Origin: a virus | Reading direction: 5' to 3' (one strand) | Length of the DNA stretch: 64,000 bases | UHGV virus genome: UHGV-1363143 | Part shown: positions 1 through 64,000 of the stretch, in pieces | Numbering within the stretch: the first letter of the stretch is position 1 | Layout of the letters: each line of letters opens with the position of its first letter | Made by a program: the position numbers and the translations under genes | The notes under the pieces: model-generated | Told to the model about the DNA's origin: nothing | Databases searched by the model: none | The model's input: the letters and a program-made list of their open reading frames with translations, nothing else

Positions 1-414
1 TTTTTCATAAGCTTTTGTAAAATCAGTTGTGATTAAGTGAATATTACTACCAATTTCACATTGATTATTCATATATCTATAATCTTCTTTAACTACAAAT
101 ACACCAATATTATCAATTTCATCGGAAGTTAATTCGAAGATTTTTTCTTGTCCCTCTCCATAAACGTAATGTTTATAAATAGCGTCATTATTATCAATAT
201 CTTCTTCTAATGAATGAACTATCCATTCTTCAATTTGCTCATCTGTTACATCTGGTGAGTCTCCTATTAAACAATCTTCCTTATTGTATGCCCATTCCTT
301 TTCGCTATCTAGACAGAACTTTCTAGCTTCATCTAAATTTAAAAATATTCTTGTAGAATGCTCTGCTGCTTCCTCTAAATCTGTCCAAATTATATTGACT
401 GCATATGCTTTCAT
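1..414 (-). CDS. hypothetical protein, N-terminal part (gene continues beyond the window start)
   Basis: ATG at 412-414 (minus) preceded by a GGAGG RBS. It reads MKAYAVNIIWTDLEEAAEHS... with no stop before position 1. It is absent from the ORF track because it is incomplete. Confidence 0.4.
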   Translation of the reverse strand, partial: MKAYAVNIIWTDLEEAAEHSTRIFLNLDEARKFCLDSEKEWAYNKEDCLIGDSPDVTDEQIEEWIVHSLEEDIDNNDAIYKHYVYGEGQEKIFELTSDEIDNIGVFVVKEDYRYMNNQCEIGSNIHLITTDFTKAYEK

Positions 415-416
415 AG

Positions 417-716
417 TTACGCAACCTCCCCAGCAAATAATTCTTTTGTAACTTGATCAGCTAAGTTATAAGCCAAATCAGAAACAAGGTCTGTATTAAA
501 CAGTCTTTCTGCTAATGTTTTTATAAAGATTTTTCTTTCTTCATCTGATAATGTTCTGTCTATAGCTTCTTCACATTCACATACTCTTGACTCTGCTTCC
601 ATAAAGCAAAAAGCTTCTGATGCAGAATCATATATTTTTGACTCTATGTTATTTTCTTTTAAAAATTTTAATAAATTAACCTTCTCTTCCATGCTTATAT
701 CTAATTCTAAGTACAT
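417..716 (-). CDS. hypothetical protein (99 aa)
   Basis: ORF in the same orientation as its neighbours, tightly packed with them. Confidence 0.4.
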   Translation of the reverse strand: MYLELDISMEEKVNLLKFLKENNIESKIYDSASEAFCFMEAESRVCECEEAIDRTLSDEERKIFIKTLAERLFNTDLVSDLAYNLADQVTKELFAGEVA

Positions 717-744
717 TGTATCTACCTTCCTTTGTCAATAATAA

Positions 745-760
745 GAGGCCCTAAGGCCTC
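745..760 (-). terminator. putative intrinsic terminator after groEL
   Basis: Hairpin gaggcc-ctaa-ggcctc at 745-760, followed on the minus strand by a U-rich stretch (uuauuauu). Confidence 0.35.
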
Positions 761-766
761 ACAGTA

Positions 767-2585
<1,819 letters not shown>

Positions 2586-2596
2586 ATTTATACCTC

Positions 2597-3289
2597 CTAT
2601 AAATTGTCCAAAGTTCTATCTGGATTTTTAATCAATTTATATCTTATTTCATATAAATGTTCTTCAAACTCTTCTAAGTTTGTTATTTCTATACGATCAT
2701 AGTCACAGTATAGTTCAAAGCAACCACAGTTAAGTTCTTCATCTTCTTCATCAGTAGTTTCTTCTCCATTGGATAACTTTTTCCAATATGACTTAAGTTT
2801 TTCTACCTTTTCGCTTGTGAAAACTCTTTCTTGACAATCAAAGTTGTGATAATGACTGCATGATACAACATAATTCTTTTCAAGTATTTTCTTTTCTAAT
2901 AAAAAATTTATTACTTTTTCATCAAGACTATTTATTTCATTTCTTTTTATGTTTCTCTTAGAAAGTAATCTATCAAGTTTTATCTTTTCTTCTTCTGAAA
3001 TAAAATCAATCTCTTTTATCTCTTTAAAGTAATGAACACCTAAAATTTCAGGATATAATTCTGCTTTTTTAGCTTCCATTATTTCTTTTACGTTAGACGT
3101 AGTTTCATCATTGTTCATATATATTATCAACTTAAAAAACTCTTTAACTTCTTGATAAGACAATTTTTTTACATCTTCTAAGTCTATATTGCTGCTCATA
3201 TCTTTTAATTCTTGATATTTTTTTAAAGCAATATTATCAGCATTTTTATACTCTTTATTTTTTTCTAGAATTTCTTTTACGCTATACAT
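2597..3289 (-). CDS. hypothetical protein (230 aa)
   Basis: ORF, co-directional, Glu/Lys-rich. Confidence 0.4.
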   Translation of the reverse strand: MYSVKEILEKNKEYKNADNIALKKYQELKDMSSNIDLEDVKKLSYQEVKEFFKLIIYMNNDETTSNVKEIMEAKKAELYPEILGVHYFKEIKEIDFISEEEKIKLDRLLSKRNIKRNEINSLDEKVINFLLEKKILEKNYVVSCSHYHNFDCQERVFTSEKVEKLKSYWKKLSNGEETTDEEDEELNCGCFELYCDYDRIEITNLEEFEEHLYEIRYKLIKNPDRTLDNL

Positions 3290-3304
3290 AATTAAGTCTA
3301 CCTC

Positions 3305-3712
3305 CTACCAGTACCTTAATCCTTCTTTAGGTATTTCTATTTTTCTAGTAGTCATATAATAAGCTATTCTATTGACATATCTTGCTCCTTCTACTAGCCA
3401 AGCTTCTTCATCTTCACAATCAATAACAGTATAAACATGTACATCTGAGAAAGTATTTGCGACCTCATTAGCAGCTCTACAATCATCCCATCTGAATTTG
3501 TCTCTTAAAAATTCTACTTTTTCATTTCCCCCTGGCATAATAAAATATTTTTCATTATCTTTAAAGAAATTTTCTAGAGCCTCCTCCTGTGCATCTGTCA
3601 TTTCATCAACTTCTATGCAATAACCTCCACATTCAGGACATCCTTCATCATGTTCATCTGTTTCAACAATCTCTTCTCCTAAGTAATCACATTCTTGACA
3701 TCTCCAAGCCAT
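3305..3712 (-). CDS. hypothetical zinc-ribbon protein
   Basis: CxxC...CxxC pairs (CQECD / CPECGGYC) at the N-terminus. Confidence 0.4.
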   Translation of the reverse strand: MAWRCQECDYLGEEIVETDEHDEGCPECGGYCIEVDEMTDAQEEALENFFKDNEKYFIMPGGNEKVEFLRDKFRWDDCRAANEVANTFSDVHVYTVIDCEDEEAWLVEGARYVNRIAYYMTTRKIEIPKEGLRYW

Positions 3713-3739
3713 CTTTGTCTCCTCCTGTATATTTAATTT

Positions 3740-4324
3740 TTATATAATTGATACTTTCGTAGTTTTTATATTAAATGTCTTGCATAATAGATAGTCAATG
3801 TAACCATCTTGCAATACATTGTCCTTATTAACTCTTATAGGTTTTGCAAACTTACCGTTTTCCTTATAATAAGTTAATTTATTTATAACTTTATCAGGTG
3901 ATGGAGTGTGCTCTTTAAAAACTTCTTGTATTTCGATATCATCAACATTTACAAGCATTAAGTTTTCATTAAGCTCATCACATTTCTTTTGAGCTTCTTC
4001 TCTTGTTAAGAATAAGCTCTCTTCTGATCTATTTAACATTTGTGAGCCACAATAACCTTTATACTTTACGACAGATTCTCCATTGTTATTAACTTCAATC
4101 TTAGTTTGCTTAATTACAAAAGGGGTTTCATGTACTATGTTAGTAGTTTTCTTTGATGTAAATGAACCTGCTCCCATACATTCAGGGCATCTCATATTCT
4201 TATTGTTAAATTTAATAGTTCCTTCACCTTCACATATTTCACAAGGTATTTCAACTTTAACCTTTTTTATGGTATATAAACTTTCTCCATTTAGAAATTT
4301 AACTGGTATTTGCAATGTATTCAT
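3740..4324 (-). CDS. hypothetical zinc-ribbon protein
   Basis: CEICEGEG...CPECMGAG double CxxC motif. Confidence 0.4.
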   Translation of the reverse strand: MNTLQIPVKFLNGESLYTIKKVKVEIPCEICEGEGTIKFNNKNMRCPECMGAGSFTSKKTTNIVHETPFVIKQTKIEVNNNGESVVKYKGYCGSQMLNRSEESLFLTREEAQKKCDELNENLMLVNVDDIEIQEVFKEHTPSPDKVINKLTYYKENGKFAKPIRVNKDNVLQDGYIDYLLCKTFNIKTTKVSII

Positions 4325-4352
4325 AATAATTTCTCCTTTAGTTTTTTATTTT

Positions 4353-4682
4353 TTATACAGCAAAGAAGTTAAGTGACTTACACTTTGGACAACAAGGCTC
4401 TCCATTAAGTATTAGTTCCTCAGCTTTTTCTGCTGTAATTTTATATTTATCTATTAGTTTGTTAGCATCTATTGTATCCAAATCAAAATGTAGAGGATTT
4501 GGACCTGGTTCTGGTTTTACTATAAAAAATTCTTTAACATGAATTAATCCTTCATAACCTTCTACCTTCCAAAGACCTGTTTCTCCTATGTATTTACAAT
4601 CAATACATTCATTTGAAAATCTTTTTGACATTATTCTACCTCCAGTTATGTATAAACAATTACCTTGTTTAATATTATGCAA
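4353..4682 (-). CDS. hypothetical protein with C-terminal CxxC zinc ribbon
   Basis: CIDCKY... CCPKCKSLNF motifs. Confidence 0.35.
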   Translation of the reverse strand: MHNIKQGNCLYITGGRIMSKRFSNECIDCKYIGETGLWKVEGYEGLIHVKEFFIVKPEPGPNPLHFDLDTIDANKLIDKYKITAEKAEELILNGEPCCPKCKSLNFFAV

Positions 4683-4737
4683 ATAAAAAAAGATAGACTA
4701 TTATTTTTGCCTATCCTATCGAAATATAGTTATTAAA

Positions 4738-5151
4738 TTATTCGCCTCTTAATATTTCTAATTGATCCTTTTCATTTTTAAGTTTTCTGATTAATGCTGT
4801 AATGCAATCGTCAATAGTGTGATTTCTACCACAATAAAACTTAATATAAAAATATTTTCCTATAATTTTTATATCAATTCTTACAGTATTCTCTATAGTA
4901 AAACTTTTATTTATTCTATTATTTATAAGTTCTTTATTGTCTTTAAAATATGATGAACATTCATGAATAATATAATCTTGAACTACTCCACTTTCTAATA
5001 TTTGTTTTAAAATTGTATTATTTAAGTAAAGCTTTTTCTTATTAAAACTTGCTGAAAATCTAAGAGTTGCCATTAAGCATTGCTCCATAGATGTTTTTAT
5101 ATCATTGTCAGTATTGTTATTTATTATTAATTTTCCTGAGTAATATCCCAT
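4738..5151 (-). CDS. hypothetical protein (137 aa), immediately downstream of the mazF-like gene
   Basis: ORF 4 nt downstream of the toxin gene; no recognisable motif. Confidence 0.4.
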   Translation of the reverse strand: MGYYSGKLIINNNTDNDIKTSMEQCLMATLRFSASFNKKKLYLNNTILKQILESGVVQDYIIHECSSYFKDNKELINNRINKSFTIENTVRIDIKIIGKYFYIKFYCGRNHTIDDCITALIRKLKNEKDQLEILRGE

Positions 5152-5154
5152 ATT

Positions 5155-5532
5155 TTACACCGCCTTAAAAGGATCATCTTGTTTAATGTAAGATTTTCTT
5201 CCGAATTGTATGTCAGCAGCTTGATCTATTTTATTCATATATTCAACTGATAATGAGCCTATTTTTTCTCTTAACTGAGTCTTATTAATAGTAGTAATTT
5301 GTTCTAATAGAGCCATAGAAGGTTCTTTTAAACCAAAGCCTTCAATTAATACATGCACACATAACTCTTTAAGCTCACTACTCAATGGAATAGCTTGAAG
5401 AACTGGTGCGAATATGTTATTTGTGTTATTTGAATAAATTATTACTGGTCTAACGCCAATTTGCTGATTCCCTATTCCATACAATTCAGCATAGAAAATA
5501 TCTCCTCTTCTTATTTTTGGTCCTCTCCCCAT
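5155..5532 (-). CDS. mazF: MazF/PemK (NdoA)-family endoribonuclease toxin
   Basis: RGDIFYAELYGIGNQQIGVRPVIIYSNNTNN...LLEQITTINKTQL aligns along its length with Bacillus NdoA/MazF ([29 protein letters not shown]...). Confidence 0.7.
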   Translation of the reverse strand: MGRGPKIRRGDIFYAELYGIGNQQIGVRPVIIYSNNTNNIFAPVLQAIPLSSELKELCVHVLIEGFGLKEPSMALLEQITTINKTQLREKIGSLSVEYMNKIDQAADIQFGRKSYIKQDDPFKAV

Positions 5533-5550
5533 GTTTATCCTCCTGTATGT

Positions 5551-6045
5551 CTAAAAGTAAATCCTTTCTTTTTTCTTTAAATCAATAATCCTTTGATTAG
5601 CAGAGCCTGTATATAGCTGTGCACCTTCACGATTATCTATTTCGAACCTTCCATCAGCTAAGTAATCAGCTATTGAAAGTATTTCGTGTATATATGAATT
5701 ATTCATACCTATTAACTGCTCATAGGTTCTACCAGAATAAATCATTATATTAAGTGATGGGCATTCAGACTTTATTCTTTTACAAAGTTCTAATATTTCC
5801 TTTGGTTGCTCCATAGGATCTCCACCACTAAGAGTAACTCCTTCTATAAATGGACTAGATTCTATATGTTCCATTATTGTATCTATAGGCATACTTACTC
5901 CTAATTCTTTGTTCCATGTATGAGTGTTATGACACCCAGGGCACCCCATTGAGCACCCTTGAGTGAATAGAACATATCTCATACCAGGTCCATTGGCTAA
6001 ACTATCATATAGTTCACCTGCTGTTTGTATGTTCATATAATGCAT
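5551..6045 (-). CDS. nrdG: anaerobic ribonucleotide reductase activating protein NrdG (radical SAM)
   Basis: GCSMGCPGCHN cluster motif and SGGDP motif. The track ORF (5551..6156) overlaps nrdD; the likely real start is MHYMNIQ at 6045 or 6036. Confidence 0.8.
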   Translation of the reverse strand: MHYMNIQTAGELYDSLANGPGMRYVLFTQGCSMGCPGCHNTHTWNKELGVSMPIDTIMEHIESSPFIEGVTLSGGDPMEQPKEILELCKRIKSECPSLNIMIYSGRTYEQLIGMNNSYIHEILSIADYLADGRFEIDNREGAQLYTGSANQRIIDLKKKERIYF

Positions 6046-6049
6046 CTCC

Positions 6050-8218
6050 TTAAAGCTTTTCTTTTTGAGCGTTAGCATAGATTTTTGCGTCGCTATCATT
6101 ATTATGAGCAACTCTATCAGCTCTTTCAGCTTCCTTACCTGCACCAAATCTTTCATCTAAAGCTAAATATCCTGTTATTCTAGATACACCTTGTATTTTT
6201 CTAGAACCACAATTAGGGCATTCTTCTTCAGTTCTTAATAACTGTCCACATTCTTTACAGTATCTAACGTGGAAGTTAATTCCGATATATCCCATATTGG
6301 TATTAGTGAAAGTCCAAGTAATTATTTTTTCTATTTCTTCTGGTGTAGGATAATCATCTAATTCAATATAAGAAATTCTTCCACCATTACATAATTCGTG
6401 GAATGGAGCTTCCTTTTGGATTTTCTCCTTAACAGATATCTTAAATCCTGGATTAATATGATATCCATTAGTATAGTAAGCATGGTCTGTTACTCCTTTT
6501 ATTTCACCGTACTTAGCTTTGTCTATTGCAATAAATCTACCGCAAAGACCTTCTGATGGTGCAGCATAACAGCTCCAATTTAATTTATCTATTTCTTTAT
6601 ACTTATCACAGTATTCTCTAATCATTCTTACTACAGTATCAGCTATTTCTAAAGCTTTTTCATCTTCACCATGATGTTTACCGATAGCAGCCATTAACAT
6701 TTCATGTATTCCAATAAATCCTATTGCATAAGAACCTTGTTTTAAGATAGGTTCAATAGAATCATTTGGCCCAATTTCTTCTGCTCCCACATACATATTA
6801 TTTTCAGTTAAGAAAGGAATGTCTTTTCCTTTTAATTGCTTTAATACACTATATCTGTATAATAATGATTCTCTAGTTAAATCAAGCATTTTTAATAAGC
6901 TATCATATAAGAACTTAATCTTTTCTTCATCTGAACATCCAGTTTCTTTTTGGTGTAATGAAGCTTCTATACCTAATCTAGGTAAATTGATTGTTGTTGG
7001 TGCAATATTGCCCCTTCTCTTAGCTCCTTTAGGCCCATTGATATTATCAATAGTACTTGTTCTACATCCCATTGTGCTTATTCTTACTCCTTGCTCATGT
7101 AAAGGTAAGTTATAAGAAGCATCAATATTTAAGAATGTTGGGTTTAATCTTCTTGAAGCTACTTCACAAGCTATTTTGTATAAGTAGTAATATGGATCAC
7201 CAGGATTTCTATTAACTCCTGACTTAACTGCGAATACCATATTAGGGAATATTAATTGCTCACCAGCACCTAATCCTTTTCCATATTCTATTAATGCATG
7301 CTTACATACTAATGCAGCATCGTCATCCTTAGGTAAACCTATATTTAAAGAAGAGAATACTATTTGAGATCCACTTCTTGATTCCATAGTAGATAAATTG
7401 TACATTACTGATTGCATGGCTTGGCCTACAGCTTTATCAAGCTTAGCCTCAACTCTTGCTTTTATAACATCTTCAGGTTGACCAACCATTAATGCTGAAT
7501 ATTCTTCATATATTTCATCTCTTGTAGCTTTTACAAATACAGCCATATCATTATCGAAGTCATCTATACTTTGTCCTCCGAACATTTGATTTTGAGCACA
7601 TTGTAATAAGATACAAGCTAATTCAGCAGCAACATTAATTCTTTTAGCTGGTCTAATTGTTCCGTATGAAGTTTTAAAACCTGTCTTCAATGGTTCTAAG
7701 CTATGAGAGCAACAATTAAATGTTAAGTTAAAAGCATCTAAATCATGAAGATGATAATCTCCTTGCTCATGTGCTTTCGCAATATGTTTAGGCATGTTAG
7801 CTAAGTTTTGCCACTTATTTGATTCAGAAGCTATTCTTAATAGCTTTGCTCCAAAGTTATTACCAACATTACCATTATCTCTATCAGTATGAACACCAAT
7901 CTTTCTAATAGCTTTCATTATGTCAGATTTAGTTTCTCTTACTTCATTTCTTTCTTTTCTATAATCTAAATATGCATCTTTAGTTAATCTAAATCCATTT
8001 ACATATATAGCTGTTTGAATGAAATCTTGTAGTTTTTCAACTGTGATTTCTGTTTTATTTAACTCTGATATTTTAGCTTCAACTACATCTAAAATAACAT
8101 TAAGAACTTCAGCGTCTATTATTTGTTTTGCACTTTTAGCAGCATTAATAACTGATGCAGCTACCTTTGTTCTATCATAATTTGTTTTTCTACCATCTCT
8201 TTTTATAATTGTAATCAT
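6050..8218 (-). CDS. nrdD: anaerobic ribonucleoside-triphosphate reductase NrdD
   Basis: 722 aa with a C-terminal Zn ribbon (CKECG...CPNCG) and the glycyl-radical motif RITGYLA. Confidence 0.9.
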   Translation of the reverse strand: MITIIKRDGRKTNYDRTKVAASVINAAKSAKQIIDAEVLNVILDVVEAKISELNKTEITVEKLQDFIQTAIYVNGFRLTKDAYLDYRKERNEVRETKSDIMKAIRKIGVHTDRDNGNVGNNFGAKLLRIASESNKWQNLANMPKHIAKAHEQGDYHLHDLDAFNLTFNCCSHSLEPLKTGFKTSYGTIRPAKRINVAAELACILLQCAQNQMFGGQSIDDFDNDMAVFVKATRDEIYEEYSALMVGQPEDVIKARVEAKLDKAVGQAMQSVMYNLSTMESRSGSQIVFSSLNIGLPKDDDAALVCKHALIEYGKGLGAGEQLIFPNMVFAVKSGVNRNPGDPYYYLYKIACEVASRRLNPTFLNIDASYNLPLHEQGVRISTMGCRTSTIDNINGPKGAKRRGNIAPTTINLPRLGIEASLHQKETGCSDEEKIKFLYDSLLKMLDLTRESLLYRYSVLKQLKGKDIPFLTENNMYVGAEEIGPNDSIEPILKQGSYAIGFIGIHEMLMAAIGKHHGEDEKALEIADTVVRMIREYCDKYKEIDKLNWSCYAAPSEGLCGRFIAIDKAKYGEIKGVTDHAYYTNGYHINPGFKISVKEKIQKEAPFHELCNGGRISYIELDDYPTPEEIEKIITWTFTNTNMGYIGINFHVRYCKECGQLLRTEEECPNCGSRKIQGVSRITGYLALDERFGAGKEAERADRVAHNNDSDAKIYANAQKEKL

Positions 8219-8304
8219 CTTTAGTAACCTCTTTTCTTTGCTAATTTCTTCATACTCTATTATTACTAATAGCTAGCTCCTTATTGTGGGTGCTAGCTAT
8301 CAAA

Positions 8305-8919
8305 TTAATATATTTTCTTCTTCTCAGCAAAGTGGTCTACGATGTATTTACTCCAACCTTCTAATTTTTCATAATTAGCTATTAATTCATTTATGTCCAT
8401 CCATTGGCCAATTAAATTGTCCTTTTCTTTAACTATAACTTCACCAGTAGCATGTGCTAATATCACAACTCCTGTATGATCACTTGTACTTGAAGCTAAA
8501 TCTCTTACATAACCAATTATTTCTAATGGTTTTAATATATCAGCTTGAACTTCTTCAAATAATTCTCTTACAGCTGCTTTGAACAATACTTCTCTTCCTT
8601 CATCACATTTATCTATGTGACCTCCACAAGCTATGCTTACTTTATCGACAAGTCTTGAATCACCAGCAACTCTTTTTGTTGTAAATACTTTTTGACCGCT
8701 TTCATCTAATATTAGAATATACGGTATTATTTGTTGCATATAAGGTTGTCCTTCTGCATCATACCTATAAATAAATTCACCCATAGAATCAAACTGTCCC
8801 CAAATTCTAACATCATGTTTTAATGGCGTAAATCCGTCAGGTATAAACTCTACTTTTGAATATGGAACAGCAAAAACTTTTTCTTCACCATATTTGGCTA
8901 TCAATTGTTTTCTATTCAT
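8305..8919 (-). CDS. Nudix hydrolase
   Basis: Nudix box GGHIDKCDEGREVLFKAAVRELFEEVQADI (Gx5Ex7REUxEExGU). Confidence 0.7.
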   Translation of the reverse strand: MNRKQLIAKYGEEKVFAVPYSKVEFIPDGFTPLKHDVRIWGQFDSMGEFIYRYDAEGQPYMQQIIPYILILDESGQKVFTTKRVAGDSRLVDKVSIACGGHIDKCDEGREVLFKAAVRELFEEVQADILKPLEIIGYVRDLASSTSDHTGVVILAHATGEVIVKEKDNLIGQWMDINELIANYEKLEGWSKYIVDHFAEKKKIY

Positions 8920-9212
8920 TACACTAATTCTCTCCCATTTAAACCTTTCTTGATTTTAGTTGATAATCCTAATCTAATAGTTCTACTATCAGGAATAACA
9001 ATCTCCTCTTTAGTTGTAGGGTGTTTTGTTTTCTTTCCTGGCACTGTGCCATATTTAAAAACTGCGAAGTTTTTTATTCTAACTTCTTCTCCTTCTTCAA
9101 CAAGTATCTTTGAGATCTCATTAAATGTATCTTCTATAATGTTGTGCGCATCTTTTTGAGATATTTTTTGATTCTCTGATACTCTTTTAGATAAATCTTT
9201 AATATTCTTCAT
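8919..9212 (-). CDS. HU/IHF-family DNA-binding protein
   Basis: 97 aa; the KKDAHNIIEDTFNEISKIL...FAVFKYGTVPGKKTKHPTTKEEIVIPDSRTIRLGLSTKIKKGL pattern matches the HU fold. Confidence 0.7.
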   Translation of the reverse strand: MKNIKDLSKRVSENQKISQKDAHNIIEDTFNEISKILVEEGEEVRIKNFAVFKYGTVPGKKTKHPTTKEEIVIPDSRTIRLGLSTKIKKGLNGRELV

Positions 9213-9257
9213 TTGTGTTCTATCCTTTCGTAAGTCTATATTATAAATTATGTCAAA

Positions 9258-9300
9258 TAAAAAAAATAAGATACCGTAGGGAACTATTTAAGCTCCCTAC
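9258..9300 (-). terminator. rho-independent terminator
   Basis: Hairpin gtaggga-N11-tccctac (9276-9300) followed on the minus strand by U8 (the A-run at 9261-9268). Confidence 0.6.
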
Positions 9301-9306
9301 TTTTAA

Positions 9307-9639
9307 TTACCTTGGTTTAACTTGCTTATTACTTCTCATTCTTAACATAGTTCTATGACATTTAATACATTCATAAGGTCTACACCCTATATTATAGAAT
9401 TGTTGAACTGCCATACATGAGCTATGTGCTTTACCTCTTTTAGGAGTTTCGCCTGTTGATTTTGCGTAATAATTCTTAATACATTTTATTTTTGTCTCAT
9501 TAGTTAATAGGATAGAATCAAATACTATTGTATCTATTTCAGGTTGTCCATCTACTGAATTAAAATTAAGAATTTCTTCTAAATCTTTAATGTTAATGCC
9601 TTCTATCTGATTTCTTGTTTTTCTTTGAAATATGTTCAT
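9307..9639 (-). CDS. hypothetical protein with Cys/His cluster
   Basis: ORF; CMAVQQFYNIGCRPYECIKCH cluster. Confidence 0.4.
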   Translation of the reverse strand: MNIFQRKTRNQIEGINIKDLEEILNFNSVDGQPEIDTIVFDSILLTNETKIKCIKNYYAKSTGETPKRGKAHSSCMAVQQFYNIGCRPYECIKCHRTMLRMRSNKQVKPR

Positions 9640-9651
9640 AAATTCACCTCA

Positions 9652-10116
9652 TTATAATGCTTGCCAACACTCAGGGCATAGCAAATTTAAAGTATCACCA
9701 TCTACAGTGGCACAACAACTGCAAATGTCTTTTCCACAAGTGCTACATTTAGCAGCATCTTCTTTAAAGGTACTAGCTCCACATCCTTCACAAGTATGAT
9801 CTAATACAAGTGGTTCAGCTACAAATGTGGTTTTAGGCTCAGCTTTTTTTTGAGCTGCTTTTTCTTGTTTCATTTTTTCTTGCCTATTTTTATTAGATAG
9901 TTCATTTATTCTATCTCTATCAACCTTTGGCTTACCAGTAAAAGGATCTATTTCTACTTTAGGTTTTAGTTCCTTTTCTTTAGTACGTATCATGTGATTA
10001 TTATTAAAATCACAGCTGTCGATAGTGATACTTGCATGAACCATATGTTTTGCAATATCACTATAAATATTGCAAATTGGCTTTATATCACATTCTTTGC
10101 AAAGTGACATAAACAT
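9652..10116 (-). CDS. hypothetical Cys-rich protein
   Basis: Several CxxC pairs at both termini with a Lys-rich central region. Confidence 0.4.
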   Translation of the reverse strand: MFMSLCKECDIKPICNIYSDIAKHMVHASITIDSCDFNNNHMIRTKEKELKPKVEIDPFTGKPKVDRDRINELSNKNRQEKMKQEKAAQKKAEPKTTFVAEPLVLDHTCEGCGASTFKEDAAKCSTCGKDICSCCATVDGDTLNLLCPECWQAL

Positions 10117-10122
10117 TCCTCC

Positions 10123-11280
10123 TTAAAGTCGCATATTCATTCTCTTAAGAATATATTCTTTCATGACCATTCTTTCGGCTTCGTAAGGAATTTCTTCAAG
10201 TACCTTTTTGATATCTTTATATTGCTTTAACTTTAATTCATTAATCTGACTATCATATGAATTAACTATCTTTTGCATCTTATACTGTCCATAAGTAAGT
10301 GCATTGGTCTTTATATAATCTTCAATATCACATTTAAGCTCTATTGATAATTCACATAAATCTTTGTTGCCAGGTAGGATTAATATTTTAGAATAGATCC
10401 CCTCAGAAGCCAGTTTGTTAATAGCTTTTTCTGCAGCAGCTATTCCTGGTCCATCTCCATCCATTATGAATACAGGAGTCTTATTCCAATTCTTGATTAC
10501 TTTTACATGTTCATCTGTAAAAGCTGTTCCTAATGTTGCAACTATATTTAATGCATTATACTTATCTGCCATTATTACATCCATTGGTCCTTCAGTTATT
10601 CTTATTTCCTCGAAGCTCTCTATTATATTATGCGAACCATAAAAATAACTAGACTTGTTGAATATCTTACTTGTAGGACTGTTTTTATATTTATCATTTC
10701 TTCCTTCAGGAACTTCAAGCCATCTCTTAGTAAATCCTATTGGATACTTATATCTATTAAGTAATGGGAATACTATCTTTTCTCCTTCAAAACCAATCAT
10801 CCATTTTTTAATATCCTTATCACTTAAACCTCTATTATATAAATAGTTTAATGGTACAGAATATAAATTTTTTATATAACTTTCAGTTTGTATTCTTCTA
10901 AGTTTATATAATTTATCAAATTCTGAACTGGGAATAGGTATCTCATACTTTTCACAAAGATCATAAACTGCTTGTTTCCAATTAACTCCTTCTATCCATT
11001 GATAAAAAGCTATACAATCAGAACCATAATTTTTATGTTCTTTGCTAGATGTATTTTTATCTCCAGAATGACAGACCATACAAGCCCAACTATCAAACTG
11101 ACTGTTTCTATATCCTCTCTTCCAAATTCGGAAAGATGGGTTTTTATCATCATGATTAGGGTGAGGACACTTACCTTGATATATATTGGTGCCTGCTTTA
11201 TGGAGAGCTGTGTATTCTGAAACAAGTTCTACTAAATCTACCTTTTCTTTTATTTCATTAATAAACTCTTGCGGAAACAT
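10123..11280 (-). CDS. DnaG-like DNA primase (zinc finger + TOPRIM)
   Basis: CPHPNHDDKNPSFRIW CHC2-type zinc finger, and a TOPRIM motif EGPMDVIM...IMDGDGPG. Confidence 0.7.
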   Translation of the reverse strand: MFPQEFINEIKEKVDLVELVSEYTALHKAGTNIYQGKCPHPNHDDKNPSFRIWKRGYRNSQFDSWACMVCHSGDKNTSSKEHKNYGSDCIAFYQWIEGVNWKQAVYDLCEKYEIPIPSSEFDKLYKLRRIQTESYIKNLYSVPLNYLYNRGLSDKDIKKWMIGFEGEKIVFPLLNRYKYPIGFTKRWLEVPEGRNDKYKNSPTSKIFNKSSYFYGSHNIIESFEEIRITEGPMDVIMADKYNALNIVATLGTAFTDEHVKVIKNWNKTPVFIMDGDGPGIAAAEKAINKLASEGIYSKILILPGNKDLCELSIELKCDIEDYIKTNALTYGQYKMQKIVNSYDSQINELKLKQYKDIKKVLEEIPYEAERMVMKEYILKRMNMRL

Positions 11281-11315
11281 GTTAGAATTTACTCACCTCT
11301 TTCGATTTTGTGTAT

Positions 11316-11341
11316 GTAAAAAGACTCCCTTTAGGGAGTCC
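11316..11341 (-). terminator. rho-independent terminator
   Basis: Hairpin gactccc-ttta-gggagtc followed by UUUUU on the minus strand. Confidence 0.55.
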
Positions 11342-11346
11342 TTGGC

Positions 11347-12315
11347 TTAGTTTTTAGAACTATCTACTATTCTTACTGATCCATTTGCTTGTACAGTTTT
11401 AGTAGCAATTTCTTGTACCTTAGCATAAGCATCATCTAGTTTAGTTTTTGTTACTTCATGAGCAGCTCTTTCACTTGATAAAGCTTCTTCTAATGAAGCA
11501 ATTTTTTCTTCAAGTCTTTCTTTTGCCCATTTAGCTTCTTTTTCAATATAGCTCTTTTGAATATTGAACTCTTTAGAAGCCTTATCTCTACCTTCTTTGA
11601 ATGAAGATTCTTTAATTTCTTCAATCTTATCATTTAAATTAGCAATATGTTCATTTAATTCTGCATTTTTAGCCTCAATTTCTTCAACCTTAGATTCTCT
11701 TTCAGCTACAGCTAATTCCTTTTCTGCTAATACGGATTCTCTAGAAGCTTTTTCATCTTCCCAAGCATCATTATCCTTTTGTCTTTCTCTCTTTAGGTTA
11801 TATTCAAATTCTTCTTTTTCTCTAGCTCTTTCTTTTTGAAGTTTAACCTTTTCTTCTTGGAATTCAGCTCTTAAATCAGTTTTTAATTTATCATATTCTT
11901 CATTTAATTCCTTAACTGATTTAGCAACTTCTGCTCTCTTTTCAGCTAGATTTGCATTCATTTCCGCTACTTTAGCTTCATAATTAGCATCAAGCTCTCT
12001 ATCCTTATCCTTAGCAGCATTTATTAATGCTTCTAAAGAATCAGCTTCCTTCTTTATGCTATATAATTCTTCTATTTCTTCTTCTAATAAGTCTACAGTC
12101 TTTAATAGAGCAGTATACTTATCCTTCATATCATCATTTAATATTTCTAAATCAATTATTTCTTTTGCTTTAGCCTTTACTTCCTTTATTTCCTTAGCCT
12201 TTACAACTTCTGCAGTAGTAGTTCTTCCTTCTTTTAATCTCTTGATTTCTTCTTGCGCTGCATTGTATGCCTCTAATATTTGATCCTTTGTGTTTTTTGA
12301 TGTTACTTTTGCCAT
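11347..12315 (-). CDS. hypothetical coiled-coil protein (Lys/Glu-rich)
   Basis: 322 aa of highly charged heptad-like sequence. Confidence 0.4.
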   Translation of the reverse strand: MAKVTSKNTKDQILEAYNAAQEEIKRLKEGRTTTAEVVKAKEIKEVKAKAKEIIDLEILNDDMKDKYTALLKTVDLLEEEIEELYSIKKEADSLEALINAAKDKDRELDANYEAKVAEMNANLAEKRAEVAKSVKELNEEYDKLKTDLRAEFQEEKVKLQKERAREKEEFEYNLKRERQKDNDAWEDEKASRESVLAEKELAVAERESKVEEIEAKNAELNEHIANLNDKIEEIKESSFKEGRDKASKEFNIQKSYIEKEAKWAKERLEEKIASLEEALSSERAAHEVTKTKLDDAYAKVQEIATKTVQANGSVRIVDSSKN

Positions 12316-12630
12316 TTAAAATTCCTCCATCTCTCTTGTTAAAAATCATTTTAAATCTACATACTTTATATTATGTGAATAATAAAAAAAAGAGCATTAA
12401 AATGAAAAAGCTTCCACTCTAATATCTCTATTTTGATTCTATATCCCAAATTGTTATATTTTTATAATTTTTAGCATACCAATATCCAAAATCTTCGTAA
12501 TTATCAAAGTATCTGTATTGGTATCCATCTTGGCTAAATCGTTGATTATACTTCACTCTTATCATTAGTTCACCTTTAAATATATTGAATATCATAGAGG
12601 CTATTAAATAGCCCCTACATAATTAAAAAA

Positions 12631-13383
12631 TTACTTAATTTCAAATTTATCTTCCTGAGTTTGAATTGTTACAGAAGGGATAACAGTATCTCCTAAATAG
12701 AATTTACCATCTTCAATTCTTCCATTTTTCTTAAGCATACTCTTATCAAGCTTCTCAACTGTTTCTACTTTTATTAAGTCAGGATTCACTTCTTTAACTA
12801 ATGATTTAAGTTCATCCTCATCTCCATAAATATATTTAGGTTGCTGCTTTTTAAACGATAAGTTTCCATATGGAAGTTTTATAGTCCTAGTTTTTTTGCC
12901 TTCTAATTCTTGCATAGCAAAATCTTTTAATATACTAGAGAAATATGATTTCTTTCTATCTATTTCATCTTGTCTTTGCTTTCTAAATGCATTAACTGCC
13001 TTTGAAGTTCTTTCAATTTCTGAATCACATAACTCATTCATTTCTGTTTCTTCAAGTATTAATTGATTATAAAGCTTAATATAGAAATTAGCTTGAGCCT
13101 TAGTCATTGAACCTGGTTCTTCTATAGAATCCACATTTAAATCAGTCTCTGCAAATTCATTCATAAAATCTCTTAGTTCTCCTAAGAAATCTTTTGCAAA
13201 TGCATTTTGAGGCTCTGTAACAGGAGTCTCTACTTTTTCTTCTTTTGGAAGTAAAGTATCAACCATATCTCCAAAAGGCATAATATTATTAGGCTTTTGT
13301 GAGAACGGGTTATTTTTAATTGCTCCTGGTGGTGGAGCAGGAATTGGCATAGGTGGTACAAGTCTTGCATTTTCCATTAACAT
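12631..13383 (-). CDS. hypothetical protein
   Basis: ORF with a Pro-rich N-terminus. Confidence 0.4.
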   Translation of the reverse strand: MLMENARLVPPMPIPAPPPGAIKNNPFSQKPNNIMPFGDMVDTLLPKEEKVETPVTEPQNAFAKDFLGELRDFMNEFAETDLNVDSIEEPGSMTKAQANFYIKLYNQLILEETEMNELCDSEIERTSKAVNAFRKQRQDEIDRKKSYFSSILKDFAMQELEGKKTRTIKLPYGNLSFKKQQPKYIYGDEDELKSLVKEVNPDLIKVETVEKLDKSMLKKNGRIEDGKFYLGDTVIPSVTIQTQEDKFEIK

Positions 13384-13390
13384 ATCCTCC

Positions 13391-14452
13391 TTAAATAAGA
13401 TTTTTGTTTATATAATCCATTATTGTATTTAACCTTTGATTATAATTACCGCCAACTTCAACAATTTTATCTTCAAATCCTCTTTCGATATACATATGTT
13501 TAAGTCTTTGGTGTAATTTTTCTCTTTTTTCTTGGTCGCCGTTAAGTCTTTGGCCATCTGATACCCACTCAACGTCTGGCTTAAGTAAAAATACTACATC
13601 ATATTTATCAGGATCTACACAAGCTTCTACTTGTGCATTTCTCTCACCCATATATAAAATGCTATAATATTGGGTAATAGTTGCATCTGTATCAAAGAAA
13701 CATAATTTATTAGCACATCTTAAAGCTTCGTAATCTTGCTCAACTTGTTGATGAGCAATTCTAGAAAAGTCTTGAGTAGTAAATATCTCCTCATTTCCTC
13801 CAAGGAATCTTTGAGCATAATATCTACCTACTTCTTCACTCCAAGAGGTGTGATATAATTTAGCCAATGATTTAGTTAAAGTAGTTTTCCCACAACTTTC
13901 ACTTCCAGCTATTAATACTTTCTTAGTAAAGAAAGGTCTTGCAGGTCCTAATATATGATCCCAATGTTTGATAGGATTGCTTCTAATTTCAGTAGCACTA
14001 ATGTTATAAGTAGTTCTCATTGGATCAAATAGATCTACCTTAGCATTAGGGAAATACTCTTCTAGCTTTTCTACATATTCATGCTCTCCACAAAAGAAAA
14101 CATCTATATTGTCTCCTACTGCTCCTTTCATTAGTTCAGCCCACATTGGCCATCCATTAGGATACTCAGGTATATTAGATTCATCTAATTTAACTACTTT
14201 GATGTGAGGCATATCTATAAGCTCTTGAGATAACCATTGTATTCTAAGGTTAACATTAATTTCAGGAATGCCTGATTCTTTACAGATTCTTCTGCTTCTT
14301 TCTATATTGTCACTTACTACTACATAAAGTTTTTGAACCTTTGTGGCAGCATTTAATATAGCTGTTAAATGTCCTCTATGTGGAGGAAGGAATTTACCAA
14401 AGTAAACTCCAACCTTAGGCATATCATTTAAATTGAAAATTGAACCACTCAT
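13391..14452 (-). CDS. nadR: NadR-like bifunctional NMN adenylyltransferase / ribosylnicotinamide kinase (no HTH domain)
   Basis: GKFLPPHRGHL nucleotidyltransferase motif near the N-terminus, and a Walker A AGSESCGKTTL in the C-terminal kinase domain. Confidence 0.75.
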   Translation of the reverse strand: MSGSIFNLNDMPKVGVYFGKFLPPHRGHLTAILNAATKVQKLYVVVSDNIERSRRICKESGIPEINVNLRIQWLSQELIDMPHIKVVKLDESNIPEYPNGWPMWAELMKGAVGDNIDVFFCGEHEYVEKLEEYFPNAKVDLFDPMRTTYNISATEIRSNPIKHWDHILGPARPFFTKKVLIAGSESCGKTTLTKSLAKLYHTSWSEEVGRYYAQRFLGGNEEIFTTQDFSRIAHQQVEQDYEALRCANKLCFFDTDATITQYYSILYMGERNAQVEACVDPDKYDVVFLLKPDVEWVSDGQRLNGDQEKREKLHQRLKHMYIERGFEDKIVEVGGNYNQRLNTIMDYINKNLI

Positions 14453-15133
14453 TTATTTCACCTCTTTTATTTGAGCCTTTTTCCATGAATATAATCCAAA
14501 TATAGAATTGCATAGGTAAACTATCCACATAATTAATGTAGCCATCTCTCCTACACCATTTATTAAAGAGAATGCCCACATGATTATTGATACTACATTG
14601 ATAATAACCCATATCACCCATTGCTCCATAAATTGTTTAACCATTAATATCATTGCAATGATAGATAGAATTGTTGAAGTTGAATCTAAGAATGGTAGAT
14701 AATTACCTAAAGACTTTAAGAAGAATCCATAGAAAATAACTAAGGAAACTGATATTCCGACTAATCTAATTCTTCCTTCTGTGCTAAGACTTTTTGATTC
14801 TATTTCTCCATCATTCTCTTCCTTAGCTTTCTTCCACATATAAAGACCTATAAATTGCATAGGCAAGTAATATAACGCATTTAACATTACTTCTCCATAG
14901 AAGCTAGCTTGGTAAGATAAAATAGCATAAGTAGAAACATTAATAGCACCAAATAAATAATTTAATGACATTCTCTTAGCTACTAGGATTACAGATAAGA
15001 TACCTGTTAATGAAGATACAATCGCTAAGGGACTATCTCCCCAATAAAGGCTTAAACCTAGTGTAGATAATGTCGCAACTGTTACCCATAAAATTTCATA
15101 AAGCTTCCAGTTTTTAAATATTGTTTTGTTCAT
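14453..15133 (-). CDS. pnuC: PnuC nicotinamide riboside transporter
   Basis: 226 aa polytopic membrane protein; the LYEILWVTVATLS...GILSVILVAKR...YWGD pattern is PnuC-like. It abuts the nadR-like gene. Confidence 0.75.
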   Translation of the reverse strand: MNKTIFKNWKLYEILWVTVATLSTLGLSLYWGDSPLAIVSSLTGILSVILVAKRMSLNYLFGAINVSTYAILSYQASFYGEVMLNALYYLPMQFIGLYMWKKAKEENDGEIESKSLSTEGRIRLVGISVSLVIFYGFFLKSLGNYLPFLDSTSTILSIIAMILMVKQFMEQWVIWVIINVVSIIMWAFSLINGVGEMATLIMWIVYLCNSIFGLYSWKKAQIKEVK

Positions 15134-15239
15134 ATACTTTTCTCCTTCGATTTTTGTTTCAAAATTATGTTATGTCTTAAAAAATAAAAAGACTACTTTT
15201 ACGAAAAGCTTCGCAAAAATAGTCATATTTTATTTATAA

Positions 15240-15262
15240 AAATAGAGACTGCTATGCAGTCC
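15240..15262 (-). terminator. putative terminator overlapping the SNF2 gene stop
   Basis: Hairpin gactgc-tat-gcagtc followed by UUUUUAU on the minus strand. Confidence 0.4.
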
Positions 15263-17093
15263 CTTTAGCTAAACTCTTAATTAGCTCTAAATCATAATTT
15301 TCTTTTTTAGCAACAACTTTTAGTTGAATTTCATCCCAACTCTCTTGTGCTATTAGTTGATATACAAATACGTTATCATGAACGCTATCAGCTCTTTCTA
15401 GTCTACCATGTCTCTGTGTCTGAATAGCATAACTACCAGCTATATCATATTCAATTAGATATTTGCATTTAGATAAATTTAAACCTTCAGCTCCAGCATC
15501 AGATAACAATAATACCTTATAATCTGGATTATCTCTAAATTTATCATATACTTCAACACTTCTTTCTTGTGATGATAATGTTCCATTAACATATGCTATT
15601 TTAATGTTTTTATTGTATTTATGGATCCTCTCAGTTATAACGTGTTGCATTCTTTCAAATTTTGAAAATACAGCAACCTTTTCTCCTGATTCAACAATTT
15701 CTTCTATTAAATCCATAAATAAATCCATCTTAGGATTCTTCTTTGTTTTCACTACATACTTTTTAGCAAATTCAGAATCACTATCCTCTAAAAGCTTTGG
15801 TTCGTTTGCAATTTCTTGAGCAAATGTTTGTAGTGCTAATATTTGAGCTCCTATTTTTTGAAGCTCAGGATTTAATTTAGCTTCTAGCTCTGTTCTACAT
15901 TTAGATCTTATTGCGAAATCTTGTTCCTTCAATTCATCTAATTGTTGCATGATTGTATTATTCATATCATACTGTTCTTCTGTAAGTGTAACATACCTTT
16001 GAATGACCTGTAATTTAGGTAATTGATCACTTATTTCTTCTTTTGATTTAATCATAATATATGGTCCAATAGTTTTAGTAAGTTTATTGCCGTTACGCAC
16101 TCCTGCAATCCTGCCTCTCCCTGCCCATTTAATAAATTCAGATGAGAATTTACTCCATGAAGGAAATAAGTCTGGTTTAATAAATTTAAAAATTGAATAA
16201 ACGTTTTCAGGATTTTTTGTAATAGGAGTAGCTGTTGCTCCAACCTTTATTTTTGCTTGGAACTCTTGTAACGCTTTTGATCTTTTACTATCTTTTGAAC
16301 CTATCATGTGAATTTCATCAGCAAAGATAAAATCTAATTTCATTGAATGAAGTTGTTGACGAATAGTATCATCAAGTAAGGCTTCATAATTAACTACAAA
16401 CAAATCATGTCCTTCAAACTGTTCTTTAAACTTAGAGGATATCTTTTCTTCTAATCTTAAATTCTCAAGTTTAATATCACTGATTTTATCTTTGTCTTTT
16501 ATCTTGTCTAGTGTTTTAATTAACTTTTTATTCTTGTTAATTTTAGACTTTGTGTATGCTGAAATACTTGATGGCGATTCAACTGCTACAGCTTTTAAGT
16601 CACTAAACTTGCTAACTTCATTAACCCATTGAGTTTTTAATGAAGCTTTTACAACAATTAAGCCTTTTCCTGAAATCATTCCTCTTTCAGTGGCCTCGAT
16701 AAACATTCCTATTCCTGATGGAGTTTTACCAGCTCCACAAGGCAATACTAGTAAAGCATTATTATTATCAAGTACGAATTTAATAGCCTCTCTCTGATAT
16801 ATATATGGCTTTAATTTCATGGATAAGCCTATTTCATCAAGTGATTTATCGTATCTTCGTATTTTAGGTAAACTGTGTTCTACACTTATGTTTAAATAAC
16901 TATAAGCATTGATAAAAGATTGAAGATCTTCTTCATACAGTTCCCATTGTTTAGTGATAAAATTGAAGTGTACAAATGGATTGTACACAACAATATTTAA
17001 AAATTCACTAAGTTCAGTTTTTTTGCCCAAGAATTTCAACCTATATTTTCTAGAAATAACTCTTTCTATTTTTAATAGTTCCATAGGTTGCAT
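15252..17093 (-). CDS. SNF2/RAD54-family helicase
   Basis: LPCGAGKT Walker A, DEIHMIG (DEAH box), and a helicase C region SDAGAEGLNL...QTQRHGRLER. Confidence 0.8.
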   Translation of the reverse strand: MQPMELLKIERVISRKYRLKFLGKKTELSEFLNIVVYNPFVHFNFITKQWELYEEDLQSFINAYSYLNISVEHSLPKIRRYDKSLDEIGLSMKLKPYIYQREAIKFVLDNNNALLVLPCGAGKTPSGIGMFIEATERGMISGKGLIVVKASLKTQWVNEVSKFSDLKAVAVESPSSISAYTKSKINKNKKLIKTLDKIKDKDKISDIKLENLRLEEKISSKFKEQFEGHDLFVVNYEALLDDTIRQQLHSMKLDFIFADEIHMIGSKDSKRSKALQEFQAKIKVGATATPITKNPENVYSIFKFIKPDLFPSWSKFSSEFIKWAGRGRIAGVRNGNKLTKTIGPYIMIKSKEEISDQLPKLQVIQRYVTLTEEQYDMNNTIMQQLDELKEQDFAIRSKCRTELEAKLNPELQKIGAQILALQTFAQEIANEPKLLEDSDSEFAKKYVVKTKKNPKMDLFMDLIEEIVESGEKVAVFSKFERMQHVITERIHKYNKNIKIAYVNGTLSSQERSVEVYDKFRDNPDYKVLLLSDAGAEGLNLSKCKYLIEYDIAGSYAIQTQRHGRLERADSVHDNVFVYQLIAQESWDEIQLKVVAKKENYDLELIKSLAKGTA

Positions 17094-17101
17094 TCCTCCA
17101 T

Positions 17102-17941
17102 TTAGTCATGAACTCCAATTATATCTAGCATTTCTTTACAGATATTAACTGTTTCTAGCTCAAGATCGTATTTTTCGCAGATATAAATAGCTGATTTTCT
17201 GCTCAACAGGTCTTTAGCCAACGAATCTCTTTCTTCTTTATCTATATAGCATTGTTCATCTAAAGAATCATATAGTAATTTAAATTTCTTACCAAGTCTT
17301 TTGTATACCTTAGGAATATACGATTTTGATACCTCTGCTTCCTCGGCTATTTCCGCTTGGCTTTTCCCTTTTATTTTAAGAAGATAAACTCTTCTTTCTT
17401 TATCTGTGCAGGCATCTATTAGTTCTAATAAAAGGTAAATAAAGTCAAGCAAGAACTCTTGAAATACTACTACATCATCTATATCACAATTATCTCCCAC
17501 TAAATTCAAGAGTTCTATACTTTTCTTATCCGAAGAAGGATTAGGAATTATAGAATCTAGCGAATAATTCATCTCATTTCTTAATATGTTATTTTTTTGA
17601 GCCTCTAAAGAACGTTTAATCATTCCAAGCTTGGACTCACATACTATAAATATCCATGATGACAATCCAGATCTATCTAGATCACATTTATTTACATTTT
17701 TAAATATGTGCGCCCATAGCTCATTATGCATATCTTCTAGATCGTATTGACCTTTACTCAAAGTATTAATGGCTGGATACCACTTTTTAGATATATCCCA
17801 CACTAATCTATCATACTCTTCATAAAATATAGTTGTTTCCGGTTCTTTACCATCAATAACACACTTCAGAAATTCTTTATTGCTATTAATATTTTTTAAA
17901 TTCATAATTCTCCTCCCCATTTTACAGACACTATTCTGCAT
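17102..17941 (-). CDS. sigma-70 family RNA polymerase sigma factor (small, sporulation/ECF-like)
   Basis: A region 2-like segment, and a region 4 HTH LTDKERRVYLLKIKGKSQAEIAEEAEVSKSYIPKVYKRL. Confidence 0.5.
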   Translation of the reverse strand: MQNSVCKMGRRIMNLKNINSNKEFLKCVIDGKEPETTIFYEEYDRLVWDISKKWYPAINTLSKGQYDLEDMHNELWAHIFKNVNKCDLDRSGLSSWIFIVCESKLGMIKRSLEAQKNNILRNEMNYSLDSIIPNPSSDKKSIELLNLVGDNCDIDDVVVFQEFLLDFIYLLLELIDACTDKERRVYLLKIKGKSQAEIAEEAEVSKSYIPKVYKRLGKKFKLLYDSLDEQCYIDKEERDSLAKDLLSRKSAIYICEKYDLELETVNICKEMLDIIGVHD

Positions 17942-19181
17942 ATCTATACATATATTGCTTGTCTATTTCTGTAACAAATCTCGACTCTTGAGTCCTGATA
18001 TAGCTTCCTTGCTTAAGCGTATAAATAGGCCTTGTAATAAAAAGGAGTTTTTTTGCTCGTGTAACGGCAACATACATTAACCTTCGTTCTTCTTCGTAAT
18101 CTGCCTCTGTAGTTGCTCTATATGAAGGTATTACTCCCTCATTTGATCCTGCAATAATAACAATATTCCATTCCAATCCTTTACTGCTATGCATAGTTAA
18201 TAACTGTACGCAGTTCTCTTCATCCTGATTTTGTTCTGCAATAGTGCTATCTAAATTTATATTGTCGGATAATTCTTCCATACTTTCAAAGTGAGTGGCT
18301 AATTCTATTAGCTCTTGAATATTTTCTATTCTATCGTCAGCAATGTTTTTCTTTTCACTCTCTCTGATATAAGGAATATAACCTGTTATTCTTAGCATAG
18401 TCTCTATTGCAATGTCTGGAGTGTTAGTCTCCATTTCTACAGATAGTTCCCCTACTATATCAAGAAAATCTTTAGCACTTGACTTTGCTTTTCCTGTTAA
18501 ATTTATTTGCTCTAATGCTTCAATTAAATTACATGAATTTGTTTTTGCAAAGTCAATTATTTTCTCGACTGTTTTGTCTCCTAGTCCTCTTTTTGGTGTG
18601 TTTATTGCTCTTGAGAAAGCAATTGTATCATTAGGGTTTATTATTAACCTAAAATAAGAAATTATATCTTTAATTTCTTTTCTACTATAAAAGTTGGTTC
18701 CTCCTACAATTTTATAAGGAATTCTATATTTAAGAAGAGCATCTTCTATTTGTCTAGATAGATAGTTCATTCTATATAAAATAGCTATATCACTGTACTT
18801 GTAACCATATTTTTTAACTGATAATTCAATTAATTTAACTATTCTTGCTGATTCTGCCATAGGATCTTTTTCAGGAAAAAATATAATTGGATTACCTTTT
18901 TCATTATTAGATCTTAAGCTTTTTTCTACTAGCTGTTTATTATTACTTATTAAACTTTTAGAAGCGTCAACTATCATTGAAGTACTTCTATAATTAGTAT
19001 TTAATAGATGTACTCTCATGCCAGTAAATATGTTTCTCATATTCATTACAGCTTCTATCTTAGCACCTCTAAAAGCATAAATGCTCTGGTCATTATCAGC
19101 AATCATACAAATATTTTGGTTTTCTCCTGTAAGAAGATATATTAATCTTAAATCCATTACAGAAGAATCATGACTCTCATC
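17931..19181 (-). CDS. UvrD/PcrA-family helicase, 3' exon (motif II onward: DESHD...QSIYAFRGA...VTRA)
   Basis: The frame stays open upstream of the annotated Met through KKDESHDSSVMDL. Motifs III-VI of superfamily 1 helicases are present. Confidence 0.6.
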   Translation of the reverse strand, partial: DESHDSSVMDLRLIYLLTGENQNICMIADNDQSIYAFRGAKIEAVMNMRNIFTGMRVHLLNTNYRSTSMIVDASKSLISNNKQLVEKSLRSNNEKGNPIIFFPEKDPMAESARIVKLIELSVKKYGYKYSDIAILYRMNYLSRQIEDALLKYRIPYKIVGGTNFYSRKEIKDIISYFRLIINPNDTIAFSRAINTPKRGLGDKTVEKIIDFAKTNSCNLIEALEQINLTGKAKSSAKDFLDIVGELSVEMETNTPDIAIETMLRITGYIPYIRESEKKNIADDRIENIQELIELATHFESMEELSDNINLDSTIAEQNQDEENCVQLLTMHSSKGLEWNIVIIAGSNEGVIPSYRATTEADYEEERRLMYVAVTRAKKLLFITRPIYTLKQGSYIRTQESRFVTEIDKQYMYRYAE

Positions 19182-19761
19182 CTTTTTTGTAAATCTAATT
19201 AATAATATAATGTTTCATCTTTTTAGAATAATCTCCTTTCAACACGAACTTACGTTCTTATCATATTTTAGCATATTTCCAATATATACTCAATAATAAA
19301 TACATTTAACAAAAGTATTTATTATTCACAAAAAAAGCGTAACATTAACAATAATATTAGATTTTTCTTACTTTCGCAAGTGTGGACTATATCATCATCT
19401 CATAATTACTAATTTTAGCCCTATTGCTAGTTCTAGTTTTATGAGAATGCCTCTTGTTTCACGCAGAGTTACCTTTCGGCACTTTGCTAGTCTCTGAACC
19501 TTCTTCCACCCTGGCATATAATTATATGTTACATTGGAAGCTTGGCTGCTGATTCCCCATTATTAAGGTCCTTAGCACCATCATATTTAATGATAGCTTT
19601 TATTTCAGCTTAGACTATCCTTAGTTATTTTTTCTGCCTTTCGGCGACATTCACGCTTGTCCTTACGGACTACGTTGTAGTTAACTTAGGCTTTAGGGAT
19701 TGTTCCAGCAATTAAAGAGGTACGCACACTACGTCACCGTAATATGGGCCGATGAGTTCAG
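19182..19761 (-). ncRNA. candidate self-splicing group I intron (ORF-less) interrupting the UvrD-type helicase gene
   Basis: About 580 nt with no ORF and higher GC than its surroundings. It has two cGAAAg tetraloop hairpins on the minus strand. The 5' exon ends in U (gtt) and the insert ends in G. The exon join restores YQYIV|DESHD (motif II). Confidence 0.5.
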
Positions 19762-20407
19762 CAACGATATATTGGTATTGTCTATTGATTTCAGATTTGA
19801 CTTCAGGGAATTGTTCTAACAATCTAACCGTCTTATAAATTAAATCATCAAAATCTACACAGTTATCTTGCATCATTCTGGAATGATAGAGTTGATAGAG
19901 TTCTGCGAATTGTCTTTCTATTGTATTGGTTGATTCTCTCAACGCTTGACTTGGACTTATTAGCTGACATTTATAATCTGATATTTTCCATAATACCTTA
20001 TCAGCTTCAAAATTGTAACCAGATGTTTTAATGATTTCTTTCATTAATTTCTTGCAATCTTCAGTATCGCATATACTAAAAGATTTAGTAAGTCCAATAT
20101 AATTTGCATATTTTCTTAAAAATCTACTGCATACACTATGGTATGTACCGACCATTATACTATTTGCTTCAGGTCCTATAGTAGCAGTTACTCTTTCTTT
20201 GATTTCCATAGCTGCTTTCTTAGTAAATGTAAATAATATAATTTTATCAGCCGGTATTCCGCTTTTAATCATGTTAGCTGTTCGAACTACTAAGGTAAAA
20301 GTCTTACCAGCTCCTGGACCAGCTATAACCATTGAAGGTCCATGAATATCTATTGCGGCTTCCTTTTGTTCATCATTAAGTCTATTAAATAATTCTGATA
20401 GTTCCAT
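19762..20407 (-). CDS. UvrD/PcrA-family helicase, 5' exon (Walker A GPGAGKT to motif II start)
   Basis: AGPGAGKTFTLV Walker A. The ORF then runs into a nonsense tail (AELIGPYYGDVVCVPL) that is intron sequence. Confidence 0.6.
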
Positions 20408-20456
20408 TTTAAGCCTCCAAATAAAAAAGGGGAGTTGTTTAATACTCCCTCAATAC

Positions 20457-20660
20457 TTAATTCAATTTTATAGTAACTGGTGATGAGGGATCTGCTTCAT
20501 AAAATTCTTTTGTTTTTTCTTTTGATACAATTGTTCCACCTAATGCAAGCTCTAAATCTTTAGTTCTTTCTATACATGAAGTACCTGCAAATCCTTCCTT
20601 AGCTTGAAATGTATATCCACCTTTTTCATTTATTCTTATTTCAACTGTTTCTTTTCTCAT
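20457..20660 (-). CDS. hypothetical protein (67 aa)
   Basis: ORF, co-directional. Confidence 0.35.
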   Translation of the reverse strand: MRKETVEIRINEKGGYTFQAKEGFAGTSCIERTKDLELALGGTIVSKEKTKEFYEADPSSPVTIKLN

Positions 20661-20669
20661 GATTGCCTC

Positions 20670-21392
20670 CTAGTTTTCAATATCTTTTAATATTGCCTCA
20701 ACAGTTTCTTTTGCTATTGACGCAAGATTGATATCATAAGAAATAGTATTAAAATAATCATCATCATTTAATACATTTCTATTTGGATATCTTTTTAAAA
20801 CAAGTTTATTCTCTCCAATATTGTTTTCTATTTCTTCTAGTAAAATTATTGGAGCATTATCTAGCTTCACTACTACTCCATTTGGAAAATTATCATCATT
20901 TCTTTTGAAAGTTAATTCTCCTACTATAGTATTAATTACTAATTCTTTTACCTCTGCCATATTTTCAATATAATTTTCAAGATCTGTTTTAAATTTTTGC
21001 AACTGTTTTGTTCTATCTTCTGTATTTAGTTGCAAAAACATTAATAGGCTATCAAAATCATATTTATCAATATAACTCATAGTATTGCTCATAATATTGT
21101 ATGGCAATATTATCATTTTCACATTATCATAACCATCTTCTTTGTTTTTCGATTTAATTGCATCCTCTATATTATTTGTATATAAGAATTTAGATAAATC
21201 ACTATATTTATCATAATATATTAGTGCAGTTGCTTTTGGTAACTCATCTGATTTATTAACTAATTGTTTAACTATAAATTCAATACTATCGTTTAAATAT
21301 ACTGACAGAGTATGAACGTTATTAATTTTTTGTTTAAGTATAGTAACTGTTCCTATATCTGTATATAATTTCATCTCGATTTTATCTATCAT
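20670..21392 (-). CDS. hypothetical protein (240 aa)
   Basis: ORF. Confidence 0.4.
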   Translation of the reverse strand: MIDKIEMKLYTDIGTVTILKQKINNVHTLSVYLNDSIEFIVKQLVNKSDELPKATALIYYDKYSDLSKFLYTNNIEDAIKSKNKEDGYDNVKMIILPYNIMSNTMSYIDKYDFDSLLMFLQLNTEDRTKQLQKFKTDLENYIENMAEVKELVINTIVGELTFKRNDDNFPNGVVVKLDNAPIILLEEIENNIGENKLVLKRYPNRNVLNDDDYFNTISYDINLASIAKETVEAILKDIEN

Positions 21393-21445
21393 GTATTCGC
21401 TCCCCCAATATCTTTAAGGTTATCACTTCAGTCTTTTAAATTATA

Positions 21446-21856
21446 TTATACTACATAACGACTTGCTTGTATAACAATTTCCTTTGTCTTACTATCTATG
21501 GATATATCTTCCTTGTTTATTGTCCATCCTTGTTTTTCACATTGAAAAATTACATCATGCTTTTTATAAGCTTGTGATAATCTATCTATAAAAGTCTTTT
21601 CATCTATTCCTGTACAGAAGAAATCACCAGCTACTTCTAGGTTAGTGTTTTTTCCTTCTTTTATGAATTTTATTCCTATTGATAATGGCTTCCCATCTCT
21701 AACGAATCCAGCGTCAACTTTTTCTGTTATCCAAGTATTTTGAATTAACTTAATATCATGGTCTATAGTTAATCCTAAATCTTTTGCTGCTCTTGATAAT
21801 AATGTTTTTTTACAGTTTACTAATACTTTTGAATTATAAGTTGTTAAATGTGACAT
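21446..21856 (-). CDS. hypothetical protein (136 aa)
   Basis: ORF. Confidence 0.4.
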   Translation of the reverse strand: MSHLTTYNSKVLVNCKKTLLSRAAKDLGLTIDHDIKLIQNTWITEKVDAGFVRDGKPLSIGIKFIKEGKNTNLEVAGDFFCTGIDEKTFIDRLSQAYKKHDVIFQCEKQGWTINKEDISIDSKTKEIVIQASRYVV

Positions 21857-22182
21857 TGAGATCTCTCCTTTTGTTTTAAAAAATATTTATATTTCTTCCC
21901 ATTTAGGGATACATACATATTATTATGACTTGTTTTACTTAAGTGAAGTTTTAAAGCTGGTATATAATGTTTAGCAGCAAATACTTCTCTTAAACCATTT
22001 TTCGAATTATAGAATATTGGCATATATTCTATTTGATTACTTTCTAAATAATCTAAAATTATTACTTTTGTTAATGTGCTATGAGGTTTCCCATTCATAC
22101 TATATAATCCAAATGCTTCAGCTATTTCTTTTGGATATAACATATGCTCTTCAGTTTTTATTTCTAAATAAAACTTATACAT
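21844..22182 (-). CDS. hypothetical protein (112 aa)
   Basis: ORF. Confidence 0.35.
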   Translation of the reverse strand: MYKFYLEIKTEEHMLYPKEIAEAFGLYSMNGKPHSTLTKVIILDYLESNQIEYMPIFYNSKNGLREVFAAKHYIPALKLHLSKTSHNNMYVSLNGKKYKYFLKQKERSQCHI

Positions 22183-22559
22183 TAGAATGGATCATCTTTT
22201 TGATTAGATATATATTTATTGATTAAATCTTTATACATATCTTCTCTCATAGCTAAATAATCTTGTTCAGAAATAAATGGTGGTCTATTTCCTTCAAAAA
22301 TAGGTTTTACTAATGATTCTAATATTTCTTTTACAAGAAAAAATCTTACTTGTTCTCCCATAACATCATTAAATATTTTTTTAAATGCAGCTAAACTCGA
22401 TACCTTTTTCACAAATTCATTTGCAAGATTTTCATATTCTTTGATTTCTTTATATCCATTTGCTTGTACTATTTTTAACTTATTTAATGCTTCTGGATTA
22501 TCAGCATTAGCTACTGGCTCTGTTTTTTTTAAGCTTATGTTAATAACATTTGATGACAT
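22182..22559 (-). CDS. hypothetical protein (125 aa)
   Basis: ORF. Confidence 0.35.
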   Translation of the reverse strand: MSSNVINISLKKTEPVANADNPEALNKLKIVQANGYKEIKEYENLANEFVKKVSSLAAFKKIFNDVMGEQVRFFLVKEILESLVKPIFEGNRPPFISEQDYLAMREDMYKDLINKYISNQKDDPF

Positions 22560-22569
22560 ACATTACCTC

Positions 22570-24228
22570 CTAACCTCTTTTTAAATCATCTATTGAAAGA
22601 ATTCTTGATATTTCTTTATTATTGTTAATATTACAACCATATTCATTGATTAATTGATTACTAAATCTAGCTCTACTTTTTGCATATTCATTTAGTGCTG
22701 CAATTTTTTCTCTAGATGATTTGGCTACAGGAATAACTTCAACACAAGCTTTTTGAATATCTTCTTGTGTAATTTCTTTATTGCCATCTTTTCTGTATCT
22801 AGAAAAAGCTTTCTTTAATGTATTCTTAACAGCTTCTTTGATTTCTGCTCCAGTAAAATCATTTGTTATGTCAGCAGCATAAGTTAATAAAGAATCGTCT
22901 AAACTTTTTCCTAACTTATTAAAATGTATATTAAATATATCTTTTCTTTCATCCTTTTCAGGTAATCCAAAATACCATATAGCATCTAATCTACCAGCTC
23001 TAGTAAGTTCAGGTGGTAATTGTGACACATCATTTGATGTCATAACCACAAATACTCCATGATCTTCTGCTAAGAATTCTAATATAGCTCCTATTGATCT
23101 TGCCATAGTACCTGCATCACTTGAACCACTTGATTGCATACCTGATAAAGTTTTTTCTACTTCGTCAATCAATAATACACATGGAGCTGTAGCCTTTATC
23201 ATTCTAATAGCTTGAGCCATATTTTTTTCTGAACTACCCACTTTTGAATCTAAAATTTTTGACATATCTAATTTTAAAAATGGAAGGCTCATTGATGTAG
23301 CTAAAGCTTCAGCTAATAAAGTTTTTGCAGATCCTGGTACACCTAATGCTAAATATCCTTTTGGTTTTACACACCCAAATTCCATTGCCTCTGGTGTCAT
23401 AGCATCCATTACTTCATCAATCCAAGATTTAAAACCAGCATTTCCTCCAATTTCATCAAGACTTGAATTTGGGATTTTATAATCTAGCACATTTGATTTT
23501 TTTACCAGCTCTATCTTATAATTGCTAATTTCATCTACAGAGATTGTTTTATTTTTAACCAATGATATTCTAAAACTACACGCTATTTCTTCCAATGTCA
23601 ATCCTTTACAGGAATTTATTATCAATTCTTTATCCTCTTCACTGACTGGAATGAAGCCTGGTGTTCGTTGACCTGCCATTAAAGCTGCATTAAGAATGTT
23701 CCTAATTAAATTTTCGTCAGGTGTATTATAATCAACTACTGAGAAGATTTTTTCATGTTCTATTGGTATCTCTGTTACTGGAGAAATTATAATAATTGTA
23801 TTATAGTTTAGGTACTTTCCTTCAACTATATCTCTAAGCATTCTTTTTATATTTGGATTATCTATCATAAGATGAAAGTCTTTTAATATGAAGATATTAT
23901 TTTTATCTTCAATTACAGTTTGTCCATCCTCTTTCATCATTTCAATAGTTTCATCATCCATTTCTATACCTCTAGTAATGTCGTATATAGTTTTTAATAA
24001 TTTATCGACACCAATAGAAGGATCTAGTTTATTTTCTCTATTTGAAGTTAATTCTACCTTCTTTATACCAGTAGCAAATGAATGAACATATATTGGCATA
24101 GGTATTCTTAAAGCTGTAGAAACTTCTTTTATGTCATTAATAACTGCTTCTTCTTCATATGTATTTATCCAAATACATTTTGCCTTAGCGTTTATTAAAT
24201 TTAAAACTTCGTTCATACACTCTCTCAT
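22570..24228 (-). CDS. AAA+ ATPase (classical AAA domain at the C-terminus)
   Basis: LGVPGSAKT Walker A, LLIDEVEK Walker B, and a second region of homology SNDVSQLPPELTRAGRLD. Confidence 0.7.
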   Translation of the reverse strand: MRECMNEVLNLINAKAKCIWINTYEEEAVINDIKEVSTALRIPMPIYVHSFATGIKKVELTSNRENKLDPSIGVDKLLKTIYDITRGIEMDDETIEMMKEDGQTVIEDKNNIFILKDFHLMIDNPNIKRMLRDIVEGKYLNYNTIIIISPVTEIPIEHEKIFSVVDYNTPDENLIRNILNAALMAGQRTPGFIPVSEEDKELIINSCKGLTLEEIACSFRISLVKNKTISVDEISNYKIELVKKSNVLDYKIPNSSLDEIGGNAGFKSWIDEVMDAMTPEAMEFGCVKPKGYLALGVPGSAKTLLAEALATSMSLPFLKLDMSKILDSKVGSSEKNMAQAIRMIKATAPCVLLIDEVEKTLSGMQSSGSSDAGTMARSIGAILEFLAEDHGVFVVMTSNDVSQLPPELTRAGRLDAIWYFGLPEKDERKDIFNIHFNKLGKSLDDSLLTYAADITNDFTGAEIKEAVKNTLKKAFSRYRKDGNKEITQEDIQKACVEVIPVAKSSREKIAALNEYAKSRARFSNQLINEYGCNINNNKEISRILSIDDLKRG

Positions 24229-24255
24229 ATGTTTGTCTCCTTTCCTGTGTGTTAA

Positions 24256-25131
24256 CTAAAAATCAAAATCAGCAAATAAATTATTTACAATATCTTGATC
24301 TGCGTTATTGGTATTAAACATAGATTCTCTACTAGCAAGCAATTCTGCTCTTTCATCAAAATAGAAATCATAATCTAATATATTATTGTTTGTTTCTGCT
24401 ATTATTGGTTCATCACAAGGAACAGAATAGCAATTAGTTACTTTAAGTTTATACTGTCTTATTATTCCTTCTGTATTACTTATGATATCAAAATCATTAA
24501 TTACGAAATTATAATGACCAGTAAAAAATTCTATTTTTGATACATTTATATCTTTTAATGAGATATAAGATACTACATCATTTAAGTTAATTAGAAATTC
24601 ATTATCATCACTTAATGAAGTTTCAAAGCTATTAATAATTGCTACAACTTCATTATTTGTATTTATGATTCTTCCAACAAAATCATATTTTTTATCTGCA
24701 AGAATCTCTCCAGTGAATGCGAAGAAATCTCTCATTAATTCGTCTATTGCCTTTCTTTTAACTTCTAATATTAATTCATGTTCTTCAAAAGAACGATTTT
24801 GGTATATAGTTTCACATAATGCATCTGTAAAATCCTGAATTTCTATCTTTGCTGCAGTAGCTTTATGATCATTAATTATTGCAGATACATTAACATTAAT
24901 AGGATCTATATCTTTATTGAATTCACATACAAACGATATTTCTGTTTTACCATTTTTGCATGTAGCTTTATTAATAGTATCTACTTTTATAGGAACTATA
25001 ACTGCTTTAGACACTTCTTCTAGTAGCAAATAATCATATGTTCCATCATCTTCACATACAAAACTAGCATAAACACCTTCTTTACCAGTCAAATCTACTT
25101 GTTGTATACTATTTCTTTCATATAAAGCCAT
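24256..25131 (-). CDS. hypothetical protein (291 aa)
   Basis: ORF immediately downstream of the radical-SAM activase-like gene. Confidence 0.4.
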   Translation of the reverse strand: MALYERNSIQQVDLTGKEGVYASFVCEDDGTYDYLLLEEVSKAVIVPIKVDTINKATCKNGKTEISFVCEFNKDIDPINVNVSAIINDHKATAAKIEIQDFTDALCETIYQNRSFEEHELILEVKRKAIDELMRDFFAFTGEILADKKYDFVGRIINTNNEVVAIINSFETSLSDDNEFLINLNDVVSYISLKDINVSKIEFFTGHYNFVINDFDIISNTEGIIRQYKLKVTNCYSVPCDEPIIAETNNNILDYDFYFDERAELLASRESMFNTNNADQDIVNNLFADFDF

Positions 25132-25141
25132 ACTGTACCTC

Positions 25142-25822
25142 CTATCCTATAAAATAAGTCTTACATTCTAAATCTTTTAAGATATATTGCAAGTCATTGC
25201 TATTAGTTAAGAACATGCTATCTATATCTCTCATGGCAAATCCATACTTCTTTTTTGTATTCCATATAATTTGATTTCCTGAGCCTACTGAACTTAATAA
25301 TCCATCTTCTTTTTCTCCATCCCATAGTCTTTCATCTTGCTTATACTCCCCATCAACTATAATATCTACGATTTTAGCTAATCTTCCTAGCTTATCTCTG
25401 AATATACTTTCTGGAGTTAAAGCTGAATTAACTATAAGACCTTTACCTATATACTTCTTTAGTTCTAAATGAGTATAAATCATAATGTGAAATCCATATT
25501 TTTTAAGTTCTTCACACAAAATTAGTAGATTATCTATTTGATCAGTTGGTTCACCTCCACCAATAGTTATATATTTATTAGGAGCAAATTCATTTATATG
25601 TTTAGCCATATCTATTGGATTGTGACTAATTTCTGCTTTTGAAACATCCCATGTACTGCTGTTAAAACAACCTTTACATGGATTACCTAGCATAGCCTTT
25701 TTACATCCTAATAAAAATATCTCTGTTCTATTATTATCATCTGGACTAGGGCCTGCAGTTTTTACACTCCATCTTACATCCCTCAATAATAATCCATTTA
25801 AATCATTGTTAGCCTTGTACAT
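25142..25822 (-). CDS. NrdG/PflA-family radical SAM activase-like protein (second paralog, divergent cluster motif)
   Basis: GCKKAMLGNPCKGCFNSSTWD aligns with the NrdG GCSMGCPGCHNTHTW but carries a 4-residue insertion, and IGGGEPT matches SGGDP. Confidence 0.5.
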   Translation of the reverse strand: MYKANNDLNGLLLRDVRWSVKTAGPSPDDNNRTEIFLLGCKKAMLGNPCKGCFNSSTWDVSKAEISHNPIDMAKHINEFAPNKYITIGGGEPTDQIDNLLILCEELKKYGFHIMIYTHLELKKYIGKGLIVNSALTPESIFRDKLGRLAKIVDIIVDGEYKQDERLWDGEKEDGLLSSVGSGNQIIWNTKKKYGFAMRDIDSMFLTNSNDLQYILKDLECKTYFIG

Positions 25823-25835
25823 AGTTTGTTCCTCC

Positions 25836-26045
25836 TTATATTATTGAATATTTCACTATTTGATTTGTTACATCCGTTTCACATGCTGAACAAACATAGA
25901 TAGTTTTTTTATTACCCTTAGTTAATTTAATTCCTGATGGTGTATTAGTTCTTCTTAAAGTAAACACATCATTCTCTTTGAATACTACACCTTTACATTT
26001 AGGGCATTGTATATATTCATTTTCATTAAGCATATTGATTGCCAT
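25836..26045 (-). CDS. hypothetical zinc-ribbon protein (69 aa)
   Basis: CPKC...CSAC. Confidence 0.35.
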   Translation of the reverse strand: MAINMLNENEYIQCPKCKGVVFKENDVFTLRRTNTPSGIKLTKGNKKTIYVCSACETDVTNQIVKYSII

Positions 26046-26096
26046 TGAAACTACCTCTTTTCTCTAAATCTTGATAGCAAAAATAGGGAGGAGCTA

Positions 26097-26852
26097 TTAA
26101 GCTCCTTGTGCTTGCTCTTGAGCAGAAACTAACCCTTTTAAGTAATTTACAAACTCTGAAATGTTTTCAGGCATTAAATAGTTTGTTGTTGGTAAAGCAC
26201 CATTTGAGAAAGTATTTATATAATTATCCATATCTGCTTCAACTAATCCATATTTCTTTTTGAACTCATCTAAATAAGCAAAATCTTCTTTATGTTCATC
26301 TAATGCTTCTTCAGTCCATGGATCTTCATAATTCATTAAATTAAAGAAATAAGCTTCATTTTCATCTCTGTATAATTCTAAGCCTATACCAAACATAGTA
26401 GCAGCTTTTTTAAGAGCATCAGTATTGGCACCTTTAAAGATATTTTCTTGCTCAGATTGTCCTCCAACTAAACATTGTGCTCCAGGAGCTGTTTTTGAAA
26501 TTTGATAAAAGCGTCCAGAATCATCTTGTAGATGAACTGTTAATCTACCTATTACATGAGCAACTGGTTGTTGTGGTTCATATTCAGGTGAATCAAGATT
26601 TACTTTCTTTCCATTTACGTACTTTACTTTTATCATCTTAGGCTCACTTTGTTGGATAAATCTTTCGATTATATCCCATGACCATCCTGTATACCCAAAA
26701 GTAGCGTTTAATTTATCAATAACTGCTTGTCCACTTACATATGTTAAGCTAGTTTTTCCCGCAGGCTTTTGTTTGTGGATATACTCTGGTAATGGAGTTG
26801 CAAGAGCTACTTTTAATTCTTTAGGTGTGTTTATTACTTGTAATTCTGACAT
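26097..26852 (-). CDS. Rad52/Sak-type single-strand annealing protein
   Basis: The LTYVSGQAVIDKLNATFGYTGWSWDI...HVIGRLTV...TDALKKAATMFGIGLELY pattern matches the Rad52 N-terminal domain. Confidence 0.55.
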   Translation of the reverse strand: MSELQVINTPKELKVALATPLPEYIHKQKPAGKTSLTYVSGQAVIDKLNATFGYTGWSWDIIERFIQQSEPKMIKVKYVNGKKVNLDSPEYEPQQPVAHVIGRLTVHLQDDSGRFYQISKTAPGAQCLVGGQSEQENIFKGANTDALKKAATMFGIGLELYRDENEAYFFNLMNYEDPWTEEALDEHKEDFAYLDEFKKKYGLVEADMDNYINTFSNGALPTTNYLMPENISEFVNYLKGLVSAQEQAQGA

Positions 26853-26864
26853 AAATTTGCCTCC

Positions 26865-27320
26865 TTAAGTTTCAATAATTAAATTTGGATTATACTCAGT
26901 CAATGTCAAGCTGTCTATATCATCGTTTTCGATGTTGATTTTAAACATTTTTATATCATTTTCTATCATGAATTTAGTCATAGTTGGCTCAAACTTATCT
27001 GATATAACACATACAAATGCTAAATTACCTGCTACATCAACATAGAAATTTCTGAATTCTAGCTGCTTTTTTAATTCATAAACAAGATCTCTCATTTCTG
27101 AATTATATTTAACTTCGAAGAATACAGGGGCCACATGTTTAAATGGACTTGGTTTAAGTCCGTAGGCCTCCCTGTCTACTTCTAAGTTAGCAGCTATATC
27201 AACTCTAAAATTTCTAAAACTATATTCAGTTCGCCAAAAACGTAGTTGAGGGAAGTAATCTTCCCATGAATCAACTATTTTTTTTACTATGTCTTTTTCC
27301 TTTAATTTGGTTTTAGACAT
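26865..27320 (-). CDS. hypothetical protein (151 aa)
   Basis: ORF. Confidence 0.4.
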   Translation of the reverse strand: MSKTKLKEKDIVKKIVDSWEDYFPQLRFWRTEYSFRNFRVDIAANLEVDREAYGLKPSPFKHVAPVFFEVKYNSEMRDLVYELKKQLEFRNFYVDVAGNLAFVCVISDKFEPTMTKFMIENDIKMFKINIENDDIDSLTLTEYNPNLIIET

Positions 27321-28426
27321 TAATTATTAGAATGACTTTTCTCCATTTTTATTGCTGAAGACATTGTAATAAGTACATCTGATTTATATTTAATAGTGTC
27401 CATAACACTCTTTAAGAAATAGAATCTATTTTTAGTTTCATCATAAACTTCATATAGATTTACATTTTCTCCTTCTGGAGTAACATAATTCATTACTGCA
27501 AGAACTCCAGCTTTCTTTCTAATAGTTTCATTAGCACCTTCTAGGCTAGCAAATTTAACTCTTTCAATTAAACCTTCAGTATCCTTATTTGATAAGCTTT
27601 CGAATAAAGACTTAGTATCTACAAAGTTAACCCATATTTTTTCTCTTAAAGCATTTAATTTGGCTATAGTTTTTTTCATAGCTCCTTCTTGCATGTCTGA
27701 TTCAATAACTATCTTATCTGATTCTTCAATAACTTCTTTTCTGAAGTTTTCCCATTCTTCATCTACAAACTTACTTTTAATAGCTTGTATAGCTTCAGAA
27801 TACTTTATACTAGTAGTTGGCATCTTAAATAAAGTTTCTATTGTTTCAGTAACTTCTGGAGTATCAACTACTTCTTTTGTAGTAGCTTCTTCTGCTTTCT
27901 TTCTAGTTGAAGTTTTTCTACTCTTTGTTTTAGTCTCTTTTTTAGTTTCAGCTTTAGCTTTAGTAGCCTTCTTTTCTTCAACTGCTTCTTTTTTAGTTTC
28001 AGCTTGAGCTGCAGTTGGTTCTTCAACTTTAGTTTCTTTTATATCCTTAATCATTTCTTCAGTAGAAACTTCTTTAGCCTTTTCCTTAACTTCTTCCTTA
28101 GTGTCAGCTTTAGCTTCAACTGGTGCTGGAGTTGGAGAAGTCGCTGGCTTTACTGGTGCTGGTACTGCCCCTGGTTTTGGTACGGCCATTCCTGGTGCTT
28201 TAGGTACTCCTGGGAAACTTGGTTTACCTATAGGTGCAGCTGGTTTACTTGGTACTGCTCCTGGTGCTACAGCTATATTGAATGGTGCTGCTGGTGCAGG
28301 TGTTCCCTTAGGTGCAAATGGATTATTCGTGCTATTAGTCATCTTAGTTCCTCCTGATGTTGCGAATGGATTAACTCCTCCGCCGATTCCTGGTTTATTT
28401 GCTTTAACGTTATCTAAAAAACTCAT
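27320..28426 (-). CDS. hypothetical protein with low-complexity Pro/Ala/Lys-rich N-terminal half
   Basis: 368 aa; residues 1-200 are PAPV / KxEKK repeats and the C-terminal 170 aa look globular. Confidence 0.45.
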   Translation of the reverse strand: MSFLDNVKANKPGIGGGVNPFATSGGTKMTNSTNNPFAPKGTPAPAAPFNIAVAPGAVPSKPAAPIGKPSFPGVPKAPGMAVPKPGAVPAPVKPATSPTPAPVEAKADTKEEVKEKAKEVSTEEMIKDIKETKVEEPTAAQAETKKEAVEEKKATKAKAETKKETKTKSRKTSTRKKAEEATTKEVVDTPEVTETIETLFKMPTTSIKYSEAIQAIKSKFVDEEWENFRKEVIEESDKIVIESDMQEGAMKKTIAKLNALREKIWVNFVDTKSLFESLSNKDTEGLIERVKFASLEGANETIRKKAGVLAVMNYVTPEGENVNLYEVYDETKNRFYFLKSVMDTIKYKSDVLITMSSAIKMEKSHSNN

Positions 28427-28484
28427 AATTCTTGTCTCCTTTATCTTAATTTTTATATAATATTTCTTGTCTTAAATTTACTGT

Positions 28485-29099
28485 TTATATAATTATGTCA
28501 AGCATCTTACTAGCTGCTTCCTCGGCTGTTATGTTTGTAGTATCAATTATTTCTACCTTAGCCTTTCTAGGCTTATAAATATGAATCATATTTAAATAGT
28601 TTAGATTGGCTCCTAATAGATCAACTTTTTCAGAATCTTTGTCCAATCTATTCACTTCATTTCGAAGTTGCATTCTTCTCTTCTTTTCTTCTTCTGATAC
28701 CGTAAAGAAGAAAATAATATTTGGCTCAACTCCATTTAAAGCCTCTTTATTTAAATTGAAGACTTTTTTATGGCCAATACCTTTCATTACACCTTGGTAA
28801 TATAGTGAAGAATATATAAATCTATCACATATAACTGTTTTACCTTGGTCTAATAAATCTTTAATTTTTTTAGTATGCTCTGCTCTACTTGAAGCAAAAA
28901 GATAAGCTTCAGTTAGTGGATCCATATTGTTTTTAAATATTAGCTCTCTAATATCTTCTGCCACAACATTATCTAGTCCACCTGGTTCTCTTGTGAAAAC
29001 TACATTATCATCTGAACCATATAATTCTTTAAGCTTACTAAGTGCTAAAGTCTTACCAGCAAAGTCCATACCTTCGGCTATAATGAATTTCCCAGCCAT
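28485..29099 (-). CDS. tmk: thymidylate kinase
   Basis: P-loop GMDFAGKT, the TREPGG motif, and DRF/Y-type LID context. Confidence 0.8.
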   Translation of the reverse strand: MAGKFIIAEGMDFAGKTLALSKLKELYGSDDNVVFTREPGGLDNVVAEDIRELIFKNNMDPLTEAYLFASSRAEHTKKIKDLLDQGKTVICDRFIYSSLYYQGVMKGIGHKKVFNLNKEALNGVEPNIIFFFTVSEEEKKRRMQLRNEVNRLDKDSEKVDLLGANLNYLNMIHIYKPRKAKVEIIDTTNITAEEAASKMLDIII

Positions 29100-29132
29100 G
29101 CTATCTCACCTCTTCATATTTAAATTATGTTT

Positions 29133-29160
29133 AAAAATAAAAAAAAGCGAATTACTTCGC
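29133..29160 (-). terminator. rho-independent terminator
   Basis: Hairpin agcgaa-ttac-ttcgct followed by U8+ on the minus strand. Confidence 0.55.
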
Positions 29161-29275
29161 TAAAAATTTGAATATTTTAAATGTAAACCTTTTCTTGTAC
29201 TTTGTACCAAAGCAACTATTAGTGCATTTCGGTACATTTTTACATGTATTACAATCTTGAATCATATCTATCACC

Positions 29276-29656
29276 TTACTGAAATATTGAAACCCCTTCA
29301 TTAAATTCTTCTGCAATATCTCTGAAGAAGTCTTTAAATTCAATTTTTTCATTTGTTATTATTGTACAATCAGCTCCAAGGTAATTTAACTTTTCATGTC
29401 CTACTGATGATACAAAAGCTTTTTCTCCATCTTTGATATGCTTTTTAATTAAATTATAGTAATCATTTTCCGAAAATTCTTCGTCACCATCTTCGTCTAT
29501 TGTGCTAAATAATGGTCCATAAATAGCTACTGTCACTTTATTATTAGAAATGTTAAAGAATTCAGTGCCATTAACTCTTTCTAATTCATCCTTAAATGAA
29601 TCTATATCCTTAACTTCAAACCAATTTGATGTTGTATAACTATTATAATCTGCCAT
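29276..29656 (-). CDS. hypothetical protein (126 aa)
   Basis: ORF. Confidence 0.4.
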   Translation of the reverse strand: MADYNSYTTSNWFEVKDIDSFKDELERVNGTEFFNISNNKVTVAIYGPLFSTIDEDGDEEFSENDYYNLIKKHIKDGEKAFVSSVGHEKLNYLGADCTIITNEKIEFKDFFRDIAEEFNEGVSIFQ

Positions 29657-29670
29657 GTTAAATCTCTCCC

Positions 29671-29973
29671 TTAATCTAGATTTTCATTATTCTCTATTCT
29701 TAATCTCAACTCTTCTTTTAATAATCTATAAATCCTAAATTCTTCAGGCCATATGTAAGCTTCATATGCTTCCCTTTCAATTTTCTTTATAGTATTAATT
29801 AGATGAGTATAGTCAAATTCATTTGGAAAAAGCTTTCTTCCATTTTGTGAAACCCAATAACCTTTATTTTGGCGTATACTATACTCTATATCTCTTCCGT
29901 CTTTCATCCTTATTCTAGATCTCATATCAAAGCTATTTCTTAATGATTCATAGTAGCTATTCTCTCTACTCAT
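29671..29973 (-). CDS. hypothetical protein (100 aa)
   Basis: ORF. Confidence 0.4.
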   Translation of the reverse strand: MSRENSYYESLRNSFDMRSRIRMKDGRDIEYSIRQNKGYWVSQNGRKLFPNEFDYTHLINTIKKIEREAYEAYIWPEEFRIYRLLKEELRLRIENNENLD

Positions 29974-29982
29974 AGTTATCTC

Positions 29983-30720
29983 CTAAAAAGGTAACTGTAT
30001 ATTGCCTATCCCACAATTAGGATTTTTAGCTAAAGCAATATTAAAAGCATTATATAAATCAGTTAAGAAATTATCTTTATACATATTTAAGATTTCTTCA
30101 TCAAATTTCTCAGCCATTTGTCTAAAAAATCCTGGATGGAAAGTTGGGATTACAGGATATCCTCTATATTCAAATCCTTGTCCCCTACTTTCTAATATAG
30201 ATATCTTTGTTGTACTTAACGCATTTGATGAAACACTACCAAGAGTTATGATAACCGCTGGATTAAGTGCGTCAATAACTTTATCTATATGAGCTTTACA
30301 AGTAGTACGTTCTTTTACACTAGGAATTCTTTTATTTATAGATCCTTTAACTTCTCTAGCTGGATAACAATTAACACTATTCATCATATAAATAGCATTT
30401 CTATTTGCATTGATTACTCCAAGGGCCCTATTTAGAGTATCACCATCTGTATCCATTAGAGGTAATGTTACTGCATTTCTTTGAAGGTATTGTTCTTCAG
30501 AAACATCATCACTAATCATAAGAATAGATGAATTTATATCTCCATAAGTTATTGTTTTTACTCCGAAGTTACAAAGTTCACAATTATTACAAGATTTAAT
30601 GTCGTTATTAATTTTTTCTAATGCATAGCCTTTAACTATGTTTTGTGTATACTTTATAGGATCTTCAGGGTTAGTCATTTTAACTAAAGCCAAAATTTTA
30701 TCTTCTACTGTAATATTCAT
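29983..30720 (-). CDS. uracil-DNA glycosylase family 4-like protein
   Basis: The CNNCELC Cys motif, the LMISDDVSEEQ region and HPGFF (HPSxL-like) fit the UDG superfamily family 4 layout. Confidence 0.5.
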   Translation of the reverse strand: MNITVEDKILALVKMTNPEDPIKYTQNIVKGYALEKINNDIKSCNNCELCNFGVKTITYGDINSSILMISDDVSEEQYLQRNAVTLPLMDTDGDTLNRALGVINANRNAIYMMNSVNCYPAREVKGSINKRIPSVKERTTCKAHIDKVIDALNPAVIITLGSVSSNALSTTKISILESRGQGFEYRGYPVIPTFHPGFFRQMAEKFDEEILNMYKDNFLTDLYNAFNIALAKNPNCGIGNIQLPF

Positions 30721-31380
30721 CTATAGGCCTCCTTCAGCTAATTTAAATTCTAATTCTTTTATTTTTGCTTTTAATAATTCATTCTCCGCAAACAACTTAG
30801 CTGATTCTGCTTCTTTTAGCATTGCCTTTTTCTCTGCAATGTTTATCTTGTACTCTGCACCTTTTGCTACTCTTCTATCTTCAACCATTGTTTTAACCAT
30901 TGACATTATAGTGTCAGATTCTACTACAATATAGTGGTCACGATCTTCATCCTTAAATGCAAACTTTAAGTACCAAAATTCTTTATCAGCTTCTTTAGCT
31001 TCTTTGTTCAGTTTAATTAACCAACTTTTTTGAATAGTGAATGATTCCTTACCTGGTTGTCTACCTTCATTTTTCTTTTGGTGAGTTTTTAATTCTTCCA
31101 TTATGTTAATAATTCCTCGAATTTCTTCATCACCTTTGATATTACCAGCTCCACTGTTAGGAGTCATTCTTGAGGATACATCACTAAGTAGGTCATGGTT
31201 ATTTACATGATTCCTTGCTTCAAATAATGATCCTTGTCTTTTAGTAACCTTAGCCTTGGCCATAGTCTGTTTTTTCTTAAACTTCGGTTCATAATGATAG
31301 TCTGGTGCTGTACATAAATGGCACTTACTATCTTCATTCTTACAATCTGTTCTACCCCAATCGCAACTCATTTCTTGCAC
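30721..31380 (-). CDS. hypothetical protein (219 aa) with N-terminal CxxC and C-terminal coiled coil
   Basis: ORF; possibly a nuclease or resolvase, but no diagnostic motif was recognised. Confidence 0.35.
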   Translation of the reverse strand: MQEMSCDWGRTDCKNEDSKCHLCTAPDYHYEPKFKKKQTMAKAKVTKRQGSLFEARNHVNNHDLLSDVSSRMTPNSGAGNIKGDEEIRGIINIMEELKTHQKKNEGRQPGKESFTIQKSWLIKLNKEAKEADKEFWYLKFAFKDEDRDHYIVVESDTIMSMVKTMVEDRRVAKGAEYKINIAEKKAMLKEAESAKLFAENELLKAKIKELEFKLAEGGL

Positions 31381-32005
31381 CTCCTATTAAATTTGGTTGT
31401 AGCTTATGTGACAATAATTTAAAATCATTTTTTCCATAAAACCCTACTCTTACTGTACAATACATTTGAAACATATTATTCCATCTTGGTACTGTTTCCT
31501 CATTTTTATATATTAAGTGATTAACAGCTATTAAAGTTGCTTCTTCACCATACATAATTGTATTTAGATTTCTTAATAACTTTGGAACATTTTGATTTAC
31601 TTTCATATCAAAACCATTCTTCTCATTCTCAGTTAATATTTCTGGAATAGAATCTATAATAAAAAGATCTACTACATTAATAGTACTTTTTACAAAATTG
31701 ATAATCTCAGTTTCGTCATTAGTAACACAAAGTATTAGTTTTTCATCTTTTGTTAAGCCTCTTGCTTCTAAAAAACCTAATGATTTAGTAGAAGTAGCTA
31801 TATAAGCTACAACTACTTCTTCATTTTTTAAATTTTCTATAATATCAAATAAGAAGCTAGTTTTACCTATGTCTGGCTCACCAGTTATTTCTGTTATCTT
31901 TCCTATAGGTAATCCTCCTCCTATTAAATTGTCAAATGCATTTATATTTGTTTTTAAGCATTTAAAAGGTCTTTTATTAAGAGGCAATGGAAATCTTGTT
32001 AACAT
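31352..32005 (-). CDS. Sak4-like RecA-paralog ATPase (KaiC/RadA core)
   Basis: FDNLIGGGLPIGKITEITGEPDIGKTSF Walker A in a RecA-like context; about 217 aa, the same size as phage Sak4. Confidence 0.5.
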   Translation of the reverse strand: MLTRFPLPLNKRPFKCLKTNINAFDNLIGGGLPIGKITEITGEPDIGKTSFLFDIIENLKNEEVVVAYIATSTKSLGFLEARGLTKDEKLILCVTNDETEIINFVKSTINVVDLFIIDSIPEILTENEKNGFDMKVNQNVPKLLRNLNTIMYGEEATLIAVNHLIYKNEETVPRWNNMFQMYCTVRVGFYGKNDFKLLSHKLQPNLIGGARNELRLG

Positions 32006-32330
32006 TTAATTCACCCACTTGTCTTATAAAATTGTATATAATTTTTTGCTCTGACTTAAATTGATTTGGTTTTAATGTATTTAAGTTTATTGATATAGCT
32101 TTAGTGTTTTCATTTATAACGTCTTGAAGATCAATTGAACTCAATACGTTATTCTTTAATTTAGTTTCTGCAGATTTGAATACAAAGAAGTATATTTCTT
32201 GGCCTATGGCAAAATCAATTAATACAATATCATTTAGGAATAAGTCTTTAGATGTGAAAGGTCTATCAAGCATAGCTATATTTTTAATATTATTTCTTTT
32301 AAGAATTAACGCTCTATCAAAAATATTCAT
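31977..32330 (-). CDS. hypothetical protein (117 aa)
   Basis: ORF. Confidence 0.35.
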   Translation of the reverse strand: MNIFDRALILKRNNIKNIAMLDRPFTSKDLFLNDIVLIDFAIGQEIYFFVFKSAETKLKNNVLSSIDLQDVINENTKAISINLNTLKPNQFKSEQKIIYNFIRQVGELNVNKISIAS

Positions 32331-32364
32331 TAAGAGAAAAGGGAGATATTACTCCCTAAACCTC

Positions 32365-33561
32365 CTATTTTTTCTTTTTCTTAGCTTTGCTAGCTATTGC
32401 TATAACATCTTCTGGATCTAATACTTCTTCCATCTCTTTTTCTATATCTGCTTCCTCGATCTTAGCTTCTTCTACTTCTTCATCAGACATAGCTACTATG
32501 TCTCCTTTAATCATTGACTGTAAATTAGCAAAGAATTGAGGATTATTCATACAATATTGTCTGAACTTTGCAGCACCTTGCCATTGCATTTTTTCTCCAT
32601 TAATAATTCTTGCTTCGCCATTTTCATCAGGTAATCTTATAAATGCCCCAGCCTTAGCCAGTATTCCTTGGCTTACTGCTAAGTCCAATGCTTCAAGATA
32701 AATTTCGGTACCTTGTCCATAGATTGCATAATATTGAGTCTTAACGTAAGGGAATCTATCAGTAACAACGTGGTTCTTTCTAACAGTAACTCCTATTTTT
32801 ACTCCATCTTCTCTTTTGATAGGATCAGCTTCTTGTATTGATAACCTTCTTAAGTCAACAATTAGCATAGCTCCATATTTAATAGCTACTCCACCAGAAA
32901 GAGTAAGTGGATCACCCATAACCATTCCTCCAATTTGAGTTGTTAGATGTTGAACGATTACCATGGCAACTTCATTTTCTTCTACTATAGAAGTTATTTT
33001 TCTCATCATCTTAGCATTCATTCTTGATTGAGCACCTACTTGTAAAGAATTCATATCTTTCTTGAATTCTTCTGATGGTACTAAGCATTTTAATGAATTG
33101 ATTACTACCATATCTGCAACACCTGCAGCAAGATATGCTTCAATTCTATTTATTGCTTCTTCACCAGCACCATCTCTATCATGCTCAATTAAAATGAATC
33201 TTTCTCTATCTATGCCAAACATATCAAGAGTTTTTTCTTTTAATGATGCTTCTGATTCTAGCCATATTGCAACGAAGTCTGGATTCTCTCTATGATGTTT
33301 ACCAATAGTTTCAAGTAAGATTGCAGTCTTACCACTATCTTCTTTTCCTGTAACTATTGATATATTACCTACAGGCCATCCTCCACCTATAGCTTCATTA
33401 ACATTCATAGAAGGAGTTGCTATGAATTTAGCTTTTAACTTTTCTTGCATAGCTTCACTCTTACTAACTCTACCTACTATGTCCTTACCTGCCTTGTCAT
33501 TGATCTTCTTTGAAATATTGTCAACCATTTTTAATCTTTCTGCTAAGCTCTTTTTTGCCAT
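32365..33561 (-). CDS. recA: RecA recombinase
   Basis: GGGWPVGNISIVTGKEDSGKTAI Walker A, loop L1/L2 regions, the ...TQIGGMVMGDP...GGVAIKYGAMLIVDLRR motifs, and a polyK tail. Confidence 0.85.
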   Translation of the reverse strand: MAKKSLAERLKMVDNISKKINDKAGKDIVGRVSKSEAMQEKLKAKFIATPSMNVNEAIGGGWPVGNISIVTGKEDSGKTAILLETIGKHHRENPDFVAIWLESEASLKEKTLDMFGIDRERFILIEHDRDGAGEEAINRIEAYLAAGVADMVVINSLKCLVPSEEFKKDMNSLQVGAQSRMNAKMMRKITSIVEENEVAMVIVQHLTTQIGGMVMGDPLTLSGGVAIKYGAMLIVDLRRLSIQEADPIKREDGVKIGVTVRKNHVVTDRFPYVKTQYYAIYGQGTEIYLEALDLAVSQGILAKAGAFIRLPDENGEARIINGEKMQWQGAAKFRQYCMNNPQFFANLQSMIKGDIVAMSDEEVEEAKIEEADIEKEMEEVLDPEDVIAIASKAKKKKK

Positions 33562-33572
33562 ACTACACGCTC

Positions 33573-33920
33573 CTATAACTTTGTATTCTTTAGGATTTTT
33601 TCTAAACTCTCAGAAATAAACTTATAAGATTCTATTTGTCCTATTACATCTGGAGTCTTAGGTAATTCTGATAGTAGATTAATCCTTTGTTTTGCTATAC
33701 CTGAAACTAATCTTAAGATCGGTTTACAAGTATACATATCAAATAGCCCATCTTGATCTTTGCATAATGTAGCAGCTTCCTCTAAAAGGATTGCTACTAC
33801 ACTATGCTTTACTGCTTTTTCATTATCAAATTTGGAAGATGATAACATTGCCCCAATATAATTAACTAATCCAGCTCTAATTTGAGTTTGGTCATTTGAA
33901 TAAGCCATCTTATTCTTCAA
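33573..33920 (-). CDS. hypothetical protein (115 aa)
   Basis: ORF. Confidence 0.4.
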
Positions 33921-36384
33921 CCTCCTCTGAATTATAAGAACTTACCGAGATTCCTACTATTGCATCTCCTTCATTTAAAGTTAATAGCTTAACTCCTGAA
34001 GCAGATCTTCCAGTAATAGAAATATCTTCAGCCTTAACTCTAATCATTAAGCCTTGTTCAGTAACTATAAATATGTCATCTTCATTATTGACTGTATCGG
34101 CTGCTATGATATAACCTGTTCTTTCATTAATCTTATGAGAAACTATACCTTTTCCTCCACGACCTTGAATTGTATACTCATCTATAGCAGTTCTCTTACC
34201 TAATCCTGATGAAGTTAAAGTAAATAAGTAAGCCTTATTACATAAACTCATGCCTACAACATAATCATTTTCATTTTTGAACTTCATACCAGTAACTCCA
34301 GTAGCAGTTCTACCCATTGGTCTTATGCTCTTTTCATCAACTGTAGTTCTTAATGATAAACCTGTTGCAGTATTTAAAATAACAGTATCTCCTTCTGATA
34401 CAAGAAGTACTGCTGTTAAGCTATCTCCTTCTCTAAACTCAATTATCTTAGTAACAGATAATCTTGTTGATAGCTTATCAAGTGGTAATCTTTTAATAAC
34501 ACCTTTTTGTGTAGCTATTAATAAACTCTTAGAGGTATCATTTGTGTTTGCTGCTATTACATTTACAATATGTTCTCCATTTTCAGTATCTAAAGATAAG
34601 AAATTAAATATAGACTTACCTCTAGCGCCCTTATTGCTCTTTGGTATCTTATAAGCTTTTAATAGATGAACTTTACCTAAATTAGTAAAGAACATTATGT
34701 TATCCTTACTATTAGTAGTAAACATATACTTAATGATTTCATCTTCCTTAGTATTAGCCGCCTTAGTTCCCTTACCGCCTCTTCTTTGAGTGTTATATTC
34801 ATCTTCACTTACACTCTTAATTAAACCAGTATCAGTAATTGTTATAACTAAAGCTTCATCTTTTATAAGATCCTCTTCATTTATTGATGAAGAATCATTT
34901 GTAATGCTAGTTCTTCTTTCATCTGAGAACTTATTTCTTAAAGCATTAAATTCTATCTTCATGGTTTGAAGTAAAGCATTATTATCAGTAAGTATTTGGT
35001 ACCAAGCTGACATATTAGCTTCAATAGAAGCTTTTTCTGCATTTAACTTCTCCTCAGAAGCTTTGCTTAAAGTCTTAATCTTCATTTCAGCAATATATTC
35101 TGCTTGTTCTTGATTAAAACCTAATTCTACTAATGCTTGTACAGCATTATCTGAATGTCTAATAGCGTAAATAACTCTATCAAGCATATCTCCCTCAAAA
35201 CACATTAAGATACCATTGACAATGTTATATCTCTTTTCTGCTTTTGCATAATCATATTGTGTTCTTCTAATGATTACATTAGCAGCATGAGCTAAAAAGC
35301 TATTTAATATTTCATATATGTTTAAAACCTTAGGTTCACCATTTATAATTACAGTATTATTAATAGAGAAATTGCATTGTAGATCTGTATGTTTTAATAG
35401 CTTATTGATTGCTAATTGAGGATTAGCATCTTTTTTAAGTTCAACAACTATTCTTATACCTGTTTTATCAGATTCATCTCTAACTTCTTTAATTTCTCCT
35501 ATAATAGCAGGTTTATCTGGCTTACCTTTTTCTTTAGTTACTCTAGATAAGGCATCCATTCTTTCTACTAATTTAGCTTTATTAACCTTATAAGGAATTT
35601 CTGTGATGATAATATTATTTTTTTCATCAGCTTCAAAAACACCTCTTACAGTAACTCTGCCGTTACCTGTCTTATATGCTTCTTTAACTGTATCAATATT
35701 TACAATAGTTCCTCCTGTTGGAAAATCAGGAGCTTGTAATAATTCAATTATTCTATCTATTGATATTGATTCTTCAGTCATAGTGCAATCAATCATATAA
35801 TCTAATGCATTATAAACATCATTTACATTATGAGGTGCCATATTAGTAGCCATGCCGACTGCTATACCCATATTTCCGTTAAGTAACAAATTAGGTACAA
35901 GTGAAGGCAGTACAGCTGGTTCAACTTCTTCTCCATCAAAGTTTGGAACTAAATCTATGGTGTTTTTATTTATATCTTCCATCATAGTTTGACCATATAC
36001 AGATAACTTAGCTTCTGTATATCTCATTGCAGCTGCTCCATCACCATCAATAGATCCAAAGTTTCCATGTCCAGCTATCATTGGATATCTCATAGTAAAA
36101 TCTTGAGCCATTTTTACCATCGCTTCATATACTGATGAATCACCGTGAGGATGATATTTACCTAATACATCCCCTACGATTCTTGCACTCTTTTTATATG
36201 GCTTATCAAATGTTAATCCTAGTCCATTTGTTCCATATAATATTCTTCTTTGAACTGGCTTTAAACCATCATATACATCAGGTAAAGCTCTTTCGGTAAT
36301 TACACTCATAGCATAATCTACAAAATGTTTTTTCATAGAATCTGCTATACTTACCTTATCAATTCTTTCAATTACATCTGACAT
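33910..36384 (-). CDS. gyrA: type II topoisomerase subunit A (GyrA/ParC-like)
   Basis: The [27 protein letters not shown] start and the active-site Tyr region AAMRYTE. Confidence 0.9.
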
Positions 36385-36411
36385 GTTTATACCACCTTTT
36401 TCTTATAGTAT

Positions 36412-37035
36412 TTATTTGTTTACAGCTATCACTTGAGATGAACTTATTTCATAAGCTAACCTTTCTTGCTTATTGCCATCTGCATCTCTTTTGAAATATT
36501 TTCTTGATTGAAATCTTCCTGTAATTTCAAACTCTGTAGAGATATCTTTACCAAATACATACTTAGAATCCTTACCCCAAGCTAGTATTGCTAGATAGTC
36601 TGACTTATTGAAAGGTCTATTAACAGCTAATATAAAATCAATTACTTTTCTTCCTGAATAGGTAGTTCTATGCTTACCTTTCTTACATAAGTAACCTCTT
36701 AGCTTAACTTCATTCACAAACGTGCCTTCTTTTGACACTTCTGCGTCTTTTGCAAATAAATAAGTTTCTACGCTTCCGTCAGCTTTATTAAAAGTTCTTA
36801 TTTGACCTTCAAAACTAACGTAAGCCGCTGATTTTATTTCAGCGTCTAGTAATTTTTCTGAGACTACAACTGGAAGTATGTCTATTTCTCCACTTTTTCT
36901 CTCAACATCAACATCAACTATTAAGAAATCTTCTCCTAGTGTACTGTGATACTTTCTATAATCGCTTGATATTTTTCCAGATAATCTTGCTATATTATTG
37001 TTCATTAATTCCATTTCTTCTTCCTCCGTTAACAA
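36412..37035 (-). CDS. SSB-like OB-fold protein inserted between the topoisomerase subunit genes
   Basis: C-terminal 110 aa: the FILAVNRPF...LAILAWGKDSKYV...GRFQSRKYFKRDADGNKQERLAYEI pattern matches the SSB OB-fold (LAVNR / AWGK / GRLQTRSYEDKDGNKR). Confidence 0.5.
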   Translation of the reverse strand: MLTEEEEMELMNNNIARLSGKISSDYRKYHSTLGEDFLIVDVDVERKSGEIDILPVVVSEKLLDAEIKSAAYVSFEGQIRTFNKADGSVETYLFAKDAEVSKEGTFVNEVKLRGYLCKKGKHRTTYSGRKVIDFILAVNRPFNKSDYLAILAWGKDSKYVFGKDISTEFEITGRFQSRKYFKRDADGNKQERLAYEISSSQVIAVNK

Positions 37036-38969
37036 TCAATATTTGCTTCTAATGCATGTTGCATAATAAATTCTCTTCTTGGAATTACTTCTTCACCCAT
37101 GCATAAACTTAGCATATATTCATCTTTTTCTATGTCATCTATAGTTATTTGCTCTAATGTTCTAGTAGCAGGATTCATAGTTGTTTCCCATAATTCTTCA
37201 GGATTCATTTCTCCTAATCCCTTAAATCTTTGAACGTTAGTTACTTTATTTCCATATTGAGCTATAAGAGCGTCTCTTTCTTGTTCATCTTTAGCAAAAT
37301 AATTTTGCTTATTAATAACAAGCTTATATAATGGTGGGCAACTAAAATACATATAGCCATTTTCTATAAGTGGCTTCATATATCTGTAAATATAAGTTAA
37401 CCATAATGTTTTGATGTGAGATCCATCAACATCGGCATCACTCATAATTATGATTTTGTGATATTTTAATTTAGATATATCAAATTCTTCACCTAATCCA
37501 CATCCACAAGCTCTTACTAAATCCATAAGTCTTTCATTTTTAACTACATCATGCAATCTTTTCTTCTCAACATTTAGAGGTTTACCGAAGATTGGTAATA
37601 TAGCTTGAAAGTATCTATCTCTTGCTTGTTTTGCAGATCCACCCGCTGAATCACCTTCAACTATATAGATTTCACATTCTTCAGCTTTTCTGCTTGTACA
37701 GTTACTTAACTTTCCAGCTAAACCTGTAGGATTATCAGAATTCTCTTTTATCTTTCTTACAGCCTCTCTTGCTTTTTGAGCAGCTAGTCTAGCTTTAGAT
37801 GCGTTTGCAACTTTATCAACTAGAGCTTTTGCTATAGCTGGATTATGGTCAAATAGCTCGGCCAAGTTTTCTTCAACAATCTTTTTAACAGCTTGTCTTA
37901 CAGATGTCATTTTTATCTTTGCCTTACCTTGCCCATCAAAGAATGGATCTTGAACTCTAATGCTAACAATCGCTGTTAACCCTTCTAATGCATCTGATGA
38001 ATCAAATTTTATATTTAATTTTCTTTCATTAATGCAATCTGTAACTACTTTTGTAATTGCTGTTTTTAATCCTGTTACATGGTCCCCATGTTCTGTTGTA
38101 GCAGCATTATTACAGAAACTTAATATATGTTCAGTATCATAAGTATCTGTATATGTCATTCCTACATATACCTCTACGCCATTGTGTTCACCTTGAATAG
38201 TAAAGGTATCAACTATCTTTGTCTTACCATTAACCTTACTTTCAACCAGTTCTCTTATACCTTCATCAAATTGATATGTTTCTTCTAATTTAACTTCATC
38301 ACCTTCTGATACATATAGGTAATTCATTAATCCTGGATTTAAGTAAGCAAGAGTTTTTAATCTACTTGCAACATCATTAACATTAATAATGTCATCTTCT
38401 TTCCATATAGTTCTGTCTGGTTTAAAGATAACCTCTGTTCCTGTATCAGCTGGATCTAATCCTTCTTCTATTATTGTTAAATCTTGAGCTTTAATACCTT
38501 GTTGGAAAGCTATTTCATATTTCTTTCCTCCAGTTTTTACTCTTATAACTAACCATTCTGATAAAGCATTAACAACTGATAAACCAACTCCATGTAATCC
38601 TGTAGTTTTAATTCCATTTTCTTTAGATTTAAAACCACCCTTTCCATCATCTTCTACATTGAACTTACCACCACCATGTAGAGTAGCTGCAGCAATTTCA
38701 ACTTGTGATATATTTGGATTCTTTTTAGAAGGTGCGACAGGTATTCCTCTACCATTATCTAAAACAGTGATAATTTCATCTTGGATGTAAACTGCTATTC
38801 CAGTAGCATACCCTGATGTATATTCATCTAATGAGTTATCTGCTATTTCAGTTATCATATGAGTTATATGAGGTAAATACATTCCAGGTCTAATTCTGAC
38901 GCAATGCGGGAATTCTAGTTCAATTACTTCTGCTTGTTGTATTTCTGACATTCTTATCTTTCCTTTCAA
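37029..38969 (-). CDS. gyrB: type II topoisomerase subunit B (GyrB/ParE-like ATPase + TOPRIM)
   Basis: GHKL ATPase motifs (VLDNGRGIP, GLHGVG), the QTK loop, and the TOPRIM motif EGDSAGG. Confidence 0.9.
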   Translation of the reverse strand: MKGKIRMSEIQQAEVIELEFPHCVRIRPGMYLPHITHMITEIADNSLDEYTSGYATGIAVYIQDEIITVLDNGRGIPVAPSKKNPNISQVEIAAATLHGGGKFNVEDDGKGGFKSKENGIKTTGLHGVGLSVVNALSEWLVIRVKTGGKKYEIAFQQGIKAQDLTIIEEGLDPADTGTEVIFKPDRTIWKEDDIINVNDVASRLKTLAYLNPGLMNYLYVSEGDEVKLEETYQFDEGIRELVESKVNGKTKIVDTFTIQGEHNGVEVYVGMTYTDTYDTEHILSFCNNAATTEHGDHVTGLKTAITKVVTDCINERKLNIKFDSSDALEGLTAIVSIRVQDPFFDGQGKAKIKMTSVRQAVKKIVEENLAELFDHNPAIAKALVDKVANASKARLAAQKAREAVRKIKENSDNPTGLAGKLSNCTSRKAEECEIYIVEGDSAGGSAKQARDRYFQAILPIFGKPLNVEKKRLHDVVKNERLMDLVRACGCGLGEEFDISKLKYHKIIIMSDADVDGSHIKTLWLTYIYRYMKPLIENGYMYFSCPPLYKLVINKQNYFAKDEQERDALIAQYGNKVTNVQRFKGLGEMNPEELWETTMNPATRTLEQITIDDIEKDEYMLSLCMGEEVIPRREFIMQHALEANIDC

Positions 38970-38996
38970 TACTATTTTTTATCTTAAATGTATCTC

Positions 38997-39305
38997 CTAT
39001 TGCTCTTTGGCAATGTTTTTTTGAATTTTGTCTGCTATATTAATTAAATTATTAGGTAAATTAATAACAGTTATTAAAACTGTTCCCCTGAATAAATAAA
39101 TTTTTCTATTGTACACCCTTAAATTATTAGCATTCTTATGTGTGAGATACAATTTATCAAGATAGTGTCTAAGATTACCTTTTGCTTGTGCATGAGTAAT
39201 ACCATGTTCTAATGCTTTATTTGCAATCTTATCTGCTATCTTTTTACTTACACCAAGTCTATCTTTTGTTCTTTGCTTGGCGTGATTAGTAACTATAGCT
39301 TCCAA
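38997..39305 (-). CDS. hypothetical protein (102 aa)
   Basis: ORF. Confidence 0.35.
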   Translation of the reverse strand: MEAIVTNHAKQRTKDRLGVSKKIADKIANKALEHGITHAQAKGNLRHYLDKLYLTHKNANNLRVYNRKIYLFRGTVLITVINLPNNLINIADKIQKNIAKEQ

Positions 39306-39307
39306 AG

Positions 39308-39694
39308 TTACTCTAATACCTCTGGTTTAATACAACCTGTAATATGACCAAGAATAGCCTTTATCCCTGCGATCAAATTCTCTTCTTTGGTAAAGTTTGT
39401 ATCTATAGTTAAATCTGCTTTAATAATTTTTGCTTCAGGTGTTACTATAGCTAGTTTCTCTCTAGCAACTAATTGAATCTTTGGTTCTCCTTTAGGCCCT
39501 TTATGAGTAGCAGCTACTATTATAAAATCACGATTTTGTATAGTGAATGGAGCCATAGGATTGTTAGCTAATGATTTAGCTGTATATAAAGCAACTTCTT
39601 GAATTTCTTCTTCTAAAGCAACTTCATCATCTATTTGCTTTGTTAAAGCTTTCTCTGCTTCATCAAATTTCTTTAATTCTTCATTAATATTCAT
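39308..39694 (-). CDS. hypothetical protein (128 aa)
   Basis: ORF. Confidence 0.4.
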   Translation of the reverse strand: MNINEELKKFDEAEKALTKQIDDEVALEEEIQEVALYTAKSLANNPMAPFTIQNRDFIIVAATHKGPKGEPKIQLVAREKLAIVTPEAKIIKADLTIDTNFTKEENLIAGIKAILGHITGCIKPEVLE

Positions 39695-39738
39695 TTGCTA
39701 TACCTCCAGTTGACATAAATAAGGCTAACAGCCCTAGA

Positions 39739-40287
39739 TTAAAATCTAGGGTTGCTAGCACCTGTTGGTACTCCTGGCATTGCTGGAGCTCCTGGTCTAC
39801 CTGCTGGCATTCCTCCTGGTACTCCTGGCATTGCTGGAGCTCCAGGTCTACCTGTTGGAGAACCTGGTACCCCTGGTCTACCCATTGGACTTGCTGGTGT
39901 TGCTGGTGCAAATGCTTGATCTCCTGCATTGTTTTGAGGTAATCTCTTAGTAAATGTAAATTCTGATACATCTAAGCTAACATTGTTTTGTATGTTACCA
40001 TCTTTATCTTTATATCCAGCATTGAATCTTGCTGTAACTTCAATACTTGAGAATTCTTTTCTCATAGGATCATTCTTATCTAATTGACTAATTTGTTGTA
40101 ATTGATCTGCATAGTATCCCCATGCTGTGAAGTTAATTAAAGCTTCATCATAATATCCTTGGTCATTCTTTGTATTTAATTGAACATTCATTGCCCAGTT
40201 CATTCTTGATTTTTTATCTCCATTTGCTGGAGTATATTTCCCTTCAAACATTGGTAATCTTCCTGCTAAAATTACTAAATTCTTCAT
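39739..40287 (-). CDS. ssb: single-stranded DNA-binding protein with Pro/Gly-repeat tail
   Basis: MKNLVILAGRL...FTAWG OB-fold, and a C-terminal (GRPGAPAMPGVP)n repeat ending NPRF (an acidic/aromatic tip analog). Confidence 0.8.
   Translation of the reverse strand: MKNLVILAGRLPMFEGKYTPANGDKKSRMNWAMNVQLNTKNDQGYYDEALINFTAWGYYADQLQQISQLDKNDPMRKEFSSIEVTARFNAGYKDKDGNIQNNVSLDVSEFTFTKRLPQNNAGDQAFAPATPASPMGRPGVPGSPTGRPGAPAMPGVPGGMPAGRPGAPAMPGVPTGASNPRF
39745..39900. repeat. 36-bp tandem repeat encoding the PG-rich SSB tail
   Basis: cctggcattgctggagctcctggtctacctgctggc... is repeated about four times with variation. Confidence 0.7.
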
Positions 40288-40409
40288 AATTAATTTCTCC
40301 TTCGATTTATATATTTTTTGTTATTCATTTTCTTAATAATAAAAAAATGATTCGCATGCCTTTATATTATGCGAACCATTTAAAAAAACCTATTTGTATC
40401 GTAAATTTT

Positions 40410-41468
40410 TTATGCTGTTTGAGCCATTGATTGTTGTATGAAGTAAATTAATCCTACAACATTAGTGTCATCAATATTGTCTATAGTTAATGTAGCATTA
40501 TCAAAGTATTGTCTTACATATCCATTTAATTGATCAGCTGACATTTCTGCTTTATAAGAATTTAACCAAGCATTAGCATTGTATAACTCAACGCAATCTA
40601 AGAACCAGAATATGTTTCCATCACTAACATACGTATCAATAGTTGCTCCTGGAGTTTGATATGCTTCAGCTATTAAATTATTTAAACCTTCTTTTGTTAA
40701 CCAGCTATTTTCCCATTCTTGTAATCTCACTCTAGCTTTAGCCAATTCATCTTGAATAAAGTATAAGAATGCTTCTATTGTAGATGGATTAATTTCAGCT
40801 AATGTTGCAGAAGTTCCATCTGTAAAGTTATGATATAAAGTATCTAATTGGGCTGGATTGTTTGCGTAATCAAATGAAACCTTATAAGCCTCTAATTGAT
40901 CTAAATGTTCTTGCTTGTATTCTGCAACTGGAGCAGTAGCTTGTGGAGCTGGAGCAGGTGCAGTAGCTTGTGGAGCTTCAGCTACAGGTGCAACTGGTGC
41001 TTCGTTCATTATAGCTTGTCCTTGTGCATTAGCAATTTCTTGCTTCTTAGCTTCTAATTCTGGAGTCATTGCATTATTATATGCCAAAACTCTTTCTGGA
41101 ATAGCGAAATCCTCATCATTTAAATATGGTATACCATGTTGATCATACGGTAATGTCCATTGATCTCCTGCAATAGCATTATCTATAGCAGCAGCTACCT
41201 TTTGATTATTAGCTTGTAATTGTTCAATTCCTTCATTTAATGTAGATTCTCCTACTTTTTCTGGAGTACCTAAATCAATTCCTGTAGCATTAACAGCTTC
41301 ATGTTCTTGAGGTAGATTAATTACTGAAGTATTTCCTTGTAAATATACAGCTAATGCATGTGCAATAGAAGCATATGCCATTGGTTTTGCATTAATATCA
41401 CTCATTACATCTGCTGCTGTAATTGCCTTGTTTATATTATTCACAAATAATTCATTTAATTTACTCAT
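40410..41468 (-). CDS. hypothetical protein with Ala/Pro/Gln-rich internal repeat
   Basis: APVAPVAEAPQATAPAPAPQATAPVAE repeat. Confidence 0.4.
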   Translation of the reverse strand: MSKLNELFVNNINKAITAADVMSDINAKPMAYASIAHALAVYLQGNTSVINLPQEHEAVNATGIDLGTPEKVGESTLNEGIEQLQANNQKVAAAIDNAIAGDQWTLPYDQHGIPYLNDEDFAIPERVLAYNNAMTPELEAKKQEIANAQGQAIMNEAPVAPVAEAPQATAPAPAPQATAPVAEYKQEHLDQLEAYKVSFDYANNPAQLDTLYHNFTDGTSATLAEINPSTIEAFLYFIQDELAKARVRLQEWENSWLTKEGLNNLIAEAYQTPGATIDTYVSDGNIFWFLDCVELYNANAWLNSYKAEMSADQLNGYVRQYFDNATLTIDNIDDTNVVGLIYFIQQSMAQTA

Positions 41469-41493
41469 GTTTTTTATCTCCTTTATAATCCTT

Positions 41494-42264
41494 TTATTTT
41501 AATTCAGATTCTATTTTTATAAATTTATCGTTTATTTCATCGAACAATTTTTGCTCGAATTGTTTGTCTGTAAATTCAAATTCAGAACTCTCCATGTAAT
41601 CCATATTATTTAAATATAATTTAGGTCTACCTGGGTTTTCATCATCATTTGGTAGTACATATGGTTTTATGCCAATTTTAATCTTGTTTAAAAGATTGCT
41701 GATATGCAAATTAGTCAACCAATTACTATCTTCATAGTTAAGTGGATATACTTTTTGATCATCTAAATATTCTATGGCCATATGTTTGCTATCTAAATTC
41801 TCTAGTTCTAAAATATTTGAATCTTCTATGCCCTTTTCTGAAACTGTTAAGTCTGCTTCTTGAGATAAGTCTTTATGTTGTATCACAAAAACTACCTCTC
41901 CTTTTTCATTAACTGTTAATTTTCTTACATAATCATATGTGTCAATGTATAGGTTATTTAACTTCACAACGTCATATTTTCTTTGTCCCGCAAGAATATT
42001 ATTTCTTTTTAGAACAGTAACTGTTAGCTTAACATCTGGAGTTATTATATTGCACTGATAAAACCTATCAGGCTCAACAGGAGGTATGACTCCAAAGTTT
42101 TGAAGCCACATTTCCTTTGCCTTATTTTCTTCTATTCCTTGAGCTTTCATATTGTTTAAGAAATCATCAAGTATTTCTCTTGTTTCCACATGCTCATTTC
42201 TCCATTCAACCAAGCTTGGATTATTAATTGGTCTTGTAATAGGCTGAATGTAATTCACTGTCAT
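41494..42264 (-). CDS. hypothetical protein (256 aa)
   Basis: ORF. Confidence 0.4.
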   Translation of the reverse strand: MTVNYIQPITRPINNPSLVEWRNEHVETREILDDFLNNMKAQGIEENKAKEMWLQNFGVIPPVEPDRFYQCNIITPDVKLTVTVLKRNNILAGQRKYDVVKLNNLYIDTYDYVRKLTVNEKGEVVFVIQHKDLSQEADLTVSEKGIEDSNILELENLDSKHMAIEYLDDQKVYPLNYEDSNWLTNLHISNLLNKIKIGIKPYVLPNDDENPGRPKLYLNNMDYMESSEFEFTDKQFEQKLFDEINDKFIKIESELK

Positions 42265-42272
42265 CTCCTCCT

Positions 42273-43520
42273 TTAACTAGCTTCATCTACATATTCTAAT
42301 TGAGGATCTCCTTCTTTAGTTAAACACTCTTTAGTCAATGTAATCTTAGATACTTTTGTATCAGGTAAATCAAACATGTAATCTGTCATGAATTCTTCCA
42401 TAACTGATCTTAATGCTCTAGCCCCTGTACCTGATTCTATTGCCTTATCAGCTATAGCTTCTAAGCATTCTTTTTCAAATTCTAACTCTATACCATCAAC
42501 TTCAAATAGAGTTTTGTATTGTCTTACTATAGAATCTACAGGTTCAGTAAGAATACTTACTAATGCATCTCTATCAAGTTCTTCTAAAGTACATATAACT
42601 GGTAATCTACCAAGTATTTCAGGCATCATACCAAACTGTCTTAAATCTTTTGGAGTTATTTTGTGAATTAACTCATTATAAGAATGTTCTTTAGAAGCTA
42701 CTTCTTTATTTTGAGTAAGACCTATTTTAGATTTCTTATAAATTCTTCTTTGAATGATTTTTTCTATATTCTCAAATGCGCCCCCACAAATGAATAATAT
42801 ATTAGAAGTATCTATTTGATAACATTCTTGATTTGGATGTTTTCTATTCCCTGACATAGGTACAGATACAACATTTCCTTCAAGCATTTTTAATAGTGCT
42901 TGTTGCACACCTTCACCAGAAACGTCTCTAGTAATAGATACATTTTCTCCTTTACGACCAATCTTATCTATTTCATCTAAAAAGACGATTCCATTTTCAG
43001 CTGCTTTGATATCACCATTAGCATTATCTATTAACTTCTTTAGAACTGTTTCTACATCATCACCTACATAGCCTGATTGAGTTAAACTAGTTGCATCTTG
43101 TATTGCATAAGGTACGCCCATTTTCTTTGCCATAGTTTCAACAAATAGTGTCTTACCACTACCAGATGGTCCTACCATAAGTACATTAGACTTTTTCAAC
43201 TTCATATCTGTAGCTACATTATTATTGTAGAAAGTTCTCTTATAGTGATTATAAACTGCTACTGCTATAACTTTCTTAGCTCTTTCTTGATTAATAATAT
43301 AATCATCAAAGTGCTTTTTCATATCTGATGGTTTTAATCCAACTTCTAATTCTCTGCTATTAACTTTATAGTTAGCCATAGCAGTTTCTATTGCATCGTT
43401 ACATATTTTCACGCAATGTTCACATATAAGTAATTCAGAATTTATATCTGATCTTAGTAATAATGTACTTCCATCAATGTCGTATGAACTCCCGCAATAT
43501 CCGCATGTTAATTTATCCAT
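42273..43520 (-). CDS. clpX: ClpX ATP-dependent protease ATPase subunit
   Basis: N-terminal C4 zinc-binding domain (CGYCG...CEHC), and the [44 protein letters not shown] motif. Confidence 0.85.
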
Positions 43521-43541
43521 AAGTCATTCCTCCATTTTTGT

Positions 43542-44510
43542 CTATCTGTATTCAATATTGAGTTTATCTAGCACATGTGCCATTCCTAGTCCCTTTTCAG
43601 GAACCCATATTCCTTCATCATTATATGTTCCGCCTCTCATACAGTAATCGTACATTTCAGGATGTGATTCTTTCATTCTCTGAAATCTATTTTTACCTTT
43701 TTCCATATGACAGCCGAAAATACACCCAACACAGCCTGTACGCTTTTCTCCTGTTGTTTTGAATTTCTTTTCATTATTATCATAAACAACTTCACCATAC
43801 ACTTCTGCTATGTCAAGTTTATATTCATAAATGTATTGAAGAATGTCTTGTTCTGTCCAAAAACCTAATGGATTGGACTTAGGCTCACTGCAATTAAATG
43901 CATTACAGCCACCATTATTTAAATATCTTATTTGCCTGTTTTGACTTTCATCGGCCATAACTCCAGTTATAGGAATTCGGCCAGTTTTTTTATTATATTT
44001 TTTGAAAGGTCTTTTTTTCATAACATCGCAACACTTCTCACTTATTTTGAAGTCAGCTGAATTTAATAAGTAATGCCACTTATCACTCAGTTTACCTGCT
44101 CTGCCTTTTTCATCTCCATGCAATAACTTATTTCTATAAGCTGAGCTTAAATTTTGGGTAGTAAGTTTTCTAAATGCCATAGCTTGAGATTTAGAAATGC
44201 AAGGATACCCATAATGAGTTATTGTTTGAGCATAATTCATATCAGGTCTTATAACTTCATCAGCAATTTCTTTCGCTTTGTCAATTACTTCTCTATATTC
44301 CAAAGTAGTATTACAAAATACACTAGGTATATCTGGATATCTATTTTTTACTATATGATGTAAAACTGAACTATCTTTACCTCCACTTATAGATGTATAT
44401 AATCCATTAGTAGTAAATTGATATACAGCTTCATCAAGTCGCCTTTCAGTTTTTGCAATCTTAAGCTCTAATGGCAATGCTTGTGCCATCTTTAGTTCTC
44501 CTATATTCAT
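43542..44510 (-). CDS. PAPS reductase-family PP-loop protein
   Basis: SGGKDS PP-loop about 40 residues from the N-terminus, and a Cys cluster at the C-terminus. Confidence 0.55.
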   Translation of the reverse strand: MNIGELKMAQALPLELKIAKTERRLDEAVYQFTTNGLYTSISGGKDSSVLHHIVKNRYPDIPSVFCNTTLEYREVIDKAKEIADEVIRPDMNYAQTITHYGYPCISKSQAMAFRKLTTQNLSSAYRNKLLHGDEKGRAGKLSDKWHYLLNSADFKISEKCCDVMKKRPFKKYNKKTGRIPITGVMADESQNRQIRYLNNGGCNAFNCSEPKSNPLGFWTEQDILQYIYEYKLDIAEVYGEVVYDNNEKKFKTTGEKRTGCVGCIFGCHMEKGKNRFQRMKESHPEMYDYCMRGGTYNDEGIWVPEKGLGMAHVLDKLNIEYR

Positions 44511-44726
44511 TCCCGCTTCACCTATTAATTACGTATTGCCGTATGTTAATAGGAAAATCGTGATTTCAGTTATATAACTATAACCTTCAGCTCATTAGCT
44601 TAGGAGGGGATTTTTTAACGTCTTTACCTCATCGCTTTTTTCGCAACTATTCAAATGGCTAATCGGAATAATTACTATGACAACCTTGGTTAGCCAAGGA
44701 CTTGAAGCGTTTTGGGAATGTATATT

Positions 44727-45014
44727 TTAAGCAACTATTTTAAGATCTGCATATCCCTCATGCTTTGAACTTAGAATTTCAACATTAAGCAAAGCTCTAT
44801 GAGGGTATTGTTCATTATATTCATTGATAGCTAAAAGCATTTTTCTTTCTGCTTCCTCTTTACTAGATGCAACAATGTATCTATAATCTTTCTTTTCATT
44901 ATTTCTTCTAGTAAAATACTTAAGTTTAACCTTATAAACTGGTTCACTTAAGTTCGAGGACATTAATCTTCTGTTAACTTCATCTAAATAATTAATATCT
45001 ATAACAGCTTTCAT
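44727..45014 (-). CDS. hypothetical protein (95 aa)
   Basis: ORF. Confidence 0.4.
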   Translation of the reverse strand: MKAVIDINYLDEVNRRLMSSNLSEPVYKVKLKYFTRRNNEKKDYRYIVASSKEEAERKMLLAINEYNEQYPHRALLNVEILSSKHEGYADLKIVA

Positions 45015-45409
45015 AAAGTACCTCCTATATTCTTTTATTTTCTTTTGATGTATCTATATTAGAACTATTGCATTTTGGACACTTTGAGCCTTTGCTACCA
45101 CCATAAACGCAATATATACATCCACAATTTAAACATCTCGCCATAGTTATTACCTCTCATCATTTAAGCAATCTTGGCATATTCCATTTGGAGTAGAATG
45201 ATGAAAGTCCCCATAGCTATCCTTATAACAAAAATCAAAAGACTTACATTCAATGCAAGTTTCTAAAGCTATTAAAACTTTACCTGTAGGTGAATCAATA
45301 TAAAAATTTTGCTTCATATATATTCTCCTTACTTTCTACTTGGTTTTGGATAAGTAGCTGGTTTACACCTAACTACTCCACCTCCACCATTGTATGTTTT
45401 TTATTTGAG

Positions 45410-46024
45410 CTAGATAATCTCATCAATCAATCCCATTTCTAATGCCCTTTCAGGTGAAAGAAAGTTATCTCTCTCACATTCATTCCACATTGTAGCAGGA
45501 TCTGTCTTTCCATTAGTCGAATTGGCCATCATCTCAGTAAGCTTTTTCTTCATTTCCATAATTCTAGCAGCATGAATTTGAATATCTGTAGCTTGTCCTT
45601 GATAGCCACCTAATGGTTGATGAATCATAACTTCTGAATTAGAAGTACAATATCTATGTCCTGGTTCTCCTTGAGATAATAAAAATGCACCCATAGATGC
45701 TGCCATTCCCATACACACTGTATGAACTGGTGATTTAACTTTATTCATTGCATCAAGTATTGCCATTCCATCTGTAATAGATCCTCCTGGACTATTAATA
45801 TACATAGTTATTGGATCATTACTTTCTGAATCTAGGAATAAAAGCTGTGCTTGAATTAACACAGCCATTCTAGATTCTACTTGTCCAGTAAGCATAATTA
45901 CCCTATCCTTTAATAGCCTAGAGAATATGTCCATTGATCTTTCTACTCTTCCATCTTGTTCTATAACCATTGGAACTGTTAATGATCCTATTGGTTGTAA
46001 TGTTGTACCATAAAAATTATTCAT
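45410..46024 (-). CDS. clpP: ClpP protease proteolytic subunit
   Basis: [16 protein letters not shown], the catalytic Ser in GMAASMGA, and the MIHQP motif. Confidence 0.9.
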
Positions 46025-46056
46025 AATCTTGTCTCCTTTGTATATAAAATTGTTTA

Positions 46057-46911
46057 TTATTCTGCTGAGTTTCCTCTCATATCTATGATTGCATCAGAAC
46101 CTGAAACAGTAGGTAACTTTCCGTCCCACTTTTCAATCTTCTTGTATTCAACCATTTCACTTGTTATAGATTTTTGTAATTCTTCATTTGCTCTAGCTTC
46201 ACCTTGAGCTTTAATTAATTGAGCATCAGCTTCACCTTGAGCTTCTACTTTTTTTCTTTCAGCTTCAACGATTGCTTTTTCCTTTTTTTGTTTCTCAGCT
46301 TCTAACTCTTGAGCTGCCTTACTTCTTTCTGTTATAGCAGCTTCAATAGTTGAATCAACTCTAGTTTGAGTTAAGTTAGCACTTTCAACTACAACTCCAA
46401 ATTCAGCTAATGATTTCTTTAAATGTTCAGTAATGGCTCTATTAAGCTCACCCTTCTTTTCCATATGAGCTTCAAGAACACTATATTGAGAAGTCACTTC
46501 ATTAACTAATGTCTTTATTTTTCCTATAACAATGTTATTGATTATATCTTCTCCACTCATTCCTCTGTATCTGCTATATAAATCTGGAACTTTATCAGCA
46601 TCAAATGAATATGACATTTCAAAATCAACATTCATTTTTCCATCTCTAGCGATTACATCAAATGAGTTATCTTTTTTTTCATCTCTTTGCATATATAGTT
46701 GTTCTGTAGCTACACTGTATTCAGTTACTTTTTTTGTTGGAGATATCAAATGCCACCCTTGAGGCAAGATTTCATCTTGGACTCCACCATTCATAGAATA
46801 CTGTACTCCAACATATCCAGCAGGTATTCTTTCTATACATATAAATGTACCTGCTGCTCCACCCAATACTAATACTCCTGCAATAATTGCACCTATCATA
46901 CTTTTTTTCAT
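46057..46911 (-). CDS. SPFH/band-7 (prohibitin/stomatin-like) membrane protein
   Basis: N-terminal TM helix, an SPFH domain, and a C-terminal coiled coil ([38 protein letters not shown]). Confidence 0.75.
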
Positions 46912-47092
46912 TTTGTTACTCCTATCTATTCATATTATTTTTGAATTTATTTGATATTTTTATTGCCAGCAATCCTATCCAATAAAATAAATTTGATAAC
47001 AAGAAGAATAAAATTGCTAGTACACATAAAACTAGCACATAAAATACTATATTCATTTAGTCCTCCTACCTTAGTTATCTATACTGCTATAT

Positions 47093-47314
47093 TTAAAACC
47101 CTGTATTAAATTTTGCTGTTATTTTAGCTTTCTTAAATCCATATTTGTCAGTTAAATGTTTAATTATTAACTCATCAGTTGTATAAAAGTATTCCGAATC
47201 CTCTTGTAATGATGGAGCTTCATCACACATGTTTTTGAATTCTTCTTTTGTATATTCTTTTTCATTGGATAAAATGCAATGACACTCATATCCATATACA
47301 TCATATAAAAACAT
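47093..47314 (-). CDS. hypothetical protein (73 aa)
   Basis: ORF. Confidence 0.35.
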   Translation of the reverse strand: MFLYDVYGYECHCILSNEKEYTKEEFKNMCDEAPSLQEDSEYFYTTDELIIKHLTDKYGFKKAKITAKFNTGF

Positions 47315-47345
47315 ATTTTATGTCTCCTTTTTTAGTAGTTCCTCT

Positions 47346-47621
47346 TTACAGTCCTAAAGATAGTTTTATAATTTCAATAGCTTCAGCTGTAATAGTAACT
47401 ATCATCCAATCATTTTTACGTTCACAGTAAATCTCATTAGGATTTTTTAATATTGCTCCACCTTTTAAAAGAATGTAGTAATCATCTTTATACATAAAAT
47501 GTACTCCATCCCATTCTGGTCTTGTTATAAAACTTTTAGCATCTCCATCTAATAAATGTGATTCCTTTACTGCTTTGTCGTATGTTAATTCTCCTAATAA
47601 AATTTCCTCCCAGTATTTCAT
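47346..47621 (-). CDS. hypothetical protein (91 aa)
   Basis: ORF. Confidence 0.35.
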   Translation of the reverse strand: MKYWEEILLGELTYDKAVKESHLLDGDAKSFITRPEWDGVHFMYKDDYYILLKGGAILKNPNEIYCERKNDWMIVTITAEAIEIIKLSLGL

Positions 47622-47641
47622 TAGTTTATCCTCCTAATATA

Positions 47642-47854
47642 TTAATTTTGTAAATCCCAATCTATATAGTTAAAGCATGTATAGCCAATCCATATAGATA
47701 TATCTAAACACTTGTCTCCGTTTTTTTTCTTAGCTCCATTGGAGTGAATAGTAAACATAGGTTTACCTCCCCATTCTTTATGAGCTTTTTTGTAGTTATT
47801 TATTTGAAATACTTTTGTTTCATTATCCCACCATTTTTCAAAAATACGTTTCAT
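47642..47854 (-). CDS. hypothetical protein (70 aa)
   Basis: ORF. Confidence 0.35.
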   Translation of the reverse strand: MKRIFEKWWDNETKVFQINNYKKAHKEWGGKPMFTIHSNGAKKKNGDKCLDISIWIGYTCFNYIDWDLQN

Positions 47855-47902
47855 ATATGTCTCCTTATCTTAATAGCCCATACTAAGATGGGCAAAGTAT
47901 AA

Positions 47903-48568
47903 CTATTCTAAAGTCCAAGTACCTTTAAATAATGCCATAATAACAATGATTTCTGGTCTTATTCCTGGTGACGCTTCAGTTATAGCGAATCCTGGTACAC
48001 CATCTTTAGAAGTAATGTAACCTGTTGCTTCTGTACCAAACATATCTACTGTAAAGAAAACCTTATTACCTGCGATCGCCATTTCTAATGCTTTTGGACC
48101 ATTTATTGTTTCAGATTTCTTTTTCTTAAACTCTAAATTTACAAAATGAGAATCTATTGAAGCTGGGAATACAGCATTTTCTGTTACTATAAGTAAAGTC
48201 TTACTGTCGATGTCATATCTAATTACATCTCCTTCTTCACTGATAAAAGTTCCTCTATAACCATTATCAAATTCATCTACCATTTCAATAAAATTATAAG
48301 TTAACTCTGATTCATCTACTTTTTCTTTTATATCCTTTAAAATCATTTTCATGAACTCTGGGAATGAAGATTCTCTGTTTGATTCAACTTCTTCTTTCAT
48401 TGATTCACTTATTCCATCACAGAATTCTTTCTTATCACAGTTATCACAATCACATTCATGTTCTTCTCTATTTGTTTCCTCAGCTGTAATAGCTCCTAGT
48501 ATCATTTTTATTGCATCTTCCCCTGATATCTCTCTCATTCTTACTTCACTCATTTTATATTTCCTCAC
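47903..48568 (-). CDS. hypothetical protein (221 aa)
   Basis: ORF with a Cys/Asp-rich N-terminal segment. Confidence 0.4.
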   Translation of the reverse strand: MRKYKMSEVRMREISGEDAIKMILGAITAEETNREEHECDCDNCDKKEFCDGISESMKEEVESNRESSFPEFMKMILKDIKEKVDESELTYNFIEMVDEFDNGYRGTFISEEGDVIRYDIDSKTLLIVTENAVFPASIDSHFVNLEFKKKKSETINGPKALEMAIAGNKVFFTVDMFGTEATGYITSKDGVPGFAITEASPGIRPEIIVIMALFKGTWTLE

Positions 48569-49043
48569 TTTCGCTTTTTCTCTTTATATCCTTGTCTATC
48601 ATCAAACATCCAAATAAATGATCTAATTCATGTTGAAATACTACTGCTTCTAGGTCTTTAAGTAGTTTCTTTACTTTTTGTCCATTTTCATTAATGTACG
48701 CTACTTTTAACATCTTGTATCTTCTTGTAAGACTTTTAGTCTCTGGTATGGATAAACAAGATTCACTAAAGAAACCTATTTTATTTGGATACATCTTAAT
48801 GATTTCTGGATTTATGCAAACAGTAATCTCTTCTATATTTCTTGGATTAACCATTGCAAAAGCCATCTTATTTACTCCAATTTGTGGAGCTGCTATTCCA
48901 AGACTTGTATTTCCTTCACCGAAATGAGCTTTTAATGAAGTAATCAATTCTTGTTCTTTTTCTACAGATTCAATAGGTTCAGAAATTTTTCTTAACACCT
49001 TTAAATCTTCTTCTGATTCAATAGTTAGTATTCTATTATTCAT
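48555..49043 (-). CDS. def: peptide deformylase
   Basis: The GIAAPQIG, ESCLSIPE and QHELDHLFG motifs. Confidence 0.8.
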   Translation of the reverse strand: MNNRILTIESEEDLKVLRKISEPIESVEKEQELITSLKAHFGEGNTSLGIAAPQIGVNKMAFAMVNPRNIEEITVCINPEIIKMYPNKIGFFSESCLSIPETKSLTRRYKMLKVAYINENGQKVKKLLKDLEAVVFQHELDHLFGCLMIDKDIKRKSESEEI

Positions 49044-49151
49044 CCTTCCTCCTTATACTGACCAAAACTTTTTTCGTTTCGGTTCGATATTTTATATTAT
49101 GTTTTTATAAAAAAAGAGCCTACTAATGTAGACTCAAAATTATAAACTTTT

Positions 49152-49520
49152 TTATGCAGCTCTTTTTACAACTAATAAATCCCTTGCTCCTCCTAGAGGA
49201 TCGTTGCCTTGGTACTCTATACCAAAAGCTAAGTATTTAGTATTTGAGCTTTCTTTTAATTTATTAAGATTATGAACTATTCTTTCTAGTCCTTCACTAT
49301 TTATAGGCTCTTTTATTGTAGATGACTTCTTACCACAGATAGGTTTATCATAAGAAGCATATATGTATAAACTTTCTATTTTAGTATGAGGACACTTTAA
49401 TTCTTTTTTAATTTCATTTATTTCTTTTTCTAAATTTCCTAATGTTAAATCACTAATATTTTTTATCATAGCGAAACCTCCAATACGAAACATAAAAAAG
49501 CACAAAAGGACACCAACCAT
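49152..49520 (-). CDS. hypothetical protein
   Basis: ORF. Confidence 0.35.
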   Translation of the reverse strand: MVGVLLCFFMFRIGGFAMIKNISDLTLGNLEKEINEIKKELKCPHTKIESLYIYASYDKPICGKKSSTIKEPINSEGLERIVHNLNKLKESSNTKYLAFGIEYQGNDPLGGARDLLVVKRAA

Positions 49521-50039
49521 ACGAAGATATCCTGTTATGCTTTAATTTGCTTATAGTTTAAAATTAATTATTCTTTATTTCTCTTTGAGTAATTCTTTTA
49601 ATTCTTGACCTAGATATCTTATGTAACATTCTTTTATCTTTTGATCTGAGCTTTGTATTTTGAACTACTATCTTTTCATAAAAATCTAAAGCAGTTGCTT
49701 CTTTCGAATTATTCTGTTTAAATAAATCCATAATGCTATCAATCCTTTCTTTATTCAGAAATTAATTTTGCATTTACATATTTATTATCTAACTTTTTCG
49801 TCATTTACCTCATAAATATAGTTAAACTTCTTTTACAAATATTTTTCCATTGGGAGCAGTATAAAATATATCTCTTTTAAATGACATAAGATAAGAAACT
49901 CCTGGAATAACTAATACATTCATATCTGTAATAATAGTATTTAATTCAAAAGTTGCAATCACTTCTCTTGTATCTTTTTTAAAAATAACTAAAATTTGCA
50001 TTATTCAACCTCAATTTATAATTATTCTCTTTTATATAA

Positions 50040-50068
50040 AAAACCCAGGGCCTTTCGGACACCTGGGT
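50040..50068 (-). terminator. rho-independent terminator downstream of the tRNA operon
   Basis: Hairpin cccagg...cctggg followed on the minus strand by UUUUUU. Confidence 0.5.
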
Positions 50069-50074
50069 ATGATC

Positions 50075-50149
50075 TGGCGGAACTAGTAGGATTCGAACCT
50101 ACAACCTATCGGTTAACAGCCGAGTGCTCCACCTTTGAGCTGTAGTTCC
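50075..50149 (-). tRNA. tRNA-Asn (GUU)
   Basis: Manual cloverleaf with acceptor ggaacta/tagttcc, T-loop GGTTCGAATCC, anticodon loop cuGUUaa, and CCA encoded. Confidence 0.7.
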
Positions 50150-50934
50150 ATAATTCCAGCGTCCGTATGGACCTGGAGATCTCCTTCTATCTTAGATAGA
50201 TGAGCTAATGTAAGCACCACATTTTATAATCCCTTGCATGGATTGGGCAGGCACCATTATTTTTACATGCATGGTTGCATTGACCTAGCTTACTTTTTGT
50301 TCTTTCGGTCTTATTGATTATTACTATCCCACTCGTGAATAGCATATTTGTTTGAAACAATCGCCTGCACAATGCAAGCCCCAGAAAGAGTTTATCTTTC
50401 AAAATTAATGCAAGGTGGGGTGGCGTATCCCACATCTCTAACCATAACAATATATGTAGTATAGACTGCCTGTTTCTACTTCTTGCATTTTTATATCTAA
50501 TTGCTTACTTGAAAAACACGAGCTAATTACATTAGCTACTAAAACTCATAAGCATAAATATACCTTCTTATAAGAGTTCCTAATCTATGTCTAAATAAGA
50601 AGTATATTAGTTTCATAAGGATATAGATTAGGTTTCACCTTACTTTTTATTATTGCTTGAAAAAACCCTAAAAATTACTAAGCAATATATATATTCTTCT
50701 CACTTCCGAAACCAGCACTCCATGTCCTTCGAATATATAGTTTTTTTGTTTCGCTGATCTGGTCCTCTATGCAAAACTTTAAAGGGAAATTTGCTTACCG
50801 CCACAGTTCCTTCCTGCTCGTCCATAAGCTATTAAGTAGATAAATTACTCCTACTTAACTAGTGCGTCTCCAGTGAGCATAGTAAATCAGGCCAATCAAA
50901 TCAGCTAAATACCAGAGGCTTGAGAGGTTCTATT

Positions 50935-51008
50935 TGGAGCTCCTACTCAGAATCGAACTGAGAACAGAAGATTACAAGTCTACCGTTTTACCTTTAAACT
51001 ATAGGAGC
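50935..51008 (-). tRNA. tRNA-Thr (UGU)
   Basis: Cloverleaf with acceptor gctccta/taggagc, anticodon loop cuUGUaa, and CCA encoded. Confidence 0.6.
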
Positions 51009-51164
51009 ATATAATACTTTCGGTGTGCTACAGAAATCTAAGTTTCTGTTAATAGGCAAGGCTGTCTATATCAGGTATTCAGTAATTATGTACACTTTTA
51101 ACTGAACCATACTATATATCCCTACACGCTACTCTTAACTATAAGAACACCGAAAATATTATAA

Positions 51165-51239
51165 TGGTACTCCATGGGGGACTCGAACCCCCGATACACG
51201 ATAGAAAGTCGTGTGGCTTAACCACTTGCCGAATGGAGC
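51165..51239 (-). tRNA. tRNA-Glu (UUC), probable
   Basis: Cloverleaf with T-arm ggggg/ccccc and anticodon stem cacga/tcgtg; the loop cuUUCua has an unusual U37. Confidence 0.5.
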
Positions 51240-51318
51240 ATAATTTGTGCTATCTCTTTTAGCTTGTACTTCGCCAAGGATGATAGCTATCCTTATCTGT
51301 ACAAATTACAGATTTCTC

Positions 51319-51390
51319 TGGTGCAGATTGCTGGAATCGAACCAACCCTTATAATCTTATAGAAAACGCTCTACCTTGAGCTAATCTGCA
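51319..51390 (-). tRNA. tRNA-like element with intact acceptor, D and T arms but no foldable anticodon stem (possible pseudo-tRNA)
   Basis: gcagatt...ggttcgattccagcaatctgcacca carries the right length between the D and T arms, but the segment UUUUCUAUAAGAUUAUA cannot form a 5-bp stem. Confidence 0.3.
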
Positions 51391-52418
51391 TATTATATTT
51401 CCAGAGCTTTCAGATCCTATCTCTGGTACTCAACTTTTGCAGCATTATTGATTCTCTGCTTATCCACATTCTCTTGAATGTATTGAGTTATGCCTGCCTT
51501 GTTTAATGAGTGGCTTATCTCATCTAATAGTACACTACTCTACACCATTGATTATATCAACCTTGCGGGCTGTTCAGGCTGCTACCCCTTATACGCTCTC
51601 CGATATAGAACAATCAAGCTTTTGCGAAGCTATCATGCGCTTCATTCACTTTTCAGTGTGAAGCATTAAGACACTTTCATGCACTACGAGGATGAACTTT
51701 CGCTTTTATATAGAATTAATATCTGTAAATTCTTAAATATTGTTTTATTTCCCAAAACATATAGCTTAAATTCATCATTCATTAAATTTTCAAACTGTAG
51801 ATGTGTCATCCTATCAGCTCGCTTCCCTTTTGAGGAAGTAAATACTGGACACCTACATAGCTTTCACTCAACTAAGTTACTAACTGGTAATAAATCATAC
51901 TCTAGGATACCTCCGTCTCTCAACTTCTAAGGTCCTATTTCATTTTTATTACTGGCCAATGCTCTTGCCTGTTAAACTCGAACTACTAACCTTCTGCTAT
52001 AAATAGTTTATTTCATTAGTTTTGGTGTGTGCTATCTGATTACCAGTCAGAAACTCCTTCAGAGAGTATATCCCCTACTTTCTTACCAGCGTTGCCCATA
52101 AGCGAGCTTTCGCACCTAACTTATAAAACCTTATCCAATAATCGTCTTTATCTCTTCCGCCTACTGAATAACATTTAAATTTATGCAGATTGCTTGAATT
52201 AACCTAATATTTCAAGGCGAGAATTTGTTAAATTCCCTTTACGCACATCACTGTACGCTATTCATGTCAAGCCATGTTTACTTATTTTTTTTATAGAACC
52301 TAGTACAGATTCTTGTATGTAATTCCTACCTCTATTACATACTAGGCTCTTGCCTACCGATGTTTTCCTTATTTAAAACTAAGTACTGAAAAGAAAACTC
52401 ATAACCAAAAATCGTACT

Positions 52419-52494
52419 TGGTGAAGGTAGAAGGGTTTGAACCTTCGGCCCCAGCATTAAAAGTGCTATGCTCTACCAACTGAGCTATACCTTC
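52419..52494 (-). tRNA. tRNA-Lys (UUU)
   Basis: Cloverleaf with D-arm gctcagttggtagagc, anticodon loop cuUUUaa, and CCA encoded. Confidence 0.75.
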
Positions 52495-52501
52495 ATATTA
52501 T

Positions 52502-52578
52502 TGGTAGTGGATATAAGAGTCGAACTTATCACCTTCTGCGTATCAGGCAGATGCTCTAACCAAATGAGCTAATCCACT
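52502..52578 (-). tRNA. tRNA-Ile (GAU)
   Basis: Cloverleaf with anticodon stem tctgc/gcaga and loop cuGAUac. Confidence 0.75.
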
Positions 52579-52584
52579 ATATTA

Positions 52585-52669
52585 TGGTGGGAACTGATGG
52601 AGTCGAACCACCCGAGCTAAAGCAACAGATTTACAGTCTGCCCCGCTACCATCTACGGTATAAATTCCC
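52585..52669 (-). tRNA. tRNA-Tyr (GUA), type II (long variable arm)
   Basis: 85 nt, anticodon loop cuGUAaa, long variable arm. Confidence 0.65.
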
Positions 52670-52763
52670 GTATTGACATTGTTAATTGGCTAAATTATTA
52701 TAATTGTAAATGTACTATACTTACAAAGAACTAGATCAATCTTCGGATTGGTCTTTTTCTTAT

Positions 52764-52850
52764 TGGCAGGGGCTGTAGGATTCGAACCTACGTGGTGTTG
52801 TGCACAATGGTTTTGGAGACCACCGCCCTCGACCTCTAGGCAAAACCCCT
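52764..52850 (-). tRNA. tRNA with Trp anticodon (CCA) and an atypical 15-nt variable arm
   Basis: Acceptor and anticodon arm (gguggu-CUCCAaa-accau) resemble bacterial tRNA-Trp, but the gene is 87 nt with the insert ugugcacaacaccac before the T-arm. Confidence 0.5.
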
Positions 52851-52985
52851 GTAAATCTCCCGATTAGTTTAAAGACATTTATGGGACTGGTCATTAGAGA
52901 GGTCTTATGTATAAATTAAAACGTTATGCATAAATATATTATGTTAACATCTATAAAAAGACTACTGATTTGAAAAACTTTTTTA

Positions 52986-53072
52986 TGGCGGAGAGTCTGG
53001 GACTCGAACCCAGAAGCCATTACTGACCAACAGTTTTCAAGACTGTCTGACTACCAATTATCACAACTCTCC
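52986..53072 (-). tRNA. tRNA-Ser (UGA)
   Basis: 87 nt with acceptor ggagagt/actctcc, anticodon stem acagt/actgt, loop cuUGAaa and a long variable arm. Confidence 0.7.
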
Positions 53073-53090
53073 ATGTTTATAGGAGAAAAC

Positions 53091-53170
53091 GAAATAGGTG
53101 ATAGGAATTGAACCTACACTTACTGCCATCCCTATCTCTAGCTGGCCTTGCTTCATTCTCCTGTTGCAAC
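53091..53170 (-). tRNA. tRNA-like remnant (T-arm-like gtagg-ttcaatt-cctat only)
   Basis: An 80-nt spacer between tRNA-Gln and tRNA-Ser contains a T-arm-like hairpin and a 7-bp aggagaa/ttctcct pairing, but no canonical cloverleaf. Confidence 0.25.
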
Positions 53171-53245
53171 TGGCGGAGGTGGAAGGGATTGAACCTTCGA
53201 ATGATGGAATCAAAATCCATTGCCTTACCACTTGGCGACACCTCT
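53171..53245 (-). tRNA. tRNA-Gln (UUG)
   Basis: D-arm gccaagtggtaaggc (Gln-like), anticodon loop uuUUGau, weak 1-72 pair, and G73. Confidence 0.65.
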
Positions 53246-53446
53246 ATATAAAATGGCAATTTTACCGTTTGCCAAACGTTCTATGGTTTATACAAAAACT
53301 CATATCGTAAAATTTAAACGGGCTTAAGTGCCCTAAATTCTGGCATTTCACCACGGGTATTTAGCAACCCAGGATTTTTATTATTGAATCTAATAAATTA
53401 AGATCCGTTCTAAGCACTGCAAAAAAATCTTAAAAAAATTTCGCTT

Positions 53447-53522
53447 TGGTCGGAGTTACAGGACTCGAACCTGTGATCTCATGGTCCCAAACCATGCACC
53501 TTACCATCTAGGCCAAACTCCG
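53447..53522 (-). tRNA. tRNA-Pro (UGG)
   Basis: cggagtt acceptor, anticodon stem catgg/ccatg, loop uuUGGga. Confidence 0.75.
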
Positions 53523-53531
53523 ATATATAAA

Positions 53532-53623
53532 TGGCGGAGGACACAGGATTCGAACCTGCGGAGGAACTTTCGTCCCTCGAATGCTTAGCAAGCACCTGCC
53601 TTAAACCTCTCGGCCAATCCTCC
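53532..53623 (-). tRNA. tRNA-Ser (GCU)
   Basis: 92 nt with ggaggat acceptor, loop uuGCUaa and a long variable arm. Confidence 0.7.
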
Positions 53624-53713
53624 ATATTAATAGCTCATTTTGGTCAGTTGAGCTAAACTGTAGTCTATAAGACTAAAAAATGAACATTGGAATTTAATAT
53701 TGAATTGAATTAG

Positions 53714-53790
53714 TGGCGACTCACAAGGGGATCGAACCCTCGACCTCTGGCGTGACAGGCCAGCACTCTAACCATCTGAGCTAGTGAGCC
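53714..53790 (-). tRNA. tRNA-Asp (GUC)
   Basis: Anticodon stem ctggc/gccag with loop cuGUCac. Confidence 0.75.
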
Positions 53791-53796
53791 ATATTA

Positions 53797-53885
53797 TGGT
53801 GTCGTGAGAAGGATTCGAACCTCCAACCACCTGAGTCTTGTTAATGGAGCTCCCTCAGTGCGTATACCAATTCCGCCACCACGAC
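53797..53885 (-). tRNA. tRNA-Leu-like gene with an expanded 18-nt anticodon loop
   Basis: Leu-type D-arm gcggaattggtatacgc and good acceptor/T arms, but ctgag-[ggagctccattaacaaga]-ctcag replaces the 7-nt loop. Confidence 0.4.
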
Positions 53886-54000
53886 ATATCTATGTTTCTA
53901 TATTATGTGCCTTCTAAAAAAAAGACTACTCCTGAAAAATGTTTTTTAGATTTTTCGTCGTACTTCATTATTACAAGCTATATTTTTCTTATACACATTT

Positions 54001-54034
54001 GAAAATAAAAAAGCTGGGAATTTTTTATCCCAGC
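54001..54034 (-). terminator. rho-independent terminator after the endolysin gene
   Basis: Hairpin gctggga-N8-tcccagc followed by UUUUUUAUUUU on the minus strand. Confidence 0.6.
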
Positions 54035-54040
54035 CTTATA

Positions 54041-55018
54041 TTACAGCTTTGCTAATAAATCATTAGCTATTGCATTAATGTTTCTTGACCATGTGGTACC
54101 TTCGCAATATTTTGTATTTACATTCCATATGCTAGGTCCATTATAATGAGCTCCTCCTTCAGTAAGGTAAGCAGTATTAATAAGATTAGCTATATAATTT
54201 AAGCTCTCTCCCCAATTATCAAATCTTCTCCATGAGTTACCTTTTTTAACTCCACCAATATTATTATATGTTCTAGCTAAATAAGATCTTCCATGTCCTG
54301 ATTCTTCCGAGTTAAGTGCTATTAAGAATATTGCATTTACATTGTATTTCTTTTCTGCATAATAATATGCTTTTGATAATGATTGTAATGCACTGCCCTC
54401 TAACATTTTATGAATTTGAGACTCTGATAAATTACTTAATTCTCTCAAGTTATAAGGATTATAATGAGGAATTCCATCTACTTGTTTTTGTACTTTTGGT
54501 TCCTTATATACTTCATATGGTGGGTTTTCTTGATATTGTTCAACTAATGACATATCAATAAAACCTTCTTTGCCATTATAATTAATTTTTAACCAGTTCC
54601 ATTGTCTTTCAATTATCTCAAAAGTCATACCTTTTCTAAATAAAAGAATTACTTCTGAATCATAATTAGGTTCTGTTCTAAAACGAGAATAGTCAGCGAT
54701 AACTTGTCCATATTTTTGATGTTCAGTTTTTAATCTTTGCTCTTCTTCTAACCTTTCTTGCTCTAGTCTTTTTTGTTCAACCATTTCTAAATGTTTCTCA
54801 TAAATGTTTTTGGGACTCATAAAAATAGGATTTGTAAGAGATTGGTCTTCTATTGATAGCTCTATTGCTGCAGGTTCTAATTTATTATTAATACGCATGT
54901 TATTACTTGCAGTATCAAAACAATGTACTGGCAAAAATGTAGATGTATATGCATATAAACCAGCTAAGCATTTAGCTAAATGTGTCATAAAAACACTCCT
55001 TTCTGATTTCTCCCTCAT
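54041..55018 (-). CDS. endolysin: N-terminal SH3-like domain + GH73 N-acetylglucosaminidase
   Basis: C-terminal LNSEESGHGRS...YNNIGGVKKG...WRRFDNWGESLNYIANLI matches the GH73 (FlgJ/LytD-type) catalytic region. A central SH3-like segment reads FRKGMTFEIIERQWNWLKINYNGKEGFID. Confidence 0.6.
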   Translation of the reverse strand: MREKSERSVFMTHLAKCLAGLYAYTSTFLPVHCFDTASNNMRINNKLEPAAIELSIEDQSLTNPIFMSPKNIYEKHLEMVEQKRLEQERLEEEQRLKTEHQKYGQVIADYSRFRTEPNYDSEVILLFRKGMTFEIIERQWNWLKINYNGKEGFIDMSLVEQYQENPPYEVYKEPKVQKQVDGIPHYNPYNLRELSNLSESQIHKMLEGSALQSLSKAYYYAEKKYNVNAIFLIALNSEESGHGRSYLARTYNNIGGVKKGNSWRRFDNWGESLNYIANLINTAYLTEGGAHYNGPSIWNVNTKYCEGTTWSRNINAIANDLLAKL

Positions 55019-55043
55019 ATCCTGTATTACTATTTAGGATAAT

Positions 55044-55664
55044 TTATTTAATATTCTTTCTTCTTTTGTAATCTGCTAGGCTAATTACATTATTTTTATT
55101 CTGTTTAAATCCAGACACTATAAAGGCTAGTGTATATAAAATTGCATCTGTTTCGTCATCTGAATAAGTGTTATCCATGATTATATCTTCGTACAAATCC
55201 AATATCAGAATTCTTTCTTGATCTTGAATAATGATAAGAGACAATTCATTGTCGAATAGCACTTCGTATTCAAATGTTTTATTTTTTATATCAAAATTGA
55301 CTTCCCCATATACTCTTATAATGTTGAAATCAGGTAAGTAAATGTTAGGCATATAATCAGTTCTTAAATAAGAGCAATTTTCTGTTTCAATTACTTCTGC
55401 ACTTAAACAAGTAAGAAGTTTATTAAATTCTTTTGCTTTGTTTAATGAAATGATTGCTTTGCCTTTTTCTAATAATCCTGTATATGTATCATGAAAATAA
55501 TTAGATATTTCTTTTAATACTTTAGCTACAGCATTATCTTTTGCTAGCATAATTTCATAGTCATATTCATCGAATACATCATCAAATATGCTTTCATTTG
55601 CATTTACTTTAAATACACAGTTATTTTTCATTTGCATCCCTCCTATATATACATAAAGCGGCAA
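55044..55664 (-). CDS. hypothetical protein (206 aa)
   Basis: ORF. Confidence 0.4.
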   Translation of the reverse strand: MPLYVYIGGMQMKNNCVFKVNANESIFDDVFDEYDYEIMLAKDNAVAKVLKEISNYFHDTYTGLLEKGKAIISLNKAKEFNKLLTCLSAEVIETENCSYLRTDYMPNIYLPDFNIIRVYGEVNFDIKNKTFEYEVLFDNELSLIIIQDQERILILDLYEDIIMDNTYSDDETDAILYTLAFIVSGFKQNKNNVISLADYKRRKNIK

Positions 55665-55724
55665 TTAAGCCGCTATTTTTTAACTCAACAATATATTTTA
55701 TGTTGAGCTATGTAGAAATGAATA

Positions 55725-55988
55725 CTATTTAAGGTATTCAAGTATATCTTTATGGGATTGGATAGTATTTTTTGATTTAAAGTATTTGATATAATTCTCT
55801 CCATATGATTTGAATATGGACTGTAATCTTATGTGTCTTGAACTTATATATTTTTCTTTTCCTGTTCCTTTACATCTAGGACAATCTTCTTGAACATAGT
55901 AATCAGTTCCTCCAATAAATGGATTGAATTCATTGCCTTTTTTAAATACTAAAAAACTCTTCCTCCCCTTACATAATGAACATTTCAT
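55725..55988 (-). CDS. hypothetical zinc-ribbon protein (87 aa)
   Basis: CSLCKG...CPRCKGTG. Confidence 0.35.
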   Translation of the reverse strand: MKCSLCKGRKSFLVFKKGNEFNPFIGGTDYYVQEDCPRCKGTGKEKYISSRHIRLQSIFKSYGENYIKYFKSKNTIQSHKDILEYLK

Positions 55989-56748
55989 GTTAGGTCCTTT
56001 CTTTTATAGAGATTAGGAGTTGCTAGATGATAAAACTGTTTAAAGCTAATACATAAAACAATGACGAAACAGTTTATGCTATTTTATTACATAAAAAAAA
56101 GATTATAAAAAATATAATCTTAGTAATTCTGTGCTTTTCCCTTGTATTTCGAAAGAATCTTTTATTTTTTTTTATTCACAAGTAGTCTATTATTTTTTAG
56201 CAACATAATATAAAAACGTTAAGCGATTAACAGTACATATTATGGAGCATACACCAAAGATGAATGCAGTTGCCCTATTACTTAAACATGGGAACCTTGC
56301 AAAAGGAGTCTTGCGAAGACTATAAAGATTTCCTACCGAAAGGTAAGGATACAGAAAGCACAGCTGATGCAAAATAGTGCCTCTGGACAGTAAATGGCCA
56401 TTCCCCTAGCACATGGTCGTTCAGGTTGAGACGTGATGACGACGTAATGGTCAGGAGGGAGTTCTGGGTGCATAGATGCACGGGAACTATAAGCAATTAC
56501 ATGGACAGAACCAATGTAGCAAAAGCTTATAGGTGTTTAACACATAACTGCTAGGGTGTAAGATAGTGATACGATTGACATATACGAAGCACAGATTATA
56601 GTTATTCTTTATTGATTGTAAAATTATATAGTATTTTGTATTTTTTTACAATTGGTAAGGAAATAACTATATCCGTTCCACTCCGAGCATGCCGAAGTAC
56701 AGGTGCTTTTCGCTTCTCTATACAAAACGTTCATAATTTTAAACGCTC

Positions 56749-56943
56749 CTACTCATCGACTGTATCATACGCCTTGGTTCTCTCCCAACCGTACTCTTTC
56801 CCACTAACGACTTCTAGTTTTTCTGTTTCAGCTATCTCAAGTATAGAGTTGCTGATCCTTCTCATAATATCTTCTCTCTGAGATTCTGTCTTATCAGCAA
56901 AATCAATCTCAACAAGAAGCTGGTATATTGGTTGTTTTGCCAT
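56749..56943 (-). CDS. hypothetical protein (64 aa)
   Basis: ORF with an RBS. Confidence 0.35.
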   Translation of the reverse strand: MAKQPIYQLLVEIDFADKTESQREDIMRRISNSILEIAETEKLEVVSGKEYGWERTKAYDTVDE

Positions 56944-57073
56944 TTAAAAGCCTCCTACTTTTTTATTTTTAAAGTAGTCTTCTTCTTTAGCTTCTTAAAT
57001 AACTTATCTAATTCTTTATCCTTATTATTCATTATTGCTTGTACCTCTCTTTTTAAAATATTTATTTAGATTG

Positions 57074-57108
57074 TTGACATAATAATAAATTCTTATACAT
57101 ATAATTTT
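57074..57108 (+). promoter_or_regulatory. putative sigma-A-type promoter for the 57137 gene
   Basis: TTGACA at 57074-57079 with TATAAT-like hexamers 17-20 nt downstream. RBS gaaagggg sits before the ATG at 57137. Confidence 0.35.
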
Positions 57109-57136
57109 ACATAACACTATTGAAAGGGGTACGCTT

Positions 57137-57700
57137 ATGTTAAATACAGTTAAAAAGCCATCATTATTATGTAGAGTAGCAATCGGAATTGATAATTTCA
57201 TAGAGAGACTATTTGCAGTAGAAAGTGATCCTGAATTCGAATTATGCATACCAGATAGTATTCTTCATAGAACTGAACTTATATGTGAATACATTAAAAC
57301 TGAAAAAGGATATGATTTCGAAGTTGAAGGATTTCTTATGCTTTTATATTTAGACTTCATAAAGAATTGTATTAAAAGCTACAATCCACGCAAAGTATTT
57401 AAGCAATTAACTAAGGAACACTATCAAGATCAATATTTGACTGCTGTTAACTGTGGTGTCCCTGAGATAATACCTATTATTAAATACAGCAAAACTAATC
57501 TAGTTATCAGTATGGCCGAAGAAGACGTTAGGAAGGGCCAACTAATACTAGATGAATTATATGACTTATATGGATATAGAATTCCTTTCTCCAAACTTCT
57601 TGAAAACCTATGGATAGGATTCATTGAAGATTACAAAACTGGAGAAAATAAAAGAGCTTATTACTCAATAGTAAAAATTCTTAAAGAATGCATTGATTAA
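57137..57700 (+). CDS. hypothetical protein (187 aa)
   Basis: ORF; first gene of the plus-strand module. Confidence 0.4.
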   Translation: MLNTVKKPSLLCRVAIGIDNFIERLFAVESDPEFELCIPDSILHRTELICEYIKTEKGYDFEVEGFLMLLYLDFIKNCIKSYNPRKVFKQLTKEHYQDQYLTAVNCGVPEIIPIIKYSKTNLVISMAEEDVRKGQLILDELYDLYGYRIPFSKLLENLWIGFIEDYKTGENKRAYYSIVKILKECID

Positions 57701-57814
57701 GCTCCCTTGAATATGCGTTGTATTTTTCGATTCTTTTCGAAAAAACATTGCTTTTATAATAATTTATAGGTACAATGTAGATACAACGTATATGCAAAAA
57801 AGCTTAGGGAGGTA

Positions 57815-58819
57815 ATGTTAATGTCAAAGAATTCTAAGAAGTATGTTTTAGTACTTGACTTGGGTAAAGGTGTAGCGAAAGGTTTAGGCTGTGAAATCAC
57901 AGATAGTATACCTAATCCAGAATCATTAAAAAAATCTATGTTTGAAACAAAGAGTTATGATTTAAATAAAGGTTATACTGAATTACAAGGAAATTCTCAT
58001 AAAGTAGATTTCAATGGTAGCTCAGTAATTTTAGGTGAACAAGGCGTAGATCGTAGCTTTGAAACTAGTAAAACTACTCCACTTCATCAAATGTGTGCTT
58101 ACACATTAATTAGCCAATATCTTGAACCTGATACTAAGGATAATGAAATATATCTTGTTCTTGCTTGTCCTATAACAGTATTAAAGAGTGATAAAGCTAA
58201 GCAAGAATATAAAAACCTTATTAAGGGTGATGGACCTATATCAATAACTGTTAATGATAAATATTATGAATTTGAAATTAAAGATATCTTAATTAAGGCT
58301 GAAAGTTCAGGAGTATTATATTTAATGCCTGAAGAATTTAAAGATAAAAAAATTCTAGTGGTAGACTTTGGTGGTCTTAATATGACTAATACTATCTTTA
58401 CTAATGGAGTATGTGTTAATCCTGAAAATGATAGATTTGCTGAAGAATGGGGATCTGTTGAATTAATCAATAAAGTAAGTAAACACTTAACAGATTATTC
58501 TAAAGGTAATATTGTAGATTTCCAAACTTCTGAAGAAGCTTTAAATAGAGGTCACTTATTAGAATATGGAAAACCTGATTTAGCTTCTACTGAATATATA
58601 GAAAGAGCTAAACAAGAGTTTATAGATGACTCTCTTAAAAAATTAGCTAGACATAATGTAAGAACAAAGAACTTAGATAAAATAATCTATATTGGAGGAA
58701 CTAGTTCTTACTTAAAAGACCAAATAAAAGCGTTACCTAATGGTCAAATCACAGATAATCCTCAATGGTCTTCCGTAGAAGGCTTATTAAAAATCGCTAT
58801 TAAAAAATATATTAAATAA
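57815..58819 (+). CDS. actin-like segregation ATPase (ParM/StbA/Alp family)
   Basis: Three actin-fold phosphate/adenosine motifs spaced as in ParM: LVLDLGKG, ILVVDFGGLNMTNT and IIYIGGTSSYL. Confidence 0.55.
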   Translation: MLMSKNSKKYVLVLDLGKGVAKGLGCEITDSIPNPESLKKSMFETKSYDLNKGYTELQGNSHKVDFNGSSVILGEQGVDRSFETSKTTPLHQMCAYTLISQYLEPDTKDNEIYLVLACPITVLKSDKAKQEYKNLIKGDGPISITVNDKYYEFEIKDILIKAESSGVLYLMPEEFKDKKILVVDFGGLNMTNTIFTNGVCVNPENDRFAEEWGSVELINKVSKHLTDYSKGNIVDFQTSEEALNRGHLLEYGKPDLASTEYIERAKQEFIDDSLKKLARHNVRTKNLDKIIYIGGTSSYLKDQIKALPNGQITDNPQWSSVEGLLKIAIKKYIK

Positions 58820-58821
58820 CC

Positions 58822-59139
58822 ATGTCTAAAAGACCAGGCTCATTTGTTTTCACATTTAGTAAAAAGAACGAAGATGTGAAAAATATCATTGACAATAAAA
58901 AGAAATCCGATAAAAATTTTGTAAAAACTGACTACATGTGTGCTGCAGTTAGATTTTATGAAAAATATAAGGATAACTTTAATGATAACTCTTCTCTTAG
59001 CGAGAATGATGTAATAAGAATAGTCAATGAAATATTAAAAAACAATCAAATTAGTGTTGATAGTGATGTGAATGTAATTAATACTTCACTTAATTTAAAC
59101 ACAGATCACATATCAGATAGCGATTTAGAGGAAGATTAA
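58822..59139 (+). CDS. hypothetical protein (105 aa), possible ParR-like adaptor
   Basis: Small ORF 3 nt after the parM-like gene; no motif recognised. Confidence 0.3.
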   Translation: MSKRPGSFVFTFSKKNEDVKNIIDNKKKSDKNFVKTDYMCAAVRFYEKYKDNFNDNSSLSENDVIRIVNEILKNNQISVDSDVNVINTSLNLNTDHISDSDLEED

Positions 59140-59174
59140 AGCACTGTATAATTCAGTGCTTTTTTGATATAATT

Positions 59175-60500
59175 ATGAATAATAGAGAGGTGATAAATGT
59201 GGACGAATACTTATTTAGTTTTATTATAGAAAATATAAATAAAGATAAGGAACTTAAAGAATTTTATGATAAATATTATTATGAATATTCTGAGATACCT
59301 TATGAGGATTACATAAAAGAATTATGCATTGATAATCCTGAATTCTTTAAATCTGAATTTGATGAGCATAGAAAAAAGATTTTAAAAGCCTATATAAACA
59401 CTCGCTCAAGATTAAATAAAAAAGCGGTAGTTATAGGTAGACTTATAAACTTTCCTTTAGCATCTGAATCTAAAAAAACTACCTTGAAATCAATTGTTGA
59501 CAACGAATTGAAGTTATTACTAATTGAAAATATAAAAGAATTTTTTGAAGTAAATTCTAAAATCACTGAAAGACCTTTATCTTTAGATGGAATGTACACT
59601 ACTAAAGAAAAAATGACTTTATATGATGCTGATTCTACATTAGATATTAACGATAGAAAAGCCTATATGAGTGAAGAGAAATATAAACGTCAGATAGGCA
59701 TTGTTCAACCTCTATTCTTTGCAAACCCTACTACTGAAGTAATATTTGTAAAAAAAGGTGAAAAGTCATATCTTAAGTCAAAATCAATGGATACTAAAGA
59801 CCAAAAGATAATGGACTTTTTAATAGAAGAATATAAACAAGTAATGTACTATCCAGATCAAGTTTTAATTTATCCTATTCATCAAATATCAAAGCTGATA
59901 TATAACAGAAAGGGTAAACAATATTTAGACTTAACTAGGGATAGATTAGCTAAAATAGGTAACTTAGGTCAGATAGTTTTTAATGATTCTATAATTAATA
60001 AAAAAGATGCACAAGGTAAGTTAATAGATCCTAAAGATAATTACGAAATAGTAAGTTTTTTCGATATTCAATTCTTCACTAATGAATTAGGTGTACGTTT
60101 TTGTAAAATACTTATGTCTAGATCTATTGAATATGATTTAAAAACTAGCAATACAATAAAGCTATACAAACATAAGATTGAGCAAATAAAAAATGACTTT
60201 ACAGCTATCTTTGTAAACTTTATTCAGTCTCAGCGTATTAACTCTTTAATTTCTGATGAAGATGAGGCTATAGTACCATATAAAGTAATTAAAACTGGAA
60301 TAAGACTTCCTAATGCAAGAAGTAAAGTTAAGAATTTAAAAGTAATTGAAGAATCTTTAGAAGAACTAGTTAATATGAACTTCTTAATTGATTCTTATGA
60401 AGTTAAAAATACTTATATTAAATTGCATTTCATACCATTTGGATATATAGAGCTAAAAGAACTTAAACTTGATTCTAAGGCTAAAGAGTTAGAAATCTAA
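59175..60500 (+). CDS. hypothetical protein (441 aa), candidate replication initiator
   Basis: Large ORF ending 5 bp upstream of the iteron array. Confidence 0.3.
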   Translation: MNNREVINVDEYLFSFIIENINKDKELKEFYDKYYYEYSEIPYEDYIKELCIDNPEFFKSEFDEHRKKILKAYINTRSRLNKKAVVIGRLINFPLASESKKTTLKSIVDNELKLLLIENIKEFFEVNSKITERPLSLDGMYTTKEKMTLYDADSTLDINDRKAYMSEEKYKRQIGIVQPLFFANPTTEVIFVKKGEKSYLKSKSMDTKDQKIMDFLIEEYKQVMYYPDQVLIYPIHQISKLIYNRKGKQYLDLTRDRLAKIGNLGQIVFNDSIINKKDAQGKLIDPKDNYEIVSFFDIQFFTNELGVRFCKILMSRSIEYDLKTSNTIKLYKHKIEQIKNDFTAIFVNFIQSQRINSLISDEDEAIVPYKVIKTGIRLPNARSKVKNLKVIEESLEELVNMNFLIDSYEVKNTYIKLHFIPFGYIELKELKLDSKAKELEI

Positions 60501-60519
60501 TTTTCTAGCTCTTTTATTT

Positions 60520-60855
60520 TTTAAATTACAGATGCATTTTTTAGGTACTATATTTAAATTACAGATGCATTTTTTAGGTACTATATAAAAAAGAGATGCA
60601 CTTTTTTGGTGCTATATCGACACAGAAGTGCATTTTTTAAGTGCTATATTGATACTTTTTTTATAAGTGCATTTTTATCAATTATTTAACCTTTAAAAAG
60701 TTTTTTAAAATTTATGATTTTAAAACTAGAGATGCATTTTTTAGGTACTATATTAATATAGAAGTGCATTTTTTTGGTGCTATATTAAAACTAGAGATGT
60801 ATTTTTTAGGTACTATATCAACATAGAAGTGCATTTTTTTGGTGCTATATTAATA
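60520..60855. repeat. iteron array (candidate replication origin or partition centromere)
   Basis: About nine direct copies of a ~24-bp unit (agatgcattttttaggtactatat / gaagtgcatttttttggtgctatat variants) at about 31-34 bp spacing. Confidence 0.7.
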
Positions 60856-60918
60856 CTTTTCACAAATTAGACATAATAATTTTTTTAATATAAACTATGT
60901 TTATAATTAGAATATTAT

Positions 60919-61935
60919 GTGAAAGGAGTGAAAACTATGGTAACAAAACAGATGATTAAATTAAGTAAGCAACTACTTTTAGACTTATCTTCTCTTAAAT
61001 ATACTCAAGATGACAGTGTAAACCTTCAACCAGAGTATAGAGATTATAAGAAATGTAGTGCTAATTGTCCGTTTTATAAAAATAAGGATGTTTCATTGTT
61101 TTGTCAAAAAGAGTGTGTATTTGTTTTATCTACTAGCTCATTAATAAAGCCTAGAGAAAACATACTTACTTATACTCAAATAAAACAGTTATTATATTAT
61201 AACTCAACTGTATTTGAAAACAATGGAATAACCATAGAGCTTTCACATAAGGATGTAGCTAAAGCTATTAACTGTTCGGAAAGAACAGCTAGAGATAATA
61301 TTAATGCTTTAGTTAAAGCTGGTTACATTGTAATATCTTCATATAATGATAATAAATACAAGGTGTTTATCAGGGATTATCATAAGTATCATGAAAATGG
61401 TAATCGTGGACATCTTTATTTGAGCAATAAATGTTTTAAAGCTTTAATAAAAATAGATAACATAAATACATTAAGATTAGCTTTAGTTGGATTAGTGCGT
61501 CTTGATGATATGCGTGCATCTAAAGATAAAAATCCTTCTAAAGAATTATCTTATAAAGCTCTAATTAACTTATTGCCTTCAAATATAACTTGCCCTAAGC
61601 AAATAGTTAAAATATTTACTAAGGCTAAAGAATTATTTAAAATGACATTCAAAGACGAATCTATATCTATATCTTTTAATAAGGACATAGATTCATTGGC
61701 ATACGCAAAAAGCCTTAATAAAAATAATAAGAAGGCATTATCTAAATTCCTTAAAAGATTTGAATTAACTGTAACTAATAAGGATAAAGAAGATCTTCTT
61801 CAAATGTCTATCCAATATAATATTCATATTGTAACAAAGGCGTTTAATTATATAAAGGATAAAAATCCTGATGAGTTAGGATCATATTTAAGAACAGTTA
61901 TAAGAAATAACTTCAATTCTTTAATTTCTTGTTAA
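60919..61935 (+). CDS. HTH-containing protein, candidate replication or regulatory protein
   Basis: HTH-like segment VAKAINCSERTARDNINALVKAGYIVI. Starts 60 bp after the iterons. Confidence 0.35.
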   Translation: MKGVKTMVTKQMIKLSKQLLLDLSSLKYTQDDSVNLQPEYRDYKKCSANCPFYKNKDVSLFCQKECVFVLSTSSLIKPRENILTYTQIKQLLYYNSTVFENNGITIELSHKDVAKAINCSERTARDNINALVKAGYIVISSYNDNKYKVFIRDYHKYHENGNRGHLYLSNKCFKALIKIDNINTLRLALVGLVRLDDMRASKDKNPSKELSYKALINLLPSNITCPKQIVKIFTKAKELFKMTFKDESISISFNKDIDSLAYAKSLNKNNKKALSKFLKRFELTVTNKDKEDLLQMSIQYNIHIVTKAFNYIKDKNPDELGSYLRTVIRNNFNSLISC

Positions 61936-62744
61936 ATTAGGGCTTTTTTGTTGTGCCCTTTTTTATTATTTTTACCTATTTGGGATATAAAACTAATGAT
62001 AGCTATTACATTTTATATTATTTTTGTTGATAACCTGTTGATAATATGTGAGTAATAGCTTTTTTATTCACAAGTCAAGGAAAAAAAGATTGTTAGTAAT
62101 TAAAAATAAACTGTTTATAAGTAAAAAAAATTTGTTACTAAAATTTTTTAATATCTTAATAACAAAAAAATATATGTATATAGTTTTAAAAAGATGTGTT
62201 GATAAGAATTTATTAAATCGAAGTTAATTCCATGAGTCAAGTATTTATCCTATCTAACACATCCTTGAAGCATAAATTTATTAACACTAACTTCTCTCCT
62301 ATAACTTCTGTTTTATAACCTCTGCTCTATTAACGACTGGAGAGATAACTACTAATATATATATGTCATAATTTTTTAAGTATGCTTCTATTTATTTTAT
62401 TTAAAGTATTCCCTACTGTTTTTCTTTTAGCTCTTTTGATAATCTTTTTGGGATTACCAGTAAGTACAGTTTCTATATCATTAATTGTAGAAGCTATTTT
62501 ATTAATAGTTCTAGATGTATCGTAAAAAACTTTAGATATTTTTTTCACTTAATACTCTCCTTTCATATTAAGGTTTTAATATTCAAAATTCAAGATATTT
62601 TATAATATATTTTCAATTTTAAATATTATTAAATTTCCTATTAGTAAATCTAATATACTCTATATTATAGAATAAAATAGATTTTCGTTGTATATCGAAA
62701 AAAATGTGCTATAATTTTCTTATAACTATAAAAAAGGGAGATGA

Positions 62745-63560
62745 ATGTTTATGCCTAAAACTATAGCTATAGGTACCTTTAAAGGTGGAGTTGGAAAAAC
62801 AATGACTACTTTTAATTTAGCAGGTATATTAGCTGAGAGAAATTACAAAGTATTGTGTATAGATGTAGATCCTCAAGGAAATCTAACAAGTAATCTTGGA
62901 ATTAATAGAGCTAATAATGGCTTAGTTGGTGTTGAAGCTATATTTAGTGAAAACTCTACAGTTAATCTTAACGATATAATAATAAAAAGTCCAATAGAGC
63001 AACTACCAACATTAGATCTTTTACCTAGCACAGTTTTGCTTCATAAATCTGAATTATTTATGGCATTAGCTCCTGCTAGAGAACTAAAGTTAAAGTATTT
63101 CATGATGGATAATAAAGAGGTTCTTGATAACTACGATTATATTTTAATAGATACTAATCCTAGTATGGGATATCTTAATCAAAATGCATTTGTAGTTGCA
63201 GATAAAATTATTATGCCAGCAACTGCAGATTTATCAGATTTAGATGGAATACATCTATTCTGTGCATTATGGGATGATTTAAGAGAAAAATTACGTATAG
63301 ACGATAATATAGCTGCTGTAGTTACTACTAAGAATGACAAAAGAGTTTCTCTTGATAGAAGTTTTATTGAACATATTAAAACTACAGAAGATAATGAAGA
63401 TATAGCAGAATTATTAGTAGATACAATAATTCCTGTCAATGTTACTCTTAAGGAAGCAGCAATGAGCTGTCAACCTATTAATCTTTATAATAAGAATTGT
63501 ATTGGTTATCAAGCTTATAAAAAATTGGTAGATGAGCTATTCGAAAGAGGTGTATTCTAA
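62745..63560 (+). CDS. parA: ParA/Soj-family partition ATPase
   Basis: Deviant Walker A KGGVGKT (IAIGTFKGGVGKTMTT) and the typical ParA length and downstream motifs. Confidence 0.85.
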   Translation: MFMPKTIAIGTFKGGVGKTMTTFNLAGILAERNYKVLCIDVDPQGNLTSNLGINRANNGLVGVEAIFSENSTVNLNDIIIKSPIEQLPTLDLLPSTVLLHKSELFMALAPARELKLKYFMMDNKEVLDNYDYILIDTNPSMGYLNQNAFVVADKIIMPATADLSDLDGIHLFCALWDDLREKLRIDDNIAAVVTTKNDKRVSLDRSFIEHIKTTEDNEDIAELLVDTIIPVNVTLKEAAMSCQPINLYNKNCIGYQAYKKLVDELFERGVF

Positions 63561-64000
63561 TGGCCAGAAAGTCTACAGGTAATAAATTCAGTTCCATTGC
63601 TAATTCAACTCCTCGTAATTTACCATTTAGAGAAACTCTTACCATAGAAGATAGAATTGCATATGATAAGCTTAGTCCTGAGGAACAAAGTGGATATGAG
63701 CAGTTTTGTATTGATAATGTAAATAATAATAGTATTGAAGATTATCTTCACTATAGTAAATCAAAGTCTACTCCTAAAATAGTAACTAAAGCTACTAAAA
63801 ATACAACTAAACCTATTGAACAGCCAGTAGAAATAAATATATCAGAAACTAATATAAAAACTGATATAACTGATTATAATCCAGTTCAAAGTGTTCAAAG
63901 TATGATAAATAAAAACTTATCTATTGAAGAAGAAGCTGGTAAAAATATATCTGTTTATTTAAGTGCTGAAGCATTAAACGTAGTTTCTGTATATATGAAA
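63560..64000 (+). CDS. hypothetical protein, 5' part (possible partition partner of ParA), continues beyond the window
   Basis: ATG overlaps the parA stop (taATGg). The frame stays open to the window end and the protein is Lys/Asn-rich. Confidence 0.35.
   Translation, partial: MARKSTGNKFSSIANSTPRNLPFRETLTIEDRIAYDKLSPEEQSGYEQFCIDNVNNNSIEDYLHYSKSKSTPKIVTKATKNTTKPIEQPVEINISETNIKTDITDYNPVQSVQSMINKNLSIEEEAGKNISVYLSAEALNVVSVYMK

Follow-up and report, generated by a model that had tools for sequence, protein, structure and literature searches.

What does a phage encode in about 1 kb of DNA that carries almost no ORF and lies inside a tRNA array? The question is raised by positions 51391–52418 of the viral genome UHGV-1363143, taken here as a stretch of 64,000 nucleotides (the window, hereafter, is this whole stretch). 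A preliminary description, made from the letters of the sequence, had noted in this spacer the near absence of ORFs, an enrichment in GC and several hairpins; it proposed decayed tRNAs or introns, or a novel phage ncRNA, advised an Infernal or Rfam scan, and tied its proposal to transcription and to conservation in relatives.

Coding content and composition of the spacer

The ORF listing bears out the first of these observations. No ORF of at least 60 aa overlaps the spacer on the minus strand, where the ORF-free run covers 2626 nt (50451–53076), and the plus strand holds a single weak ORF of that size, of 83 aa, which is not present in L128, L132, L134 and L139 (relatives are referred to by their locus numbers). 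Since it is missing even from relatives that are 93–94% identical to the window, we consider this ORF spurious. The GC enrichment also stands for the spacer taken as a whole—35.4%, versus 30.7% for the whole window and 28–31% for the flanking coding DNA, i.e. the 94th percentile among 1028-nt windows—the stretches of 40–45% pointed out earlier being merely local peaks.

Identification of a GOLLD RNA

The Rfam scan of the whole window was decisive: it returned the GOLLD RNA (RF02032) from 51857 to 51412, on the minus strand only, with 171.8 bits and an E value of 1.6e-46; the match spans the full model (positions 1–416 of 416) and exceeds the gathering score of 150. This feature is far beyond chance, and we identify the spacer as a GOLLD RNA gene. 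The idea of a structured phage ncRNA within the tRNA operon is thus upheld, but not that of a novel one: the family is known and the spacer is a new example of it. When the threshold was lowered to E≤1 over positions 50000–54200, the matches beyond GOLLD were tRNAs and a skipping-rope RNA (50407–50489) only; group I and group II introns, RNase P and tmRNA gave no Rfam match there, in agreement with the inspection by eye for the last three. Within 51391–52418, neither ARAGORN nor the Rfam tRNA model (RF00005, to E≤1) detects a tRNA cloverleaf, and the decayed tRNAs or introns proposed earlier do not show up. The Rfam scan gave no match in the window to ROOL RNA, which we take to be the family RF03087.

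GOLLD RNA, described in 2009 and with a cryo-EM structure since 2025 (PMC12286853), is among the largest ncRNAs of bacteria and phages and builds, in vitro, hollow nanocages made of RNA only. Published GOLLDs have an extra, variable 5' domain of about 300–420 nt (PMC12286853, PMC12990946). The Rfam model represents the conserved 3' domain alone, as does the GOLLD Stockholm alignment of Kretsch et al., so that the 561 nt upstream of the match needed a separate analysis. Altogether, about 880 of the 1028 nt of the spacer are explained by GOLLD with the support of covariation. At about 878 nt without the leader, the RNA also has the total length expected of the family with its large structured 5' domain (about 700–850 nt or more). 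The features are collected in Table 1.

Table 1. Features of the GOLLD spacer and of its immediate flanks (window positions).
Feature	Position	Strand	Basis or remark
tRNA-Lys(UUU), abutting the 5' side	52419–52494	-	ARAGORN; Rfam 73.5 bits
Leader, three hairpins, lineage-specific	52279–52418	-	140 nt, between tRNA-Lys and GOLLD core
GOLLD RNA proper, 5' and 3' domains	51401–52278	-	about 878 nt without leader; Rfam, conservation, covariation
GOLLD 5' domain, second sequence class (class 2)	51858–52278	-	421 nt; conservation and covariation
First four-way junction of the 5' domain	52165–52279	-	top match of the canonical junction CM
Variable hairpin GGACC...GGUAUCC, lineage-specific, last part of the 5' domain	51905–51935	-	
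GOLLD conserved 3' domain, RF02032	51412–51857	-	171.8 bits; about 450 nt with the terminal stem to 51401
Composite hairpin opening the 3' domain: outer and inner stem, loop UCAAAAG	51796–51857	-	Rfam positions 1–62
AU-rich variable linker	51702–51795	-	insert in the Rfam alignment
Terminal stem at the 3' end, CCAGAG...CUCUGG	51401–51426	-	covariation
tRNA-like element, 11 nt past the terminal stem	51319–51389	-	ARAGORN; Rfam tRNA 33–37 bits
Antisense ORF, spurious	51679–51930	+	83 aa; sole plus-strand ORF of at least 60 aa in the spacer

Relatives and conserved 3' domain

We gathered 119 GOLLD loci from IMG/VR by the conserved 3'-domain pattern, syntenic contigs via homologues of the phage endolysin, and further relatives with a lineage-specific pattern in JGI metagenomes and a general pattern in GTDB genomes. 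L121, L122 and L136 carry identical copies of the window spacer (GOLLD 171.8 bits in L121). L128 and L132 are 93.5% and 94% identical across the whole spacer (172.2 and 166.8 bits), L134 is 74% identical (139.1 bits), and L139 (160.2 bits) and the Sarcina-binned contig L163 (117.7 bits) are divergent homologues. In L128, L132, L134, L139 and L163, positions 51401–52278 are conserved as a contiguous unit. Covariation is seen in both halves of the RNA. In all relatives GOLLD lies within tRNA arrays, which agrees with previous reports (PMC12286853, PMC5737381, PMC12990946).

The Rfam alignment of the 3' domain contains the stretches that sign the family: GUAUU...UCAAAAG, GAAAG, UAAUGC, GAGUAG, GUGGAUAAG, GAAUCAAUAAU and CAAAAG; AAUAAU is also found in it, along with these. 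Over five sequences, the 99 pairs of this domain are 97.2% paired versus 31–44% in slid controls, and 30 of them are changed on both sides versus 2–8 in the controls; the structure having been predicted by RNAalifold on the same alignment, these figures are somewhat biased in its favour. In the first composite hairpin, which is P13/P14-like on our reading of the published numbering, five pairs show compensatory changes (helix 2). The linker is poorly conserved and rich in indels across relatives, and ARAGORN finds no tRNA embedded in it; it corresponds to the disordered linker of the env-38 GOLLD that faces the interior of the cage (PMC12286853, PMC12990946). At the 3' end, the hairpin ccagag...ctctgg of the preliminary description proves real, and is the terminal stem of the RNA (51426–51401): it becomes CCGAAG...CUUCGG in L128, L132 and L120, five of the six pairs being changed on both sides (helix 15).

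A 5' domain of a second class

The canonical 5' domain can be recognised in 96 of the 119 IMG/VR GOLLD loci; for env-38 we used the sequence given in the supplement of PMC12286853. Blastn detects no similarity between this sequence and the 5' domain of the window; the Smith-Waterman score of the pair is 53, for a mean of 54 with shuffled sequences, and a profile of 57 canonical 5' domains searched with nhmmer --max does not match the window. Nor do nhmmer profiles of both classes of 5' domains cross-match, even after two iterations. We use “class 2” as a label of convenience for the 5' domain found here. It is conserved from 52278 to 51858 in L128, L132, L134 and L139, and profile iteration extends its conservation to L163, L097 and eight IMG/VR loci, the L012 group (L005, L006, L012, L022, L025, L053, L103 and L106). 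Beside GOLLD 3' domains, it is present in about nine other phage lineages, including other human-gut phages and the Sarcina-binned contig; in every carrier lineage it stands immediately upstream of the 3' domain, the flanks being otherwise variable. None of the relatives with this domain has a sense-strand ORF of at least 45 aa.

In an alignment of five sequences (A4), the 115 pairs of the 5' domain have 97.9% of their cells paired, and in a second alignment, of ten sequences (A5), 55 pairs have 97.3%, versus 35–42% in slid controls; these percentages are inflated because the structures were predicted from the same alignments. The pairs changed on both sides number 29 in the 5' part of A4 (0–4 in slid controls) and 32 of the 55 in A5, and in neither case does any of 500 shuffles reach the observed value. 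Despite the inflation of the paired percentages, the changes on both sides and the contrast with the slid controls are clear. The spacer specifies, on the minus strand, an RNA of two domains supported by covariation: a 5' domain of a divergent class (421 nt) and the universally conserved 3' domain.

Is the class-2 domain related to the canonical one in its fold? The RNAalifold structure obtained on a MAFFT alignment of env-38-type 5' domains is too rough for a helix-by-helix comparison, and the comparison to the canonical fold covered the first junction. In the first 130 nt of canonical domains, an outer helix surrounds a GAAA hairpin, followed by GAUAAAGUG and a pair of hairpins; the first junction of the window is made up of an outer helix GCUU/AAGC, a GUGA-capped hairpin, UAAAGG and two hairpins. 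A junction CM (R1) was built from these first 130 nt in 50 canonical 5' domains. Run with filters off over 51300–52600, it gives its best match at 52279–52165, over the full model (11.2 bits, E 0.013), which coincides with the start of the conserved 5' domain. Its top matches lie at the equivalent position in L103 (18.1 bits), L139 (15.6 bits), L012 (14.8 bits) and L163 (13.8 bits); L134 matches weakly (7.3 bits) and L097 does not match. The CM is thus correct in position for the window and four of the six other class-2 loci, but the link is a weak one, with 11–18 bits and E values of 0.01–0.16 per search. The class-2 5' domain is likely, though not proven, to be a divergent version of the canonical 5' domain.

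The motif gtgcGAAAgc that had been reported as a hairpin does exist (52116–52104), but the consensus fold places it in a conserved junction of the 5' domain, with no tetraloop. The variable hairpin near the end of the domain is absent in L134 and L139. We also considered a kissing interaction in which GGCUU, invariant in the 5' domain, would pair with a 3'-domain hairpin loop of sequence AAGCC/AAGCU; the sequences are compatible with it but show no covariation, and we leave it unsupported. In the ten-sequence consensus, GCUU also pairs with an invariant AAGC inside the 5' domain.

Distribution and detection of class-2 GOLLDs

The 3' domains of L134 (4155–4639, E 6e-37) and L163 (1302–1786, E 1e-30) are clearly those of GOLLD and stay under the gathering score of 150, so that routine annotation would miss such RNAs. 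The Rfam model under-scores this clade, and GOLLD is probably under-annotated in gut viromes.

Searched by blastn in distant mode, the spacer has no match among 50,697 GenBank phages, nor have the L012-type and L163-type GOLLDs; the L097-type GOLLD has one, in the uncultured human-faecal phage MT835469.1. Positions 163535–164188 of this 176-kb phage hold an L097-like class-2 GOLLD (68% identity over 76% of the query), which the record leaves unannotated. In IMG/VR, the endolysin-based locus search retrieved a sister contig only, and an exact 24-mer of the 5' domain had no occurrence; lineage-specific 3'-domain patterns, applied to IMG/VR and the JGI metagenomes, retrieved only the phage of the window and the sister contig. 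Three class-2 loci show a tRNA inside the GOLLD linker: L022 (3093–3164), L025 (2672–2744) and L103 (1572–1645).

Leader, flanking tRNAs and proposed processing

The leader is conserved only in L128 (90%) and L132 (99%), and L134 has about 330 unrelated nt in its place. In the leader hairpin 52342–52315, the window and L128 differ by two compensatory double changes, G-C to A-U and A-U to G-C. A weak paralogue of the leader was noticed in L132 (12222–12330, nhmmer E 5.6e-8), between two tRNAs further upstream; there is none within the window.

The array comprises 14 minus-strand tRNAs, co-oriented with GOLLD and with the skipping-rope RNA. The latter (RF02924, 50407–50489, minus strand) scores 58.2 bits for a gathering score of 36.7 and is followed by a terminator-like hairpin at 50379–50363, a 3' terminator being typical of this motif. 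The skipping-rope motif is also seen in L134 (5251–5330), and the tRNA array of L139 contains a match resembling the Twister-P1 ribozyme (6950–7010, plus strand; 63 bits for a gathering score of 67.2, E 3.8e-12). Promoter-like hexamers are no commoner in the island than in shuffled sequence, and for this reason we claim no promoter.

The tRNA-like element downstream of GOLLD encodes CCA and is intact in its acceptor, D and T arms, with a degenerate anticodon arm (about 4 bp and a 4-nt loop); ARAGORN labels it “Tyr(ata)” or “???”. Its fold is kept in all members of the lineage (L128, L132, L134 and L120). In the other class-2 loci, an ordinary tRNA lies 6–16 nt downstream of GOLLD, and often another one directly upstream. 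The element is probably a 3' processing handle, and may serve RNase P in this way rather than act as a decoder. With the 5' and 3' ends of GOLLD placed according to the flanking tRNAs and to conservation, the simplest model that we infer is an excision by RNase P together with tRNA 3'-end processing. GOLLD would be transcribed as part of the tRNA array; tRNA 3' processing after tRNA-Lys would release it upstream, and an RNase P cut at the tRNA-like element, 11 nt beyond it, would release it downstream.

The phage and its probable host

The phage genes of the window include GroEL, both subunits of topoisomerase II, NrdD, helicases and a glucosaminidase/SH3 endolysin. Near the tRNA array we also noticed, besides GroEL, ClpP, a ClpX-like AAA protein, a peptide deformylase, a ParA-like ATPase and an actin-like (ALP_N) protein. 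Human-gut metagenome contigs, the longest of 238 kb, carry the same endolysin sequence, and the best topoisomerase match among the 50,697 GenBank phages is at 44% identity, which together indicate an uncultured jumbo phage. The closest named bacterial homologues of the endolysin are from Clostridium. The phage has a genome of about 240 kb, belongs to the human gut and probably has a Clostridium-like Firmicute as host.

A sister phage without the 5' domain

The sister contig IMGVR_UViG_3300014583_000001 (L013/L120; also OBZL01000003.1, L137) has flanks about 90% identical to those of the window and a 3' domain 94.7% identical. Its homology with the window ends sharply at 51948, just upstream of the variable hairpin: the sister retains the 3' domain and about 90 nt, the last stretch of the 5' domain. 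Upstream stand about 390 unrelated nt (replaced region L120:11934–12417, or L013:5287–5766), within which a strong Shine-Dalgarno sequence precedes an ORF of 48 aa (L120:12202–12348); the stop codon of the latter overlaps the first retained hairpin. Homologues of this ORF are limited to near-identical copies on five short contigs (P0070, P0071), so that the sister arrangement recurs in other assemblies. The existence of such a phage suggests that the 5' domain may be dispensable. For the GOLLD of Streptococcus agalactiae (700 nt), the full-length RNA forms a 12-mer and the 3' domain alone mainly 10-mers in vitro (PMC12990946); by extension, and as a speculation, the GOLLD of the sister, reduced to its 3' domain, may still function.

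Discussion

With high confidence, the spacer is the GOLLD RNA gene of an uncultured human-gut jumbo phage, whose product would be excised from the tRNA array as proposed above and would assemble into a cage. The known cages are free of protein and homo-oligomeric, made of 10–14 chains that kissing loops and A-minor bridges hold together (PMC12286853, PMC12990946); that of env-38 is a 14-mer by cryo-EM (PMC12286853; PDB 9MEE according to PMC12990946). By analogy with the two GOLLDs solved by cryo-EM, the RNA of the window would form a protein-free, homo-oligomeric closed shell, in which kissing-loop and A-minor contacts would join the 3' domains into equatorial rings, with the 5' domains as caps and the AU-rich linker pointing to the interior. 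Expression of other GOLLDs is reported to climb during phage lytic growth, in work cited by PMC12286853, and in published proposals the cage encloses, or acts as a scaffold for, tRNAs, ribosomes or other cargo.

The likeness to env-38 is extensive: the 3' domain of the window fits the family model end to end, both RNAs consist of two domains and have, past the opening hairpin of the 3' domain, a variable linker rich in AU, both are encoded by phages and adjoin tRNAs, and the 5' domains are similar in length (421 nt versus about 415 nt) and open with a four-way junction in which a GNRA hairpin precedes UAAAG. On the other hand the 5' domain cannot be aligned in sequence to that of env-38, the window has an additional leader of 140 nt, and it comes from a low-GC jumbo phage of the human gut whereas the env-38 type is that of lake and marine phages. 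The GOLLD of S. agalactiae is likewise associated with a Firmicute and has a 5' domain off consensus; it is chromosomal or prophage-borne, and shorter. The mycobacterial GOLLD (Morgado 2020, in the terms in which PMC12990946 cites it) shares the tRNA-array setting, but has a tRNA within its linker, which the window has not. ROOL RNA, also a large ornate RNA of phages and prophages encoded near tRNAs and forming RNA-only cages (PMC12286853, PMC5737381), assembles as an 8-mer and is unrelated to GOLLD in sequence and fold.

Could the locus nevertheless encode two RNAs, a GOLLD limited to its 3' part (about 51948 to 51401) and an independent structured RNA of about 330–470 nt (from 52418 or 52278 to about 51950) that travels along? 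The sister phage, about 90% identical, which retains this 3' part alone, preceded by unrelated sequence and a 48-aa ORF, would fit such a situation, as would the decamers of the isolated S. agalactiae 3' domain in vitro (PMC12990946) and the lack of sequence similarity of the upstream part to the canonical 5' domain. We find this improbable: the upstream domain abuts the GOLLD 3' domain wherever it is found—with the reservation that a free-standing copy would be missed because loci were collected via the 3' domain or synteny—no terminator-like site separates the two domains, the size of the upstream one is that of the canonical 5' domain, and in five loci the model of the canonical junction matches its first junction where expected. 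Moreover the break point of L120 falls inside helix 15 of the 5' domain, a covarying helix, which suggests that sequence was deleted or replaced there, and not that a gene naturally ends at this point.

The explanations that dispense with GOLLD fare worse. An accumulation of decayed tRNAs or of introns, or else a wholly novel phage ncRNA, might be evoked from the location in a tRNA array, from the adjacent degenerate tRNA-like element and from the leader with its three adjacent hairpins; such a reading is very improbable for the spacer, where ARAGORN and Rfam (at gathering scores and to E≤1) give no tRNA or group I/II signal, and is refuted for positions 51401–52278, which account for the 880 nt assigned to GOLLD. 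As for a hidden coding content in small ORFs of either strand, the 83-aa ORF and several ORFs of 40–59 aa are its candidates, but none is conserved even in the relatives 93–94% identical, and substitutions are paired across helices instead of falling at third codon positions; we hold it for scarcely conceivable.

A two-domain GOLLD RNA being the preferred reading, the locus leaves the understanding of the family unchanged and supplies material for experiments. It adds to the family a jumbo-phage, human-gut and Clostridium-like setting, a covariation-supported alignment of a class of 5' domains that sequence searches do not connect to env-38, and a near-identical sister phage devoid of the class-2 5' domain. 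One may tentatively wonder, although we regard it as rather unlikely, whether the cap-forming 5' domain is a module that GOLLDs can exchange or even do without, the sister phage having naturally swapped its class-2 version for unrelated sequence with the 48-aa ORF. Should both forms of GOLLD be functional, their cages would differ in vivo in stoichiometry or openness; and if the module is indeed exchangeable, the two phages would offer a natural isogenic pair for working out the role of the GOLLD cage.

Follow-up and report, generated by a model that had tools for sequence, protein, structure and literature searches.

Results

A tRNA-Trp gene with a long variable region

The window analyzed here, a 64,000-nucleotide stretch of the viral genome UHGV-1363143, carries a tRNA array that also holds two structured RNAs and one degenerate element. 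The features of the array and the segments of the gene under study are as follows.

50075..53885, minus strand: array of 14 tRNA genes, all CCA-encoding (ARAGORN, sequence)
50407-50489: skipping-rope RNA inside the tRNA array (Rfam)
51319-51389: clearly degenerate tRNA-like element in the array
51412-51857: GOLLD RNA inside the tRNA array, 171.8 bits (Rfam)
52764..52850, minus strand: whole tRNA-Trp(CCA) gene, 87 nt, class-II-like, CCA encoded (ARAGORN, Rfam, family model R1)
52844..52850, minus strand: acceptor stem 5′ strand, AGGGGUU, nt 1-7 (sequence, Rfam alignment)
52825..52841, minus strand: D arm, GCCU / AGAGGUCGA / GGGC (Rfam alignment)
52807..52823, minus strand: anticodon arm, GUGGU CUCCAAA ACCAU, with the anticodon CCA at 52814-52816 (ARAGORN, Rfam alignment)
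52792..52806, minus strand: variable region, 15 nt, U-GUG-CACAA-CAC-CAC (sequence)
52775..52791, minus strand: T arm, GUAGG UUCGAAU CCUAC (Rfam and family model alignments)
52768..52774, minus strand: acceptor stem 3′ strand, AGCCCCU, nt 66-72 (sequence, Rfam alignment)
52767..52767, minus strand: discriminator G73 (sequence)
52764..52766, minus strand: encoded 3′ CCA (sequence)

The gene at 52764-52850 was called by ARAGORN as a tRNA-Trp with the anticodon cca at position 35. This call agreed exactly with the ends given in the initial annotation and placed the gene on the minus strand, which had been left unstated. The Rfam model RF00005 aligned with 52767-52850 at 53.4 bits (gathering score 29); all of its positions from 1 to 71 were matched, and no non-canonical pairs were flagged. 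The RNA begins with AGGGGUU UU GCCU AGAGGUCGA GGGC G GUGGU CUCCAAA ACCAU and continues with UGUGCACAACACCAC GUAGG UUCGAAU CCUAC AGCCCCU G CCA. The acceptor strands AGGGGUU and AGCCCCU pair as A1-U72, G2-C71, G3-C70, G4-C69, G5-C68, U6-G67, and U7-A66, and the D stem is made up of three Watson-Crick pairs and U13-G22, closing a 9-nt D loop with A14, G15, G18, G19, and A21. The tRNA thus has a 7/5 acceptor/T branch, a four-pair D stem, and a 5-bp anticodon stem, and the core tertiary nucleotides are all in place (U8, A14, G15/C48, G18G19, A21, and the UUCGAAU T loop).

The class-II-type variable arm reported in the initial annotation was quoted there exactly, and the Rfam alignment sets a 12-nt insertion in this region. 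The arm consists of one unpaired nucleotide, a 3-bp stem, a 5-nt loop, and three unpaired nucleotides ending in C48. With 15 nt and a 3-bp stem, it falls outside class I, in which the variable loop is 4 to 5 nt, and within class II, in which the variable region is at least 10 nt and forms a stem-loop. The enlargement of the D loop that had also been noted is real in that the Rfam alignment contains a 2-nt insertion there ("cg"), but it is slight, the loop being 9 nt. Because the extra nucleotides fall in the variable region and the seven nucleotides of the anticodon loop are uninterrupted, an intron or a mis-called boundary, either of which had been raised as an alternative source of the added length, is excluded, as it also is by the full-length covariance alignments to Rfam and to the family model described below.

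The array is otherwise ordinary, with one gene per isoacceptor. The gene at 52764-52850 is its only tRNA-Trp, and no suppressor tRNA, with a UCA anticodon or any other, is found among its 14 tRNAs. There are 108 UGG codons in 16,748 codons of the phage. The window is approximately 30% G+C and densely coding, and it encodes NrdD, both topoisomerase II subunits, helicases, a UvsX-like recombinase, and GroEL, together with an SH3 + glucosaminidase lysin, peptide deformylase, ClpP, and an Alp7A-like actin. When the 4-kb array was compared by megablast with 50,697 cultured-phage records, just unrelated tRNAs matched and no close relative was found. The exact GroEL protein is present on 11 contigs, and the places shown for these include human-gut metagenome assemblies (among them ERZ914104 and ERZ1755708). 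The contigs reached through GroEL extend the sequence by approximately 9 kb, which hold more replication genes. Of two other proteins of the phage looked up by exact match, one had no record and the second occurred on 2-kb contigs only. The source of the window is a human-gut jumbo-type phage, and its lysin, with SH3 and glucosaminidase domains, and its Firmicutes-like GroEL suggest that the host is probably Gram-positive.

The window tRNA belongs to a phage-enriched family

Viral contigs were scanned with the pattern CTCCAAA-N18-30-GGTTCRAWTCC, the gap of which demands a long variable region. The pattern requires CTCCAAA and the consensus T loop, and conservation of these two elements among the matches is therefore built in. 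At least 119 loci matched, and at least 78 of these are Trp(CCA) tRNAs of 80 to 92 nt according to ARAGORN. As a cellular control, the same pattern was run over one genome per species from 185,579 prokaryotic species; approximately four Trp(CCA) tRNAs of at least 80 nt were present among the 120 matches listed, three of them inside small multi-tRNA clusters and the fourth Ser-like. A second control, in which one letter of the pattern was changed to give a UCA anticodon and the viral contigs were scanned again, produced three tRNAs among 120 matches listed, all of them Sec-like. These scans demonstrate that tRNA-Trp genes with a predicted long arm form a large, phage-enriched family, and the design is common in phages. 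A neutral sample was drawn by using tRNA-Arg(UCU) as the anchor for phage tRNA clusters (120 loci, 1.03 Mb, 500 tRNAs); in it, a long variable region was found in 1 of 12 parsable tRNA-Trp genes.

A narrower scan, restricted to the D-arm type of the window tRNA, found members on jumbo-phage contigs of 122 to 519 kb and on 18 metagenome contigs. The nearest relatives of the window tRNA, L253 and L256 (human gut) and L021, are 78 to 80% identical to it. An identical copy lies on L255, a 3.4-kb ENA metagenome contig that aligns with the array of the window for 3.15 kb at 99.94% identity; this contig, from the same phage, is the only one in the ENA metagenomes on which the identical gene was found. 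An exact 25-mer of the variable region had no matches in IMG/VR, and the 87-nt tRNA had none by blastn against the 50,697 cultured-phage records. We built a covariance model, R1, from 30 family members, from which the window tRNA itself and the three relatives nearest to it were excluded. The top match of R1 was the window tRNA, with 83.4 bits (E=4e-23); other tRNAs of the window scored 54.1 and 44.9 bits (tRNA-Ser) and 24.8 bits (tRNA-Leu). The membership of the window tRNA in the family predicted from the scans is confirmed by this independent model.

Two other family members were compared with cultured phages by BLAST. The sole Trp gene matched, in five Brevundimonas phages (e.g., Kabachok), encodes a tRNA-Trp of 82 nt whose variable loop has 8 nt. 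The remaining matches are annotated as tRNA-Lys or tRNA-Ser and include an 87-nt "tRNA-Lys" (Caulobacter jumbo phages; CcrBL9). Of these cultured-phage matches, two genes were examined in detail and neither is a true member of the family. Unusually long class-I tRNA genes in cultured-phage records carry bare isotype labels.

The variable arm covaries across the family

In the window tRNA, the hairpin of the variable arm is made up of the loop CACAA and 3 bp (GUG/CAC), a number of pairs that is reached when the same 15 nt are shuffled in 21% of cases (P=0.21). The fold energy of the window tRNA as a single sequence is unremarkable (z = -0.65), and its minimum-energy fold just lengthens the anticodon stem. 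The hairpin of the window copy is not significant alone; it is credible through its relatives and through the covariation in the family. The complete tRNA, by contrast, far exceeds what chance would give. In the three closest relatives the arm takes the form U-GUGC-GNRA-GCAC-CAC, with the loops GCAA, GCGA, and GUAA, and the window arm looks like this arm after the loss of one nucleotide.

The cloverleaf and the variable helix were imposed on an alignment of 34 sequences. The cells of this alignment were 91.2% paired, compared to 66.8% in shuffles, and pairing dropped to 36 to 50% when the partners were slid. The covariation score was 0.686, compared to 0.204 in shuffles, and none of 500 shuffles scored as high. 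At the first three pairs of the variable helix (helix 4), 17, 13, and 17 sequences were changed on both sides, and its three core pairs showed four to five pair types each. For the anticodon stem (helix 3), 99.4% of the cells were paired and both-side changes were present at four of the five pairs. Over the 65 unique members of the family, the best stem lengths in the variable region summed to 246, compared to 181.5 ± 5.4 in shuffles, and a GNRA motif was present in 43 of the 65. Because the variable helix covaries, these comparisons demonstrate that the predicted arm is under selection in this phage family.

An alternative helix could also form between the 3′ half of the arm (ACCAC) and GUGGU, the 5′ side of the anticodon stem. 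We rejected this helix as the native fold; it would enclose 22 nt in a loop and do away with the variable region, and the complementarity is missing in the relatives.

Arms on other isoacceptors and the origin of the scaffold

We examined the other class-I isoacceptors at the loci that carry a long Trp tRNA. The variable region was at least 10 nt in 39 of 445 of these, among them His, Lys, Asn, Cys, Arg, and Met tRNAs, whereas a long variable region was present in 9 of 349 class-I isoacceptors of the neutral sample (Fisher p = 2.5e-4). The arm-bearing isoacceptors keep their own discriminators (His C73, Lys A73, Asn G73, and Cys U73). The presence of predicted arms on several isoacceptors at these loci therefore points to a lineage-level pressure or mechanism behind them. 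Changes in the anticodon loop are known to let phage tRNAs evade the tRNA nucleases of the host (PMC10264068; for context, PMC13056530), and an arm would provide another, structural way of evading tRNases next to such mutations. It is possible, though on balance unlikely, that the arm is an adaptive mark of this kind rather than a neutral relic, the altered elbow and core making the phage tRNA-Trp a poor substrate for host tRNA-targeting nucleases or toxins while recognition by TrpRS is kept, or that it serves as a handle for a phage factor.

When the window tRNA was compared segment by segment with other tRNAs, its acceptor stem and discriminator were nearest to those of Trp and Gln tRNAs, and the nearest non-Trp neighbors of its D arm were the class II D arms of Ser and Leu tRNAs; the T arm was uninformative. 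The suggestion in the initial annotation that the tRNA is chimeric is reasonable given this division between a Trp/Gln-type acceptor end and a Ser/Leu-type D arm. Two architectures exist in the family. One of them, that of the window tRNA, combines a Ser-like D arm with an arm of one unpaired nucleotide, the stem, and three unpaired nucleotides, and the second combines a GGUGCAGUUGGAGUGGCAC D arm with an arm of the stem and one unpaired nucleotide. The simplest account would be that a class II body was given a Trp acceptor end and anticodon, possibly more than once. Re-use of a class II body and recombination of tRNA genes within an array are the most likely origins.

Amino acid identity of the window tRNA

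Bacterial Trp identity is conferred by the CCA anticodon, G73, A1-U72, and G5-C68, to which G2-C71, G3-C70, and G4-C69 are added as further strong determinants in B. subtilis (PMC9976931). Of these, G73 is the major bacterial Trp determinant (PMC9976931; PMC5370408). The window tRNA has all of the listed determinants, which are those of E. coli and B. subtilis and may not be those of its host. The initial annotation was right to describe a Trp-type acceptor stem, anticodon loop, and discriminator. The discriminator and first acceptor pairs of the family and of the class II tRNAs from the same loci were as follows.

Long Trp(CCA), 65 unique: G73 in 63 of 65; 1:72 A-U in 37 and G-U in 18; commonest 2:71 C-G (28)
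tRNA-Ser, same loci, 45: G73 in 36; G1-C72 in 43; G2-C71 in 44; A3-U70 in 36
tRNA-Leu, same loci, 43: A73 in 43; 1:72 G-C in 20 and G-U in 16; commonest 2:71 C-G (29)
tRNA-Tyr, same loci, 23: A73 in 22; G1-C72 in 21; G2-C71 in 19

The Trp-type acceptor end is conserved in the family, in which U72 is present in 57 of the 65 tRNAs. The window tRNA lacks the A73 of tRNA-Leu and tRNA-Tyr, as well as the GUA anticodon and G1-C72 of tRNA-Tyr, and G73 is a reported antideterminant for both LeuRS and TyrRS, as C2-G71 is for SerRS (PMC9976931). tRNA-Sec and allo-tRNAs have an 8/5, 8/4, or 9/3 acceptor/T branch and a long D stem, with a UCA anticodon for Sec (PMC5389517), and the window tRNA differs from them in its 7/5 branch, its four-pair D stem, and its CCA anticodon. 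The mischarging proposed in the initial annotation is unlikely, since the full bacterial set of Trp identity elements is present and kept family-wide and the marks of Ser, Leu, and Tyr tRNAs are absent.

The geometry of the arm in the subfamily of the window tRNA is Tyr-like, with one unpaired 5′ nucleotide, 3 to 5 bp, and three unpaired 3′ nucleotides. Bacterial TrpRS is not known to have an S4-like domain that binds such an arm, and for this reason the arm probably plays no part in the identity of the window tRNA. Such a domain has been assigned to bacterial TyrRS (PMC5370408). [quoted passage not shown] The synthetase subclass of TrpRS and TyrRS binds its tRNA across the dimer and from the major-groove side; the binding mode of TrpRS resembles that of TyrRS (PMC1538984), and the substrate of bacterial TyrRS is itself a class II tRNA (PMC5370408).

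An identity that is dual or switched to Ser would be one competitor to a plain Trp identity. SerRS would then read the arm and G73 and ignore the anticodon, and UGG would be translated partly as Ser, through either deliberate or tolerated mistranslation. Features that SerRS could use are present in the window tRNA (the variable arm, G73, G2-C71, C11-G24, and the Ser-like D arm), and there are precedents in the nematode nev-tRNAs, which are charged with Leu and have Gly or Ile anticodons (PMC3333845), and in allo-tRNAs with non-Ser anticodons (PMC5389517). However, the window tRNA shares only G2-C71 and G73 with the acceptor end of tRNA-Ser. Its 1:72 pair is A-U in place of G1-C72, which is "absolutely conserved" in bacterial tRNA-Ser (PMC9976931) and present in 43 of the 45 phage tRNA-Ser genes, and at the level of the family both the prevalence of U72 and the commonest 2:71 pair, the SerRS antideterminant C-G (28 of 65), argue against Ser. 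The arm of the window tRNA, with 3 bp and three unpaired 3′ nucleotides, is also unlike those of phage tRNA-Ser, which mostly have 5 to 7 bp and a single unpaired 3′ nucleotide, and the conserved Trp acceptor set would be needless were SerRS the charging enzyme. We regard a Ser identity as improbable, and some serylation of the window tRNA might still occur.

Integrity of the gene

A decaying or non-translational copy, be it a pseudogene, a tRNA-like decoy, or a processing element of the array, might be expected from the degraded state of the hairpin, which has lost 1 nt compared to its relatives and has 3 bp left, from the degenerate tRNA-like element at 51319-51389 in the same array, and from the unremarkable fold energy. 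Against this, the four cloverleaf stems are intact without flagged mismatches, the tertiary nucleotides and the CCA are kept, and the gene is both the highest-scoring match to the family model and the only Trp isoacceptor of the array, which makes decay quite improbable.

Stop codon usage

The stops of the 63 coding-strand ORFs of at least 100 aa in the window comprise 45 TAA, 18 TAG, and no TGA, and TGA is common off-frame. Thirty gene calls on overlapping contigs of the same phage, partly past the left end of the window, also have TAA or TAG stops only, and no in-frame TGA is present within the coding-strand ORFs of the 64-kb window. At the other phage loci with a long Trp tRNA, 67 of 333 stops are TGA overall; at a GC content below 0.35, the figures are 17 of 138 for these loci and 8 of 57 for controls. 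Given the ordinary use of TGA stops at the other long-Trp loci and the lack of in-frame TGA in the window, this phage seems to avoid TGA as a trait of its own, unlinked to the armed tRNA-Trp. A link between the arm and TGA recoding was rejected at the level of the family, given the normal use of TGA and the scarcity of UCA versions. Phages that rely on non-TGA stops have been described for hosts that reassign TGA (PMC10746230).

Recoding, raised in the initial annotation and considered here in the form that the unusual body would let the CCA anticodon also read UGA (compare the Hirsh suppressor and the tRNA-Trp with a 4-bp anticodon stem), draws on the lack of TGA stops in this phage, on the lack of a UCA suppressor in its array, and on known UGA-reading body mutants of tRNA-Trp(CCA) (PMC13092985), but is most improbable: no ORF is interrupted by TGA and there is nothing to decode in the 64 kb, TGA stops occur at ordinary rates at other long-Trp loci, the anticodon stem is of normal length (5 bp), the UCA scan gave the three Sec-like tRNAs and no UCA version of the family among the 120 matches listed, and plain avoidance of TGA by phages has already been described (PMC10746230).

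Discussion

We consider it likely that the gene at 52764-52850 encodes a functional phage tRNA-Trp that reads UGG, is built on a class-II-like scaffold, and is charged by the TrpRS of the host. The host tryptophanyl-tRNA synthetase would charge the armed tRNA with Trp, and the known recognition elements of bacterial TrpRS are all present (C34-C35-A36, G73, A1-U72, G2-C71, G3-C70, G4-C69, and G5-C68). Like the arm of bacterial tRNA-Tyr, with a synthetase from the same subclass, this arm would be accommodated by the synthetase as well as by EF-Tu and the ribosome, and the charged tRNA would serve translation as an ordinary Trp adaptor at UGG. The gene, its cloverleaf, and the conservation of its acceptor end are features of the sequence from which we infer charging by TrpRS and use in translation. 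Charging with Trp only and the behavior of a normal tRNA-Trp, the outcome that the initial annotation had set against its own proposals, are favored here.

In textbooks, a long variable arm is the property of Leu, Ser, bacterial Tyr, and Sec tRNAs. A recurrent phage tRNA that has both a complete Trp identity and a long arm departs from this restriction. Should these tRNAs be charged with Trp, the split between class I and class II would be more plastic than assumed, and natural arm-bearing tRNAs accepted by class-I-type synthetases would be available for use in tRNA engineering and orthogonal pairs. It would then also be possible to test what selects for the arm in phages, an anti-defense role being one example. 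The annotation of such genes as plain "tRNA-Trp" hides the arm. In the literature, of which our coverage was incomplete, we found no description of a variable-arm tRNA-Trp or of arm-bearing phage class-I isoacceptors, and the long-arm phage tRNA-Trp family appears to be undescribed so far.

The window tRNA can be compared to several known systems. With the canonical bacterial tRNA-Trp of B. subtilis and E. coli it shares the CUCCAAA loop, G73, the pairs from A1-U72 to G5-C68, the 7/5 stems, and presumably the synthetase. It differs in having a 15-nt variable region that contains a hairpin, rather than a loop of 4 to 5 nt, and in that its D arm (GCC...GGC) is of the class II type and not of the Trp type. 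Its arm is most readily compared to that of bacterial tRNA-Tyr, including the phage tRNA-Tyr of these loci, which likewise has one unpaired nucleotide, a stem of approximately 3 bp, a short loop, and three unpaired nucleotides; the A73, G1-C72, and GUA of tRNA-Tyr are all missing from the window tRNA. TyrRS is a class Ic paralogue of TrpRS that charges a class II tRNA-Tyr. Bacterial tRNA-Ser and the window tRNA both have a variable arm, G73, and G2-C71, and their D arms are similar; the window tRNA differs from tRNA-Ser in A1-U72, in its shorter arm with another count of unpaired 3′ nucleotides, and in its Trp anticodon and acceptor set.

The nematode nev-tRNAs (PMC3333845) and the eukaryotic non-canonical V-arm tRNAs (Hamashima 2016, cited in PMC5389517) are, like the window tRNA, class II tRNAs with an anticodon other than that for Leu, Ser, or Tyr. 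Both are eukaryotic nuclear genes rather than phage genes, and the nev-tRNAs have a Leu identity and are mischarged with Leu, whereas the acceptor identity of the window tRNA fits its Trp anticodon. The allo-tRNAs and the (8/4) tRNA-Ser and tRNA-His of bacteria and phages (PMC5389517) also have long V arms and come from metagenomes and, in some cases, phage tRNA clusters; they differ in having 8/4 or 9/3 stems, a Sec-like D arm, and a Ser or His identity, as opposed to the 7/5 stems and Trp acceptor end found here. The type I tRNA-Leu of Streptomyces coelicolor (PMC6614811) presents the reverse situation, in which a member of a class II family has lost its arm, and it is cellular and has been experimentally tested; what it has in common with the proposed phage tRNA-Trp is that an off-class isoacceptor is charged by its cognate synthetase.

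The tRNA array and its surroundings

The 14 minus-strand tRNA genes at 50075-53885 are interspersed with other RNA features, and the window encodes several recognizable phage proteins.

RNA elements and protein genes in the window
767-2368 (-), GroEL
5155-5532 (-), PemK-family toxin homologue
45410-46024 (-), ClpP
48555-49043 (-), peptide deformylase
50407-50489 (-), skipping-rope RNA (58.2 bits), inside the tRNA array
51319-51389 (-), degenerate tRNA-like element (Rfam, 34.5 bits), directly 3' of GOLLD
51412-51857 (-), GOLLD RNA (171.8 bits), inside the tRNA array
57815-58819 (+), Alp7A-like actin

The degenerate element has good acceptor, D, and T arms and an anticodon arm that could not be aligned, and was labeled "Tyr(ata)" by ARAGORN. 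A consensus match at 52733-52754 (+) is followed by a minus-strand sequence resembling a promoter at 52726-52697 (-), ahead of tRNA-Tyr. Going by these consensus matches, the array may comprise two transcription units that divide here.

Variation among phage tRNAs

The long Trp tRNAs, which are Trp(CCA) tRNAs of at least 80 nt with a class-II-type variable arm, were compared with other phage tRNAs. In the three nearest relatives of the window copy (L021, L253, and L256), the T stem contained an apparent bulged A (GUGGG / CCCA-A-C), which places the acceptor register off by one nucleotide in alignments. Several phage Trp tRNAs of normal length (at L007, L079, L103, L125, and L316) carried the anticodon loop UUCCAAC rather than CUCCAAA, which may represent a second kind of divergence from the host tRNA-Trp. 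Most of these UUCCAAC tRNAs came from loci that also had a long Trp copy; the canonical anticodon loop was retained at two other two-copy loci, L095 and L096.

Variable regions of at least 10 nt were also found in the phage arrays L001 to L125 on His, Lys, Asn, Cys, Arg, Met, and other class-I tRNAs, and each of these arm-bearing isoacceptors kept its own discriminator. The proportion of these other class-I isoacceptors with a long variable region was 8.8% for the long-Trp loci among the matches listed, compared to 2.6% for a neutral sample of 120 phage tRNA clusters anchored on tRNA-Arg(UCU).

Two further unusual tRNAs were identified, one in a cultured phage and one in a cellular genome.

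L272:1496-1582 (MH588546.1 81826-81912), Caulobacter phage CcrBL9, 87-nt tRNA annotated Lys(CTT)
L188:6461-6550, Fimbriimonadales MAG, 90-nt tRNA with a CCA anticodon

The CcrBL9 tRNA has a Ser-like D arm, a G1-C72 pair, and a variable arm, and its discriminator is U73, whereas that of the phage tRNA-Lys genes compared is A73. These sequence features make it a candidate for a Ser-charged missense tRNA in a cultured jumbo phage. The MAG tRNA has the acceptor stem GGAAGGU/ACCUUCC and discriminator U73 and is therefore Ser-like, unlike the phage long-Trp family, which is Trp-like.

Stop codon use and comparison with recoded phages

Arrays containing long Trp tRNAs also contained tRNAs with the amber-suppressing anticodon CUA at L021, L256, L121, and L125, each labeled "Pyl" by ARAGORN. 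The presence of these suppressors suggests that TAG-recoded phages occur among the relatives. For the window phage itself, TAG is one of the stop codons in use. All 63 of the window's ORFs with a length of 100 aa or more ended in TAA (45) or TAG (18) and never in TGA. Thirty gene calls were also checked on the overlapping contigs L264 and L265, which belong to the same phage and reach partly past the left end of the window, and these too ended only in TAA or TAG. A putative 89-aa ORF at 56612-56881 (+) ended in TGA. No TGA interrupting a coding-strand ORF was found in the window; off-frame TGA was common. The absence of TGA stops was not general to phages with long Trp tRNAs. In its stop codon use, the window phage resembles the TGA-avoiding phages described in PMC10746230.

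What the first reader, a model, noticed from the sequence alone, without database searches (positions are those of the whole stretch)
53797..53885. Leu-type tRNA scaffold with an 18-nt anticodon loop
Acceptor stem, Leu-like D-arm (GCGGAATTGGTATACGC) and T-arm are canonical. The only stem available at the anticodon position (CUGAG/CUCAG) encloses 18 nt (GGAGCUCCAUUAACAAGA) instead of 7, and the variable region is short. This is not a group I intron (too small) and not a bulge-helix-bulge archaeal intron context. It could be an expanded-loop tRNA (frameshift or suppressor-like; the loop contains UUA and UAA triplets) or a non-decoding tRNA mimic.
Basis: seen in the sequence. Interest (0 to 1): 0.6.

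Follow-up and report, generated by a model that had tools for sequence, protein, structure and literature searches.

The report
Phage tRNA-like RNA with oversized anticodon loop
A large gut Clostridium-type phage encodes a well-formed tRNA look-alike whose anticodon loop is 18 bases instead of 7, and the same odd loop sits on a different tRNA body in a sister phage, so it is probably a non-decoding RNA kept for that loop, not a working tRNA or sequencing noise.

Summary
Window 53797-53885 (minus strand) is an 89-nt tRNA-shaped gene. It has a 7-bp acceptor stem, A73-CCA, a Leu-type D-arm and a canonical T-arm. A perfect 5-bp stem (CUGAG/CUCAG) closes an 18-nt loop, and the variable region is 6 nt.

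It is the first gene of a 14-tRNA array that also holds GOLLD and skipping-rope RNAs. The genome is AT-rich and looks like a jumbo phage from human gut.

- **Real sequence:** identical copies occur in at least five independent assemblies.
- **Conserved arm:** a sister phage (L015) has 3 changes, all unpaired. Another (L012/L014) carries almost the same anticodon arm (17-nt loop) on a different tRNA body at a different array position, with every helix kept through compensatory changes.
- **Dispensable:** other relatives lack it, truncate it (L004) or carry a decayed copy (L017).
- **Not an intron or decoder:** no contiguous excision restores a loop with U33 and a purine at 37. It has no bulge-helix-bulge motif and is far too small for a group I intron. 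The loop is about twice the largest natural decoding loop found in the literature search (8 nt).

Best reading (about 0.5): a non-decoding tRNA-like RNA whose tRNA body gives processing and stability and whose loop, with the 8-nt palindrome GGAGCUCC, is the working part. Main rival: a dead tRNA. Function is untested.

The parts
53797..53885 (-). Whole 89-nt tRNA-like gene ('type 1'), with A73 and CCA encoded
   Evidence: ARAGORN. Rfam tRNA 40.4 bits. Own covariance model R1 115.9 bits. Identical in L005-L008, L010 and L011.
53879..53885 (-). Acceptor stem, 5' strand GUCGUGG. It pairs with 53801-53807 (UCACGAC), 7 pairs including one G-U.
   Evidence: Three compensatory pairs against the L012 copy.
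53860..53876 (-). Leu-type D-arm: GCG / GAAUUGGUAUA / CGC (3-bp stem, 11-nt loop with G18 G19)
   Evidence: The 20-mer spanning it is shared with more than 119 viral loci, mostly tRNA-Leu genes. The 5' 30 nt match cyanophage tRNA-Leu.
53854..53858 (-). Anticodon-stem 5' strand CUGAG
   Evidence: Invariant in the window, L015 and L012.
53836..53853 (-). 18-nt loop GGAGCUCCAUUAACAAGA. It starts with the 8-nt palindrome GGAGCUCC.
   Evidence: It is 17/18 identical in L015 and nearly identical (17 nt) in L012/L014/L004. The palindrome self-duplex is -18.3 kcal/mol, reached by 0.66% of shuffles.
53831..53835 (-). Anticodon-stem 3' strand CUCAG
53825..53830 (-). Short (6-nt) variable region GUGGUU. 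There is no class-II long arm.
   Evidence: It reads AGGGUU in L015 and AUUGAU in L012.
53808..53824 (-). T-arm GGAGG / UUCGAAU / CCUUC
   Evidence: One compensatory pair against L012.
53797..53807 (-). Acceptor 3' strand UCACGAC, discriminator A73 and encoded CCA
54010..54037 (-). Intrinsic terminator of the upstream endolysin gene. It shows that the element begins a new transcription unit, the tRNA array.
   Evidence: No sigma-70 consensus promoter was found in the 125-nt gap. That gap is conserved in L004, L015 and L016.
53714..53790 (-). tRNA-Asp(GUC), 6 nt downstream. It is the next gene of the array, and the first gene of the array in relatives that lack the element.

Best explanation
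This is a non-decoding tRNA-like RNA.

**Proposed mechanism**
- It is transcribed as the first unit of the phage tRNA operon.
- Its intact tRNA body (acceptor stem, D-arm, T-arm, A73-CCA) lets the host tRNA machinery cut it out and stabilise it. The enzymes would be RNase P and the 3' trimming nucleases.
- The part under selection is the anticodon arm: a 5-bp stem that displays a 17-18-nt single-stranded loop of fixed sequence, GGAGCUCCA(U/A)UAACA(A)GA.
- The loop most likely acts as a recognition surface. It could bind a protein, pair with another RNA, or pair with a second copy of itself through the 8-nt palindrome GGAGCUCC (a kissing dimer).
- It is an accessory gene, like most phage tRNA-array genes. 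It is gained, moved and lost between close relatives.

**Shown:** the structure; its recurrence; conservation of the arm on two different bodies; its dispensability; its failure to meet the requirements for a decoder or an intron.

**Inferred:** transcription, processing, the role of the loop and the partner.
For: 1. **Cloverleaf kept.** All 20 base pairs form in all three distinct intact sequences. Four pairs change on both sides (three in the acceptor stem, one in the T stem). Sliding the pairing partners by 1-3 columns drops pairing to 34-55%.
2. **Same arm on two bodies.**
   - Window/L015 have a Leu-type D-arm (3-bp stem, 11-nt loop), acceptor GUCGUGG and T stem GGAGG.
   - L012/L014 have a class-I D-arm (GCGU/ACGC, 7-nt loop), acceptor AUCCAGA, T stem GUAGG and a different T loop. 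That copy sits about 900 nt further into the array, after tRNA-Met.
   - By my count on alignment A4, the two types are about 66% identical outside the arm. Across the 29 columns of the arm plus the preceding A there is one mismatch and one 1-nt indel.
   - BLAST joins the two copies only over about 74 nt centred on the arm.
3. **L015.** The surrounding 926 nt are 91.1% identical to the window, while the element is 96.6% identical. Its 3 changes fall in the last loop base and the variable region, none in a helix.
4. **One intact copy at most.** Each phage lineage has type 1 or type 2, never both.
5. **Type 2 fold.** The unconstrained minimum-energy fold is exactly the cloverleaf with the open 17-nt loop.
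6. **Palindrome.** The GGAGCUCC self-duplex is -18.3 kcal/mol. It is reached by 0.66% of composition-preserving shuffles, and an 8-nt palindrome is expected in 3.4% of such loops.
7. **Real sequence.** It is identical in at least five assemblies.
Against: - Only three distinct intact sequences exist, all from one narrow phage clade (endolysin at least 77% identical). Conservation could partly reflect short divergence time.
- The shared arm could have been spread by recombination between array members rather than kept by selection.
- The anticodon stem and the palindrome never vary, so no covariation supports or tests them.
- The element is clearly dispensable:
  - It is precisely absent in L004 and L016.
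  - The L004 type 2 copy is truncated at the T-arm.
  - L017 has a decayed copy: acceptor 5 of 7 pairs, no D stem, 3-bp anticodon stem, palindrome lost.
  - More distant relatives have none.
- No target of 11 nt or more complementary to the loop exists in the window.
- No partner protein was identified.
- No expression data are available.
- For type 1, the cloverleaf (-22.9 kcal/mol) is 2.9 kcal/mol above the minimum-energy fold, and the fold's z-score is only -0.71.
Confidence: 0.5

Rival explanations
1. It is a dead tRNA (pseudogene). A former tRNA gene in a fast-turning-over phage array suffered an insertion or rearrangement in its anticodon region and lingers without function. The identical arm in the second body arose by recombination or gene conversion between array members.
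For: - Presence/absence varies among close relatives, with a truncated copy (L004) and a decayed copy (L017).
- The same arrays hold other weak or odd tRNAs:
  - Tyr(AUA), 34.5 bits.
  - Tyr(GUA), 31.9 bits, with acceptor mismatches.
  - A minihelix-like remnant in L017.
  - An odd 95-nt tRNA in L043.
- The family was found only in this clade in IMG/VR, JGI metagenomes and GTDB genomes.
Against: - A pseudogene should lose helices. Here all 20 pairs are intact in three sequences, with four compensatory pairs.
- The defective part, rather than the body, is the best conserved part across two bodies.
- The 3 changes in L015 avoid every helix, and the element diverged less than its surroundings.
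- L017 shows what real decay looks like in this family, and the window copy does not look like that.
Confidence: 0.3
2. It is a tRNA gene with a small intervening sequence, of the kind reported as 'enigmatic introns' in Lak megaphage tRNAs. A phage or host activity removes 10-11 nt to give a working tRNA with a 7-nt loop.
For: - Phage tRNAs with conserved unexplained inserts are published (PMC6784885).
- In IMG/VR, several Leu-type viral tRNA genes carry inserts whose removal regenerates a canonical Leu loop and which keep a 16-19-nt variable arm: L100 gives CUUAAAA, L123 gives AUUAAGG, and L067 also qualifies.
- In type 1, three of the eight excisions leave CAA, a Leu anticodon, followed by G37 A38.
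Against: - None of the 8 contiguous excisions in either type gives U33.
- The CAA reading is destroyed by the 1-nt deletion in type 2 (CAAGA becomes CAGA).
- The type 2 body is not Leu-type.
- The loop has no internal helix or bulge-helix-bulge.
- It is far too small for a group I or II intron, and Rfam finds none.
- No insert-free allele of either body was found.
- No RNA ligase or splicing endonuclease is among the proteins of this window. About three quarters of the genome was not seen.
Confidence: 0.1
3. It is a decoding tRNA with an expanded anticodon loop that reads an unusual codon, for example by frameshifting, quadruplet reading or UAA suppression.
For: - The loop contains UAA in all variants, including the decayed L017 copy.
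- The body has A73-CCA and a Leu-type D-arm that could allow leucylation (the role of these features in LeuRS recognition comes from my own knowledge of E. coli).
Against: - The literature search found natural decoding loops only up to 8 nt, against 17-18 nt here.
- There is no U33 or purine-37 context around UAA: the flanks are U/A on the 5' side and C on the 3' side.
- The base before UAA differs between types.
- The body, and so the amino-acid identity, is not conserved between types.
- The phage uses the standard code with long ORFs.
Confidence: 0.03
4. The conserved feature works at the DNA level. The nested inverted repeats CTGAG...CTCAG and GGAGCTCC would be a protein-binding or recombination site that happens to lie in tRNA genes.
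For: - The arm is conserved as DNA in two contexts, and the sequence is strongly palindromic.
- tRNA anticodon-loop DNA is a classic integrase target (my own knowledge).
Against: - Both contexts keep a complete compensated cloverleaf with CCA around the arm, which a DNA site would not need.
- There are no further copies of the motif in the window or the loci.
- No integrase is adjacent.
Confidence: 0.05

Closest known systems
Lak megaphage tRNAs with 'enigmatic introns' (Devoto et al. 2019, PMC6784885)
   Same: Both are genes in the tRNA repertoire of a large gut phage. Each carries an unexplained insert that is identical across samples, with insert-bearing and insert-free genomes among close relatives.
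   Different: - In Lak, the same tRNA exists with and without the insert, and a tRNA type and anticodon can be assigned after removal.
- Here no insert-free allele exists and removal never yields a canonical loop.
- Here the insert-bearing arm is shared by two different tRNA bodies.
Canonical bacterial and phage tRNA-Leu (class II)
   Same: Shared features are the acceptor stem, A73, CCA, a D-arm identical to many phage tRNA-Leu genes, the T-arm and an overall length of 89 nt.
   Different: The loop is 18 nt instead of 7 nt, there is no U33, and the variable region is 6 nt instead of a long arm.
Expanded-anticodon-loop tRNAs (8-9 nt; yeast mitochondrial tRNA-Thr(UAG), frameshift suppressors)
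   Same: A tRNA body with more than 7 nt in the anticodon loop.
   Different: Those add 1-2 nt and still decode (PMC7609411). This one adds 10-11 nt and has no anticodon framing.
Non-decoding tRNA mimics and tRNA scaffolds: non-proteinogenic tRNA-Gly of Staphylococcus, bacterial Y-RNA-like YrlA, and engineered tRNA scaffolds that replace the anticodon arm with a cargo RNA (my own knowledge)
   Same: They may work alike. A tRNA fold gives processing and stability while the RNA does something other than decoding.
   Different: There is no sequence or Rfam relationship: the YrlA match is 16.2 bits against a gathering score of 69. The cargo here is only an open 17-18-nt loop. No partner is known.
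Insert-bearing Leu-type tRNA genes in IMG/VR viral contigs (found here: L100, L123, L067, L102, L156, L143, L085, L069 and others)
   Same: They have the identical D-arm 20-mer, a 7-bp acceptor stem, a T-arm and A73, with an abnormal segment between the D and T arms. They lie in phage tRNA arrays.
   Different: - Their inserts are 48-119 nt and are often structured.
- Some regenerate a Leu anticodon loop and keep the long variable arm.
- None encodes CCA.
- Only L069 shares a loop motif (GAGCUCCAUU) with the window element.

Membership tests
Canonical decoding tRNA (Rfam RF00005), specifically tRNA-Leu | 7-bp acceptor stem, discriminator base, 3' CCA | tested here: met
   GUCGUGG/UCACGAC, A73 and CCA are encoded.
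Canonical decoding tRNA (Rfam RF00005), specifically tRNA-Leu | D-arm with G18 G19, and a T-arm with a 5-bp stem and UUCRANY loop | tested here: met
   The D-arm is GCG-GAAUUGGUAUA-CGC and the T-arm is GGAGG-UUCGAAU-CCUUC. Rfam tRNA scores 40.4 bits against a gathering score of 29.
Canonical decoding tRNA (Rfam RF00005), specifically tRNA-Leu | 5-bp anticodon stem closing a 7-nt loop with U33 and purine 37 | tested here: not met
   The only sound stem closes 18 nt. ARAGORN's 7-nt alternative has 2 of 5 stem mismatches, G33 and C37.
Canonical decoding tRNA (Rfam RF00005), specifically tRNA-Leu | Long (class II) variable arm | tested here: not met
   The variable region is 6 nt (GUGGUU). ARAGORN's alternative arm has two A.G mismatches.
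Intron-containing tRNA (archaeal/eukaryal bulge-helix-bulge type) | Bulge-helix-bulge motif at the exon-intron junctions | tested here: not met
   Neither the folds nor inspection show any internal helix in the loop.
Intron-containing tRNA (any type) | Excision regenerates a canonical 7-nt anticodon loop | tested here: not met
   All 8 contiguous excisions in type 1 and in type 2 lack U33. Control loci L100, L123 and L067 pass the same test.
Group I intron in tRNA-Leu(UAA) | Structured intron of at least about 200 nt (P1-P9), inserted in the anticodon | tested here: not met
   The extra sequence is 11 nt, and Rfam gives no intron hit.
Expanded-loop frameshift or suppressor tRNA | Anticodon loop of 8-9 nt that still frames an anticodon | tested here: not met
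   The loop is 17-18 nt, and the flanks of UAA are not conserved between types.
Lak-type phage tRNA with 'enigmatic intron' | Insert sequence conserved across independent samples | tested here: met
   It is identical in at least five assemblies and 17/18 identical in L015.
Lak-type phage tRNA with 'enigmatic intron' | The same tRNA gene exists with and without the insert | tested here: not met
   Relatives lack the whole gene, not just the insert. A stem-anchored pattern allowing loops of 7-30 nt found nothing in IMG/VR.
Functional structured non-coding RNA (general criterion) | Covariation that preserves helices across homologues | tested here: inconclusive
   Four compensatory pairs lie in the acceptor and T stems, and pairing is 100%. 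There are only 3 distinct sequences, and the anticodon stem and D stem are invariant.
Functional structured non-coding RNA (general criterion) | Stable, processed transcript | not testable with these tools
   No transcriptome data are available. The upstream terminator and the array context are compatible with expression.

The most novel reading that the evidence does not exclude
These phages use a natural 'tRNA scaffold'. Any tRNA body will do, and what is selected is a displayed 17-18-nt loop. The loop would either dimerise through GGAGCUCC or capture a specific host or phage factor, giving a small regulatory or counter-defence RNA hidden inside a tRNA array. The insert-bearing Leu-type tRNA genes seen in many IMG/VR contigs would then be larger-cargo members of the same strategy.
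Probability: 0.3. Interest if true: 0.75.

Novelty: new variant of a known kind. Interest (0 to 1): 0.55.

Why it matters
Phage tRNA arrays are usually read as codon-supply or anti-defence tRNA sets, and odd members are dismissed as pseudogenes or annotated with a forced anticodon. Here ARAGORN calls this element 'tRNA-Leu(GAG)'.

This case shows an odd member whose abnormal part is the conserved part. That points to RNAs in these arrays that use the tRNA fold for something other than decoding.

It also gives a small, testable example (89 nt, with one loop to mutate) bearing on the unexplained 'introns' reported in megaphage tRNAs. It warns that automated anticodon calls in phage arrays can be artefacts.

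Tried and rejected
- **Exact 18-nt loop in IMG/VR:** 3 hits, all chance matches inside coding DNA.
- **Stem-anchored pattern allowing loops of 7-30 nt in IMG/VR:** no hits.
- **Shared-core pattern in three collections:** in IMG/VR, JGI metagenomes and GTDB genomes, the only true hit is the L004 phage contig (also fetched as L020 and L030). The other 16 loci contain no copy of the element (covariance model R1; ARAGORN finds no tRNA in the 10 loci it scanned).
- **BLAST against INPHARED phages:** for both body types, only generic tRNA-half similarities.
- **BLAST against PLSDB plasmids** (endolysin plus type 1 region only): only short, low-identity matches.
- **Antisense target search in the window:** nothing of 11 nt or more apart from the locus itself.
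- **Intron models:** ARAGORN -i gives an arbitrary Phe(AAA) with no U33. Systematic excision fails.
- **Protein domain survey of the window** for RNA ligase, kinase, splicing enzymes or aminoacyl-tRNA synthetases: none found. Only replication, recombination, nucleotide metabolism, Clp, GroEL, peptide deformylase and partition genes appear.
- **Motif search for GAGCTCCA after a Leu-type D-arm in IMG/VR:** only L069. A wider sequence family is therefore not established.
- **Literature searches** for expanded or enlarged anticodon loops in phages: nothing matching.

Full report
**1. What is there**

The minus strand of window 53797-53885 reads:

GUCGUGG-UG-GCG-GAAUUGGUAUA-CGC-A-CUGAG-[GGAGCUCCAUUAACAAGA]-CUCAG-GUGGUU-GGAGG-UUCGAAU-CCUUC-UCACGAC-A-CCA.

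The acceptor stem (7 pairs), the 3-bp D stem with an 11-nt G18G19 loop, and the T-arm are canonical. The only sound helix at the anticodon position is CUGAG/CUCAG, which closes 18 nt. The variable region is 6 nt.

- ARAGORN reports 'tRNA-Leu(GAG)' at exactly these coordinates. Its model has two mismatches in a 5-bp anticodon stem, G33, C37 and a variable arm with two A.G pairs.
- When introns are allowed, ARAGORN adopts CUGAG/CUCAG and removes an arbitrary 11 nt, giving 'Phe(AAA)', again without U33.
- Rfam's tRNA model gives 40.4 bits (gathering score 29) with about 20 nt inserted in the loop. The whole-window gathering scan did not list it.
- RNAfold uses the same helix and leaves the loop open.

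**2. Context**

The element is the first gene of a minus-strand array of 14 tRNA calls (50075-53885). The array also holds a GOLLD RNA (51412-51857, 171.8 bits) and a skipping-rope RNA (50407-50489, 58.2 bits).

Directly upstream is an endolysin gene (54041-55018) ending in an intrinsic terminator (54010-54037).

The window has about 30% GC. It encodes topoisomerase II subunits, NrdD/NrdG-like proteins, primase, helicases, RecA-like proteins, Rad52, Mu Gam, thymidylate kinase, GroEL, ClpP/ClpX, peptide deformylase, an actin-like partition protein and ParA.

Relatives are contigs of 150-240 kb from human gut metagenomes. The nearest cellular homologues of the endolysin are from Clostridium. This is a jumbo phage or phage-plasmid, probably of a gut Clostridium.

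**3. Is it real and does it recur?**

The identical 89 nt occur in contigs from ERR1293818, ERR1293820, ERZ1755708 and ERZ1755345. L011 carries 86 nt because the contig ends there.

*Sister phage L015* (endolysin 77% identical) has the gene at the same site with three changes:
- A50G, the last loop base.
- G56A and U57G, both in the variable region.
- None of the three touches a helix.
- The element is 96.6% identical, while the surrounding 926 nt are 91.1% identical.

*Phages L012/L014* (endolysin 82% identical) lack anything at that site. About 900 nt further on, after a tRNA-Met, they carry an 86-nt gene:

AUCCAGA-UA-GCGU-AGUGGUA-ACGC-A-CUGAG-[GGAGCUCCAAUAACAGA]-CUCAG-AUUGAU-GUAGG-UUCAACU-CCUAC-UCUGGAU-A-CCA.

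- Its acceptor stem, D-arm architecture (class-I 4-bp stem with a 7-nt loop), T stem, T loop and variable region all differ from the window copy.
- Its anticodon arm is the same apart from one substitution and one 1-nt deletion in the loop.
- In the three-sequence alignment all 20 pairs form. Four pairs change on both sides. Sliding the pairing partner by 1-3 columns drops pairing to 34-55%.
- The unconstrained minimum-energy fold of this second type is exactly the cloverleaf with an open 17-nt loop.

**4. Losses**

- L004 (IMG/VR, 241 kb, endolysin 83%) and L016 lack the gene at the first site through a clean indel of tRNA size.
- L004 keeps only the 5' two-thirds of the second type, broken at the T-arm.
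- L017 has a decayed tRNA-like at the first site:
  - Acceptor stem 5 of 7 pairs.
  - No D stem.
  - CAG/CUG around an 18-nt loop, GAUGGUUACAUAAAAAGA.
- More distant relatives (L018, L039-L049) have none.
- Pattern scans of IMG/VR, JGI metagenomes and GTDB genomes with the shared core found only the L004 phage.

The family is real but small, confined to one clade, and dispensable.

**5. What it is not**

*Not a decoder.*
- The loop is 17-18 nt, against a natural maximum of 8 nt in the literature found.
- No triplet has U33 and purine 37 around it.
- The flanks of the only conserved triplet (UAA) differ between the types.
- The body, and hence any amino-acid identity, is not conserved.

*Not a recognisable intron.*
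- There is no bulge-helix-bulge motif.
- The extra sequence is 11 nt, so it cannot be a group I or II intron.
- None of the eight contiguous excisions in either type yields U33 plus R37.
- As a positive control, the same test regenerates canonical Leu loops in other viral insert-bearing Leu-type genes: CUUAAAA in L100 and AUUAAGG in L123. Those genes also keep a long variable arm.

**6. Best explanation**

The abnormal arm is the most conserved part, and it is carried by two unrelated-looking tRNA bodies that each keep a complete, compensated cloverleaf with CCA. The simplest reading has two parts:
- The tRNA fold is needed generically, for excision from the operon transcript and for stability.
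- The loop is the specific functional determinant.

The loop begins with an 8-nt palindrome, GGAGCUCC. The self-duplex is -18.3 kcal/mol, reached by 0.66% of shuffles. The chance of such a palindrome given the loop's composition is 3.4%. Loop-loop dimerisation is therefore one concrete possibility. Binding of a protein or another RNA are others.

No complementary target exists in the window, and no RNA-handling enzyme is encoded in it.

I put this reading at about 0.5. The pseudogene reading (0.3) is kept alive by the small sample, the narrow clade, the repeated losses and the possibility of recombination between array members.

**7. Comparison with what is known**

The nearest published observation is the 'enigmatic introns' of Lak megaphage tRNAs, which are identical across cohorts and of unknown processing (PMC6784885). 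The present case differs in three ways:
- It has no insert-free allele.
- It cannot regenerate an anticodon loop.
- It shares the arm between two bodies.

In how it might work, it resembles non-decoding tRNA mimics and engineered tRNA scaffolds. That comparison rests on my own knowledge, and no sequence relationship supports it: the Rfam YrlA match is 16.2 bits against a gathering score of 69.

I rate it a new variant of a known kind (tRNA-like or insert-bearing tRNA genes of large phages), of moderate interest.

**8. Side finding**

I scanned IMG/VR for the exact Leu-type D-arm 20-mer. Of these:
- About 83 are ordinary tRNA-Leu genes.
- About 22 have a normal acceptor stem, T-arm and A73 but 48-119 nt (two have only 23 nt) between the D and T arms. 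They often lie beside normal tRNAs in arrays.

Some of these behave like intron-bearing tRNA-Leu. Others, such as L102, L156 and L143, have a stem closing a large loop or a long hairpin.

L069 has a 15-nt loop that shares GAGCUCCAUU with the window element. A motif scan found no further members.

This suggests that insert-bearing Leu-type tRNA scaffolds are widespread in viral contigs and poorly annotated.

Noticed in passing
window 51412-51857 (-) and 50407-50489 (-): A GOLLD RNA (171.8 bits) and a skipping-rope RNA (58.2 bits) sit inside the same tRNA array. GOLLD is conserved in relative L004 (162.9 bits).
   Followed up: partly
window 52764-52850 (-); L012 8506-8592: This 'tRNA-Trp(CCA)' is 87 nt. 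It has a 10-nt insertion forming a variable arm and a different D-arm, compared with the 75-76-nt tRNA-Trp of more distant relatives (L018, L043, L048). L012 shows a compensatory G-C to A-U change in its anticodon stem, so it looks functional. This would be a class-II-like Trp tRNA.
   Followed up: partly
window 51319-51389 (-): A weak 71-nt 'tRNA-Tyr(AUA)' (34.5 bits, two U.U pairs in the anticodon stem) lies immediately 3' of GOLLD. A similar weak tRNA hit follows GOLLD in L004 (10889-10956). L015 has an unassignable tRNA at the equivalent place.
   Followed up: no
window 52585-52668 (-): A tRNA-Tyr(GUA) with A.C and U.U mismatches in the acceptor stem scores only 31.9 bits.
   Followed up: no
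window 17931-19157 and 19712-20407 (-): A UvrD-type helicase is split into a C-terminal ORF and an N-terminal ORF about 550 nt apart. The gap may hold an intron, an intein or a homing-endonuclease insertion, or the gene may be disrupted.
   Followed up: no
L050-L168 (IMG/VR), e.g. L100 118-235 (-), L102 2539-2643, L156 2536-2637, L143 764-865, L085 13273-13371, L123 8638-8759, L067 5796-5935: About 22 of 113 viral genes with the exact Leu-type D-arm have a normal acceptor stem, T-arm and A73 but 48-119 nt (or only 23 nt) between the D and T arms. ARAGORN misses most of them, while Rfam's tRNA model scores them 33-47 bits. In L100, L123 and L067, excision restores a Leu anticodon loop and the long variable arm is kept, so these may be mini-introns.
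   Followed up: partly
L069 1752-1921 (+): A 170-nt Leu-type tRNA-like. Its first hairpin, ACCAG[CUUGAGAGCUCCAUU]CUGGU, has a 15-nt loop that shares GAGCUCCAUU with the window element. About 93 nt of structured RNA follow before the T-arm.
   Followed up: partly
L017 7178-7236 (+): A 59-nt minihelix-like unit: a 7-bp acceptor stem and a T-arm with CCA, but only 16 nt in place of the D and anticodon arms. It lies upstream of a phospholipase C-like gene inserted between the endolysin and the tRNA array.
   Followed up: no
L043 6606-6700 (+): A 95-nt odd tRNA in a more distant relative. It has an AU-rich anticodon region (a 4-bp stem with a loop of about 10 nt) and a variable arm of 5 bp with a 12-nt loop. 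ARAGORN cannot assign an anticodon.
   Followed up: no

Follow-up and report, generated by a model that had tools for sequence, protein, structure and literature searches.

What occupies the GC-rich, apparently gene-free stretch between the two gene modules near the right end of the window, and what does it do there? The window, by which we mean the whole 64,000-nucleotide stretch of the virus genome UHGV-1363143 that was analysed, is a large tRNA- and GOLLD-bearing phage-plasmid. The original prediction described an island of about 370 bp (56230-56600) without ORFs that lies between divergently arranged modules and could be a structured regulatory RNA. The island is real. Its GC content is 39-46% over 56200-56600 compared with 22-30% in the flanks, the overlapping ORFs are short (37-60 aa, on both strands) and unconserved, and the genes to its left are on the - strand and those to its right on the + strand. 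The true unit is longer, however, and spans positions 56240-56694 of the + strand, about 450 nt, and includes a long 3' hairpin (56601-56670) and a long-range helix that reaches to 56685. A search by nhmmer with the profile of the family gives E = 9e-85 and no second copy in the window. The core covariance model scores 114.7 bits at 56453-56580. The edges of the element match the positions where identity between the window and the related contig L098 drops, in less-conserved spacers at about 56100-56200 and 56700-56800.

A comparative analysis of the homologous copies yields a fold with at least 15 helices. In this fold 95.8% of the cells in the alignment are paired, compared with 86.3 ± 0.5% in shuffles and about 40% in slid controls. 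Compensatory changes occur at 34 of the 76 pairs in the 3' two-thirds of the element, where 19 ± 2.5 would be expected, and at 28 of the 42 pairs in the 5' domain. At the predicted pairs there are 237 G·U combinations versus 6 A·C combinations, and therefore the + strand is the folding strand. Folding of the single sequence by itself is weak evidence (z = -2.3 for the + strand and -2.7 for the - strand), and so the case for an above-chance fold rests on the covariation between copies. Loops typical of RNA are present as well, GNRA loops in the 5' domain and a cUUCGg loop in 50 of 88 3' tails, and yet RNA folding and single-stranded DNA folding are indistinguishable from sequence alone. Conservation, fold and strand specificity of this non-coding element are established by these comparisons. 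They also refute the idea of a decayed protein-coding gene or of a GC-rich patch that arose by chance. The short ORFs on both strands and a single-sequence z of only about -2.3 would be in line with such an origin, but no ORF is conserved in 24 homologues (the longest stop-free stretch ranges from 38 to 111 codons, and its placement is inconsistent), the substitutions compensate pairs and display no codon periodicity, and the element recurs at 89 loci, where nhmmer E-values reach 1e-141.

All of the helices are described here on the + strand, beginning with the 5' domain. Helix Pa (56247-56267; GCATACA/TGAATGC) is the first hairpin of the type-A 5' domain, and all seven of its pairs are compensated (RNAalifold on 20 type-A copies). 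Helices Pc (CCTT-GCAA-AAGG) and Pe (AGTCT-TGCGA-AGACT) follow at 56295-56321. Pe (56307-56321) corresponds to agtcttgcgaagact, one of the two stable hairpins that were picked out originally; it covaries (GUCUU/AAGAC versus CACUC/AGUGU), and its loop, the GNRA loop GCGA in the window, is GCGA or GCAA in 19 of the 20 type-A copies. The GNRA loop predicted in ccgaaagg (56336-56343) is also present, as the GAAA loop of helix Pf (56334-56345; TACC-GAAA-GGTA), which is conserved and has compensatory changes at 4 of 4 pairs. A long-range pairing of 56269-72 with 56437-40 was considered and dropped, because it clashes with the better-supported helix P4.

The next part of the fold, 56358-56425, contains helices P1 (56358-61/56377-80), P2 (56382-86/56421-25) and P3 (56397-402/56413-18), with changes on both sides at 11 of 15 pairs. 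Helix P4 (56437-56453; TGAC/GTCA) encloses the conserved loop ACGUAAWG and is paired in 100% of cells; one of its pairs, 308:324 in the alignment, is UA in 13 copies and CG in 11. The 3' domain is closed by the long-range helix P5, in which GGGAGU at 56457-56462, part of the invariant motif GGGAGUUCURGG, pairs with ACUCCG at 56680-56685. Support for P5 is weaker than that for the other helices because its variation is one-sided (95% of cells paired). Helix P6 (56463-56485) is 100% paired, with four of its eight pairs compensated (GUGCA, AGCAU, AUCG, AUAU and AUAC variants); its apex (56468-56481) is the other hairpin of the original prediction, gtgcatagatgcac, and invariant UCU...GGA and CGGGAAC flank the helix. 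Between 56487 and 56543 are helices P7 (56487-93/56526-32), P8 (56497-504/56511-19) and P9 (56533-35/56541-43). Compensatory changes in P7 and P8 are found even between the window and L098, at 56490/56529 and 56498/56518. Helix P10 (56555-56576) is 96% paired and has moderate support, since most of its changes are from G-C to G-U. The long hairpin P11-P12 (56601-56670) consists of 20 pairs, six of them compensated in P12; its apex is variable and A/T-rich, the UAAGGRAAUAAC of its 3' arm is nearly invariant, and its G·U wobbles are valid on the + strand only. Beyond it, 56686-56745 is a possible, uncertain 3' tail. In the plasmid copies the tail contains a cUUCGg hairpin and an A-rich-(G)TCAAG-T-rich motif; the window resembles these tails only loosely, and window/L098 identity falls to 71% here.

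The Rfam scan that had been suggested for this locus found nothing: no Rfam 15 family matches at the element in gathering or permissive (E <= 10) scans of the window and 13 plasmid loci. Likewise, blastn of two different copies against 50,697 phage records gave no match. The element is thus a structured RNA-like class that is absent from Rfam and for which we found no earlier description in the literature, and it adds a large, well-supported structured class beyond that collection.

The distribution of the copies is the next clue. Nearly all of them are on small plasmids or small contigs of Clostridium or Peptostreptococcaceae, the exceptions being the window and one related 241-kb viral contig. 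In species-representative genomes, 22 of 22 matches are on contigs of 14.6 kb or less. No copies were found on long chromosomal contigs, with one possible exception, the metagenomic contig L134, which has a 3'-truncated copy adjoining histidine-biosynthesis genes and may be chromosomal. The residence of the element is therefore near-exclusively extrachromosomal. Its 3' core is conserved and its 5' domain exists in two variants, types A and B, both of which occur within one MAG. Repeated copies in metagenomic contigs were considered as a sign of circular assembly, but near-identical repeats are present in L174 and L191 only; the others carry two different copies.

Six of the carriers are complete circular plasmids of 3.6-14.8 kb. 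No Rep family was detected in any of their 42 ORFs of at least 70 aa (Pfam and NCBIfam scans), where absence means absence of profile matches, and one of the small variable DNA-binding proteins may be an initiator that the profiles miss. On the two smallest plasmids no encoded protein is longer than 212 aa, and all are of the RHH, coiled-coil or toxin-antitoxin type. In five of the six, the element-sense strand has more G than C round the entire circle, a composition like that of a leading strand. Pairwise blastn indicates that the element is the sole DNA common to all six. As the only sequence shared by these Rep-less plasmids, it probably forms the central part of their replication origin. 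Published descriptions of carriers agree with this picture: the C. chauvoei plasmid has only tiny ORFs (PMC5465433), and no Rep was found in pCSTC1 (PMC6399922). Large proteins on a few larger contigs (clusters C10 and C17) may be Reps. The 441-aa protein of the window was compared with the 481-aa divergent neighbour of the element on some plasmids (C17), and the two are unrelated.

In the window, the element is also in a place where an origin might be expected. The cumulative GC skew of the 64 kb falls monotonically over 56 kb and has its minimum at 57117; the element lies on the plateau of this global minimum, in a compositional switch region (56001-57500) where the genes change from the - to the + strand. 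Its own local GC skew is +0.2, and its composition is purine-rich and R-loop-prone. A ParM-type partition operon is 1.1 kb away. The window also encodes a weak Rep/DnaD-like candidate of its own at 60919-61935, and so the phage-plasmid may be able to do without the element. Neither the 187-aa nor the 441-aa neighbour protein had a match in PDB sequence searches.

The flanks of the plasmid copies display a regular pattern. The next gene downstream is on the strand of the element in 81 of 81 cases, usually after a gap of 80-280 nt, and encodes a small RHH/HTH protein; these DNA-binding proteins belong to at least five unrelated families, and at 11 loci the protein has an RNase H1 hybrid-binding domain (HBD; PF01693, E = 2e-11). 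An A/T-rich promoter-like spacer, often with a further conserved module, separates the element from the gene, and a terminator-like hairpin precedes the element on the + strand. The window copy has neither the co-oriented small DNA-binding gene nor the upstream hairpin. What follows the element in the window and L098 is a 64-aa ORF on the opposite strand, and no + strand ORF starts until 440 nt away.

These patterns bear on the kinds of RNA that were proposed originally. A replication-control antisense RNA finds no support: nothing was identified as encoded opposite the element, the - strand promoter-like site at 56622..56595 is not conserved, and it is the + strand that folds. We could identify no conserved - strand promoter or terminator and no antisense regulator, and neither a scan nor inspection by eye revealed a convincing conserved promoter on the + strand ahead of the window copy. 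Two promoter-like sites of the window copy that match at 11 of 12 positions, and a - strand terminator-like hairpin, CCGAAAGG, have no conserved counterparts in the homologues and were discounted as probably fortuitous in A/T-rich sequence. A riboswitch finds no support in Rfam or in the downstream genes, which form no metabolic regulon, and no reverse transcriptase, as a retron-like RNA would have, is among the matches listed for the window neighbours and the ORFs of the six complete plasmids. What did hold up from the prediction is the link to a replicon, now the best-supported function. The evidence favours an element that itself determines the origin or primer over one that regulates the adjacent protein-based replicon. 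We consider it somewhat better than an even bet, with a probability of roughly 55%, that a replicon independent of Rep has its cis-acting core in this element, most likely as a pre-primer/origin RNA akin to RNA II of ColE1 or to the ARRPOF region. That it is transcribed, that it acts in replication and that it does so by RNA-based priming is what we infer from sequence comparisons.

The RNA II pre-primer/origin of ColE1 and pMB1 serves theta class B replication in enterobacterial plasmids. Like the ColE1 system, the element appears to work without a plasmid-encoded initiator (by absence of profile matches in the six carriers; the window has its weak Rep-like ORF), and its predicted transcript would be a long sense RNA (about 450-550 nt in the two systems) that is structured and comes from the strand co-oriented with replication. 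The two also share a purine-rich, R-loop-prone composition and small accessory-protein genes just downstream (rom in ColE1). A conserved 3' core with a variable 5' domain is a further parallel, namely with the incompatibility determinants of ColE1-type plasmids. However, the element has no sequence or structural homology to RNA II or RNA I (no Rfam match at gathering or E <= 10), its hosts are Firmicutes, no equivalent of the antisense RNA I was identified (the window's unconserved - strand promoter-like site is at the 3' end), its fold is far more elaborate and has invariant junction nucleotides, and its accessory proteins are of the RHH/HTH type, sometimes with an RNase H1 hybrid-binding domain, instead of Rom.

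Plasmid motifs from other bacteria provide a second comparison. ARRPOF of Fusobacterium nucleatum pKH9 belongs to a 1-kb stretch that has no genes and suffices for replication in the absence of rep (PMC5737381), and ARRPOF, GEBRO and PAGEV are fairly long structured motifs with a proposed replication role as RNA or single-stranded DNA (Weinberg et al. 2017, PMC5737381). Unlike the element, they come from other taxa and are 223-349 nt rather than about 450 nt, and the element is also present in a phage-plasmid; their covariance models match no copy even at E <= 10 (window and 10 plasmid loci). A different case is EGFOA, whose published description goes no further than a putative sRNA from gene-free intergenic regions of unusual size. 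Plasmid pSM101A represents a sister class of Rep-less plasmids that share the layout of the carriers but have another structured region in its place. It has an EGFOA match (RF02955; 40.6 bits, gathering score 37.7) in a gene-free, GC-enriched gap, which is preceded by the upstream module and terminator-like hairpin known from the carriers and followed by an RNase H1-HBD/RHH gene. EGFOA is about 108 nt long, though, and neither its Rfam model nor our core covariance model links the two. Distant homology between the element and the Rep-less HBD plasmids (pSM101A, the C. septicum 5.3-kb plasmid and pCPCPI75-1_4) was rejected by nhmmer --max and the covariance model. The EGFOA region and the element seem to fill one replicon slot without being homologous.

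If the element is such an origin, we would envision the following. Transcription of the + strand would produce an intricately folded RNA of about 450 nt, which might recruit host RNA polymerase, an RNase H and DNA polymerase I, as ColE1 RNA II does and as the gene-free ARRPOF of Fusobacterium pKH9 may do. An RNA-DNA hybrid would be formed and processed, and would prime leading-strand synthesis in the direction of transcription; the hybrid-binding-domain protein next to the element at 11 loci is the one indirect hint of RNase H processing and extension by DNA polymerase I. The variable 5' domain, together with the terminator-like hairpin upstream of the plasmid copies, could set copy number and incompatibility, and the co-oriented RHH/HTH proteins downstream, some with a hybrid-binding domain, could be accessory regulators. 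The phage-plasmid of the window would have acquired the element as its origin, or as one of several, beside its partition genes; the module was probably borrowed from small plasmids. A bolder version of this proposal, which we offer tentatively, is that an RNA-only origin serves a whole class of Firmicute plasmids and also large Clostridium phage-plasmids of one or more lineages. An ornate RNA with ribozyme-like conservation would organise R-loop formation and primer maturation without an initiator encoded by the element, and might even process itself; the interchangeable 5' domains would set incompatibility, and in sister plasmids the slot would be taken by RNAs without homology to this one, for example the EGFOA-containing region.

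Two other readings compete with that of an origin RNA. The element could act as single-stranded DNA, that is, as an sso- or ssi-like origin, a primosome site or an RNA-polymerase entry site that primes the complementary strand after rolling-circle replication or conjugative entry. Weinberg et al. noted that such plasmid motifs may be single-stranded DNA and that bioinformatics cannot separate them from RNA (PMC5737381). The single-strand origins ssoA, ssoU, ssoT and ssoW and the Frpo-type ssDNA promoters are likewise non-coding, strongly folded, dependent on strand or orientation and conserved on plasmids of different hosts. The strand-specific fold and the fixed orientation of the element relative to all genes would suit this role, as would the excess of G over C on the element-sense strand round the whole circle in five of the six complete plasmids, which fits a strand that spends time single-stranded, and the Mob_Pre relaxases, typical of rolling-circle plasmids, at 22 loci. 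Yet Rep_1, Rep_2 and Rep_trans are not among the matches listed for the six complete plasmids, four of which have no detected relaxase, and no double-strand origin was found in them; without a rolling-circle Rep, an element of this type would still be, or adjoin, the primary origin. The motif CS-6 (TAGCGW), by which ssoA origins are recognised, occurs in 2 of 24 copies only, and an sso is one long imperfect hairpin whereas the element is a multi-helix junction whose 15 or more helices, invariant junction nucleotides and GNRA and cUUCGg loops resemble a tertiary-folded RNA. The upstream hairpin and the co-oriented genes downstream also indicate a transcriptional context, and we regard the single-stranded DNA role as unlikely. 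Similarly unlikely is an ornate trans-acting non-coding cargo RNA whose role has nothing to do with replication, such as scaffolding, cage formation or anti-defence, with the plasmids replicating by other, unrecognised means. GOLLD, ROOL, OLE and raiA are comparable in being several hundred nucleotides long, with many covarying helices, invariant unpaired nucleotides, an association with mobile elements and an unexplained function; EGFOA, which takes this place in pSM101A, forms oligomers in vitro and likewise lacks a known function; and the genome seems to collect such RNAs, since a GOLLD (51412-51857, Rfam) and a skipping-rope RNA lie about 5 kb from the element. None of these models matches at the element itself, however. 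GOLLD-type and ROOL-type RNAs are common in chromosomal prophages, but copies of the element were found only on plasmids, small plasmid-like contigs and two phage contigs (L134 being ambiguous). A cargo role would also leave unexplained why it is the one sequence common to Rep-less plasmids as small as 3.6 kb, why it lies at the GC-skew switch of the window and why it is linked to a hybrid-binding-domain protein.

The constant orientation of the downstream gene and its short distance, together with the terminator-like hairpin in front of the element, could instead indicate a long cis-regulatory 5' leader (riboswitch, attenuator or protein-binding) of that gene. We consider this quite improbable. 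The RNA stays constant while the genes behind it span at least five unrelated families, a promoter-like spacer and often another conserved module intervene, the copies in the window and L098 have no such gene, and no riboswitch family was matched in Rfam.

Should the preferred reading of an origin RNA be correct, the element would define the replicon of many Clostridium and Peptostreptococcaceae plasmids that now count as cryptic or untypable, among them tetracycline-resistance and bacteriocin plasmids from C. perfringens and P. sordellii as well as the plasmid universal in C. chauvoei. To our knowledge, it would be the first RNA-centred replicon independent of a Rep protein to be described in Firmicutes. 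Clostridial shuttle vectors would gain a new and compact origin, and the element could serve as a marker for typing plasmids and recognising plasmid contigs in metagenomes. For gene-free regions with orphan motifs such as EGFOA, replication is now suggested as a testable function; if the RNA-only origin were true, the EGFOA-type orphan RNAs would have a function and Gram-positive bacteria a new mode of replication.

Two smaller observations concern individual carriers. Plasmid pNF1, whose replicon has not been described, carries the element in the region 1300-1800, with the - strand of its record as the element-sense strand; pNF2 and pBCNF5603 had been considered as candidates for an RNA-based replicon and were dropped, because pNF1 is the carrier and pBCNF5603 has a protein Rep. 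The names of several carrier contigs record very high assembly coverage (685x, 943x and 2429x).

The GC-rich gap is occupied by a conserved, RNA-like structured element (56240-56694, + strand) with at least 15 helices (among them P1-P12, Pa, Pc, Pe and Pf), which is present once in the window. The gap itself (56200-56600) is a compositional island, with 39-46% GC versus 22-30% in either flank, and both the GC skew and the AT skew are locally positive. The original prediction of a GC-rich, non-coding island with hairpins thus holds and can be extended. All three of its hairpins are present (56468-56481, 56307-56321 and 56336-56343), the ORFs overlapping the island are all short (37-60 aa), and no conserved ORF was found across the homologues of the element. 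The Rfam scan suggested at the time was run on the window and gave no Rfam 15 match at the island, either at the gathering score or at E ≤ 10. Single-sequence folding z-scores are modest (-2.3 for the + strand and -2.7 for the - strand); therefore, the window sequence alone proves nothing about structure. Two sigma-70-like promoter matches, near consensus (11/12), lie inside the 3' part of the element at 56622..56595 (-) and 56575..56602 (+), and neither is kept in the homologues.

The evidence for a structure comes from an alignment of 24 diverse copies, for which RNAalifold gives a consensus of 12 helices and 76 pairs. By an independent count, standard pairs occupy 95.8% of the cells versus 86.3 ± 0.5% when the partners are shuffled, and 39-42% in a control with the partners slid by one to three columns. 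Compensatory double changes occur at 34 pairs versus 19 ± 2.5 in the shuffles, none of which reached the observed value (0/500), and 171 versus 49 cells are changed on both sides. The predicted pairs include 237 G·U and 6 A·C, and this large excess of G·U identifies the + strand as the folding strand. The 5' third of the element exists in two variants. Type A, to which the window copy belongs, has 42 pairs when aligned on its own, 28 of them compensated, and type B has a different 5' hairpin that also covaries. GNRA loops are present in this 5' domain. The 3' half of the element is enclosed by a long-range helix (56457-62 with 56680-85, +) and includes a hairpin of 20 pairs (56601-56670, +), whose apex is A/T-rich and whose 3' arm is nearly invariant. 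The invariant unpaired stretches are GGGAGUUCURGG, CGGGAAC, GGAUAGAACC, GAAAGCU, GUAAC and AGGGUG. With a covariance model of the core, the window copy scores 114.7 bits.

The relatives of the element display a clear pattern. Blastn matched no phage record, and the matches were in unannotated DNA of small Clostridium and Paraclostridium plasmids. Three large collections were then scanned for the invariant motif GGGAGTTCTRGG-N8-16-CGGGAAC, and profile filtering of the matches left 22 true loci in species-representative genomes, one in IMG/VR and at least 57 in metagenomes; with plasmid records added, there are at least 89 loci. The Clostridium hosts are C. perfringens, C. chauvoei, C. gasigenes, C. 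tyrobutyricum, C. beijerinckii, C. gallinarum, C. cibarium, C. ihumii and C. culturomicium, and the others are Paraclostridium/Paeniclostridium, Romboutsia, Terrisporobacter and Anaerovoracaceae. All matches in isolate and MAG genomes are on contigs of 14.6 kb or less, several with very high assembly coverage.

Three copies depart from this pattern of small contigs: those in the window, in a related 241-kb viral contig from IMG/VR (L098) and in a metagenome contig (L134). L098 is syntenic with the window, and its copy is 94% identical, with compensatory substitutions at 56490/56529 and 56498/56518; the spacers on either side are less conserved. The L134 copy (823-1238 of 11.7 kb; core 140 bits) is 3'-truncated, lacks the long 3' hairpin and lies beside genes for histidine-biosynthesis enzymes, which may reflect a chromosomal location, an integration or a chimeric assembly. 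Contig L197 is grouped with L134 in this respect. Type A and type B copies occur on different contigs (L022 and L034) of one MAG, Clostridium sp. S30M_St_27, and several metagenomic contigs (L187, L218, L128 and L204) have two non-identical copies each, 3.5-4.7 kb apart. Therefore, different variants can coexist or form cointegrates.

When each ORF of six complete circular carriers (3.6, 3.9, 7.4, 9.4, 10.3 and 14.8 kb) was scanned against Pfam and NCBIfam, the matches were to resolvases, Mob proteins, HTH and RHH proteins and toxin-antitoxin genes, with cargo including tetA/B(P) and bacteriocin-related genes, and none was to a replication-initiator (Rep) family. The longest protein encoded by the two smallest carriers is at most 212 aa, and circular units of 5.7 and 6.2 kb, delimited by two near-identical repeats, contain only such small proteins and Mob. 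Mob_Pre relaxases occur in 22 of the at least 89 loci. Published accounts agree: the C. chauvoei plasmid has just four ORFs, all very short (PMC5465433), no Rep could be assigned in pCSTC1 (PMC6399922), and the replicon of pNF1 was not described (PMC5894183). In pairwise blastn, the element is the sole stretch common to all six carriers. On the C. chauvoei plasmid (L001), a sub-threshold match to the ohsC antitoxin sRNA (1578-1645, +; 35.7 bits versus a gathering score of 50) directly follows a 'plasmid stabilization' ORF.

The layout is constant across all listed loci: upstream hairpin, element, tail, optional module and small gene. The plasmid copies are directly preceded by a terminator-like hairpin with a T-run, often with a conserved AAAGAAGAA-ATTTCAAG motif before it. 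In some plasmids (L001 2722-2946; also L102, L103, L105 and L227), a further module of about 130 nt, separately conserved and folded (AACTTCGGTT...AACCGAAG), precedes the hairpin, which has a conserved GGTA...TACC apex; this module, absent from the window, could be a small RNA or a copy-control attenuator. Of 88 tails, 50 have a cUUCGg hairpin. In many plasmids, about 90-200 nt past the element and before the small DNA-binding gene, there is another conserved module, GGTGAATGC-hairpin-CAGAGGG-hairpin, which in some cases follows a GTAGACCAACTGGA... stretch (e.g., L001 3560-3720, L222 and L042); the window and L098 have none. The small gene is co-oriented with the element in 81 of 81 cases among the listed loci; its product is HTH+RHH, HTH+coiled coil, RNase H1 hybrid-binding domain (HBD)+RHH, RHH or an unknown 108-aa protein, five families in all.

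Because the element alone is common to these Rep-less plasmids, while hosts and surrounding proteins vary, it is most economically read as a Rep-independent origin, which would engage conserved host machinery to start replication. Roles as a single-stranded DNA structure, as a trans-acting 'ornate RNA' or as a leader rank below this origin reading. As to how such an origin might work, an RNA pre-primer is favoured because the plasmid copies are insulated by the upstream terminator-like hairpin (which the window copy lacks), genes downstream of the element always share its orientation, the non-template strand is locally G-rich, which favours R-loop formation, the tetraloops are typical of RNA, and an RNA-DNA-hybrid-binding domain recurs as a partner of the element. 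Five of the six complete plasmids have a G-rich element-sense strand over their entire circumference. Transcription, priming and origin activity are what we infer from these features. The original suggestion is partly supported: the evidence favours a structured, replicon-linked element, and the antisense regulator, riboswitch and retron versions are not supported.

ColE1 RNA II and the ARRPOF region of pKH9 would be functional analogues; membership of either class is excluded, as neither model matches. None of the 4,227 Rfam 15 families matches the element, and no description was found in the literature searched. The concept of a structured motif associated with plasmid replication is already known; there is a substantial chance that the element represents a new replication mode for Firmicutes.

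A tblastn search with the HBD-RHH protein found about 25 further small Clostridium plasmids. The three inspected (pSM101A, a 5.3-kb C. septicum plasmid and pCPCPI75-1_4) have no annotated Rep, and each has 0.9-1.1 kb without genes upstream of the HBD gene. In pSM101A (L227), this gap (9076-10200) has the upstream module and terminator-like hairpin shared with the focal-element plasmids, followed by a different GC-rich folded region, which has no homology to the element by nhmmer or covariance model and closes with a long hairpin whose loop is A/T-rich. The region contains an Rfam EGFOA RNA (9763-9881; 40.6 bits, over the gathering score) 5' of the HBD/RHH gene. A non-homologous region in the same position would imply one replicon 'slot' that unrelated structured RNAs can fill, and hints that EGFOA regions are also replicon cores.

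In the window, an endolysin gene and two small ORFs lie to the left of the element and a 64-aa ORF is the first to its right, all on the - strand. Further right, the + strand encodes a 187-aa protein of unknown function, a ParM/Alp-type ATPase with a 105-aa partner (57815-59139; partition), a 441-aa protein of unknown function, a weak DnaD/replication-initiator-like protein (60919-61935) and a ParA-type ATPase (62745-63560; partition). The two partition systems and the initiator-like protein mark the genome as phage-plasmid-like. The cumulative GC skew declines steadily through 56 kb, reaches a plateau at 56.0-57.5 kb with its global minimum at 57117, and then rises, as expected for a bidirectional origin, though this is confounded with gene orientation; the minimum region (56001-57500) coincides with the switch from - to + strand genes. 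To the left of the lysis genes, 2.4-6 kb from the element, are a GOLLD RNA (51412-51857, -; 171.8 bits), a skipping-rope RNA (50407-50489, -; 58.2 bits) and a cluster of 14 tRNA genes (50075-53885, -), including an odd 'tRNA-Tyr' call with anticodon ATA (51319-51389).
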